Shown: positions 1 to 63,921, counted from the first letter of the whole stretch. The stretch: 63,921 nucleotides of DNA, filler included, from Octopus bimaculoides (GCF_001194135.2; 7 parts of 6 records of this genome joined end to end with filler, not necessarily neighbours in it), one strand, 5' to 3'. Notes: generated from the letters alone by a model not told the origin. Translations and numbers: made by a program.

Positions 1-295
1 CTCTGTCAGACTTATTCTCCATCTTCATCTCTGTCCAACTGCTTCATCTCTCTGTCCCTCTCTCTCTGGGACTCTATACATTTCTGCTGACCATATCTTT
101 CTCTCTGTCAGACTTATTCCCATCTTCTTTCTGCTGACCATAGCTTTCTCTGTCAGACTTATTCTCCATCTTCATCTCTGTCCAACTGCTTCATCTCTCT
201 GTCCCTCTCTCTCTGGGACTCTATGCGTTTCTGCTGACCATAGCTTTCTGTCTGTCAGACTTATTCTTCATCTTCATCTCACTCGACTGGCCCCA
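1..295. repeat. Pyrimidine-rich minisatellite (about 102-bp unit plus a 45-bp deleted unit), runs into a gap
   Basis: Near-identical TCTGTCAGACTTATTC unit starts recur at about 1, 103, 148 and 250. Confidence 0.9.
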
Positions 296-685
296 NNNNN
301 NNNNNNNNNNNNNNNNNNNNNNNNNNNNNNNNNNNNNNNNNNNNNNNNNNNNNNNNNNNNNNNNNNNNNNNNNNNNNNNNNNNNNNNNNNNNNNNNNNNN
401 NNNNNNNNNNNNNNNNNNNNNNNNNNNNNNNNNNNNNNNNNNNNNNNNNNNNNNNNNNNNNNNNNNNNNNNNNNNNNNNNNNNNNNNNNNNNNNNNNNNN
501 NNNNNNNNNNNNNNNNNNNNNNNNNNNNNNNNNNNNNNNNNNNNNNNNNNNNNNNNNNNNNNNNNNNNNNNNNNNNNNNNNNNNNNNNNNNNNNNNNNNN
601 NNNNNNNNNNNNNNNNNNNNNNNNNNNNNNNNNNNNNNNNNNNNNNNNNNNNNNNNNNNNNNNNNNNNNNNNNNNNNNNNNNNNN

Positions 686-2392
686 GGTACTTGCCCGCAC
701 TTTGTTAGAACGTTTAAATACCTTCATAGTTCCAAATATAGTGTCTGAGTCTCAGTGTGGTTTTCGTTCCTCCAGCGGCACAGCTGATTGTATCTTTACT
801 ATAAGACAATTGTAAGACAAGTGCATTGAACAGAATCTTGCTCTATATTATTGCTTTGTTGATTTGAGCAAAGCATTTGATACTGTTAATCGAAATGCTC
901 TGTGGCTAATTCTAAGAAAAATAGGTTGTCTAGAAAAATTTGTAAGCATGATCAGAACTTTGCATCAAAATATGAAAACTAGAGTTAACTTTGGTGGCAG
1001 GCTCTCTGAATCTTTTGCCGCGGAAAATGGAGTAAAGCAGGGAAACTTTGATGCACCCCACACTCTTTGCAATATACTTTGCTGTTGTGTTGTCACACGC
1101 TTTTCAAAACTCTGAGGAGAGTATTTATATAAAATATCGAAAAACAGGGAATGTTTTTAATCTGACCAAACTGAAATTCAAAGCGAAGGTTTTTACTTCA
1201 CTCATCAAGAAACTTTTATACGCTGACGATTGCGATCTTGTCAGTCATTCTGAAACAGGTCTGCAATCTCTTGTATCTGCATCTGACTCAGCTTCTGATG
1301 ATTTTGGCTTGACCATCAATCTGAAAAAAACAGTTGTAATGCATCAACCTGCATGTGCTGCTGTTTGTAATCCCGCTAAAATTTTTAAGGTTAAGTTACT
1401 TGAAGTTGTCGATTCGTTCATCTACTTTGTACAAAATGATTCTTGATACAGAAATACATCTGCGAATTCAAAAGGCAACAAAAGCATTTGGTGGCTTGGA
1501 GTCACGCGTTTGGTGACAGCAATGTATAAATAAGAATACAAAGCTGGTTCTTTACAAATCATTTGTCTTACCATCCCTGTTGTATTATTGTGAAACATGG
1601 ACTTGTTATGAAAGGCATTTTAAACTGTTAGAACAATTCCACCAAAAATGCCTTCATCGAATTTTAAACATTAAATGGAGTTATTTTACTCCAAACACAG
1701 ATATCCTTGCATCTGCAGGCATATATTCAATTAATGCTATGATTTTGAGAAACCAAATGAGATGGTGTAGCCATATTATTCGAATGGTCGATGAACGCAT
1801 GCCCAAACAGCTGTTTATGGTGAGCTTGCAGAGGGAAACGCTATCGGGTTAAACCTTTAAAAAAGGGTTTAAGGACGGCGGAAGGACTACTATGAAGTCA
1901 CTTGGCATGGATGCAGAGGACATAGAAACCCCTGCTTCGGGAGTGAAAGCGTTTTAAGAGGCCAGGATAACGCATGCAATACTCAAAAGAGATTTAAGGA
2001 AGAATGTTACGATCGAGGTGAATCACAATGACCTTTTTGTGTGCTTAGTTTGTGACAGACTATGCCTTTCTTTTGCTGGGCTCAAATCTCATTTGTGAAC
2101 CCATGGAAAACGAATCTCCACCAATTATTCTGCCTATGTGTCTGTGCACACCTTTAAATGTAGTGTATGCTAGAAGGTTTGCTAATCTAACGAAGGCCTC
2201 AAAAGATATTTTAAGATTCACAAAGATCAGAACTTATCTGCAGCTCTTGGTGGTCCAAATCGGATGTGCAATTTATGTGGGTGTCTCGTCAGAACATTGT
2301 CTGGTTTAAAAAGCCACATCAGATGCCATGATAGTTCTAAGGTGTAGTTACAGGAGGTGGTCAAACTCAGCATAAGGAGTAGACAACCACCA
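686..2392 (+). mobile_element. Decayed RTE-clade non-LTR retrotransposon (RT to 3' end) with C-terminal C2H2 fingers
   Basis: Translated motifs SQCGFR, FVDLSKAFDTVNR, GVKQG, LLYADD (1219-1230), GLTINLKKT, LLYYCETW and MRWCSHIIRM..RMPKQL, broken by stops and frameshifts. An RTE-like short 3' tail follows at 2350-2392. Confidence 0.9.
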
Positions 2393-2394
2393 TA

Positions 2395-2395
2395 T

Positions 2396-2433
<38 letters not shown>

Positions 2434-2478
2434 TTACACATACACACGTANNNNNNNNNNNNNNNNNNNNNNNNNNNN

Positions 2479-2513
<35 letters not shown>

Positions 2514-2612
2514 TTACACATACACACGTACACATGTACACACGCACATATGTATGTATGTATATATATATGTATGTATGCATGTATGTATGTATGTATG
2601 TATGTATGTATA
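2395..2612. repeat. (TA)n/(TATG)n compound microsatellite with duplicated gap flanks
   Basis: Direct reading; the same block occurs on both sides of the 29-N gap. Confidence 0.95.
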
Positions 2613-3379
2613 TGGGTTGTGAAGGTGTGTATATGTATATAATGGCTAAAAAAATGGATCCCAAGACTACAGATGAAACTATTAAATAACATATATTACT
2701 TTGCATATACTGGCTCCACCTGGAATATAATCACCAGCACAAATAAACCCATTTGAAATAATCAGGGACGATTGATTTCTACATTCATCAATTGGAACAA
2801 CAGGAACAGCGGCTTTGAGAAGAACATCGGAACTGGATTCTTGGACTAATAGAAGAAACAAATGAGTTTCGGTTAGTTAGTGTCTTGGGGGTTGATTTTG
2901 GTATTTGAAAATGTAAAATAAACAAATAAATGGACAAACAAATTCATTGAGCATATATTGTTACCAATATATATAAAACTCTGGTTGTTGGCTCATTTGA
3001 TGCATGACGGAGTTTAACAGAGCTGTCCTCATCTGGTATCATGGATACCACATTTACATCGTATAGGTTTTTTAATTTTGTTTTGGCAGAGCATTGAAGA
3101 GCTGTGGGCATTTAAACCCTAAACTACTGCATTACCTGGTCATGACTTTAGATAGGCTGAACAGTGCTTTTGGTACAACGCAATGGCATCTAATTCGATC
3201 ATCTGTATAACACTCGATGCTGAAATTAGGTACTATCTCTTTCAAAAGTTTTCAGATGTAGATTATGACATATCTCGCACATCTTCACTTCAGGAAGTAA
3301 AGTCATTGTTTTTTTTTTTTTGCCTCTCTCTGTTGTTTATCTGCTACACTGTGTTATAATCTTTAGTTTGTTTTCGCTC

Positions 3380-5060
3380 TATGTTGTGACCACTGCTGAG
3401 AGCAGCAGTCCAGGCGGTTAGGAACAAAGGTCTTCCACAAGGTAAACTAGACTTCTTTTGTCTCTTGTCATGAAGGATATTGGCATCCATCCTGCTAATT
3501 GTTTGCACTATGTTGCCATCTTGGTAATATGCATATGAAATGATGCATCGTTACACACACTGATTTACAAGTCTCACTGTGTGTGACTCTGGGGTCCTGT
3601 ATATGCAAGTTGTGTTGTATTTATGAGCAGATAGCACAGTGCTTGAACTTTTCCAGAATTAAACTGCATGTTGTTTTCTTCAGCCCACTTGTACATTGCA
3701 TTCAGGTCCCCCTTTAAGCTTACGATATCGTTACGGTTCTTTATTGCTTGTAGCAGTCACTATCTGAGTGACTATGGGCATGTCTAAAAGAGTTACTATA
3801 AACAGTTTTGGCCCCGATACAGTTCCCTAGGGGACGGCACTCAGAAATTGCGTTTCCTTGGAGAGAGCACATTTGACTGCAACTGCCTAACTTCTACCTT
3901 TCAAGAAATCATGCAGCCACTCTCCCACTTTACTAGCTATGCCAAGATCTTGCAGCATTTGACATATTATGCTATGATCCACCTTGTCAAAGGCCTTTGC
4001 GAAGTCAAGATGTATCACATAGACATTTAAATGGCCGAGCAGCTGCTTTAAGATTCAGTCATAGCTGTGTGAGGCAGCTTCTTCCTGGACGGAAATCATA
4101 CTGAGCATCGTTCAATAAGTCATTTACTTCTAGGAACGTTATCATTTGCTTCCTGACGAATCGTTCGATAACTTTTCTGTTATGTTAAGTCGGAGAGATG
4201 TGCCTGTAGTTTTTAGCCTCTATTCTGCTCCCGCCTTTATGGATAGGGCATATAATGCCTTCTTTTATTTATTTATTTATTTTTTTTGGAAGTTTTACCA
4301 CTTGCAAGGAAACCGTGGTATGAAGTGGTTTCGTTAAAGCCTTCTTAGATGACTTCAGAAGAATAGATGAGAAGCCATCGAGACCAGTTGGTGAGTTAAG
4401 CTCCGTTTTTCAATGACAGCTGTTACATCTGACTTCTCAATGCTGATATAATCAATAGTTGTCGCTTTCGACTGTAGAGCTGTAATTCAGCCGGGTATTT
4501 TTACCTGAAATTGTTCACAGAACACTACACTTATTCTTTTAGAGTCCGCGGTCAGTGAGCTATTCCCTTGAAGTGACGATCCTATTTTGTACTGTACTGT
4601 GGATGGTTATTTTGCAAATTTATTGAAAGGTTTGCGGGTTTGCTTTTATGGTTTCCGCAGCTCTGTTTTCTCCGTTCTTCCTTTTTCATAGGAGACTTTG
4701 ATTGTGCCTTTAATTTCCAGGAGTGTCCGTCTTAAGTTTAGACTTTTCACCATCTTTCAGTTACCTACTTAGCTAGTTTGAGACCTCTGTTCTGCATCTC
4801 AAAGACTTTCCTGTCACTTATTTCTAGATATACTGGCCTTTCTTTCTGAGGCATATTTAGTGCACTTTATGGATAATGTTCGTATTATTTGTGAAGTGGA
4901 GATCCAAGATGCTGTTACCACTGACTGGCTGGAATATCACTCTCTCCATGAAGAGCATATTAGAAAGTTCAAGCTTGTCAATACCTCTTCTATATGTCTG
5001 AGGCTATCTTCGAATTTACCATAATGTTTCGAGGCACTTTATGGAAGATATGTTGTGCAT
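3380..5060 (-). mobile_element. Decayed CR1/L2-group LINE reverse transcriptase
   Basis: Minus-strand motifs in correct RT order: GLDGFSSILLK (~4340-4385), QYDFRPGRSCLTQL (~4070-4110), LDFAKAFDKVDHS (3971-4009), VP*GTVSGP (~3810-3840), GDLNAMYKWAEENNMQFNSGK (~3650-3715). Confidence 0.85.
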
Positions 5061-5104
5061 GCAACTTCAATCTGCTTTGTGTTTGTGTGTGTGTGTGTGT
5101 GTAG

Positions 5105-5600
5105 TTTGAAAGTACACAAAAATAAAACAAAGACATGGTCAGAACAACAAACAGGGTATATTAATTTGACGCTCAGGAAAAGTGGAAGAATTCTTTGAAG
5201 TTTCGAGCCGACGCTCTTCTACAGAAAAAAAAATAGGAAAGAAAACAGGAGAGAGAGAAAAACAATGGAGAAAAAAATGTGTCTGAATTAACGGTGCAAG
5301 AACAACGCCCTTTAACCAATGATAGGCGCCTTTTCTGCAAATTTTTGTGTAATGCTTTCAATTAACAACAATACTCCGCATTAACAGTCTCATTTTGGTT
5401 TAAGACTTCATGATATCCTTTATATACAACCAAAAACAGCATAATTTTTTAGAGTATAGTCCTGGTTTGGGGGTGAATTCGCCTTTTAAATTGAATGCTA
5501 ACCATTGTCGTTTTCGTTGGATATGATTATAGCGAACCCACATTCCATCACTTGTGATGATATCATTTAGGAAAGTTTTGGCAGGAAATCTATTCTTCAG
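5105..5600 (-). mobile_element. Probable Penelope-like element 3' remnant with degenerate hammerhead motif
   Basis: Minus strand 5224-5200 reads CTGTAGA-A-GAGC-GTCG-GCTC-GAAAC (hammerhead-like core, perfect 4-bp stem II). Family assignment is from recall. Confidence 0.35.
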
Positions 5601-5960
5601 TGACGAGCAGAGGGCGACTCTTTGATAAATCTAAGAAGCAATCAGATGATAAGGGAGCAACGGGCCAAGTTCGGACCATTTTCGTAGTTTACGATGTTTT
5701 ATGATGAAAGTATGACTTGAATTGTTTTGTTAATTCTCGTACAGTTTGCTTTGAAGATTCCTCAACTACAGTTTCCAGAACTCAATATTGACTGATCACT
5801 GTCATCCAGTACGAGGGGAAACTGCGATAGAAACATTTCCCGAGTGAAATTGGTCAAACTATCGTTCGCCTATCCGAACACTTACGAAGTAATACCAAAA
5901 AGGAGTGCTGATTCCAATATTTGGGATACTTGACTGAACTGTAGAAGAAATCCACTCCAG

Positions 5961-7244
<1,284 letters not shown>

Positions 7245-7549
7245 CATTTCAATAGACTGAACAAATATTTCTTGCAATTTCCATTCATGAAGAGCTCCTT
7301 ATGAATTCATAGAGCATGTAGGATTTTATACAGGCCTGATCTAAATTCATTTTAAAAGGTTCAAATCGACACGAATTTAACCGATATGGTATAAAGTAAT
7401 CTGCAAAGAAAGAAAGAACAGTAAAATGTGAAAAATAATGCTTATTTATCCGTAAGTATTGTAAAAGTACTCTCAAAAGGATCATGTCAAAATGCAACAG
7501 GACTTTATTTCCAACCTAATATATATTCATAGCATTAGATATAACTTAC

Positions 7550-7684
7550 GGCCAGTTCTTCCCCATCCAGCAATGATACAGGTTTTATTGTCAAAGACGT
7601 CAGATTCGGCAGCCATGTCAACTGGAAAAACACACTCTACATTTTCCAAAGGCTTTTCAAGTCTTAAAAGGCCAATATCATTTT
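7550..7684 (-). CDS. Trypsin-like (peptidase S1) serine protease, internal exon with catalytic Asp102 region
   Basis: Acceptor TTTCAG, then (E)NDIGLLRLEKPLENVECVFPVDMAAESDVFDNKTCIIAGWGRTG, then donor GTAAGT. 135 nt, phase 1-1. NDI.LL.L and C..AGWG are S1 hallmarks. Confidence 0.9.
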
Positions 7685-8079
7685 CTGAAACCAATGATAG
7701 AGATTTTAAAATGAGTTTTTCTTTCTCCAAACAAAAACGATTACCGTACTATTAAGGAATCTCAGTGCCGTTGTTTATTTCATCTCTATCCAATATTTCT
7801 TATAACTGAAAGAATTAGCTGACAGTTATCGTTTTATCTCATTTCTTTGACACATTAACGACTTCGAAACGTCATTTTGAGTTGTTGCTTTTTCGTCACA
7901 GTAACTACATTTATTTTAATTAATCTATTTATTTCGATTACTCGTTACCGATGCAGAACCCGAGTGGTTTCGTTCGATTGTAGATTTCATCTCTTTGTTT
8001 ATTTGTTTGCCTACTTTATGATTTATTCGTCCCTGCTACTTAAGGAAAAACCCTTTTTCATTAAAAATTATACTTTTAT

Positions 8080-8250
8080 TTTTACTTGTTTCAGTATTTA
8101 GATTGCGGTCATATTGGGGCATCACTTTGAAGAATTTTAGTCGAACGAATCGACTCCAGTACCTATCTTTTTTATAAGCCTATTTTTATATTGCTAAATT
8201 ACGGGAATGCAAACACATCAACACCGGTTTTTATGAGGTGATGGGAGACA
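8080..8250 (-). mobile_element. SINE 3' portion
   Basis: Reverse complement matches the tail seen at 37790-37875 and 60773-60860 (GTACTGG.GTCGATT...GCCCCAGCATGGCCGCAGTC...GACTGAAACAAGTAAAA). Confidence 0.55.
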
Positions 8251-8402
8251 GACATATATACAAATATATATATATATATATTATTTAGTCTTCATAGAAA
8301 TCAGGATAAAATCATGTTAATGATAATATCAAGTGGCCAGCATGGGATAAAACCGTAATTATATATATAAATTATATAATTATATTGAAGGGATCAGGAA
8401 AT

Positions 8403-8850
8403 AATATGCTCCGGCATGCTATAAGAAGACGCCAAAAGGCGCTATAAACTATTGTTAACTCTTTTAATGCATAAGCGCGGAGAATTTTCGCTCCTGATCT
8501 AAATCTCATTGCATGCAAGACTTTTGCGGTTAAAAAATATGCGGCTGAAATGAAAAGTAAAAATTTGACTTTATTTTGAGGCATAAGCTTGGATATTTGC
8601 ACATGGATGTGTGCCTTTGCTTCGTATGGGTATGTATAAATATATGTGATTATGTTTCTTTGAATATTGTGCTGAGAATGGGAAATAAGGTATTTTTACT
8701 GCTTTAATCCTGAAATTGGACCCAATACACAATTTACTGTGAAGTTTTATTTTGTGCTTTTCATTTGCTCGCTTACGACCCTTGTTTTTGTAAAAGTTAA
8801 CAGTGGCTTATAGTACCCTTTGGCGTCTTATAGCATGTTGGAGCAGGTTA
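8403..8850. mobile_element. MITE-like non-autonomous DNA element (about 450 bp, about 60-bp imperfect TIRs)
   Basis: TGCTCCGGCATGCTATAAGAAGACGCCAAAAGG...TGTTAACT (8406-8460) is the inverted match of AGTTAACAGTGG...CCTTTGGCGTCTTATAGCATGTTGGAGCA (8795-8846). Confidence 0.7.
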
Positions 8851-8925
8851 TTTCCTGAACCTTTTAATATAATTATATAATTTATATATATAATTATTAA
8901 TTTTAGTATATATATATATATATAT

Positions 8926-9089
8926 ACGATGAGCTTGCTTCAGTTTCCGTCTACCAAATCCACTCACACGGCCTCGGTAGGCCTGGGGATATAGTAGAAG
9001 ACACTTGCTCAAGGTGCAACGTAGTGGGACTGAATCCAGAACCATGTGGATGGGGAGCAAACGTCTTACCACACAGCACGACTGCACCC
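8926..9089 (-). mobile_element. tRNA-derived SINE (same family as 52742-52905)
   Basis: Reverse complement has A-box/B-box-like head, CCTTGAGCAAGTGTCTT body and TGAGTGGATTTGGTAGACGGAAACTGAA tail. Confidence 0.8.
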
Positions 9090-9302
9090 AGCGACATTTT
9101 TGAAAGTCAAAGAACTATTTAACTGTTTAGTTCTTTATTTTATTTTATTTTAGAAAGCTTGCTTTTTATGTATCAAGTTATTAATTAGTATACTACACAA
9201 CACTAGATGCTTTATATGTTCGGGAAATTATAGTTAAATTAGTGATGCAAGCCAACGAGAAAAATATATATGGTTAGAGAGATAGTTAAACAGACAATAT
9301 AC

Positions 9303-11048
9303 ATATAGATTAGAATAGAAATGAAAAGAGAAACAATTTGACAAGATCTAAGAAGGATATTTAATTTAGCTATATAGTTAAAAGGTCTAACAGCTGTTTC
9401 AAGAATATCCCAGCTGCTGGAACATCGTGCCGAGTGAGGATTCCATAGGCTGCGTATTCCGTCATCAAAGAGGGAGTGGGTAAATAGATGTAACAGTGGA
9501 GGAGCATTACTCATATTATTGTAGTTCATTTTGTTAAGCAAGGGAGAAGAAATCCAATTAAAAATCCAGTTAAAATAGGTATTCATTGGGTAAATCAATG
9601 AACACTTAGTCATTCAAGTTCTTCCACCGGTCTAAGTGTAAAAGAGCTAATATTTCGGATTATCACTAACATCTAGCCGAGGTATACAACTTATTTGGTA
9701 CATACACAGTAGCTCGACTTCCTATCCTTCCTTTTGTAGATCCTCATCATCTCCTTTTATTTGCACACCCTAAGTATAACTATTATAATTTTTTCTCTGT
9801 TGCGGCACCCTCATATTTAATAGGATACCATTAGACCTCTCTTCTCCCCATTCCGAGCTAAATTAGGAATTAATGATTCGCACATAATCATTCGATCCTT
9901 CTAATTCTACTTACCTCTCTGCATACCATAGCATTTATTTTCTTTTGTACTACAGCATTATATTCCCTTCATTCCTTGGTCCCTTTAATCTCACTATACT
10001 TATACTTAGTAATTAAACGTACCTACTCTATCCATTTAATTATTTCATTATTTATTTATCTATATTTACCCTCGTTTAACTTTGGGTGTATCGTCTTAGT
10101 TATATAATCTTATTCCTTAATTCTCAATGGGATTCCCATTAGGATTCTTCATTAATACCACAAGATTCACAAATCTTAATTTTAGTCTTTATTTTCATTT
10201 TCATTTTTATTTTTTATTTTTATTTTTATTATTAATTTTAATTCTAAATTTTAAATATTAAATCTTTTGTTCGCTAGTTAGGCCATCTATTTCTATCATC
10301 ATAACAGCCAAATTAGCCCCGATTCCCCCTTCCTCTTCATTAGTATCAGACTACCTACTACCTACTGCATCAGACTTTTATTATTTTTTTACGACCGCTT
10401 TATTACCTCCACTATCCCTCCCTCTCATTGCTACCCCACTGTCGGTCAAATATCTATCTGCCTTTCCTCATACCTTATCCATTTGTCCTTACACTCGCAC
10501 CCCTAACCTCTCCAGATAAGAGTATCCCTAGGTATCCTGATTAGTATATATCTAATATACAGCATCTATCTGCCTGTCTTCCTCCCACTATAGGGTACCA
10601 TACTCATTCTTCTTTCAGTATTTATCCAACATTGGAATTGCTAACATCTATTTCCCTTCGCCATGGATTATAATCAAACCATTCTCTCTGCTTTAATTCT
10701 ATTAATGGACATTACCGATTTTCTTCATTTGTTCACGGATTTACCTAATGAACACCTATTTTAATTGGATTTTTAATTGGATTTCTCCTCACTTTCTCGG
10801 CAAAATGAACTACAATAATATCCTTGATGAGTAATGTTCCCCCACTGTTACATATGTTTAACTTCTCCTTCTCTCTCTCTCTGATGACGGTATACTCAAC
10901 CTATGGAATCCTCGCTCGATACGATGTTCCACTAGCTGAGATATTCTAGAAACAGCTGTTAGAGACTATGTATACTTTTTTATTATATAGCTAAATTAAA
11001 TGTCCTTACCAAACCATTTGTCTTTTCATTTCTTTTCTAATCTATACC
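9303..11048. mobile_element. Inverted pair of about 300-bp Penelope-type terminal repeats flanking a 1.1-kb interior
   Basis: 9303-9604 is a diverged reverse complement of 10731-11048; both arms carry a hammerhead-like motif. Confidence 0.7.
10876..10965 (+). ncRNA. Type I hammerhead ribozyme-like motif
   Basis: Stem I TCTCT/AGAGA, core CTGATGA (10881-10887), 61-nt stem II region, GAAAC (10949-10953), palindromic stem III AACAGCTGTT, cleavage triplet GUU. Confidence 0.55.
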
Positions 11049-11303
11049 TACCTCCTCGAAGGGAAATCAATTCTAATCGCTTTAGAAAAGCAGTCATAAA
11101 ATCACATGTTCAACTGCAATTCAAACAGAAATGTTTGTGGCATACCAATTTGAGCACTCAGGACGAAAACTCCTCATATCATAACGAACCCCTATATTAC
11201 AGGGAGGTAAAAGAACCAAAACTAGTTGTCACGCAGTGGTGGTGGGATGGGGGACAAACAGATACACAAAGATACACATACATAGATTATATACATACTT
11301 ATA

Positions 11304-11750
11304 TACAGTGTTCGACAAAAAATGTATACACATTTCAGAAAAAGAACGTGTAGAAATAGTTTAAATTTATTCAGACTGTATGGGATTAATACAAGTTACC
11401 GATAAGCTTCTTTTTCAACCTCGTTTTGGCCTTTGTCAACGTTGTTGGCTTAAATTTTTTTATTTTAATTATAATGAAAACTTTTCATAAAAATACCGCA
11501 ACTTTTACTGTTAGTAAAGTGTGATACTGAGAAATTTAGGTTGCACTTGAGCGTATGAAATAGTCAAACAGTCAGTGGGTATATTTTGAGATTAATGACT
11601 CCTTGATGTTATTATGAGCAGCTGTGACAAAAATGGCAAAGGAATTGTTGTCGTTTAAGGAACATAAGAGCATTTTAAAGTGGTATTTCAAATTTCAGAA
11701 TGTTGTTGAAAACCAAGGACAATGAGTTTGGAACAGAACCTCTGACATAC
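11304..11750 (+). mobile_element. Tc1/mariner-superfamily 5' remnant (HTH region)
   Basis: Starts TA-CAGTG (Tc1-like end). Translation FKEHKSILKWYFKFQNVVENQ..FGTEP resembles the N-terminal HTH of such transposases. Confidence 0.45.
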
Positions 11751-11765
11751 CATTAACTGCATGCA

Positions 11766-11990
11766 ACATACAATTAAGTAGAGAATCGTAGAGAAATCTT
11801 TAAACTAGTTGTTGCAGAATAATTCAACAGAAAGGGGTCCAAAGCTTGCCAGATAGCTGGAAAACTTCAGATCTGGAATTAAGTAGTGCAGCGGAATTCC
11901 TTGATCTAAAATGTATGTGCGATCTTTCGATTACGCATAAGTTGCATTTCTTAGATACATTTCTCTACGATTCTCTACTTCATTGTATGT
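11766..11990. mobile_element. MITE-like element with 32-bp inverted repeats
   Basis: 11766-11797 and the reverse complement of 11959-11990 match at 31 of 32 positions. Confidence 0.75.
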
Positions 11991-12329
11991 GGTGTGCAGC
12001 TGGTTTTCAAACTCCGTGTGTAGCTAGCTAACTCAGTGACTTTACCATTGTCGATATTTCGGAAGGAATATATANNNNNNNNNNNNNNNNNNNNNNNNNN
12101 NNNNNNNNNNNNNNNNNNNNNNNNNNNGTAGTTTTATTTTTATAACGTGCTTTCACTTCACTACCGAGCGCAGCTCTGTATGCCTTGGGTATGTGCTGTG
12201 GTTTGCTGTGATGCTCTTATGGTTACTGTATTCAAAGTGTTTTGCGTAGGATGTGTGCAGTACCCAGTAGTGCAATTTTCTGTATGTTATATATATTTGT
12301 AAGTCCTGGTGTTTTTGTTATGTATTTAT

Positions 12330-12534
12330 AATCCTTTGCACAAAGCCCGAAATTTAGGGGAGGGGGTAAGTCGATTACATTGACCCCAGCGTTTCACTGG
12401 TACTTAATTTATCGACCCCGAAAGGATGAAAGGCAAAGTCGACTTCGGCAGAATTTGAACTCAGAACGTAGCGACACACGAAATATCGCTAAGCATTTCG
12501 TCCGGCGTGCTAACGATTCTGCCAGCTCGCCGCC
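12330..12534 (-). mobile_element. tRNA-derived SINE (GGCGGCGAGCTGGCAGAATCGTTAG family), full length
   Basis: Minus strand: A-box TGGCAGAATCGTTAG, B-box GAGTTCAAATTC, body GTCGACTTTGCCTTTCATCCTTTCGGGGTCGATAAATTAAGTACCAGT. Confidence 0.9.
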
Positions 12535-12536
12535 TT

Positions 12537-12555
12537 AATAATAATAATAATAATG

Positions 12556-12615
<60 letters not shown>
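12537..12615. repeat. (AAT)n microsatellite
   Basis: Direct reading. Confidence 0.98.
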
Positions 12616-12618
<3 letters not shown>

Positions 12619-12840
12619 GCCCTGATGCAGTACCAGACAGTGGCTCTCATGACTTCTGATCTTAATTGATTGGAAGTGTTTTGTCTAGGTATAAAAGATG
12701 GGCTACAGCAAATACTCTGCTTAATACCACAGATTTGCTTGTCAGTTGTTTGACCTTAACCAGTTGAGCATGTCCCTTAGTGGCTGATGATATGTGCATC
12801 TCTGATCACGAGCAGAAGTAGTCGGGGAGCATCATGGATC
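12616..12840 (+). repeat. Interspersed repeat, unclassified; second longer copy at 13951-14450
   Basis: Shared ATAAAAGATGGGCTACAG...GTCAGTTGTTTGACCTTAACCAGTTG...TGATCACGAGCAG. The part near 14190-14260 also recurs at about 60095-60165. Confidence 0.7.
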
Positions 12841-13039
12841 AAGGATAGCGAACGAGAAGCATCAGGAAAGGTATTCACAGAGACAATATGACGGGAAGTG
12901 TGAGATGTACGGTGAAAGAGAAGGGACGAGTGTCTATATGTAGTTTCAGATTGCCCAAAACTAGCATGGAAGGACTGGAGACATGGTAGGTTGGTGAGTG
13001 TCGTGCATTGGGAAATCTGTAAGATGTAGAAATTTTCTC

Positions 13040-13950
13040 CTGAAAAATGGTATGATCACAAGGTGAAGATACTGGAAAAGGAAAATACAAAGATCCTCTG
13101 GAATTGTAAATTACAGACAGATAGGGTCATGGAACACAAGACCCGACATTTTATCTCTCAGAAAACATCTCATGAATGTATGACAGCAGATATAGCATGC
13201 TCCTTTGATACCAGAGTGAAAGAGAAAGAACAGGAAAAGCTTGATAATTACAATGATATGTGATGCTAGACTGGATAGTTTTGAGAATGTGAGAGTGTAA
13301 AGGTAATGCCACTTGTCATTGGTGCGTTGGGTACCGTAAGCAGAAATTTTAAAAATTCGAGAAACATCATGGTTGTGACAAACTTTTCTGTTATGCGGAA
13401 AGCCTGTTTATTAGGGAATCTTACAAAAGATACAGGATGTGATTTGTTATCTAGCAGAATGAACCGATATAACACCTAAGGCGAAGTTGTTGTTGTTGGC
13501 ACTTCGTCGCTTACGACGTCGAGGGTTCCAGTTGATCCGATCAGCGGAACAGCCTGCTCGTGGAATTAACGTGCAAGTGGGTGAGCACTCCACAGACATG
13601 TGTACCCTTAACGTAGTTCTCGGGGATATTCAGCGTGACACAGTGTGACAAGGCTGGCACTTTGAATTACAGGTACAACAGAAACAGGAAGTAAGAGTGA
13701 GAGAAAGTTGTGGTGAAAGAGTACAGCAGGGTTCGCCACCATCTCTTGCCGGAGCCTCGTGGAGCTTTAGGTGTTTTCGCTCAATAAACACTCACAATGC
13801 CCGGTCTGGGAATCGAAACCGCGATCCTATGACCGCGAGTCCGCTGCCCTAACCACTGGGCCACTGCGCCTATACCCTAAGGCGAAGAGATAACAGCAAA
13901 AAAGATAAAAATGAAAATAATAATAAAAATAATAACAACAACAACAATAA
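13040..13950 (+). mobile_element. R4/Dong-like (RLE) non-LTR retrotransposon 3' fragment, SINE inserted in tail
   Basis: WYDHKVKILEKENTKILWNCKLQTDRVMEHK, DIACSFDTRVKEKEQEKLDNY, VMPLVIGALGTV; ends in an AAT/AAC-rich tail. Confidence 0.8.
13487..13870 (-). mobile_element. Full-length tRNA-derived SINE with (CAA)n tail and target-site duplication
   Basis: Head GGCGCAGTGGCCCAGTGGTTAGGGCAGCGGACTCGCGG...GGTTTCGATTCCC; tail GTGCCAACAACAACAAC. TSD core CCTAAGGCGAAG at 13475-13486 and 13876-13887. Confidence 0.9.
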
Positions 13951-14559
13951 AGATGGTTCTCATGGCTTTTGATCTTAACTGATTGGAAGTATTAACATGT
14001 ACATGCTTTGTCTTGATATAAAAGATGGGCTACAGTAAACGTTCTACACAATACCGCAACTTTACATGTCAGTTGTTTGACCTTAACCAGTTGCGCATGT
14101 CTCTTGGTAGCTGACAATGTGTGCAGTTTTGATCACGAGCAGGAATATGGGGGAGCATGATAGCCATGTGTTGAGAGGAATTCTTTGGGGTTTGAATAAT
14201 TCCCCTTTGTAAACATGGGTGCTTTGTTCATCGTCCTTAAACAACCCTCATTCAGGGACCTTTTGAACGGGATGGGCTACTCAACCTGAAGAAAATTCTG
14301 AGCCCCACCTGTAAGGTCATGCACTTTTTATCTTGATATAAGACCACCGTGTTGCTCACATATAATTGTGTACCCTTATCAGACGGGCAGTCATGATGAG
14401 CTTCGTATATCTGTACCCTAGTGTCACCTTGATGGCATGCGCTGCTCTTTCACTGTCTACTATAGGCACAATGCCTGGAATTCGAGAGGAGGGAGATAGT
14501 CGATCACATCGACTCCAGTACTTGGCTGATACTTAATTTATCGACCCCGATAAGGTAGT

Positions 14560-17400
14560 AATCAGAAAATTGAACGGGTAGTACAGGTTAGAAGGAAGGG
14601 AAAAAATAAACAGTACATGAAGAATTAACGCAAAAGGTGTCTGCATTAAAGGCTAAATTGAAAAGATGCAAAGGTTTCGAACAGAAAAAACTGTACCAAT
14701 CAAATAGAAGGCGTCTTTTTGAGGAAATAGAGGGAGGCCAACACCAAAAACTGATTCCAGATGCGGAAAAAAGTAAAGAATTTTGGGGAGGATCGGGGAA
14801 CAGGCCTGTGAGACATAAAGAAAGTGCAGAGTGGCTAACAAAGGTGGAAAGACAACTTGCAAGACAAAAGGANNNNNNNNNNNNNNNNNNNNNNNNNNNN
14901 NNNNNNNNNNNNNNNNNNNNNNNNNNNNNNAAAACTGTACCAATCAAATAGAAGGCGTCTTTTTGAGGAAATAGAGGGAGGCCAACACCAAAAACTGATT
15001 CCAGATGCGGAAAAAAGTAAAGAATTTTGGGGAGGATTGGGGAACAGGCCTGTGAGACATAAAGAAAGTGCAGAGTGGCTAACAAAGGTGGAAAGACAAC
15101 TTGCAAGACAAAAGGACATCAGAATTAATCTATATACAGTGAGACAGAAGTTAAAAATAATAGCTATTTAGAAAGAACTGAACCCGGATGGAGTACAAAG
15201 CTATTGGCTGAAGAACTTTACAAAGTCGCATGAAAGGATCGCTGCGCATCTAGATGACTGCCTGCAGCAAGATCTCGTCCCTGCCTGGATGACAAGTGGA
15301 TGAACGTTGCTATGTCTCAAGGATCCCTTGAAAGGGAACTTAGCATTAAATTTCAACCTATAACTTGTTTACCACTTATGACCGTTTCTTGCCGGAAGAG
15401 TTATACAACCATCTGGAAAGTAACATTCTACTTCCAGAAGAAAAGAAAGGATGCAAGAAACAAAGTAGAGCAACAAAAGATCACTTATTAGTTGATAAAA
15501 TGATAATTAGAAATTGTAGATGCAGATTGACAGGACTAAATGTTGCAGGACTAGATTACATAAAAACAAATGACATGGTACCACACAGTTGGATAAGTAA
15601 AACAATGAGCATGTTTGGAATAGGAAAAAAACGTGGAGAAAATGCTTAATGTAAGTATGAAACATTGGAATACTAAGTTGATCGGAGGAAAACAAAAACT
15701 CGGAAAAGTGAACATCCGACGTGGAATATTCCAAGGTGATAGCTTATCTCCATTACCAATCGTATTCGCCATGACGCCGCTCACTATGATACTATGGAAA
15801 GTTGAAATAGCTTACAATTTGCGAAAAGGAAATGGTCAGATAAATCATCACCTTTTCATGGATGATATAACGGTTTATGCAAAAAAAAAAAAATTAGAAA
15901 CAGCTTGAAAGTCTTGTAATACTATCCACATTTTTTCAAGTAACGTAGGGATGGACTTTTGGGATAGAAAAGTGTGCTGTTTTGAAAATGAAGATTTGAA
16001 AGAAGCTAGGAAATTGAAAAGTCAAATGGGTAAACAATGAGAGCGGTTGAGAAAGGACAGTGGTATAAGTACTTGGGAATAGTGGAAGCAAGCGAAAAAA
16101 AAAATGAAGAAATGAAATAAATTACCAGCAGGGAGTACAGAAGGAGAAAGAGAACATTATTGCACTCAAAGCTGAATTCAAGCAAATTTATTGATGCAAT
16201 AAATTCAAGAGCAGTACCCTTAATCAGATATGGAGTTGGAATTATGGACTGAACCAAAAACGATATAAAGAAACTTGACAGAAAAACTAGAAATCTGTTG
16301 ACAAGGTATGGAGCCCACCACCTGAAAGCTGATATCAACCAACTACACTTGAGGAGAGACCAGGGTGTAAGAGACTTAACAGTAGTGGAAGAATATGTAC
16401 AGAGGGAAAGAAAAGGCCTAGTAGAATATTTACAGAGTAGCACAGAGAAACTACTAAAGACAGTGAATAAAAAAAAAAACAGATGATCAAGTGCGTAATA
16501 GGAGAAAAGAACAAGAATGAAATAGAAACAGTGCACGTCAGACAGATTAAGGAGAAACCTCTGCATGGTCAGTTTTGGAGAGCCATTAAAAACGTAGGTG
16601 GAACAAAATCCTGAGCTTGGTTAAAAACGGGGCAATTAAAAAAGAAACAGAAAGCCTAATTATAGCAACCCAAAATCAAGCGATAAAAACAAACAACTTA
16701 AGTAAAAATACATATGGAGAGAATGTGTCAGAAAGATGTAGAGCCTGTGGAACTTGGAACGAGATAGTGGCACACATTGTGGAAGAAATCTCCAAGTTGG
16801 CACAGGACGCGAATAAGAGATAGAGGCACGACCAGGTCGTAAAACTTTTAACTGGAAACTTTGCCAGAAATAGGGATTTGAAGCTAGAAACACATGGTAT
16901 AATCATCGGGTTGAAAAGTTTCTGGAGACAGGAAAAATGTAAGATTTTGCGGAACTTTCCTATTTTCTAACTTGTCAGAAGTTGGAAAATAATACACCGG
17001 ACATAACAATTATAGATAGGGAAAAGCGAAGATGCTTACTAATCGACCCATCATGCCGGTTTGATTCCAAGATCGAAAAGAAAGAGGACGAAAAACAAAG
17101 AAAATACAATCTCTTAAAATTTGAAATAGGACGAATAGGAGTGTGAGAACTGCCAATGTCGTGCCTATAATGATTGATGCATTGAGAACAGTAAGCAAAG
17201 ATATAGACAAATGGTTGAAGGAGATTGAAATAGAATACCCTGTAGAACTCCAACAAAAAGTTTGTGACTTAGGGATAGCAAGGATTATCGAGAGGTTTCT
17301 AAGCCTTTGAAAGACTACTGAAAACTTGAAGATACCTAAGGTTACAGGTAGTAAACGGCTACCCATATAAATCCTACAAGGAATAAGAATAATCCTGAGT
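14560..17400 (+). mobile_element. R4/Dong-like RLE non-LTR retrotransposon, 5'-truncated, decayed
   Basis: PDGVQSYWLKNF, QPITCLP, KKGCKKQSRATKDHLLVDK, LDYIKTNDMVPHSWI, RRGIFQGDSLSPL, HHLFMDD, YGAHHLKADI, CCHC knuckle CRACGTWNEIVAHIVEEI, then RLE region to LGIARIIERF. Confidence 0.9.
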
Positions 17401-17799
17401 CAAACCAAAAATAATACTTTGCTAAAATTTTGAGATGTTCATAGATTTCTATACCTTAGCTATGCTCTGTCCAACCTAGATTTCCATATGCATATTTGTC
17501 CCCACGTTGGAATATTGATACATCTCTCCTACTTCTTCCTCCTCTCTCTCTCACTCGATCTGTTGGCAATTTAACGCTCAAAAAATGTGTAAGCCCGTTC
17601 ATATTATTTTAAAGTTTGAGATATCGCTGTCTGTAATACAAAACCTTGAGATATTTATAGATAGAACAGTCCCAACTTTTGGGTAGTAAGAGCGCTGCAG
17701 TCTTGGTTGACAATCTTACTAGAGATCGTGTCTCGATAAAAAAAAATACCGGTTGGTGGCTATCCTTAAAACACAAACCTCAATATTGATTGAAAATGT

Positions 17800-19980
17800 C
17801 TAATACAAGTGTATCAAATAATGGTGTAAATGAAGCTGCAATCAAAAGTGAAAGCCTTTCGCCAGGCTGGTGCCCTGTGGTTGAGCAGCGCAGGCCCGGT
17901 TGTCATTCAGAGACTGCTTATACACAAAGTTAGAGGCAGAGAGGAAGGTGGGATTAGGAGGCAAACCAAACGGTAATTGAATGCTGGATCAGACTTGAAC
18001 CCAGTAGAAGGGGATTCCGATAAAGCATGAAAGCAAAATGGAATGAAATAGGACTCTTCGAGATAAGTAAGCAATGGTTAGCCGACAAGGTAAGAGCAAT
18101 AAGAACAAAAGGGAGGTTAACAGACATGGAAATAGAAGAGATAAAAAGGAAAGTAGAAAGCAGTAATAATACTTCACCTGCAGATAACGTGCCTAGCGAG
18201 GACGGAGAAATGAGTGGCAACAGTGAAGATGTAGAGCAAAGTGTAAATGTAAATGCACTCTCAACAAATGAAGCAGAGGTAATAGGAAGAGCTATATCAC
18301 AAGAATACGATGATGATCAAGGAAACAATGAGGTGAGGATGATGTGCCGATATATTAGAGAAGACCAGGATCAAACATCCCCCAATCTGACGTACACTGA
18401 TCGACGCAAGCTCAAAGCTGAAACCGAAAGGATAGACTCTGTTTTGTTTTTTTTTCCAGACGGGAAATATAACTAAAACTAACAAGATTCTGGGGCTGCA
18501 GCTATGGTTGCTGCAGATAGAGTTGGATACAAAAAAAAAGAGACTAAACAGAGCGTAAAGAACCATACTGGCGTAGACGAATTTGTGAGAAACGAAGTTT
18601 AAATGATATTTAGGACAAGTTGATAGATTGAAAAGAAGGGAATTTCAGAACGAAAGCATAAGAATAAGATTGGAAAGAAAATATAGAATAAGAGATAAAG
18701 GGTATGGTGTGAATTGGTTTCAAAGCTGAATGTCAGAAACATAATTTCGGCAATAAACTCGCGCGCACTCGCAGTAGTTCGGTATAGCGCTGAAATCCTG
18801 AAGTGAGCAGAGAAGGAGCTAAAGGAGTTGGACAGGAAGACAAGAAGGCACCTAACGATGCATGGAGCCCATCATCGTTATCGTAAACATGTTGCCAGCT
18901 TTAAGACAATCGATAAGAGACATTCAACATCTTAGGAAGATTTTGTATGGAAACTGAAGGATGATAAAACGAAGTACAACATTAATTGGTCCATAGTAAG
19001 CTATGCGAAACCATACGATATAATTTCCAGGAGATGCCGTCTCTGCTCCGAGGAATCCCTGTCTATTCTGTGGACTAACGAGAAGATAATTAGAAAAATT
19101 TCTGAACGACTCTCGAGATGCCTACACGCATATAAATGTACATTCGCACAATGCAGTGAGAATAAATTTTGAGTAACCGTTAACTTAATTTACTTTAAGG
19201 TATGGATTACTTTTAACTTCCCCATTCTTATAAACACAAAGTTGATAAATAACTCGCTTTGTAATCATGTGTGCACCAAACCTCCCGTGTGCGTATGCTC
19301 ACATTTTTGCAGATGCTTGTATGAGCGAGTGTACTCGCACCATGCAGCTTACCCGAGGGCGTTTATACAGCCATACCTGTTAACGGTTATTATTGATAGT
19401 TTTCTCGCTGGATTGCGTATTCGTTTCTCTTTTAGTGACCTGTGATTTTATTTTTGATCTTCTATATAAATGAATATATTTCCTCTACAAAACGGAAAGT
19501 TACATTGCGGAACAGTCATTTTAACGAGTTGTATTTATCTATCACCCGACGAGATACATCTGCACCACCGGATGCTCCTGAACCAGTTGTTCAGTGTCCC
19601 ACCCAAGAGGAATCGATGCTAGATGTGTCGAAACAATTGTCGTGATTAATAATAAATTCTCTTATATTCCATCTTCTGTCTTTCATTGAAATTGCAAAAC
19701 TTTGGAATATGAAAACTGCAAAGGTTATGACTATAATAATTAGTGCATTGGGAACAGTCAGCAAAGATATAGACAAATGGTTGAAGGAGATTGTAATAGA
19801 ATGTCTTGAAGAGCTTTTACAGGAAGTTTACCTCTTAGCAACAGAAAAGGTTATCAGGAGGGTTTTAAGCGCTTTAAAGACTATAGAAACCTAGCGGGTA
19901 CCTAAGGTTAGAGGTAGTAACCCGCTACCCACATAAATTCTACCAGGAATAAAACCGAACCTGAGTCAAATTAATAAGAA
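17800..19980 (+). mobile_element. R4/Dong-like element: N-terminal Myb-like region, large internal deletions, Penelope fragment inside, 3' end retained
   Basis: ORF 18027-18476 (MKAKWNEIGLFEISKQWLADKVRAIRTKGRL) resembles the N-terminal Myb-like domain; 18720-18875 encodes ISAINSRALAVVRY...LTMHGAHH; 19700-19980 matches the 3' end at 17150-17400. Confidence 0.75.
18876..19690 (+). mobile_element. Penelope-like element 3' fragment (GIY-YIG C-terminus and terminal repeat)
   Basis: RYRKHVASFK, FVWKLKDDKTKYNINWSIVSYAKPYDIISRRCRLCSEESLSIL, SRCLHAYK. Hammerhead-like 3' half GAAAC-AATT-GTC at 19630-19641. Confidence 0.75.
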
Positions 19981-20012
19981 TAATAATCATAATAATAATA
20001 ATAATAATAATA

Positions 20013-20225
20013 TTTTCTATTAAAGGCACAAAGCCTGAAATTTTAGGAGCGGGGGGGCTAGTCGATTACATCGACGCCAGTACTCAACTGGTACTTATTT
20101 TATTGATTCCAAGAGGATGAAAGACAAAGTCGACCGCGACGGAATTTGAACTGAGCATGTAAAAACGGACGAAATGTCGCTAAGCGTTTTGCCAGGCGTG
20201 CTAACTATTCTGCTAGCTCGCTTCC
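20013..20225 (-). mobile_element. tRNA-derived SINE (family of 12330-12534)
   Basis: Same head, body and tail; flanked by (AAT)n on both sides. Confidence 0.85.
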
Positions 20226-20254
20226 TTCAATAATAATAATAACAATAATAATAT

Positions 20255-20723
20255 TCTTTTCTACTCTAGGCACAAGTACTCTAGACCCCCAGTACGCAAC
20301 TAGTACTTAATTTATCGACCCTGAAAGGATGAAAAGCAAAGTCGAACACGGCGGAATTTGAATAAGATTGGAAAGAAAATATAGAATAAGAGATAAAGGG
20401 TATGGTGTGAATTGGTTTCAAAGCTGAATGTCAGAAACATAATTTCGGCAATGAACTCGCGCGCACTCGCAGTAGTTCGGTATAGCGCTGAAATCCTGAA
20501 GTGAGCAGAGAAGGAGCTAAAGGAGTTGGACAGGAAGACAAGAAGGCACCTAACGATGCATGGAGCCCATCATCGTTATCGTAAACATGTTGCCAGCTTT
20601 AAGACAATCGATAAGAGACATTCAACATCTTAGGAAGATTTTGTATGGAAACTGAAGGATGATAAAACGAAATATCGCTAAGCATTACGCCCGGCATGCT
20701 AACTATTCTGCCAGCTCGCCTCC
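20255..20723 (-). mobile_element. tRNA-derived SINE interrupted by a 312-bp foreign segment (20360-20671)
   Basis: SINE body to 20360, resumes at 20672 with ATATCGCTAAGCATT...GCCAGCTCGCC. Confidence 0.85.
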
Positions 20724-20726
20724 TTC

Positions 20727-20761
<35 letters not shown>

Positions 20762-20837
20762 CAACAGCAACAACAACAACAATAACAACAACAATAATAA
20801 TAATAATAATAATAACAACAACAACAACAACAACAAC

Positions 20838-20899
<62 letters not shown>

Positions 20900-20905
20900 T
20901 AATAG
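20727..20905. repeat. (AAT)n/(AAC)n compound trinucleotide microsatellite
   Basis: Direct reading; explains the poly-I/T ORF calls. Confidence 0.98.
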
Positions 20906-20989
20906 TTCCAGGGCGATTCACTCTCCCCTCTCCTCTTCTGTCTTTACATCATTCCTTTGTCTCACGAGCTGAATAGAACAAATCACGGT

Positions 20990-22230
20990 TACAAAGTGTT
21001 TGACACGATCATCTCATGGATGATCTGAAATTACATGCAAAAGATAAGGATCTGAAAGGGCTACTGTGAAAAAATTCAGCGATGACATAAATGTGGGATT
21101 TAGCCTTGACAAAAATGCAAAATATTCGTTCAAACGTGGTAAACTGACAGCTAATGCAACGACCCAACTTGATCATGATGCATTTGTCAAGGACCTGGAT
21201 CAAGAAGGTTTTATAAGTACTTTGGGATACATGAAGGAAAAGGGATTCAACACAGATCGATGAAAGAGAAAATCAGGAAAGTGCATTATAGCAAGAGAAT
21301 GGTCCTGAATACTGAGCTGAATAGAATTACAGCTATAAACTCCCTGGCGGTACCAGTTGTCCAGTATGGCCTTAATGTCATCAATTGGAATCTGAATGAA
21401 AGCCAGCGTATGGACATAAAGACCAGAAAACTGCTGACACTACACAGGATGCACCACCCAAAAGCAGACGTCTACAGTCTCTATCTACCGCGAAAGGAAA
21501 GCGGTAGAGTCCTAAACCAATTTGAAACGTCCTATAAAAAGACTACGATAGGACTTCAAGTGTATATCCAAAGTAAGACCGACTGGATGATACAATTGGT
21601 ACGGAAACACGAACAGAGGAACAAATTGCACTCAATCTTAAAGGAGACATATAAATACAGAGAGTTTCATCTCCCTGATTATGATGATATTAAGGAGGAC
21701 ACATGACCCACTAAGGCAGCAAAAAAGTGTAAAACAAAAGCCAAACAAGCAAGCTCGAAGGAAATATCAAGACTGTAGCAAGAAAAACCAGTGTATACTT
21801 GCAATGGAACGTATGCCGTCACTATGATATCCCACACCCTGAAAGCTAGTATGAACAACACCCAGAGCCAATTACCTAGTGAGAGAATGTTACCATCCTA
21901 GACAAGCAAATAAATGCTAAACAACTAGACATCGTCATCAAAGACAAAAAACATGCCTGTTAATTGAAAGGAATTTGAAAAACTATCGAAATGTAAGGAT
22001 CTTGAGATTGAGATATGGATGTGGCAATTGTATGTGCCCTAGGAATGATTAAGAAAGGTAGTGACAAATTTTTTGGTCAGATCTCTGGGAAACCAACAAT
22101 CTATAAAATCCAAAAAATAATGTTGACATCAACCGCCCACATTCTCAGGAAGTTTCCCTCCGTCTAGTGTATACGTGTTTTAGGTTTCTGGTTGAGACCC
22201 GGCCGGAAGATGAAATAAAATGCAAATCAA
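20990..22230 (+). mobile_element. R4/Dong-like RLE retrotransposon, second subfamily, 5'-truncated
   Basis: LMDDLKLHAK, VKKFSDDINVGFSLDKNAK, RITAINSLAVPVVQYG, MHHPKADVYSLYLPRKESGR, RLE region and IQKIMLTSTAHILRK. Confidence 0.85.
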
Positions 22231-22254
22231 TCGGAAAATAATGATAATAATCCT

Positions 22255-23068
22255 TTTAAGAGAATGAGGATAGTCGATTATGTCTGGTACTTAATTTATC
22301 GACCTCGACAGAATGAAAGTCTAAGTCGACCTTGACTGAGAACTTAAAATTACAGAATATATGCGGCAAGATAATTTTCCTGATATTCTGACGAGTTTAC
22401 CAGCTCGCTCCATAAATGGTTTGAAAATTTGGCACAAGGCCAGCATTTTTACGAGAAGTGGATTAGTCGATACCGTTGTTTCAGGGCCGATAAAATAATG
22501 CACCTTTACTTGACTGGTGCTTTATTTTATCGGCCCCAAAAGGATCAAAGGTTTGTAGGATTTGAACTCAGAACGTAGAGCAACAGAAGAAACACTGCAA
22601 AGCATTTATTCCGACACTCTAAAGATTCTGCCAACTGATGCTAAATACATTCAAATATTGATTTCAAATTTTGGCACAAGGCCAGCAAATTTGGGGAAGG
22701 GGATAAGTTGATTATATCAACCCCAGTGTATAACTAGTACTTATTTTATCGACTCCAATGAAAGTCAAAATCGACCCCGCGGAATTTAAACTCAGAACGT
22801 GAAGACGGACGAAATACCGCTAAGCATTTTGCCCGGCGTGCTGACGATTCGGCCAGCTTGCTGCCTTAATATATTTAAATATTCTGTTCTACTCTAGGCT
22901 CAAAGCCTGAAATGTTTGAGTAGGGGAGGACAGTTGATTGGATCGACCCCAGTGTGCAACTAGTACTTAACTTATCGACCCCGAAAGGAATTCAGAATGT
23001 AAAGACAGACGAAATACTGCTAAGTATTTCGCCTGGTGTGCTAACCTTTTCTGCCAGCTCGCTGCCTT
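22255..23068 (-). mobile_element. Stack of four same-orientation tRNA-derived SINEs
   Basis: Copies at about 22255-22410, 22417-22642, 22660-22867 and 22884-23068, each with the TTATCGACC body and CCAGCT head. Confidence 0.85.
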
Positions 23069-23140
23069 AATATATTCAAATATTAATCATAATAGTAATC
23101 ATAATACAAAAAAAATAGACACTGAACTATATTGACTTAC

Positions 23141-23265
23141 CAATTAAATATTTTGATCTCGTATAATTTTCATGGCGAAAAATCGTTGTTGATGTAACAT
23201 TTTGAACAGTTTCATGTTTATTCAGTGAGCCAAGATTTACTTCCACACGATCGATGAGGCCTTCA
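23141..23265 (-). CDS. Trypsin-like serine protease, internal exon between His57 and Asp102 regions
   Basis: Acceptor TTTTATCTTTAG, then EGLIDRVEVNLGSLNKHETVQNVTSTTIFRHENYTRSKYLI, then donor GTAAGT. 125 nt, phase 2-1. Final G plus AA of the 7684 exon gives E-N-D-I in frame. Confidence 0.88.
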
Positions 23266-23559
23266 CTAAAGATAAAATAATAATATTAATAATAATTTCT
23301 GAGGTTAGTCACGATTACATTTCAAGGTCACGGTTACAGAAAACAGGGAGGTTTTACGAGTCAATAAATTTGGAACAAAAACAAACACGGTAATAATAAC
23401 ATTTTAACAAGTAAAATTCCCCTGTAATAAGAGAGACTCCGAGGCTCCACAAAATCACGGTCACCTTGACCACTGAGGCAAGCCCCTGTCAGAGCAGCTT
23501 GTCTCCACTTTTAAAAATGTTCTCAGAGTAAGCCCATTCACTCAGACCATGCTTTCTCA

Positions 23560-24410
23560 ATGAATTTGCTTGAAGACAGTACTTCTCTTTCAGTTCTCAG
23601 TTTATTTTTCAAGTTTGACCGAAGAAGAAAGTGTCTGTTTTCATTCATTTCAATTTGGTCCAACACGCAATCTCTTTCGTCAGAACCACCTGACATATAA
23701 AACGTATCTACCTTTTATGGCCAAAGAAGGCAGTGGTTTTCAGCCGATGGCCAGATCCGCCCCATACGCGGCAGTACGCGTTCAACATTACCCCACAAGT
23801 GAGTAATTCTCGAGTTCTTGATGAAGTGCATGCAGAACGGTTTCATCACTCTGTGTTGATCGCGTACGGGCACGTCTATGCCTGTAAAGCTTATATCCAG
23901 TAGGCAATGCCCCCAACCCCGGTAGCACTACCAGACCAAAGATTTCTAAAAATTATTAATCGACCAGACCAAAAGTTCTCCGGAACTTTTGGTATATTAA
24001 TCAGTTGATTTGTGTTGATGTCTAGAGCTTCCTCGCCATGGTGGAAATTCTACCCAATACATTACCCAACTGAGAGAAGGCTGTGAGCACTTGAAAACAT
24101 TCCAGATGCCAGGAACAGAAACGAGCAGTGAAACAAATTCCAACTTACAAACGGCGATCATTTGTTCACCGTTAAGAAATTGCTGGAGATTTCGCAGCTT
24201 CAGTGCATGTCTTCAGATACATCATCCTCAGTCCTCAAAACAGCGAATGATAACAGCAAATGGTGTACCTGACCCGTGGAACGTGTCACCTCATTCCAAT
24301 TCTTCTTCATTTGGAGCTCTGGAAGGATCGGGTGAGGTAAGAGTGAAGGAAACTGGAACGATAATAGGGTTGTCAAAAAGGGACGTTGGTTGACAATGAC
24401 CCCCTACATA
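23560..24410 (-). mobile_element. Highly decayed Tc1/mariner-like remnant(s)
   Basis: AYGADLA (PYSPDLA-like) near 23750-23775; TIR-like AAAAGTTCTCCGGAACTTTT near 23971. Confidence 0.3.
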
Positions 24411-24675
24411 CTTTTGTCAGATTTAGAAAATAGTGCTTAAAAACCTATCTGTACAGAGTTGCCTGGAGTCGGTTTTCTTCTCAAAACAAGAAAATAAATA
24501 AACAAAAACCAAAAAGTTTACAGAGTAAGTTGAGCAAAATCTTCCCAGGCTGATTCCCAAGGAATATTACTGACCAAAATCTGCGTCAGCAATATTGTCG
24601 ACAACAGTAGCAATAACAACAAAATCAAAAGAATGTGTGCGCGCGCGCGCGTACATATGAATAGGTTTGGATAAT

Positions 24676-24715
<40 letters not shown>

Positions 24716-26292
24716 AGTGTGTTCGCATGTATTAAAGATGTAATTATTCTTGTTTTAATGCCATTCCTACAAGACATACGGTCGGTAGTATTCCCTAAGA
24801 TTCTGCTATACCTACAACTGAACAGCTCTGATACCAATGCCAAATACGTGTGTGTATAGATATGCACAAAAATGTGCATGTATATTATATATGTGTGTTC
24901 GCATATGTATGTATGTATATATATANNNNNNNNNNNNNNNNNNNNNNNNNNNNNNNNNNNNNNNNNNNNNNNNNNNNNNNNNNNNNNNNNNNNNNNNNNN
25001 NNNNNNNNNNNNNNNNNNNNNNNNNNNNNNNNNNNNNNNNNNNNNNNNNNNNNNNNNNNNNNNNNNNNNNNNNNNNNNNNNNNNNNNNNNNNNNNNNNNN
25101 NNNNNNNNNNNNNNNNNNNNNNNNNNNNNNNNNNNNNNNNNNNNNNNNNNNNNNNNNNNNNNNNNNNNNNNNNNNNNNNNNNNNNNNNNNNNNNNNNNNN
25201 NNNNNNNNNNNNNNNNNNNNNNNNNNNNNNNNNNNNNNNNNNNNNNNNNNNNNNNNNNNNNNNNNNNNNNNNNNNNNNNNNNNNNNNNNNNNNNNNNNNN
25301 NNNNNNNNNNNNNNNNNNNNNNNNNNNNNNNNNNNNNNNNNNNNNNNNNNNNNNNNNNNNNNNNNNNNNNNNNNNNNNNNNNNNNNNNNNNNNNNNNNNN
25401 NNNNNNNNNNNNNNNNNNNNNNNNNNNNNNNNNNNNNNNNNNNNNNATGAAATACTTATTATACAAAGATAGAAAAATTATTAAAAATATCATAATATCA
25501 AAATAATAACCATTCAATAATCATCCCTTCATCCATGATAATAACATCTATATTATATACAAAAAACATCTTACATAAATTATCATTGTTTTAAATTATC
25601 ATTGTTTTAAATACAATTTGAACGAAGTTTAAGTTTAAAATAATAATGAAGATAAAATTAGTACATATTTAACCGGTGTAATAGTTAAAGCTATACTATT
25701 TAAAGCTAAAGACGTTTATTTAATTATAATTAAAAATCAATTGAATAATAGAAAAATACAAGATTATTTATTTCTACAAACGTAATAATAAAAATATGAA
25801 TGAAAAAATTATGGATGGAAAAATTATGAATAAAAAAATTAGGAAAGAAAAAAATATTAAGAATAAGATTAAACTTTATATATATATATACAAAGTTTTA
25901 ATTTAAAAAATCTTTAACGATATTATAATGTAATGACATTATAATGTAATGACAGATACTTTCAGAGAGAGAGAGAAAGAGAGAAAGAGAGAAAGAGAGA
26001 GAAAGAGTTGTATATGTATACATATACAAGTATATGTACACGTATATGCATAGATATATATATATATAGATATAGATCTATATGCATACGTATATGTATA
26101 CACATGTGTAGATGTATATATATAGAGAGAGATGTACATGTAATATGTACACATATATACATATATATACATGCATACAGATATCTATACATATATACAC
26201 CCATCACACACAAACACATGCACACAAACACACACATTAGTTATTTGTTTTCTTATCCAAAACTACGTCAAAATTACTGAACGGATCTTTAT

Positions 26293-26392
26293 NNNNNNNN
26301 NNNNNNNNNNNNNNNNNNNNNNNNNNNNNNNNNNNNTTAATTAATTAANNNNNNNNNNNNNNNNNNNNNNNNNNNNNNNNNNNNNNNNNNNN
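26293..26392. other. Artificial scaffold joint 44N-TTAATTAATTAA-44N
   Basis: Exactly 100 nt; six identical copies in the window. Confidence 0.95.
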
Positions 26393-27953
26393 TCGTATGC
26401 AATTAACTAAAGACTTGTTTTGTTTACGCTTTTCCCTCCGGTTTTTTGTTCTATGTGTGCCATAAATATCGCCATCCGTTTTAGAGAAAAAATTGTAGTT
26501 TAGAATCAGTAGTTCTTTGACTGCTATTTCTAAATTTTCAGTATGGTGGAGAAGCAACTCAATTGCTAATCCCTGTATATTTATGATGATAAATAGTTTT
26601 ACCGATAAAGGTTTTTTCATACTGAACTACTTGGCAAAATTGTTAATTATTAATTCTATTATTAATTGACGATTCCCTGCCCTTATTCTTGTATATTTTA
26701 TATATATATATATATATATATTATTCATAGGGTATTATAAAATCATTCTCTTTCCTCTAAGCTTTGCTGAAAAATAAAATATAAATTACTTAGCAATAAT
26801 TATATTAAGCCTATTGATGGATTTATATCAGGCAGTGCAGTTTCTAAATCTGGTACACTACAATTATCTTGGATTGAACATTTACTTTGCTCCAAATCAT
26901 ATATCTATTGAGTGTGATTAATTCCAATGCAATTATATTCAATTAATAAGGAAACTCAGTTTTAAAATGTTTATTCTTTCTGCTTTTGTTTTCTAATGGC
27001 AAAATTGAGATTCAATATGAAATAAGCGGCTGAAGGCGACTTGCAATAGTTTGAGAAATTAAAGGGTATAGTAGTTACACTATAATTCCATTCAATATTA
27101 TGCGTTTCGTTTGTTAAGCATTATTTATTTTTTAACTAAATATCAATATACCTTTCCCTTATATTGTTATATATGATTGAATCTTCGAGGGTCTGGAACG
27201 ATTGAGCATCATAATACATGGGGGACGTTGTTTGCACTAGATTACGTGAAAAGTATTAATTATTTAAGGAAATTCACATTTACATACATAGCGCGAAACT
27301 TTAACGTAACAGTCTACTTCCAGGAATAAATTGGAAGCAGAGAAACGCAACATAGAAAATTAAGATCTCTATTTGAAAGAAAATATTCAGTAGCTATTTA
27401 TTCATGTCCAATTATAGTTCTTTATTGTAATTTAGTATTTTAGTCATTATTCTATTTGTGACGAATTTAAATCATCTGCAACCCTTGTACATAAGCAGAT
27501 ACGCGCGCGCAGACACACATACACACACGCACACACATTTATATATATATNNNNNNNNNNNNNNNNNNNNNNNNNNNNNNNNNNNNNNNNNNNNNNNNNN
27601 NNNNNNNNNNNNNNNNNNNNNNNNNNNNNNNNNNNNNNNNNNNNNNNNNNNNNNNNNNNNNNNNNNNNNNNNNNNNNNNNNNNNNNNNNNNNNNNNNNNN
27701 NNNNNNNNNNNNNNNNNNNNNNNNNNNNNNNNNNNNNNNNNNNNNNNNNNNNNNNNNNNNNNNNNNNNNNNNNNNNNNNNNNNNNNNNNNNNNNNNNNNN
27801 NNNNNNNNNNNNNNNNNNNNNNNNNNNNNNNNNNNNNNNNNNNNNNNNNNNNNNNNNNNNNNNNNNNNNNNNNNNNNNNNNNNNNNNNNNNNNNNNNNNN
27901 NNNNNNNNNNNNNNNNNNNNNNNNNNNNNNNNNNNNNNNNNNNNNNNNNNNNN

Positions 27954-27986
<33 letters not shown>

Positions 27987-28802
27987 CATACACTCACACA
28001 TACACACACAATTTTTCTAGAATATATTTACATACTCATTTTAATTGTCTCTTTACAATATCTGAAAATACTATTCATTCTAAACTTTACAGTGAATTCT
28101 CTCTTCAGTTCCTTCTACATTATTTTCCACCATTCCCTATAAATTTCTCTTCTACCAACATCATTAACACTGTCATCATTTTCAGCAGCGAAGAGCAAAC
28201 GTATGATTGTATACACTACCTTCATAAAAATCAACAAAAATCATTCAATTAGGTGGAATTGCAATGCCCTGTGATAATACGGAACACAAAGGAACGACAT
28301 ATTCGTTTCTGTACACAGGTTATTATAAACCTATTGTGATGTATAAACACATTTGGAATAATTGAATATACGTTGTTTTAAGAAAATATGATATCCGAAT
28401 CTAGGCAGTGTGCTAATTGTTGCTAATATAACGAGTACAATGAAATAACAAAATAGTAACTCCACGCAAATATAATGAACATACTAAAATAATAAAGCAA
28501 AAAGTATCAGTTGCAGACGAAACTACGTAATTCGCAAAACCCCGTCCCACCAAGAAACAAAAAACTCCGTAGCGTTCAGTATATCATATGTATCTGTTTT
28601 TCGTTAGCGCCTCCAGGTGTCAACAATGCATTCATCAATTGCGTACCGATCACACTGCCCCCAAGCTAAGGTGTAGGAAGCAAGATGTAGGAAACTAAAA
28701 GGAATTAAAATAATCATATAAAGAAGCTGAATAGTAACGCTGTCAGTTTGTGTTCCATGTCACAATTATACATACATACATACATACGTGTGTATGTGTC
28801 TA

Positions 28803-28839
<37 letters not shown>

Positions 28840-30082
28840 TTTTAGTGAGGCATAGTGATACAGATCTTTGTTAAACAGGATTCCTACTGCTCATACTCAT
28901 CATGTGAATGTTTACAAGAGATAATGGATGTTCCTGTTGTTGAGAAACAATTACATTCAGAGAGTTTTTGAGAACACTATATTTTGGGAGTGAATCATAG
29001 GACTGACCTTGCAAGTTCATTTTTCAGAAGTCTGATTGACCTATTAAGAAACGTCCAAGATATGCGCATGTACGTCTGTCCAACCACCGCCTCTTTCCAG
29101 CTATGTATACTGCAGTAAGGAGCTATGCAATATGTTATGCTGCAATGATTTGCCGTCAATGCTGCGAATATACTATGCCTCTAAACTTAGGGCATTGTGT
29201 ACGGGACAATTTGCTTGTTTCTACCGGATTAGTTGTTTGTACATCGTGGTTGTACAGCTGTCTTCTGCATCGAACTGAGGATATTATTGGCTAAGATGAC
29301 TGCAAATTATTTTGGAGCCTTTGAAAGATTGTAGCAAAGACTTAAAGTGAGAGGTCTTAACGTACTCGATTAGCAACAAAAAACTGAAGTTACGATACAT
29401 TAGAGCTTTAATTGGTGAATAGCCATAACAGGAAAAAGATCGAAACTTTGGAGAATGGTATATGGCGTGTGTGAGTGTGTGGGGTGTCAGTGTGACTGTT
29501 CGGTTGATAAAATGATTCCCGTAGTATACAGAATCCTGGACACCAAAATTATATTTTGTTGGGGAAGAGAAAATAGATTATGCACCTCCTTCTACTTTTA
29601 TGAAGTCTAGGTCTTAGTTGCAGACGCTGCGGAGACGGAAGAATTATGCAAAGACTATTTGTGAAAATGGGGAGTAACGATAAACGTAAAAATCTACTTT
29701 AAAAGGGAGTTAATAAGATTGTAGGAAACTTACATGGAGAATTGAACGTTTAGGATTGAGAAATATAACTAAAGTTGGGAAAGGAGAATTATATTGTTAC
29801 ACAGTGAAAACTGGCAATATGGGAAAAAAATGTTTCAGCTGATCTCTGTTGCACGAGGTGATGCCGATCACAGTCCCGAGTTGAAACTCAAACAGAGGCC
29901 CTAAAGTAGATATGAAAGACTTAGATTAGAATATTGACAAGGAAAGAATTGGCGTAACCTTTATGAATATAGACAACACTCACATTTCTTTGAAATTATC
30001 GCATAAGGAAATAAATTTGGAGTGGATACAATGCCTGTTAAACCGAGGAAGGTGCTAGAATCACAAACGCACGAAGATACGC

Positions 30083-30134
<52 letters not shown>

Positions 30135-30279
30135 AAAGAGAGAGAAACCCCATATAAACACTCGCCGTTATCCACACTTGCCTTGCCCGGTCACAATTTG
30201 TTGAACGTGCTTCTGCTCTTTCTTTTCACACCATCCCACCCTTACCCGTTTCCCTTCACCTTCCAGCCTTCCAACCTAC

Positions 30280-30540
30280 AACTCTAATGCACCATTTTTT
30301 GCTATTTCTGCCCTCTCTCTGTCCTTCCTAGCACATTGATCAAACGGAACGCAGCTTGGCTTGCCGGTTCTCGGAGCACCTCTGAGAATCTGGTTCGGCA
30401 ATGACACATCGGTCTCCCGCCATCTTCGCTGTACTGGTCTTTCCCTACAACATGTTTGTGTTCGGACTGTATCTGCACCAAGGGCCACCCAGTTTCCCGT
30501 CTACACCGTGAAAAGAGATTAATCTTCTTTCTATGTTCCT
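30280..30540 (-). mobile_element. Possible Penelope-like GIY-YIG remnant
   Basis: RETGWPLVQIQSEHK resembles GETGR.L..R..EH; FRLINVLG resembles the LI..LG motif. Confidence 0.35.
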
Positions 30541-30649
30541 TTGTGCCATATGGGCTCCCATGACCTCTTTTCTTCATCTGACACCAACCTCACCTTCTCT
30601 CTTCATTTTTCACCCATCCCTCACGGATCCCACTCACCTCCCACATTCA

Positions 30650-31220
30650 AATGCCCCATCAACCTACACACCTGCATACCGCCCATCTCGGTAACTACCC
30701 TCACCCACACGTACTACTATACACACACCCATACACATTGTTCAGCTCACCACTCACTTCGCACTCAATTACACACACACCCACTCCAAACACACTAGCA
30801 CTTACCATTTCTCAGCACTTACACTACACACGATATTCGACACACCCACACACATCTTTGATAGCGTCACTACACATAACACTAAACGAGCAGCCACACA
30901 CACTGTTTAACACAGTACATGTACAATTATACACGCTCCCACGCAAGCACCTACTATCTAAACACAGACAATATATGCACACACACGCTACACGCATCAC
31001 GCGTAACACGCATAGATTACAATAACTTTCGCCCACATACATACACTATACACATGGACACTATTTGGTCACACACACACACTCATGTGCACACACGACG
31101 TGGAAAAACACAAATCAGCTGCTACACACAACACACACACATACGTTACACATAAACACACACACATACGTTATACATAAACACACACGTACACACTTAC
31201 GCACTCACACACACGCTTGC
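30650..31220. repeat. Degenerate (CA)n-rich low-complexity tract
   Basis: Direct reading; source of His/Thr-rich spurious ORFs. Confidence 0.85.
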
Positions 31221-31499
31221 ACACCTTAGCTTTTTGGGATCACCACCTCTATTATTATCTCTCTTTCATTCAACTTCTCTTTATTATTATTTTCCTTTCA
31301 TTCAACCTCTTTTTTCCGCTGAACTCTACACGTTTTTTTTTTCTCATTCTCTGTTTCTATTTATCTAATCTTATTCCTTTCTGTCGAACAACATAGGCTT
31401 GAAATGTATAAAGCTCTTCCATTTTTCCCGAGCATCAAACTTGCTTGTTGTTCCTACAACTGTCCAACTGTCGTCGGTTTTTTTTTTTTATAAATTCGG

Positions 31500-31530
<31 letters not shown>

Positions 31531-31552
31531 NNNNNNNNNNNNNNATTCGGTC

Positions 31553-31603
<51 letters not shown>

Positions 31604-33665
31604 AGAGAGAGAGAGAGGGAGGCAAAGATAGAGCGATAGACAGAAAGAGCGAGAGAGAGTGAGGGAGGTTTTAAATGTTGACGTAACCATGTTGATCCGA
31701 TGATCTCTTGAACTATCTTCCATTATTTGCATTAATTTGTGAATATATAATTGTATTGTATAATGCTGAGAATATATGTTTAATGCAAATAAATACACAT
31801 AATTTTTGCATACTGAATTACAGAATTAATAAGATATGTAGGCTATTGCGAAACGCCTGTAACCCTATGGAAGTTACTTGGTTACATAAATATATATTCA
31901 CCTCTGACACCTCAAGACATGTTCACAAACACACACGCACACACACATATACGAACTCTGTGTGCGAGTATGTGTGTGCGTGCGCGTGTGTGAGTGCGTG
32001 TGAATGGGTGTGCGCGTGCGTGTGCGTTTATGTGCGTATGCGTGCATATGTTTGTGTTTATGTGTTTGTGAATGTGCACAATAAATGGCATATTGAAATT
32101 AAATATGTATGACATGCAAAATTGAAATAGTTGTCGGTTACTGCATGAAGGATTACTTAGAATCAACAACGCTGTGTATAATATTGCATTGAATCACCGT
32201 TACTATATCTGTGATTTTATGCTGTGCTGATTCTACACAATACCTCAAACCTTTCACAAACCTTTCATCAGCTTGAATCTAAAGAGCAAAACACTTGTCT
32301 ACGATATTCCATTTCAAAAATACTCTTGACAATAATGTGTTTCAAAACTAATTTAAATTTATTTCTACTCTGTTACAAAAAAAAAAACGGTATCAAAATT
32401 TCGACTTCAAGTGTATGGTGCTTCATGTATTCCTACCTCAGAATCGTCTTATCGAAGCTATAATATATAGTGCCAAAGAAAACAAGATAAACAGCTGATG
32501 AATACGTTAAATTAAACGTTCGTAGAAAAGTTTGTTTTAATTATATATATATCTTTATATTATTCATATCCATGTATATATACGCATATATTGTCCCCCA
32601 GACGCGTATCTTACGGTAAATATCAAATAAAGTGGTTTAATAAGTTAAAGAGAAAGTCTAACGTAATGCAAGGGTGAACCTACAATACAAATACCGAGAG
32701 TGAAAAAACTCTCGGTGCCATTGTCTTTTACCAGCTTATGTCTACTATGTGTCTTTGTACTTTTAAGTGATATTTTTCTATGTGATGAATTTCAAAATAC
32801 TCTTTGTTGAGATATGAAATCAGTAGTGAATTTTGAATTTAGTTTCTTCTCTGTCGATTCCTCAAAATGCGCCCAATTAATTTATATCAAACACAATGGA
32901 AATTTTTATCGGAGTTATTTGAATTGATCCAATAATAGTGTATCTAATATTTCGTTCATTGCACTATGTGAACATTATTTATATTTTCAATAACCCGGTA
33001 ATGAAATGCAAACGCACACTGGCCAAATTTGATTTCAGGACGTATATGGATACAAATGCAGATAATAAAGCACTTTTCGATTAATTCAGCCAATTCACAA
33101 AGCAAATTTCAATTAATTGATGAAAAGGCTGAAGATAAGATTTTATATTTCTTTCATCTCCTTTGAACTCTTAATCGTTTTTACGTCTCACCTGTTACTC
33201 AACATAAAATTTTCAGTAAGAAAACCGATGCATTTATCTTTCTGTAAATCTAATATTGGAAAATGAGTTGTGTTCAAAGAAAGATGAACAATATAACAAA
33301 TGGAAAATAAAGAAATTACTTTTTGCCACGAAATATATATATAGTTTGTAGAAGCTTTTCTGAAGCAGGTTCAATAAAAGTATTTTTCAACGGTTTCTAT
33401 ATTTATCCTTTGTTTGTAGTAAATATCAAATTTTACAACTAAGATCTACGTCTAAACTGATTTATACTACAACGAAAGCAATATAACATTGCTAAGTAGA
33501 AATACTGATATGATGAATTATTTCTCCCATTGAGGTATACATTTCTATACCCTCCATAACATCTATCAATGTCTCGACGTCCATGGTGAGATACATACTG
33601 CTAGCTAATATCTGTTTTAAATTTCTAACTCAATAGATTATTTCTGTATATACAAACATACAAAC

Positions 33666-33727
<62 letters not shown>

Positions 33728-33840
33728 ATACATATTCATGTTTACATAAACATATGTACATATATNNNNNNNNNNACACGAATCTACAGACACTCTCTCT
33801 GTCTCTCACACACACACACATACACACACAAGCACGCACT

Positions 33841-33900
<60 letters not shown>

Positions 33901-35317
33901 CAAACAGAAAGGCAGATATGCAGGCAGGTATACAGGCAGGTAGCCGGATAGGTAGATTACTTTGCTTTTTCTTGCAAAAACGGATTCTTTCTTATGTCTG
34001 AAATATTTTGTGATTACAATATGTTCATTGAATCTCTAAATGTTTAACTGTCCAGCTGAGAGTAGATTATTTTTAACTAGAACAGAACACAATAGATATC
34101 ATGCGTTTTTATCGATTTATAGAAACTCACATGGGTATTATTCATATCATATCCTTCGAAACAGCTAAATCTGTGGATAAATACTTTTCCATACAAATTT
34201 AAGCGATGAAGCTTAATGTCTCATAGACATGATTAGTAAATCGAGGCCCATAACATTGAAACTAAGGTTAGTAGATATCACGAAAAAGGTAAGCACCCAA
34301 TGTATGCTACGACAAGCAATTTGTCAATCATGAATTAGGTTTACATTTGCAATGATTTCACTATTATTCTGCGAAGTGTCGTAGATAAAGCAAGAAGCGA
34401 AATATAAACAAAAATATTAAAACCCTAATGAAATGGTGTAAACAATGTTTGTTTCAGAAAAATAACAAAAGGAAACAAGTTAAAGTTCAGTATACAGATT
34501 ATCAGTATCCGGATCAAAGTGTGTTAGTCATTATATTAAAAACTTCTGTACGGAAGTGTAGCTCCAGCTACCCCTCGATTATCGAATAATTTCACTTCAA
34601 TGAGTCGAATATTTTAATAGAATCTTTTCGAGTTATAAGTAAATGCGTAAAGAAGGAAGTTAAAACATATTCTAAAAGTGCGTTTACACGTTGCATATGG
34701 AAAACGTTTTTACAATAATATACATAGTGAGAAGAAACAAAACGGAAACAAAACTACAAAAGTAAGGAACATATGATTGCCGAGGGGCGTCTCTTAGAGC
34801 CTCATTTATATGTAAGCTTAAAACGCACTACAAACATCAATAATTTTTTAGATGTCTTATAAAATAATCCAAATAATGTATGCAATGAAAAGCAATTAGT
34901 CAATCATGAATTATATTTACATTCACAATGATTTCAATGTCTTTCTTCATATAATGTCTAGAAAATCTACCAGAAACAATAGTTTAAACCCTAAGTATCG
35001 ATGAAACGGTAATAATAAGGATGCACAATTAAGATTATGTTAGTATTCGAAAATTATTATAGTTTTGCATTGGTTAATTTTGCAGAAAGTTGTAATCACA
35101 ACTGTAAAAATAATGACGACTAATTAATAACTTAAAATTAATGATTTCTTTATTCATTAATGAACTAATTGTGTCAAAGTGTAGTATCGTGATTAAGCAA
35201 AAATGGGATGTTAATGAAATTGATTTGTGATTCACGATGTGATAAGCATAGAAAAATGTGAAGTCGCCCGATGCAATTCACATCGGCTCCGATATGGAAA
35301 TTGGTATATGTATCTAT

Positions 35318-35941
35318 CTATCGTAAAAAAGATCTATATATATATATAATTGGTGTTGAGTTCATCCATCCCTCGTAAATATCTGCTTTGTTGGAATTTT
35401 TTATCATATTCCAGTAAGCGAGTTTTCTATTATGGAGGCTTGTATTCCAAATATTCTCTATTTTTCTTTTTGTTAAATTGACTTGTGTAAGTATGGCGTC
35501 CTGATGTATTTCATTTGGTGTGCGTTGGCTGTTATTCGGTTTGTTTGTGAATACCGACTTTAGTGTAGTACACAGGGTGTTTAAATCTTTACTAATTTGT
35601 TCTTGTTTTAACATGAATACGTCGACAGTATCGTGTAGAGGAGGTTGTTGTTCATTGTTAGATTTGTTAATGTACATTGATTTGAGGGTTGTGCATAAAA
35701 GTTGTAAATCATTACTAACCTGATCAGTGTAGTGAGTAGTGACTCCACTGTTTATCCTTTCCCGGGCGAGTAGATTTGAGTCCTCGATTTTGTTATTTAA
35801 GGAAATGAGGTGTGAGTTAATATTTTTGAGTTCTTTATGTATATCCTCGTTTGTAATTTTATCCGAAGTATTGGTCTTCTGTGGCATTTTCGGTCTCACG
35901 TGTTTTAGTATATGGGTGAGAAAGTTGGTATGTGAAAGCAC
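35318..35941 (-). mobile_element. 207-codon open frame, probable N-terminal region of a retroelement (Penelope-like?) ORF
   Basis: Longest gap-free, non-microsatellite ORF in the window; internal duplicated motif; ends abruptly in (TA)n. Family guess is from recall only. Confidence 0.4.
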
Positions 35942-36013
35942 GTGGTTGGATGTATAAAAGATAATAAGAGTGACAAAACTACAGAAGGCTTGTGTTACAT
36001 GGTTAAAGTATAT

Positions 36014-36113
36014 NNNNNNNNNNNNNNNNNNNNNNNNNNNNNNNNNNNNNNNNNNNNTTAATTAATTAANNNNNNNNNNNNNNNNNNNNNNNNNNNNNNN
36101 NNNNNNNNNNNNN
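36014..36113. other. Artificial scaffold joint
   Basis: 44N-TTAATTAATTAA-44N. Confidence 0.95.
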
Positions 36114-36253
36114 TTACAAGCATGTATACATATATATATATATATAAATATATAGATGGTGTATGTGTTTGTATATATATTTATGTGTGTGTGTGTGTGT
36201 GTGTGTATGTATATATATATCTATCTTTATATGTATACATGTATACATATATG

Positions 36254-36284
<31 letters not shown>

Positions 36285-36707
36285 ATACAAACACATGCAC
36301 ACGTATACACCTACACACGCACACGCACGCACATACACATACACACATACACACATACACACATACACACAAATATTTGTATATCATTATAAGCAATCAT
36401 ATTATTACTAAACGAGAAAGTACCGCGCCCAGAAATACTTTTAGATGCATACACATGCACTCATGAATAGATTTATTGCTTGTATAGATGTATATTTGAA
36501 ATGATGAATGTTCCGTTCAAATTAATGAAAATGTTTTGAAGAATACGTAAGTGTGTAGATATTTGGTATACATTTAGATCAATCATGCAGTCATTTAGAT
36601 GAAATCCTAAATGTATTTTGTGTTTGTATATATGTACATGTGTGTAGGTATGTATTTTTCTTTGTCTCTTCCTCTATCTCTTATTGTTTTTCTCTCTCTT
36701 TCCCTCT

Positions 36708-36742
<35 letters not shown>

Positions 36743-36899
36743 NNNNNNNNNNNNNNNNNNNNNNNNNNNNNNNNNNNNNNNNNNNNNNNNNNNNNNNNNN
36801 NNNNNNNNNNNNNNNNTGACAGAAGTAAATTGACTACTTATAATCATTAAAATTTATTTAAATTTTGAATTATAGATTCGAAAATATTTTTTAATTATT

Positions 36900-37620
36900 A
36901 TAATGTGAATATCTAATATTTAGTAGACGTGCCGTTTGCATTTTTCAATGCAATGACCCTATTAAGCATGTTACGGATCAGATGACGAATATTCTCTTGC
37001 AGAATTTCTTGCCAAGTTTCATATAATAATCTCAAAAGATCTGGCTTTGAAGATGCTTTCTTGTTCTTTTATGAAGTGTCCTGTCCATTATGTCCCAGAT
37101 GTGTTCACTAGGGTTCATATCTGGTGATTTGCTTGACCATTGAAGGTTTTTAATGCCATTCTCATCCAAAAAATCTTGGGTCATTTTAGTTGCGTGAAAG
37201 GAGTCCCGTCTTCCATAAATAAAGATTCTGCTTTAATCCCTTCACCACTGAAGAAGATTGTAAGGAGTCCTTTCCGCAATATTGGCACGTATTTATCTGA
37301 GCATAATCACAATCCTCCGATTAATGTAGACAAAAATACTTTGGCTCATCTATGGTGTGTAACGCCTTGAAGATGTATGCCCAAGGATACTGCAGAAAAT
37401 GCGAAAAATCTAATCCTTATTAGAGCAGAATTTGGAATCATGGATTTTCAAGGAACGAGAGATCTATGCACAAAACACTTGTCCCTTAAAAGACTTTTGC
37501 AACTTTTATGCAGATTAACATTTTATTCCTCTTATGAGGAATGTGCGCTTCGAAAACTGCGTTCTATTGTAGCCCCGGTTACACTAAATCTTTGCGAGTG
37601 AATTTGGTACATGGAAATTG
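36900..37620 (-). mobile_element. Tc1-like transposase pseudogene
   Basis: FMEDGTP (~37215) and WSSKSPDMNPSEHIWDIMDR (~37090-37140); related to 57900-58730. Confidence 0.8.
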
Positions 37621-37669
37621 GGTGGAAGCTTATGGACTGTGTTTGTATGTGTGTATATGTATTGGCATG

Positions 37670-37875
37670 TGCTTTTTTGTTTACTCCTACACCACTTGGC
37701 AACCAGTCTTGCTTTGTTTTCGCCTCCTAACTTATCAGTTCGACAAAAGATATCGAAAGGTTAAGCACGAGTTTCAAAATTTTAATAAGTACTGGGCTTG
37801 ATATATTCGACGAAACACTTTAATTCGGTGCCCCAGCATGGTCGCAGTCGTATGACTGAAGCAAGTAAAAAGATA
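37670..37875 (+). mobile_element. SINE 3' portion
   Basis: TAATAAGTACTGGGCTTGAT...GGTGCCCCAGCATGGTCGCAGTCGTATGACTGAAGCAAGTAAAAGA. Confidence 0.7.
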
Positions 37876-39529
37876 AAAGGTTTCACGCGCACACACACAC
37901 AAACACACAAACACACACAAACACACACAGACATACACAGACACACACGCACAGAGTGACGTATTTCAGCTAACCCTAACTCTAACCCTAATTCTCCATC
38001 TCCATTTCCATCATTGGACCTTATCTTTAATTTTTCCTTCAAAACTTATTCCTACCCTGAATGCATTTCTGACATGCTTACTGCCTCACTTCCGCGTTTT
38101 ATCCGTCTATCTGCTCCAACATTACAACCTCATCATCATTACTTATCATCGTGTTAACTGCCGTGGCTTGATAAGAAAATTTCAATATAACATCAATAAT
38201 GACTATTTCTAGCGAGCGGACTATCTAGGTCCTAATTATCAGAATATTCGCTATTTCTACAACCTTATCACTGTCATGGAATCTGGTCTTCACGTCTGTA
38301 ATAAGCATCTATCACTCACCCCACCTCTTCCATTAGAATTACCTCTACAAGAATCTCAGATGACAGTTACAATTACATCTAAATCGTTCTGACAACGATA
38401 ACCAATAACTGGTCATTTCCTTTTTCATTTCGCTCCTCTTCGGTTCACTTTCTTCGACAGATCCATAAGAACTGGCAGCGATTACAAATAATAGTAACCT
38501 TTTCCTATGCACGCAACTAAAAACAATACACACATATACATGGACACGCGCATACATTCACAGATTCCTACACACGAGACACAAATGCACACGAACACAT
38601 GCCAACAAGAACTTATAATTTCTTTCATCGGAATCTTCATTAAATAATGAGTAACATCATTAACACTAGTATTGTCATTTGCATCGGGTGTGTAGTCGAT
38701 ACCGGGCATATAGTACAAGGTTTAGCTCTGTAAGATCTGTATATCAGGCATCTCCATTCAATCACATATTCCATTGATGCTAACTCTTTCCATTTTAGTT
38801 TCATCATTTGCCTACTTCCATTCAATTCATCCTTTAAACTGGAATTAGAATATATTGTAAAATAACCAAAATGTACATTTGATAAGCCGAAGTCATGTGT
38901 TGAATTATAGGAGAAGAGGTTTGCTGGAATCTAACGTAATTTATTTCTAAATAGGCCAAGAAGACGAAGGATTAAGAACGGGACACTTGAAGGAAATGAC
39001 GTCTGATGGAGAAACAAATAGAGTTAAGATGGACGCTTGATTCGTTGTGAAAAGCAATTCCATAGCTGAATCAGACTAGCATTCGCTTAAGATCTTTTAC
39101 GAGATGAATATTAAAAGCAAGAAAATCAATCTTTGTAACACTTATCCGAATACAAACTGTGATTGCCCATATACTTGATAACATATGTATACATACATAT
39201 ATGTTTGTATCTATCTATCTATCTATATANNNNNNNNNNNNNNNNNNNNNNNNNNNNNNNNNNNNNNNNNNNNNNNNNNNNNNNNNNNNNNNNNNNNNNN
39301 NNNNNNNNNNNNNNNNNNNNNATATATATATATATATATATATACATGTGTATGTGTATACGCACACACACACACACATTTGTTATCAAGTATTTTCTCT
39401 GAGTTCTCTATAGCTTCTTTCACTGTTACTCTTTCCCACACTAGTTCTTGCTCTCATTCGACCTTCCCTTGACGCTCTTTTCGTACCTATGGTTCATATG
39501 TCAGCCTTCTCTTAATCACTCTTCCTCTG

Positions 39530-39578
<49 letters not shown>

Positions 39579-56519: not shown

Positions 56520-57899
56520 CATATATATATATATTTCATAATGAATAAATATTTATTCCACAAATCTATAGCTAAAATCGTAAACATCAACTAGGTTATA
56601 TGTGTTCATATGCAGAAAACATATATTTCTCTTCTTGGATATCCTTTGCCTTCTATTTCAATCTGTGTGTTATGTTTTCTTCTATGTGTACAAACAGGTG
56701 AAAGGATGATAACGTAGATTCACTTTGCCCTATATACCTTTTACAACATTTTCTGTAAGAAAATACTCTTTGAATTATCCTTTATAAATATAGCGAAAAT
56801 TTGTGGATAACTTGTATGTTATATTCTTGCAGTTTGAATTTATAGATCTAACATTCCGTATGCCGTAAGAGCATTAATACAAGCACAAGACACTTCTTTA
56901 TAACGAACAAGTAATGGGTATGTTTGAGTATTTGTGCGTGAGTTGCCCTTTACGTTGGCTTCCATTGAAAACGAGTTACAATAGATCAATCTGTCAGATA
57001 GCAGGTGACTTGCAATACAATTTACCTTACACCGTTTACGCACACATGCATACACAAATGCACACACACATACAGACAAACATACAGACACACCTACAGA
57101 CACACATACACAACTATTGTTTACGTTATAACAAAGGAGAAGTGAATGTTTAAATATGTCAAACGATATAGTTTAAAGACGATATTTAAGAAAGCTGTAC
57201 TATAGGGAAACTATAGACCCTAAGCACGTTGGTTGTTTGAACATGAAAAGAATTATATATTTATACAGGAACGGAAGAAAAATCGTTAGTTCCTCATTAA
57301 CAATTATGAATGAGATATTCGCTTCACGGAAATTGGTTGACAGAAATAGTATTTTAGAAAAACATATTTAAAAATATTAGATTCATTCCAGAGAAACATA
57401 ATTGAACTTCATTATGTTACACTTCTTATGTTATATCAATTCAAAATAAGGAGCTGGTTTCGTAGAGGAAAAGTATGTTTCTAGCAACAGGAGACATGAC
57501 AAAATTCAAATCATTATTAGGCTCCTTTCTTGTAATGTTCCTTTTTGAGGGGATTACTCTTATGTAAGCATTTAGAGAGGTTTACATCCACCCAATTTAT
57601 ACGTACAAATACCTCTATGTATGTATGTATGTATGTATGTATGTATGTATGTATGTATGTATGTATGTGTGTATGCATGTATGTATGTATGTATGTATGT
57701 ATATATGTATGTATGTATCTATCTATCTATCCGTGTCCTCGGATGCATGTAAATACACACACACAAATACACACACACGTATATATACACACATAGACAT
57801 GTCGAAAGTAAATAGACGTTATATAAAACATTCTCTTCTGCGTATTTTAACTTGAAAAAGATTATAGTCTTTATGAACTGATATTTTTATATTTCAGGT

Positions 57900-58730
57900 T
57901 CTATATGTGACTGTTTAATCGTGCCACATACAAAAGGACGCTTTGAATTCTCCGAATTTCAAAGGGGCCGTACTGTGAGTCAATCTGAGAGTGGACGTAG
58001 TTAGAGTAAAATTGCAACATTGGGATCCCTCATTCTACAGTTAATAGTGTGATTGCGCAATTCGCCAAAGTGAGGAAGGAGTCTACATTACATAACCCAG
58101 TTTGATCAGGGTCCTTTGACAGGACCCTTCGCTTTGTTAAGAGAAGTGTGGACGATAATCCTCGTTGTAAGGCCTTTGGCATAGCAAAACATGTTGATGC
58201 CAGTCCCAGAACAACTGTCACGTATCCCCACAAACTTAGCTACTATGGCAGAGCAGCAAGAAGAAAGCCATTTCTTCGACCAGCCAATACGAAGCAGAGA
58301 AAAGATTGGGCCGGTGGGATGGTGGTGTGCCCACAAGCATTAGGACACTGTCATAATCTCTGATAAGTATTTTCTGACGATGGTCAAGAGTGGATCTGGA
58401 GACTCTGTTATCAAAAAATTGACGTGGAATGATTGCAGCCTACAATACATCCTGCGGCTATTCTGTGATGGTCTGGATAGCAATTTGGAGCAAATGTCGA
58501 TCAGAGCTGGTGGAGTGTGAGGGAACGATAAATTCCGATAAATATGTGTCCATATTGTAGAAAGGACTCCTTCCAATCTTCTCCAGTGGTAAAATAATTA
58601 AACAAGACTATTTATGGAAGATGGAGTTCCTTGTCATACAGCTAAAAAGACCCAAGGTTGGTTGGAAGAGAATGGCATTAAAAAGCTTTCATGTCAAAGC
58701 CAGTCACCAGATATGAATCCTATTGGACAC
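57900..58730 (+). mobile_element. Tc1-like transposase pseudogene
   Basis: YYGRAARRKPFLRPANTKQRKDWA, FSD(E), FMEDGVPCHTAKKTQGWLEENGI, QSPDMNPIG. Confidence 0.85.
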
Positions 58731-59230
58731 ACAGTTAAAATTAATTCAAATCTGAAATTATACATTCAAATTATTTATTAATTATTATAATGTGACTATC
58801 TAATATTCACACACACACACACACACACACGCACACACACACATGACAGACTTCTTTCTGCTTCCGTATGTATATATATATATGTTTCTCTACAGACCCA
58901 AAATTCTTTGATTGTTCCTCTAATTAGTTCGATTACAAAAATGTCAAGCGACACGCATGAACACATACCGTAAGTAAAAGACACAAAAACGCTTAAGATC
59001 CGAGATGACCAATGCGTAACGTAATGGACTACGCTTCTTCTATTATCTCTTAATATCGATGACCTTACAAGCCTTTCCTTCTCCCCTACCCTTACAGCAA
59101 CAACTGGAGTGATCGATGTATATACATACTTAAATCACACATTAGGTGCGACTATATATAAATACAAACGCAAAATCTTCCATGTCTACTCTGTGTGTAT
59201 GACAGTCTTTCCGAGTACATTTGTGTGTGA

Positions 59231-59273
<43 letters not shown>

Positions 59274-59312
59274 AATATGTATATTTATATATATATGTAT
59301 ATATATATATAT

Positions 59313-59412
59313 NNNNNNNNNNNNNNNNNNNNNNNNNNNNNNNNNNNNNNNNNNNNTTAATTAATTAANNNNNNNNNNNNNNNNNNNNNNNNNNNNNNNN
59401 NNNNNNNNNNNN
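59313..59412. other. Artificial scaffold joint
   Basis: 44N-TTAATTAATTAA-44N. Confidence 0.95.
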
Positions 59413-59545
59413 ATCTGAAACAAAGAAATATGCAAACTAGAATAATTTACTTTATCGGGGTCAATGTAAGGGCAAATATCGAAATTGATAGGTTGGCCGA
59501 ATCATACACCCCCGCATGCATACACACACATATACACGCATACAT

Positions 59546-59605
<60 letters not shown>

Positions 59606-59961
59606 GAACACATACATACATACACCTATACATATACACACACATACACACACACTATATTCAAGCAGAGAGAGAGGGAGAGATTCAAGGTTGAAATACG
59701 TGTGTATGGCTATTCAGGAGTTCTCGTTCTCGACCCTTCAGGCGACTAATGATGTGATATCTGAAGCTTTGATTTCCGTCTGGCTTTATCCGTACCATAC
59801 TAAAAATAAGTCTGTAGAAATTATTGGTTCCATATATGGGCATACATATCACTTTGCAAAAAACAATATATATTCCTATAGTCAATTTTTACAGATAACC
59901 TATTGTTGTTAAATTTCCCTATATATATATATATATAAAATTGAATAATTGNNNNNNNNNN

Positions 59962-60003
<42 letters not shown>

Positions 60004-60164
60004 GAAGGAGAGATATATATAGAATGCAGCCATGCTGGGGTACCACCTCGAAGAATTTCTTTCTCGAATACTAAGGAATTTTTGGGGGAGGGTTGAATAT
60101 TTCACCTCCGGAAACATGAGTGTTTCGTTCAACATCTTTAAACAATTCTTATTGAGGGACCTTT

Positions 60165-60766
60165 TGTGCAAGTAAGGAAACATCACATGTCCTTCATTGC
60201 TGACAACCCCTAAAACCATGACAGTTGCAGGAAATTTTGTATGTATAACACTTGGAACTTCAGAAAGGTCTGCACATAAACATCTGTCATTTCTTCTGTT
60301 AACGTTTTGATCTTGGTCGAAGTTTTTCTCGTTTGGGAAAAACCAAATCAAATCTTCTGCTAGATTTTTCAGTTTGTTTAAGAACCTTTTAGATCCGATG
60401 TAGTCATTTTCTTTTGCTTTTTCTGACAAATTGACTTTTCCTCATCATATAAGACTTATATCTGATGTCTTCGTGGGCAACATTTCTGACAGTTCCTTCT
60501 GACACATGGAGATCTTGTGTAATTGATCCCATGGGCTTCCTGGTATTGTAATCAATGGTCTGTTGAACTTGCTGGATAAGTGTTCTGATGATTTCAGAGC
60601 GTTTAGAATGCTTTTTATGCTTTGATACTGGTGATACGTTTCCATCTTCAGTCTCCAACTCCTTACAAACTTTGTAAACGAAAGATCTGGTAACTTTTAA
60701 AAATCGAAGTATTTCTAAATCACTATGCTCAGCCTTTATAACCACAATAACAACATATCTCTTCAC
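60165..60766 (-). mobile_element. Tc1/mariner-superfamily transposase (maT/DD37D-like), 3'-truncated
   Basis: ORFs 60404-60766 (HTH region, VSEGTVRNVAHEDIRYKSY) and the part of 59821-60429 reading WFFPNEKNFDQDQNVNRRNDR...TKFPATVMVLGVVSNEGHVM; interrupted by another repeat below about 60165. Confidence 0.8.
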
Positions 60767-60772
60767 TTACAA

Positions 60773-60860
60773 AGAATAAGTCCTGGGGTCAATTTGCTCG
60801 ACTAAAGGCGGTGCCCCAGCATAGCCACAGTCAAATCAAATGACTGAAACGAGTAAAAGA
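60773..60860 (+). mobile_element. SINE tail
   Basis: AGAATAAGTCCTGGGGTCAATTTGCTCGACTAAAGGCGGTGCCCCAGCAT...ATGACTGAAACGAGTAAAAGA. Confidence 0.75.
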
Positions 60861-61170
60861 GTGTATATATATATATATATATATACACATTGTGTGCGCA
60901 TGTGTTTGTGTGTGTGTGTGCCCGTGTCTGTTTACGTGTGTGAGTGTCTGTCTGTCTCTGAGTAAGAAAGTGCAACATGAAATTTCTTTTTATTTTAATG
61001 TTTGCAATATATGGAATAACACAAAATAGGGTTAAGTGCGAGGGGTGGAAAGAAATATGGAAGATTAGCAAAGGTTTGAACGTCAAAGAAAGGCTGTCTT
61101 GACGGTCCCAGCTTTGATGTTGGAAACACTGTCTTGCTTTATCAACGGAAGCACACATTTCGTCATTGCT

Positions 61171-61207
<37 letters not shown>

Positions 61208-61279
61208 TACGCGCGCGCGTACACACACACAACTTGATTTTTAACATACATGCAAGAATGCTAAATTATATGCAGGTTT

Positions 61280-61595
61280 AAATAGATAGATAGATAGATA
61301 GATAGGTAAATATGTAGGTAAGTAGGTAGGTAGGTAGGTAAGTAAGTAGATAGATAGATAGATATAATCGACTTAATCCGTTTGTCTGTCCTTGTTTGTC
61401 CTCTCTGTGTGTAGCCCCTTGTGGGGAGTAAAGAAATAAGATAGGTAGGTAGGTACGTAAGTAAGAAGGTAGATAGGTAGGTAGGTAGGTAGGTACGTAC
61501 GTACGTACGTACGTAGATAGATAGATTGATAGGTAAGTTGGTAGGTAGATAGATAGATAGATAGATAGATACATACATACATACATACATACATA
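61280..61595. repeat. Compound tetranucleotide microsatellite (GATA/TAGG/TAAG/TACG/TACA)
   Basis: Direct reading. Confidence 0.95.
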
Positions 61596-62532
61596 GGTAG
61601 TAGAACAGGAAAGGAATTGAAGGTAAGACTTGTATTATAATATGTTGTATCTTAAGATATGTAGACCAATTTAATAAATCTTCGCATAATATTTGGTTAA
61701 ATTTATTTCCCCTTGTCAGATCTTAAGCCCGCTGAAGCAAGAACAAATTGCATTACAATAATTCATTTTATCTTCACCCTACCAATGTTGCCACGGACAG
61801 ATTACTCAACTCCATCCTGTTTGTCCTTGAAGTGATAGAAAGAAACTAGCACCGACAATAGAGTTCCACACACACAAATACACACATAAATGTATGTATA
61901 TATGCATATATATATACGTATATATGTATATAATACATACATACATACATACATTATATATTAATTTTTGCATTTTATTTTAAAACTAGTCAATCATAGA
62001 TATGGCAAAAATTCAAGCAAGAACAGACGAAAATATGACAAAAATCGAAATATTGTAGTCAGAGAGAAATTCTATTAATAATTTCCATTGTAAAAGTGTG
62101 TTAAATTATTTAAAAAACTTGGCAGGATAAATACAAACTGCATGAGATTAGGGTGGTTTGCTGGGTGGAGAGGGAACGTCCAGTGCCCACCGGATGTCTG
62201 GTAAGTGTTAGGGATCGGAGAGACGAAGGAAATGATCGATGTTATGAAGTGATTCTCCTTCAAAGGACCTTTACCCAATTTAGTAAATTTATTATAATAA
62301 ACCATTCAAAAAAAAAATGGCGATGAGGAGGAGCGGGAAAGAGAGAAAAAGGCGGGGGAGATTAAGAGAAAATGAAAGAAACGGCTGAATTTCGCAATGG
62401 TTCTATGAATATATCAGTTGAAAGTGCGCGCGTGCGTGTGTGCGTGCGTATGTGTGTGTGTGCGCGCCTGTGTGCTTGTGTATACGTATATATAGTAACT
62501 GTAGATATGTTTGTGTATACACATATATATGC

Positions 62533-62570
<38 letters not shown>

Positions 62571-62670
62571 NNNNNNNNNNNNNNNNNNNNNNNNNNNNNN
62601 NNNNNNNNNNNNNNTTAATTAATTAANNNNNNNNNNNNNNNNNNNNNNNNNNNNNNNNNNNNNNNNNNNN
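62571..62670. other. Artificial scaffold joint
   Basis: 44N-TTAATTAATTAA-44N. Confidence 0.95.
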
Positions 62671-63039
62671 ATATATATATATATATATATATATTAGTTA
62701 ACACGACACACACAACACACACACATATTTATATATAAAAGTATAATATTTATGCTTATTGTTGTGAATGTTTTGCTTCTCTGGAGATTTGCATGTCAAA
62801 CAGATGAAACTGAAGAGCAACAACAAGAAACTGACTCAACCGAAATTAAAATGTTATCAATCTCTTCTAGGGAGATTTCTAGGGAGATCTCTTCTATTTA
62901 CAAGCTATTAATTATAGCTTTATCTGCTTCAAGGCTCACCTTTCCAACAAAAAAAGAAAAACGGAAATTATTGAATCCTATATTCGTGAGGGGAAGAATT
63001 TATATTATGCTTACTGATACAGATGGCTAAGGACAGAAG

Positions 63040-63207
63040 CACTGGTCGCTTAAAGTGGAAGGAAGTTGTGGAAGAGGGAAACCCAAGAAGATATGGGTCG
63101 AGTGTTGAAGGCCGACCTCAAAACGCTGAATATTATAAAGGAGATGGCAGAGGACCGAGATATGTGGTGCATTGTTGGACTTGAGAAGACTTGCGCGTCA
63201 CAATAAA
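63040..63207 (+). mobile_element. RTE-like LINE extreme 3' fragment
   Basis: LKVEGSCGRGKPKKIW and ADLKTLNIIKEMAEDRDMW (G.R.RGRP+KTW...A.DR..W motif). Confidence 0.7.
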
Positions 63208-63237
63208 ATTGAGATCCTAAAACCAAGGTGCCGTGAA

Positions 63238-63490
63238 GAAAGCATTGATGTGGTTGTTGGTGCAATGTAAAAAGCACTGGGGCTGGTCCCACATAAAAAG
63301 CACTGGGGCTGGTCCCACTTAAAAAGCACTGGGGCTGGTCCCACATAAAAAGCACTGNNNNNNNNNNAAGAAAGCATTGATGTGGTTGTTGGTGCAATGT
63401 AAAAAGCACTGGGGCTGGTCCCACATAAAAAGCACTGGGGCTGGTCCCACTTAAAAAGCACTGGGGCTGGTCCCACATAAAAAGCACTGG
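63238..63490 (+). repeat. 26-bp minisatellite AAAAAGCACTGGGGCTGGTCCCAC(A/T)T, block duplicated across a 10-N gap
   Basis: Three full units plus a partial unit on each side of the gap, no spacers. Confidence 0.9.
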
Positions 63491-63664
63491 TTATGCACTC
63501 ATAGTTTGATAGTTGAGATCTGATTGGCTGTATGCAAATGAGTTCATAACTGGGGTTAGGAACTCTCGTGGGAAGAAAAAAAATTTGCGAGCGGTTTACC
63601 CTCAAGGGGTTATATAAACTGATCCATGACGCTGAGGGGCTTCCTTCCTGTCTGCTCTTAGTAC

Positions 63665-63921
63665 TTTTAAAGTGAAAATCAGTTTTGTGCATTCCGATTC
63701 CACTGTTTAGACTTGCAGGTCTGACCATAGTTGGTCAGTGGGCAAAGCGGTTGTGGTGACCAGCAACCTGTAGGTTTTACTTTGGAGTGACCTTCTTCTA
63801 GCTGAATTGCCTTACAGGGCTGGAGAGCTTCACCTACCCTGAGAATTGCTGGAAGGGTGTCAAATAGTTTTAAAGTGAAAATCAGTTCGTGCATTCCGAT
63901 TCCACTGTTTAGACTTGCAGG
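63665..63921. repeat. About 55-bp direct repeat at about 202-bp spacing enclosing an RTE 5'-UTR-like segment on the minus strand
   Basis: TTTTAAAGTGAAAATCAGTT...CCGATTCCACTGTTTAGACTTGCAGG near 63665 and 63868. Interior reads GGGTAGGTGAAGCTCTCCAGCCCTGTAAGGCAATTCAGCTAGAAGAAGG on the minus strand. Confidence 0.5.

What the first reader, a model, noticed from the sequence alone, without database searches (positions are those of the whole stretch)
2036..2347. RTE retrotransposon ORF ends in an array of three tandem C2H2 zinc fingers
Seen: one reading frame that the ORF track misses because of three stops reads FVCLVCDRLCLSFAGLKSHL*TH - linker - FKCSVC*KVC*SNEGLKRYFKIH - linker - MCNLCGCLVRTLSGLKSHIRCH-DSSKV*. 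All three fit C-x2-C-x12-H-x3-H (the second has Y at the first His). The array lies between the RT/thumb region and the RTE 3' tail, so it belongs to the element. Known: some RTE elements carry one C-terminal C2H2-like motif, and octopus genomes have a very large C2H2 gene expansion. Inference: this is an RTE lineage with an amplified nucleic-acid-binding module. It could guide targeting or scatter finger modules through the genome.
Basis: partly seen in the sequence, partly recalled or inferred. Interest (0 to 1): 0.72.

Follow-up and report, generated by a model that had tools for sequence, protein, structure and literature searches.

The report
Three-finger tail of an RTE-type LINE
The three zinc fingers are real and form the normal end of the protein of a dead jumping gene (an RTE-type LINE); living relatives keep the same three fingers, which arose by duplication of one ancestral finger, so this is an ordinary decayed copy of a family already reported in octopus.

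Summary
Observation confirmed.

It is the 3' end of one decayed non-LTR retrotransposon ORF (687-2347, cut at the 5' side by an N run). A 48-nt 3' UTR with a small hairpin and a (TA)n/(TATG)n tail follow.

- **Conserved, not captured.** About 25 intact relatives (45-51% identical, full length 1123-1199 aa, endonuclease-RT-three fingers) carry the same array, and all 12 zinc ligands are invariant.
- **Derived state.** In a tree built without the fingers, the three-finger proteins and the window form one clade inside a large one-finger group. The fingers resemble each other and the single ancestral finger more than control C2H2 fingers, which points to internal duplication.
- **RTE assignment is indirect.** It rests on CFDP2-like endonuclease hits, a single ORF, and a short UTR with a microsatellite tail.
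- **Prior report.** An octopus RTE element with a C2H2 domain (RTE-2_OV) was published in 2022.
- **Likely role (inferred).** The fingers look like a basic RNA/ssDNA-binding or chaperone module, not a sequence-reading DNA array: linkers are 6-21 aa with no TGEKP, and helix contact residues are small and invariant.

Low to moderate interest.

The parts
687..1428 (+). Decayed reverse-transcriptase domain, starting mid-RT. It aligns from residue 615 of the 1179-aa relative P0122. The frame shifts near 1050. Everything upstream is lost in the N run 296-685.
   Evidence: Pfam RVT_1 E=4e-21. tblastn with P0122, P0142, P0175, P0181 and P0057 gives three collinear pieces in three frames. Three-frame translation.
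1442..2035 (+). Thumb and C-terminal helical segment of the same ORF (motifs LLYxxETW, RFHQKCLRxIL, YGEL..GKR, FE..R....KR..RK). It has further frameshifts around 1816-1860, internal stops, and a deletion of about 12 aa around the DR..WR motif.
   Evidence: tblastn piece 1442-2329 against P0122 residues 872-1176. Alignment A1. Translations.
2036..2347 (+). The reported segment: three classical C2H2 fingers (F1 2042-2104, F2 2159-2221, F3 2267-2329). Linkers are 18 and 15 aa. Stops lie at 2096, 2171 and 2183, His->Tyr at 2207, and the ORF stop at 2345-2347.
   Evidence: translation. (E=1e-28 against the intact tail). (all 12 zinc ligands invariant in 18 intact relatives and in register with the window). 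(linker lengths).
2348..2398 (+). Short 3' UTR. Positions 2356-2391 hold a small hairpin motif (GGTGG-TC..CTC-loop-GAG..GAC..CCACC) that the family shares.
   Evidence: The same motif lies directly upstream of the microsatellite in L001, L003, L008, L037, L038, L039 and L040. RNAalifold on 8 sequences predicts 9 pairs, 4 of them with compensatory changes.
2399..2620 (+). Microsatellite 3' tail of the element: (TA)n at 2399-2430 and 2479-2510, an assembly gap at 2451-2478, CA-rich bases, then (TATG)n at 2549-2611.
   Evidence: Tandem Repeats Finder. (TATG)n follows the ORF in every three-finger relative with 3' flank, L002-L009.

Best explanation
**What it is (shown).** Window 687-2620 is one dead copy of an APE-type non-LTR retrotransposon of the RTE group. 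It is either 5'-truncated or interrupted by an assembly gap.

Its single ORF ends in three classical C2H2 (beta-beta-alpha) zinc fingers. These are a normal, selectively maintained part of the protein in a distinct and widespread clade. Intact members have the order endonuclease, RT, thumb, basic helix (KR..RK), then three fingers, and are 1123-1199 aa long.

**How the array arose (shown).** The wider group ends in one finger of the same signature (C-x2-C-x-R/K-x-C/F-x-S/A-x-x-G-L-x-S-H-x-R-x-H). The three-finger state arose once by internal duplication of that finger. It was later reduced to two or one finger in a few lines.

**What the fingers do (inferred, about 45% for this specific role).** The highly basic tail with three loosely tethered fingers is a nucleic-acid-binding or chaperone module. 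It would hold the element's own RNA and/or the single-stranded target DNA during target-primed reverse transcription. These elements have no ORF1 protein, so the tail would supply the ORF1-like function, as the C-terminal two-finger protein C2-L1Tc does in the trypanosome LINE L1Tc.

**State of this copy (shown).** The window copy is non-functional: three stops and one lost zinc ligand in the fingers, and several frameshifts upstream.
For: **Identity**
- RVT_1 E=4e-21.
- 573 homologues; the best are E=1e-175 with 99-100% coverage including the tail.
- The tail alone scores E=1e-28.
- There is only one copy in the window.

**Conservation**
- 18 intact tails aligned with the window show all Cys and His ligands invariant.
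- Pfam zf-C2H2, zf-met and zf-C2H2_jaz pass their gathering scores in intact relatives.
- The AlphaFold2 model gives three beta-beta-alpha units at pLDDT about 87-92, with floppy linkers (59-76) and pTM 0.39. Foldseek matches classical C2H2 arrays.

**Derived state and duplication**
- Finger counts among hits with long tails are 1 (80), 3 (43), 2 (14) and 0 (5).
- In an NJ tree built without the fingers, the window and all three-finger proteins fall in one clade nested among one-finger lineages.
- F1, F2 and F3 against each other and against the single finger show 0.22-0.37 identity (BLOSUM62 12-31). Against 107 control fingers the values are 0.17-0.23 (4-11).

**RTE group**
- All NCBI-named hits to the endonuclease domain are 'craniofacial development protein 2-like'. 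CFDP2/p97Bcnt carries an RTE-1-derived endonuclease (PMC12129022; the equivalence of the two names is my own knowledge).
- The full-length contig L001 has one 1179-aa ORF and no ORF1.
- The 3' UTR is short and followed by simple repeats, as defined for the RTE clade (PMC1291365).
- Octopus RTE-2_OV has a 1109-aa ORF with EN, RT and C2H2, a microsatellite right after the ORF, and an RTE placement by phylogeny (PMC9115989).

**Mechanism**
- Linkers are 6-21 aa (median 16) and none is TGEKP-like.
- Helix positions -1/+2/+3/+6 are S/A/G/S, S/G/G/R and S/A/G/S. They are nearly invariant across 20 lineages and almost identical between fingers.
- The tail's net charge has a median of +12.5 over 128 aa.
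- C2-L1Tc has two C2H2 fingers flanked by basic stretches, prefers RNA and single strands, and has chaperone activity (PMC2805920).
Against: - No RT phylogeny with reference RTE, RTE-X, Proto2, CR1 or L2 sequences could be run. The RTE assignment is therefore indirect and the sub-clade is unresolved.
- The RTE-2_OV sequence could not be retrieved. Its relation to this copy and its finger number are unknown.
- Nothing here measures binding. The chaperone or RNA-binding role rests on analogy and on residue patterns.
- In zebrafish L2 elements the 3' stem-loop is bound by a region between EN and RT, not by the C-terminus (PMC4176376). The family's 3' hairpin also occurs in one-finger relatives. 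Hairpin recognition therefore does not explain the extra fingers.
- The NJ tree has no bootstrap support and was rooted at midpoint.
Confidence: 0.8

Rival explanations
1. The fingers are a target-site module. They bind genomic DNA, for example (TATG)n/(CATA)n microsatellites that match the element's tail, and steer the endonuclease and priming there. This would parallel the 1-3 N-terminal fingers of R2 elements, which bind rDNA target DNA.
For: Every three-finger relative with 3' flank ends in (TATG)n, while two one-finger relatives end in (AAT)n or (TA)n. The three fingers have near-identical contact residues, which would suit a tandemly repeated ligand. Foldseek's best matches are DNA-bound C2H2 arrays. 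Variation in R2 finger number and its DNA-binding role are my own knowledge.
Against: Contact positions -1/+2/+3/+6 are Ser/Ala/Gly, which is unlike base-reading fingers. Linkers are long, variable and never TGEKP-like. Only two one-finger tails were seen, so the correlation between tail type and finger number is anecdotal. No empty site or 5' junction is available in the window, so target preference is untested.
Confidence: 0.25
2. The fingers serve protein-level roles rather than nucleic-acid binding. Examples are intramolecular docking on the RT/thumb, oligomerisation, nuclear import, or recruitment of a host factor.
For: Invariant small helix residues and a strongly conserved G-L-K-S-H face could be a protein interface. 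C2H2 fingers are known protein-binding modules; Foldseek also matched an IKZF2 finger-CRBN complex.
Against: pTM of 0.39 and low-confidence linkers give no sign of a fixed arrangement. The strong positive charge (median +12.5) and the basic KR..RK helix just upstream fit polyanion binding better. The closest experimental analogue binds nucleic acids.
Confidence: 0.1
3. One-off capture or juxtaposition: the finger segment is a piece of a host C2H2 gene, or a chance pattern, lying next to a LINE fragment.
For: Pfam finger scores on the window copy are below threshold.
Against: The segment shares its frame with the thumb and is collinear with dozens of intact relatives from unrelated samples. The family's own 3' UTR and tail follow it. 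The fingers are closer to the element's ancestral finger than to control fingers.
Confidence: 0.02

Closest known systems
RTE-2_OV, the RTE-clade LINE of Octopus vulgaris (Petrosino et al. 2022, PMC9115989)
   Same: One large ORF (1109 aa) with endonuclease, RT and a terminal C2H2 zinc-finger domain. A microsatellite starts right after the ORF. Its authors placed it in the RTE clade by RT phylogeny. The ORF size lies close to the 1123-1199-aa three-finger relatives found here.
   Different: The sequence was not retrievable, so family identity and finger number are unknown. The paper's text swaps the N- and C-terminal positions of the domains and gives no finger count. The window copy is dead and lacks its 5' half.
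Classical RTE-clade elements (C. elegans RTE-1, Bov-B, Rex3, SR3)
   Same: A single ORF with an N-terminal APE endonuclease followed by RT, no gag-like ORF1, and a very short 3' UTR followed by simple AT-rich repeats (PMC1291365; window and relatives). The endonuclease is CFDP2-like.
   Different: Published descriptions call a C2H2 finger 'relatively rare in RTE elements' (PMC9115989). This clade has three.
One-finger relatives of the same superfamily (hits from Branchiostoma, Oryzias, Cherax, Malaclemys and corals; e.g. P0057, P0063, P0088, P0095)
   Same: 41-44% identity over RT and thumb. The same FE..R....KR..RK helix, followed by one finger of the same G-L-x-S-H signature at the position of F1. 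The same 3' hairpin motif.
   Different: They are about 937-966 aa long and end after the first finger. The tails seen were (AAT)n, (TA)n or none, rather than (TATG)n.
C2-L1Tc, the C-terminal protein of the Trypanosoma cruzi LINE L1Tc (ingi clade)
   Same: C2H2 fingers at the extreme C-terminus of an APE-type LINE, flanked by basic stretches. It has been shown to bind RNA and single strands preferentially and to act as a nucleic-acid chaperone (PMC2805920). It is the best functional model.
   Different: It has two fingers rather than three. It belongs to a different clade that also carries RNase H (my own knowledge). No sequence relationship was tested.
R2 elements with 1-3 N-terminal C2H2 fingers
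   Same: Finger number varies from 1 to 3 between lineages of one LINE group (my own knowledge). The nearest solved LINE structures are L1 ORF2p and R2.
   Different: In R2 the fingers are N-terminal, sit next to a Myb domain, bind a specific rDNA target, and work with a restriction-like endonuclease. Here the fingers are C-terminal in an APE-type element.

Membership tests
RTE clade/group of non-LTR retrotransposons | The RT domain groups with reference RTE elements (RTE-1, Bov-B, Rex3, JAM1, SR2/3) in a phylogeny of all LINE clades. | not testable with these tools
   No reference LINE sequences (Repbase, Dfam, GenBank by accession) can be fetched. Indirect support: the octopus RTE-2_OV, with the same architecture, was placed in RTE by such a tree (PMC9115989). 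A turtle protein (P0112, Malaclemys) is among the one-finger relatives, and turtle and crocodilian Repbase 'RTE' entries were in that paper's RTE reference set.
RTE clade/group of non-LTR retrotransposons | An APE-type endonuclease related to that of RTE-1/Bov-B. | tested here: met
   Tested in relatives only, because the window copy lacks this part. For the APE of P0175, all NCBI-named hits among the best 120 are 'craniofacial development protein 2-like' at about 50-57% identity. CFDP2/p97Bcnt carries an RTE-1-derived endonuclease (PMC12129022). This is a name-based, indirect test.
RTE clade/group of non-LTR retrotransposons | One large ORF with APE then RT, no gag-like ORF1, and no RNase H. 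| tested here: met
   P0122, P0142, P0175 and P0181 show Exo_endo_phos, then RVT_1, then fingers, with no RNase H hit. Contig L001 has 613 nt upstream of the 1179-aa ORF, holding only mechanical ORFs of 71 aa or less. This cannot be tested on the truncated window copy.
RTE clade/group of non-LTR retrotransposons | An unusually short 3' UTR ending in short AT-rich tandem repeats rather than poly(A) (PMC1291365). | tested here: met
   The window has a 48-51 nt UTR, then (TA)n and (TATG)n. L002-L009 have a 20-50 nt UTR, then (TATG)n.
Classical C2H2 zinc finger (Pfam zf-C2H2, PF00096) | C-x2-4-C-x12-H-x3-5-H spacing with the hydrophobic core positions. | tested here: met
   All three units fit the spacing. 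F2 has lost its first His (Tyr). In 20 relatives the Phe position is Cys or Leu and the +4 position is Leu, Tyr or Phe.
Classical C2H2 zinc finger (Pfam zf-C2H2, PF00096) | The profile score reaches Pfam's gathering threshold. | tested here: inconclusive
   The window copy scores 15.1 bits against a threshold of 25.2 and so is not met. This is as expected with three stops and a lost ligand. Intact relatives meet it: P0122 40.9, P0175 28.0, P0169 29.6 bits.
Classical C2H2 zinc finger (Pfam zf-C2H2, PF00096) | A beta-beta-alpha fold. | tested here: met
   The AlphaFold2 model of the P0001 tail gives a hairpin plus helix for each finger at pLDDT about 87-92. Foldseek probability against solved C2H2 arrays is 0.9-1.0. 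This is a prediction, not a solved structure.
Tandem DNA-reading poly-zinc-finger arrays (Zif268/KZNF type) | Conserved 7-residue TGEKP-like linkers and variable base-contact residues at -1, +2, +3 and +6. | tested here: not met
   Linkers are 6-21 aa and 0 of 20 proteins have a TGEKP-like linker. Contact positions are near-invariant Ser/Ala/Gly.

The most novel reading that the evidence does not exclude
Growth from one to three near-identical fingers is an adaptive innovation of one RTE sub-clade, tied to its (TATG)n tail. Each loosely tethered finger would grip one repeat unit of the element's own 3' tail RNA, or of the matching genomic microsatellite. The RT would then be locked onto a repeat-primed target. 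This would give an ORF1-less LINE both cis-preference and microsatellite targeting. It would be a C-terminal counterpart of the variation in R2 N-terminal finger number.
Probability: 0.12. Interest if true: 0.5.

Novelty: new member of a known kind. Interest (0 to 1): 0.25.

Why it matters
For annotation, the segment should be masked as LINE sequence and not called as a C2H2 gene fragment. Every 5'-truncated copy of this family leaves finger-coding DNA behind, which can inflate zinc-finger counts in genomes rich in such elements.

For LINE biology, RTE-type elements have no ORF1 protein. How they bind their RNA, and why they end in microsatellites, is poorly understood. A clade that tripled its terminal finger, next to sister lineages with one or two fingers and a shared 3' hairpin, offers a natural series for testing what that tail does.

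The point itself is modest. A C2H2 domain in an octopus RTE is already published, and the copy here is dead.

Tried and rejected
1. **Fetching RTE-2_OV.** I tried to retrieve the sequence from the paper's supplements for a direct comparison. The transcriptome file is cut and transcript comp36575 is not in the stored part.
2. **Metagenome scan.** It worked with 6 closer rows. Of the 33 loci, only L004-L009 are true relatives. I left L010-L036 aside as generic C2H2 proteins and used them only as control fingers.
3. **Profile search of 1.84 billion representatives**. The top of the list is dominated by giant poly-ZNF proteins that score by summing 10-44 stretches. It was useful only for counting single-stretch full tails, about 45 of the best 150.
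4. **Exact look-up of a window ORF**, to identify the source organism. Nothing is on record. The octopus origin is therefore unverified.
5. **Rfam on the window.** No family matched.
6. **Literature searches** for RTE plus C2H2 or zinc finger. Only the octopus paper mentions such a domain. None describes three fingers. Repbase and Dfam could not be consulted.
7. **Hairpin recognition as the reason for extra fingers.** Rejected as the main idea, because one-finger relatives have the same hairpin.
8. **Host-ZNF origin and chance.** Both rejected.
9. **PDB sequence search**. No RTE-type structure exists; the nearest are L1 ORF2p and R2.

Full report
**1. The observation**

It contains three units of C-x2-C-x12-H-x3-H:
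- F1 at 2042-2104
- F2 at 2159-2221
- F3 at 2267-2329

The linkers between them are 18 and 15 residues. In-frame stops lie at 2096 (TGA), 2171 (TAG) and 2183 (TAA). F2 has Tyr instead of its first His (TAT at 2207). The terminal stop is at 2345-2347.

Intact relatives read Arg, Gln/Asn, Lys and His at the four damaged codons. Three of the four changes are C-to-T transitions, and one of those (CGA to TGA) is at a CpG. This is what a decaying pseudogene looks like (read directly).

**2. What surrounds it**

Upstream, 687-2035 is a reverse transcriptase plus thumb region read through several frameshifts, near 1050, 1430-1445 and 1816-1860. Pfam RVT_1 scores E=4e-21.

The sequence starts mid-RT, directly after an N run (296-685). 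tblastn with full-length relatives shows that it begins at about residue 615 of 1179. It also shows no second copy in the window.

Downstream there is a 48-nt 3' UTR. It is followed by (TA)n, an assembly gap, more (TA)n, and then (TATG)n up to about 2611.

**3. Relatives**

A search with the 553-aa conceptual protein found 573 homologues. The closest 25 or so are intact ORFs, 45-51% identical, covering 99-100% of the query including the tail. They all end in the same three fingers.

Cluster members include full-length ORFs of 1123-1199 aa. Their architecture is Exo_endo_phos, then RVT_1, then three C2H2 fingers. Pfam zf-C2H2, and in some of them zf-met or zf-C2H2_jaz, score above their gathering thresholds.

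In an alignment of the window tail with 18 intact tails, all twelve zinc ligands are invariant and in register with the window. The tail alone matches P0122 at E=1e-28.

A metagenome scan added six more loci with the same tail. A profile search of 1.84 billion cluster representatives returned about 45 single-stretch full tails among the best 150. The rest of that list were giant poly-ZNF proteins that score by summation.

The segment is therefore neither chance nor a one-off capture.

**4. One finger became three**

Most of the 120 best hits end in a single finger of the type C-P-x-C-x-R-x-F/C-x-A/S-x-x-G-L-x-S-H-x-R-x-H. It sits just after a conserved FE..R....KR..RK helix. These hits include named proteins from amphioxus, medaka, crayfish, a turtle and corals.

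Counting fingers in tails longer than 300 aa gives 80 proteins with one finger, 43 with three, 14 with two and 5 with none.

I built a neighbour-joining tree from RT plus thumb with the fingers cut off (94 sequences). It puts the window and every three-finger protein in one clade. That clade also holds three two-finger proteins and one one-finger protein. Its sister is a small variant group, and all other lineages have one finger. The tree has no bootstrap values and is midpoint-rooted, so it is indicative only.

At the 19 non-ligand positions, F1, F2 and F3 compared with each other and with the single finger show 0.22-0.37 identity (BLOSUM62 12-31). Compared with 107 control C2H2 fingers taken from unrelated loci, the values are 0.17-0.23 (4-11).

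This supports internal duplication of the element's own finger. It gives no support to a link with host zinc-finger genes.

**5. Is it an RTE?**

A direct RT phylogeny against reference clades could not be run, because no reference sequences can be fetched. The indirect tests all agree:
- All NCBI-named hits to the endonuclease domain of a full-length relative are 'craniofacial development protein 2-like'. [quoted passage not shown]
- The full-length contig L001 holds one 1179-aa ORF, with no ORF1 and no RNase H.
- The 3' UTR is very short and is followed by simple repeats, in the window and in L002-L009. This is the feature given as characteristic of the RTE clade (PMC1291365).
- Petrosino et al. 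2022 describe RTE-2_OV of Octopus vulgaris. [quoted passage not shown] Phylogeny placed it in the RTE clade (PMC9115989).

I could not retrieve that sequence. Whether the window copy belongs to the same family, and how many fingers RTE-2_OV has, therefore remain open. I also could not verify that the window comes from an octopus.

**6. The 3' end**

Just upstream of the microsatellite, the window (2356-2391) shares a motif with three-finger relatives (L001, L003, L008). The same motif occurs in a two-finger relative (L040) and in one-finger relatives (L037, L038, L039).

RNAalifold on these eight sequences predicts a small hairpin of 9 pairs, 4 of which show compensatory changes. An earlier run with four sequences showed none.

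All three-finger loci with flank end in (TATG)n. Two one-finger loci end in (AAT)n and (TA)n, and one shows no repeat.

So the hairpin is a property of the whole superfamily and does not explain the extra fingers. The link between tail type and finger number rests on too few one-finger loci to count as evidence.

**7. How the fingers most likely work (inference)**

An AlphaFold2 model of an intact tail shows a long basic helix followed by three beta-beta-alpha fingers. The fingers have pLDDT about 87-92, the linkers 59-76, and pTM is 0.39, so the fingers behave like beads on a string. Foldseek matches classical C2H2 arrays and nothing more specific.

In 20 three-finger relatives:
- Linkers are 6-21 residues (median 16), and none is TGEKP-like.
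- The helix positions that read bases in DNA-binding fingers (-1, +2, +3, +6) are S/A/G/S, S/G/G/R and S/A/G/S. They are almost invariant across lineages and almost the same in all three fingers.
- The tail carries a median net charge of +12.5 over 128 residues.

This pattern does not fit a sequence-reading DNA array. It fits backbone-directed binding of RNA or single-stranded DNA.

The best experimental analogue is C2-L1Tc. It has two C-terminal C2H2 fingers flanked by basic stretches, prefers RNA and single strands, and acts as a nucleic-acid chaperone (PMC2805920).

Because these elements lack ORF1, I take a built-in RNA-binding or chaperone module as the most likely role (about 45%). Target-DNA or microsatellite binding comes second (about 25%). 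A protein-interaction role comes third (about 10%). None of these was tested.

**8. Comparison and novelty**

The copy is a dead member of a family type already reported in octopus. The explicit three-finger count, its single origin from a one-finger ancestor, and the secondary losses did not appear in the open literature I could search. Repbase and Dfam consensus sequences very probably already contain such tails, and I could not check them.

I therefore file it as a new member of a known kind, of low to moderate interest. The practical lesson is that truncated copies of this family scatter finger-coding DNA that should be masked as LINE sequence.

**9. Verdict**

- The functional speculation is untested, and the contact-residue pattern argues against classical DNA targeting.
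- No link to host C2H2 genes was found.

Noticed in passing
window 2356-2391; L001 4176-4210; L003 4768-4805; L008; L037-L040 just after the ORF stops: A small 3'-terminal hairpin (GATGG-TC, a variable covarying inner stem, GAC, CCATC) lies directly before the microsatellite tail. One-, two- and three-finger relatives all share it. 4 of 9 predicted pairs show compensatory changes in 8 sequences. It is probably the RT recognition signal of this superfamily.
   Followed up: partly
proteins P0027, P0047, P0100, P0102, P0107 (relatives, not in the window): A sister subgroup keeps the first and last fingers. In place of the middle finger it has one to three Cys-rich 'HDV..C.C..C' repeats of unknown fold.
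   Followed up: no
proteins P0005 and P0131 (database hits): Two fragments of this animal-type LINE are deposited as proteins of bacterial MAGs (Nitrosomonadaceae, Anaerolineales). This is most likely eukaryotic contamination of the bins.
   Followed up: no
window 15365-15908 (+), perhaps extending to 21706: A second, unrelated reverse-transcriptase fragment (RVT_1 at 29.6 bits, FMDD box) is present. Neighbouring ORFs at 15365-15649, 18027-18476 and 21260-21706 may belong to the same decayed retroelement.
   Followed up: partly
window 6167-6869 (-): To my eye, the ORF 6591-6869 (...FVPRLAEQKEHRLEIRQDLCQRAADEPSFSSRIITGDES) reads like the N-terminal part of a mariner-type transposase. Pfam gave no hit.
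   Followed up: partly
window 81-275: A tandem repeat of about 45 nt, 4 copies, 68% matches, sits at the very start of the piece, before the N run that cuts the LINE.
   Followed up: no
window 1900-1960 (alignment A1 columns 17-28): Compared with all intact relatives, the window copy lacks about 12 residues around the conserved DR..WR motif upstream of the fingers.
   Followed up: no
window 12536-12616, 19972-20012, 20727-20904: Long (TAA)n/(AAT)n microsatellites, up to 59 units. (AAT)n is also the tail of one one-finger relative (L038). No LINE remnant was found next to them.
   Followed up: no
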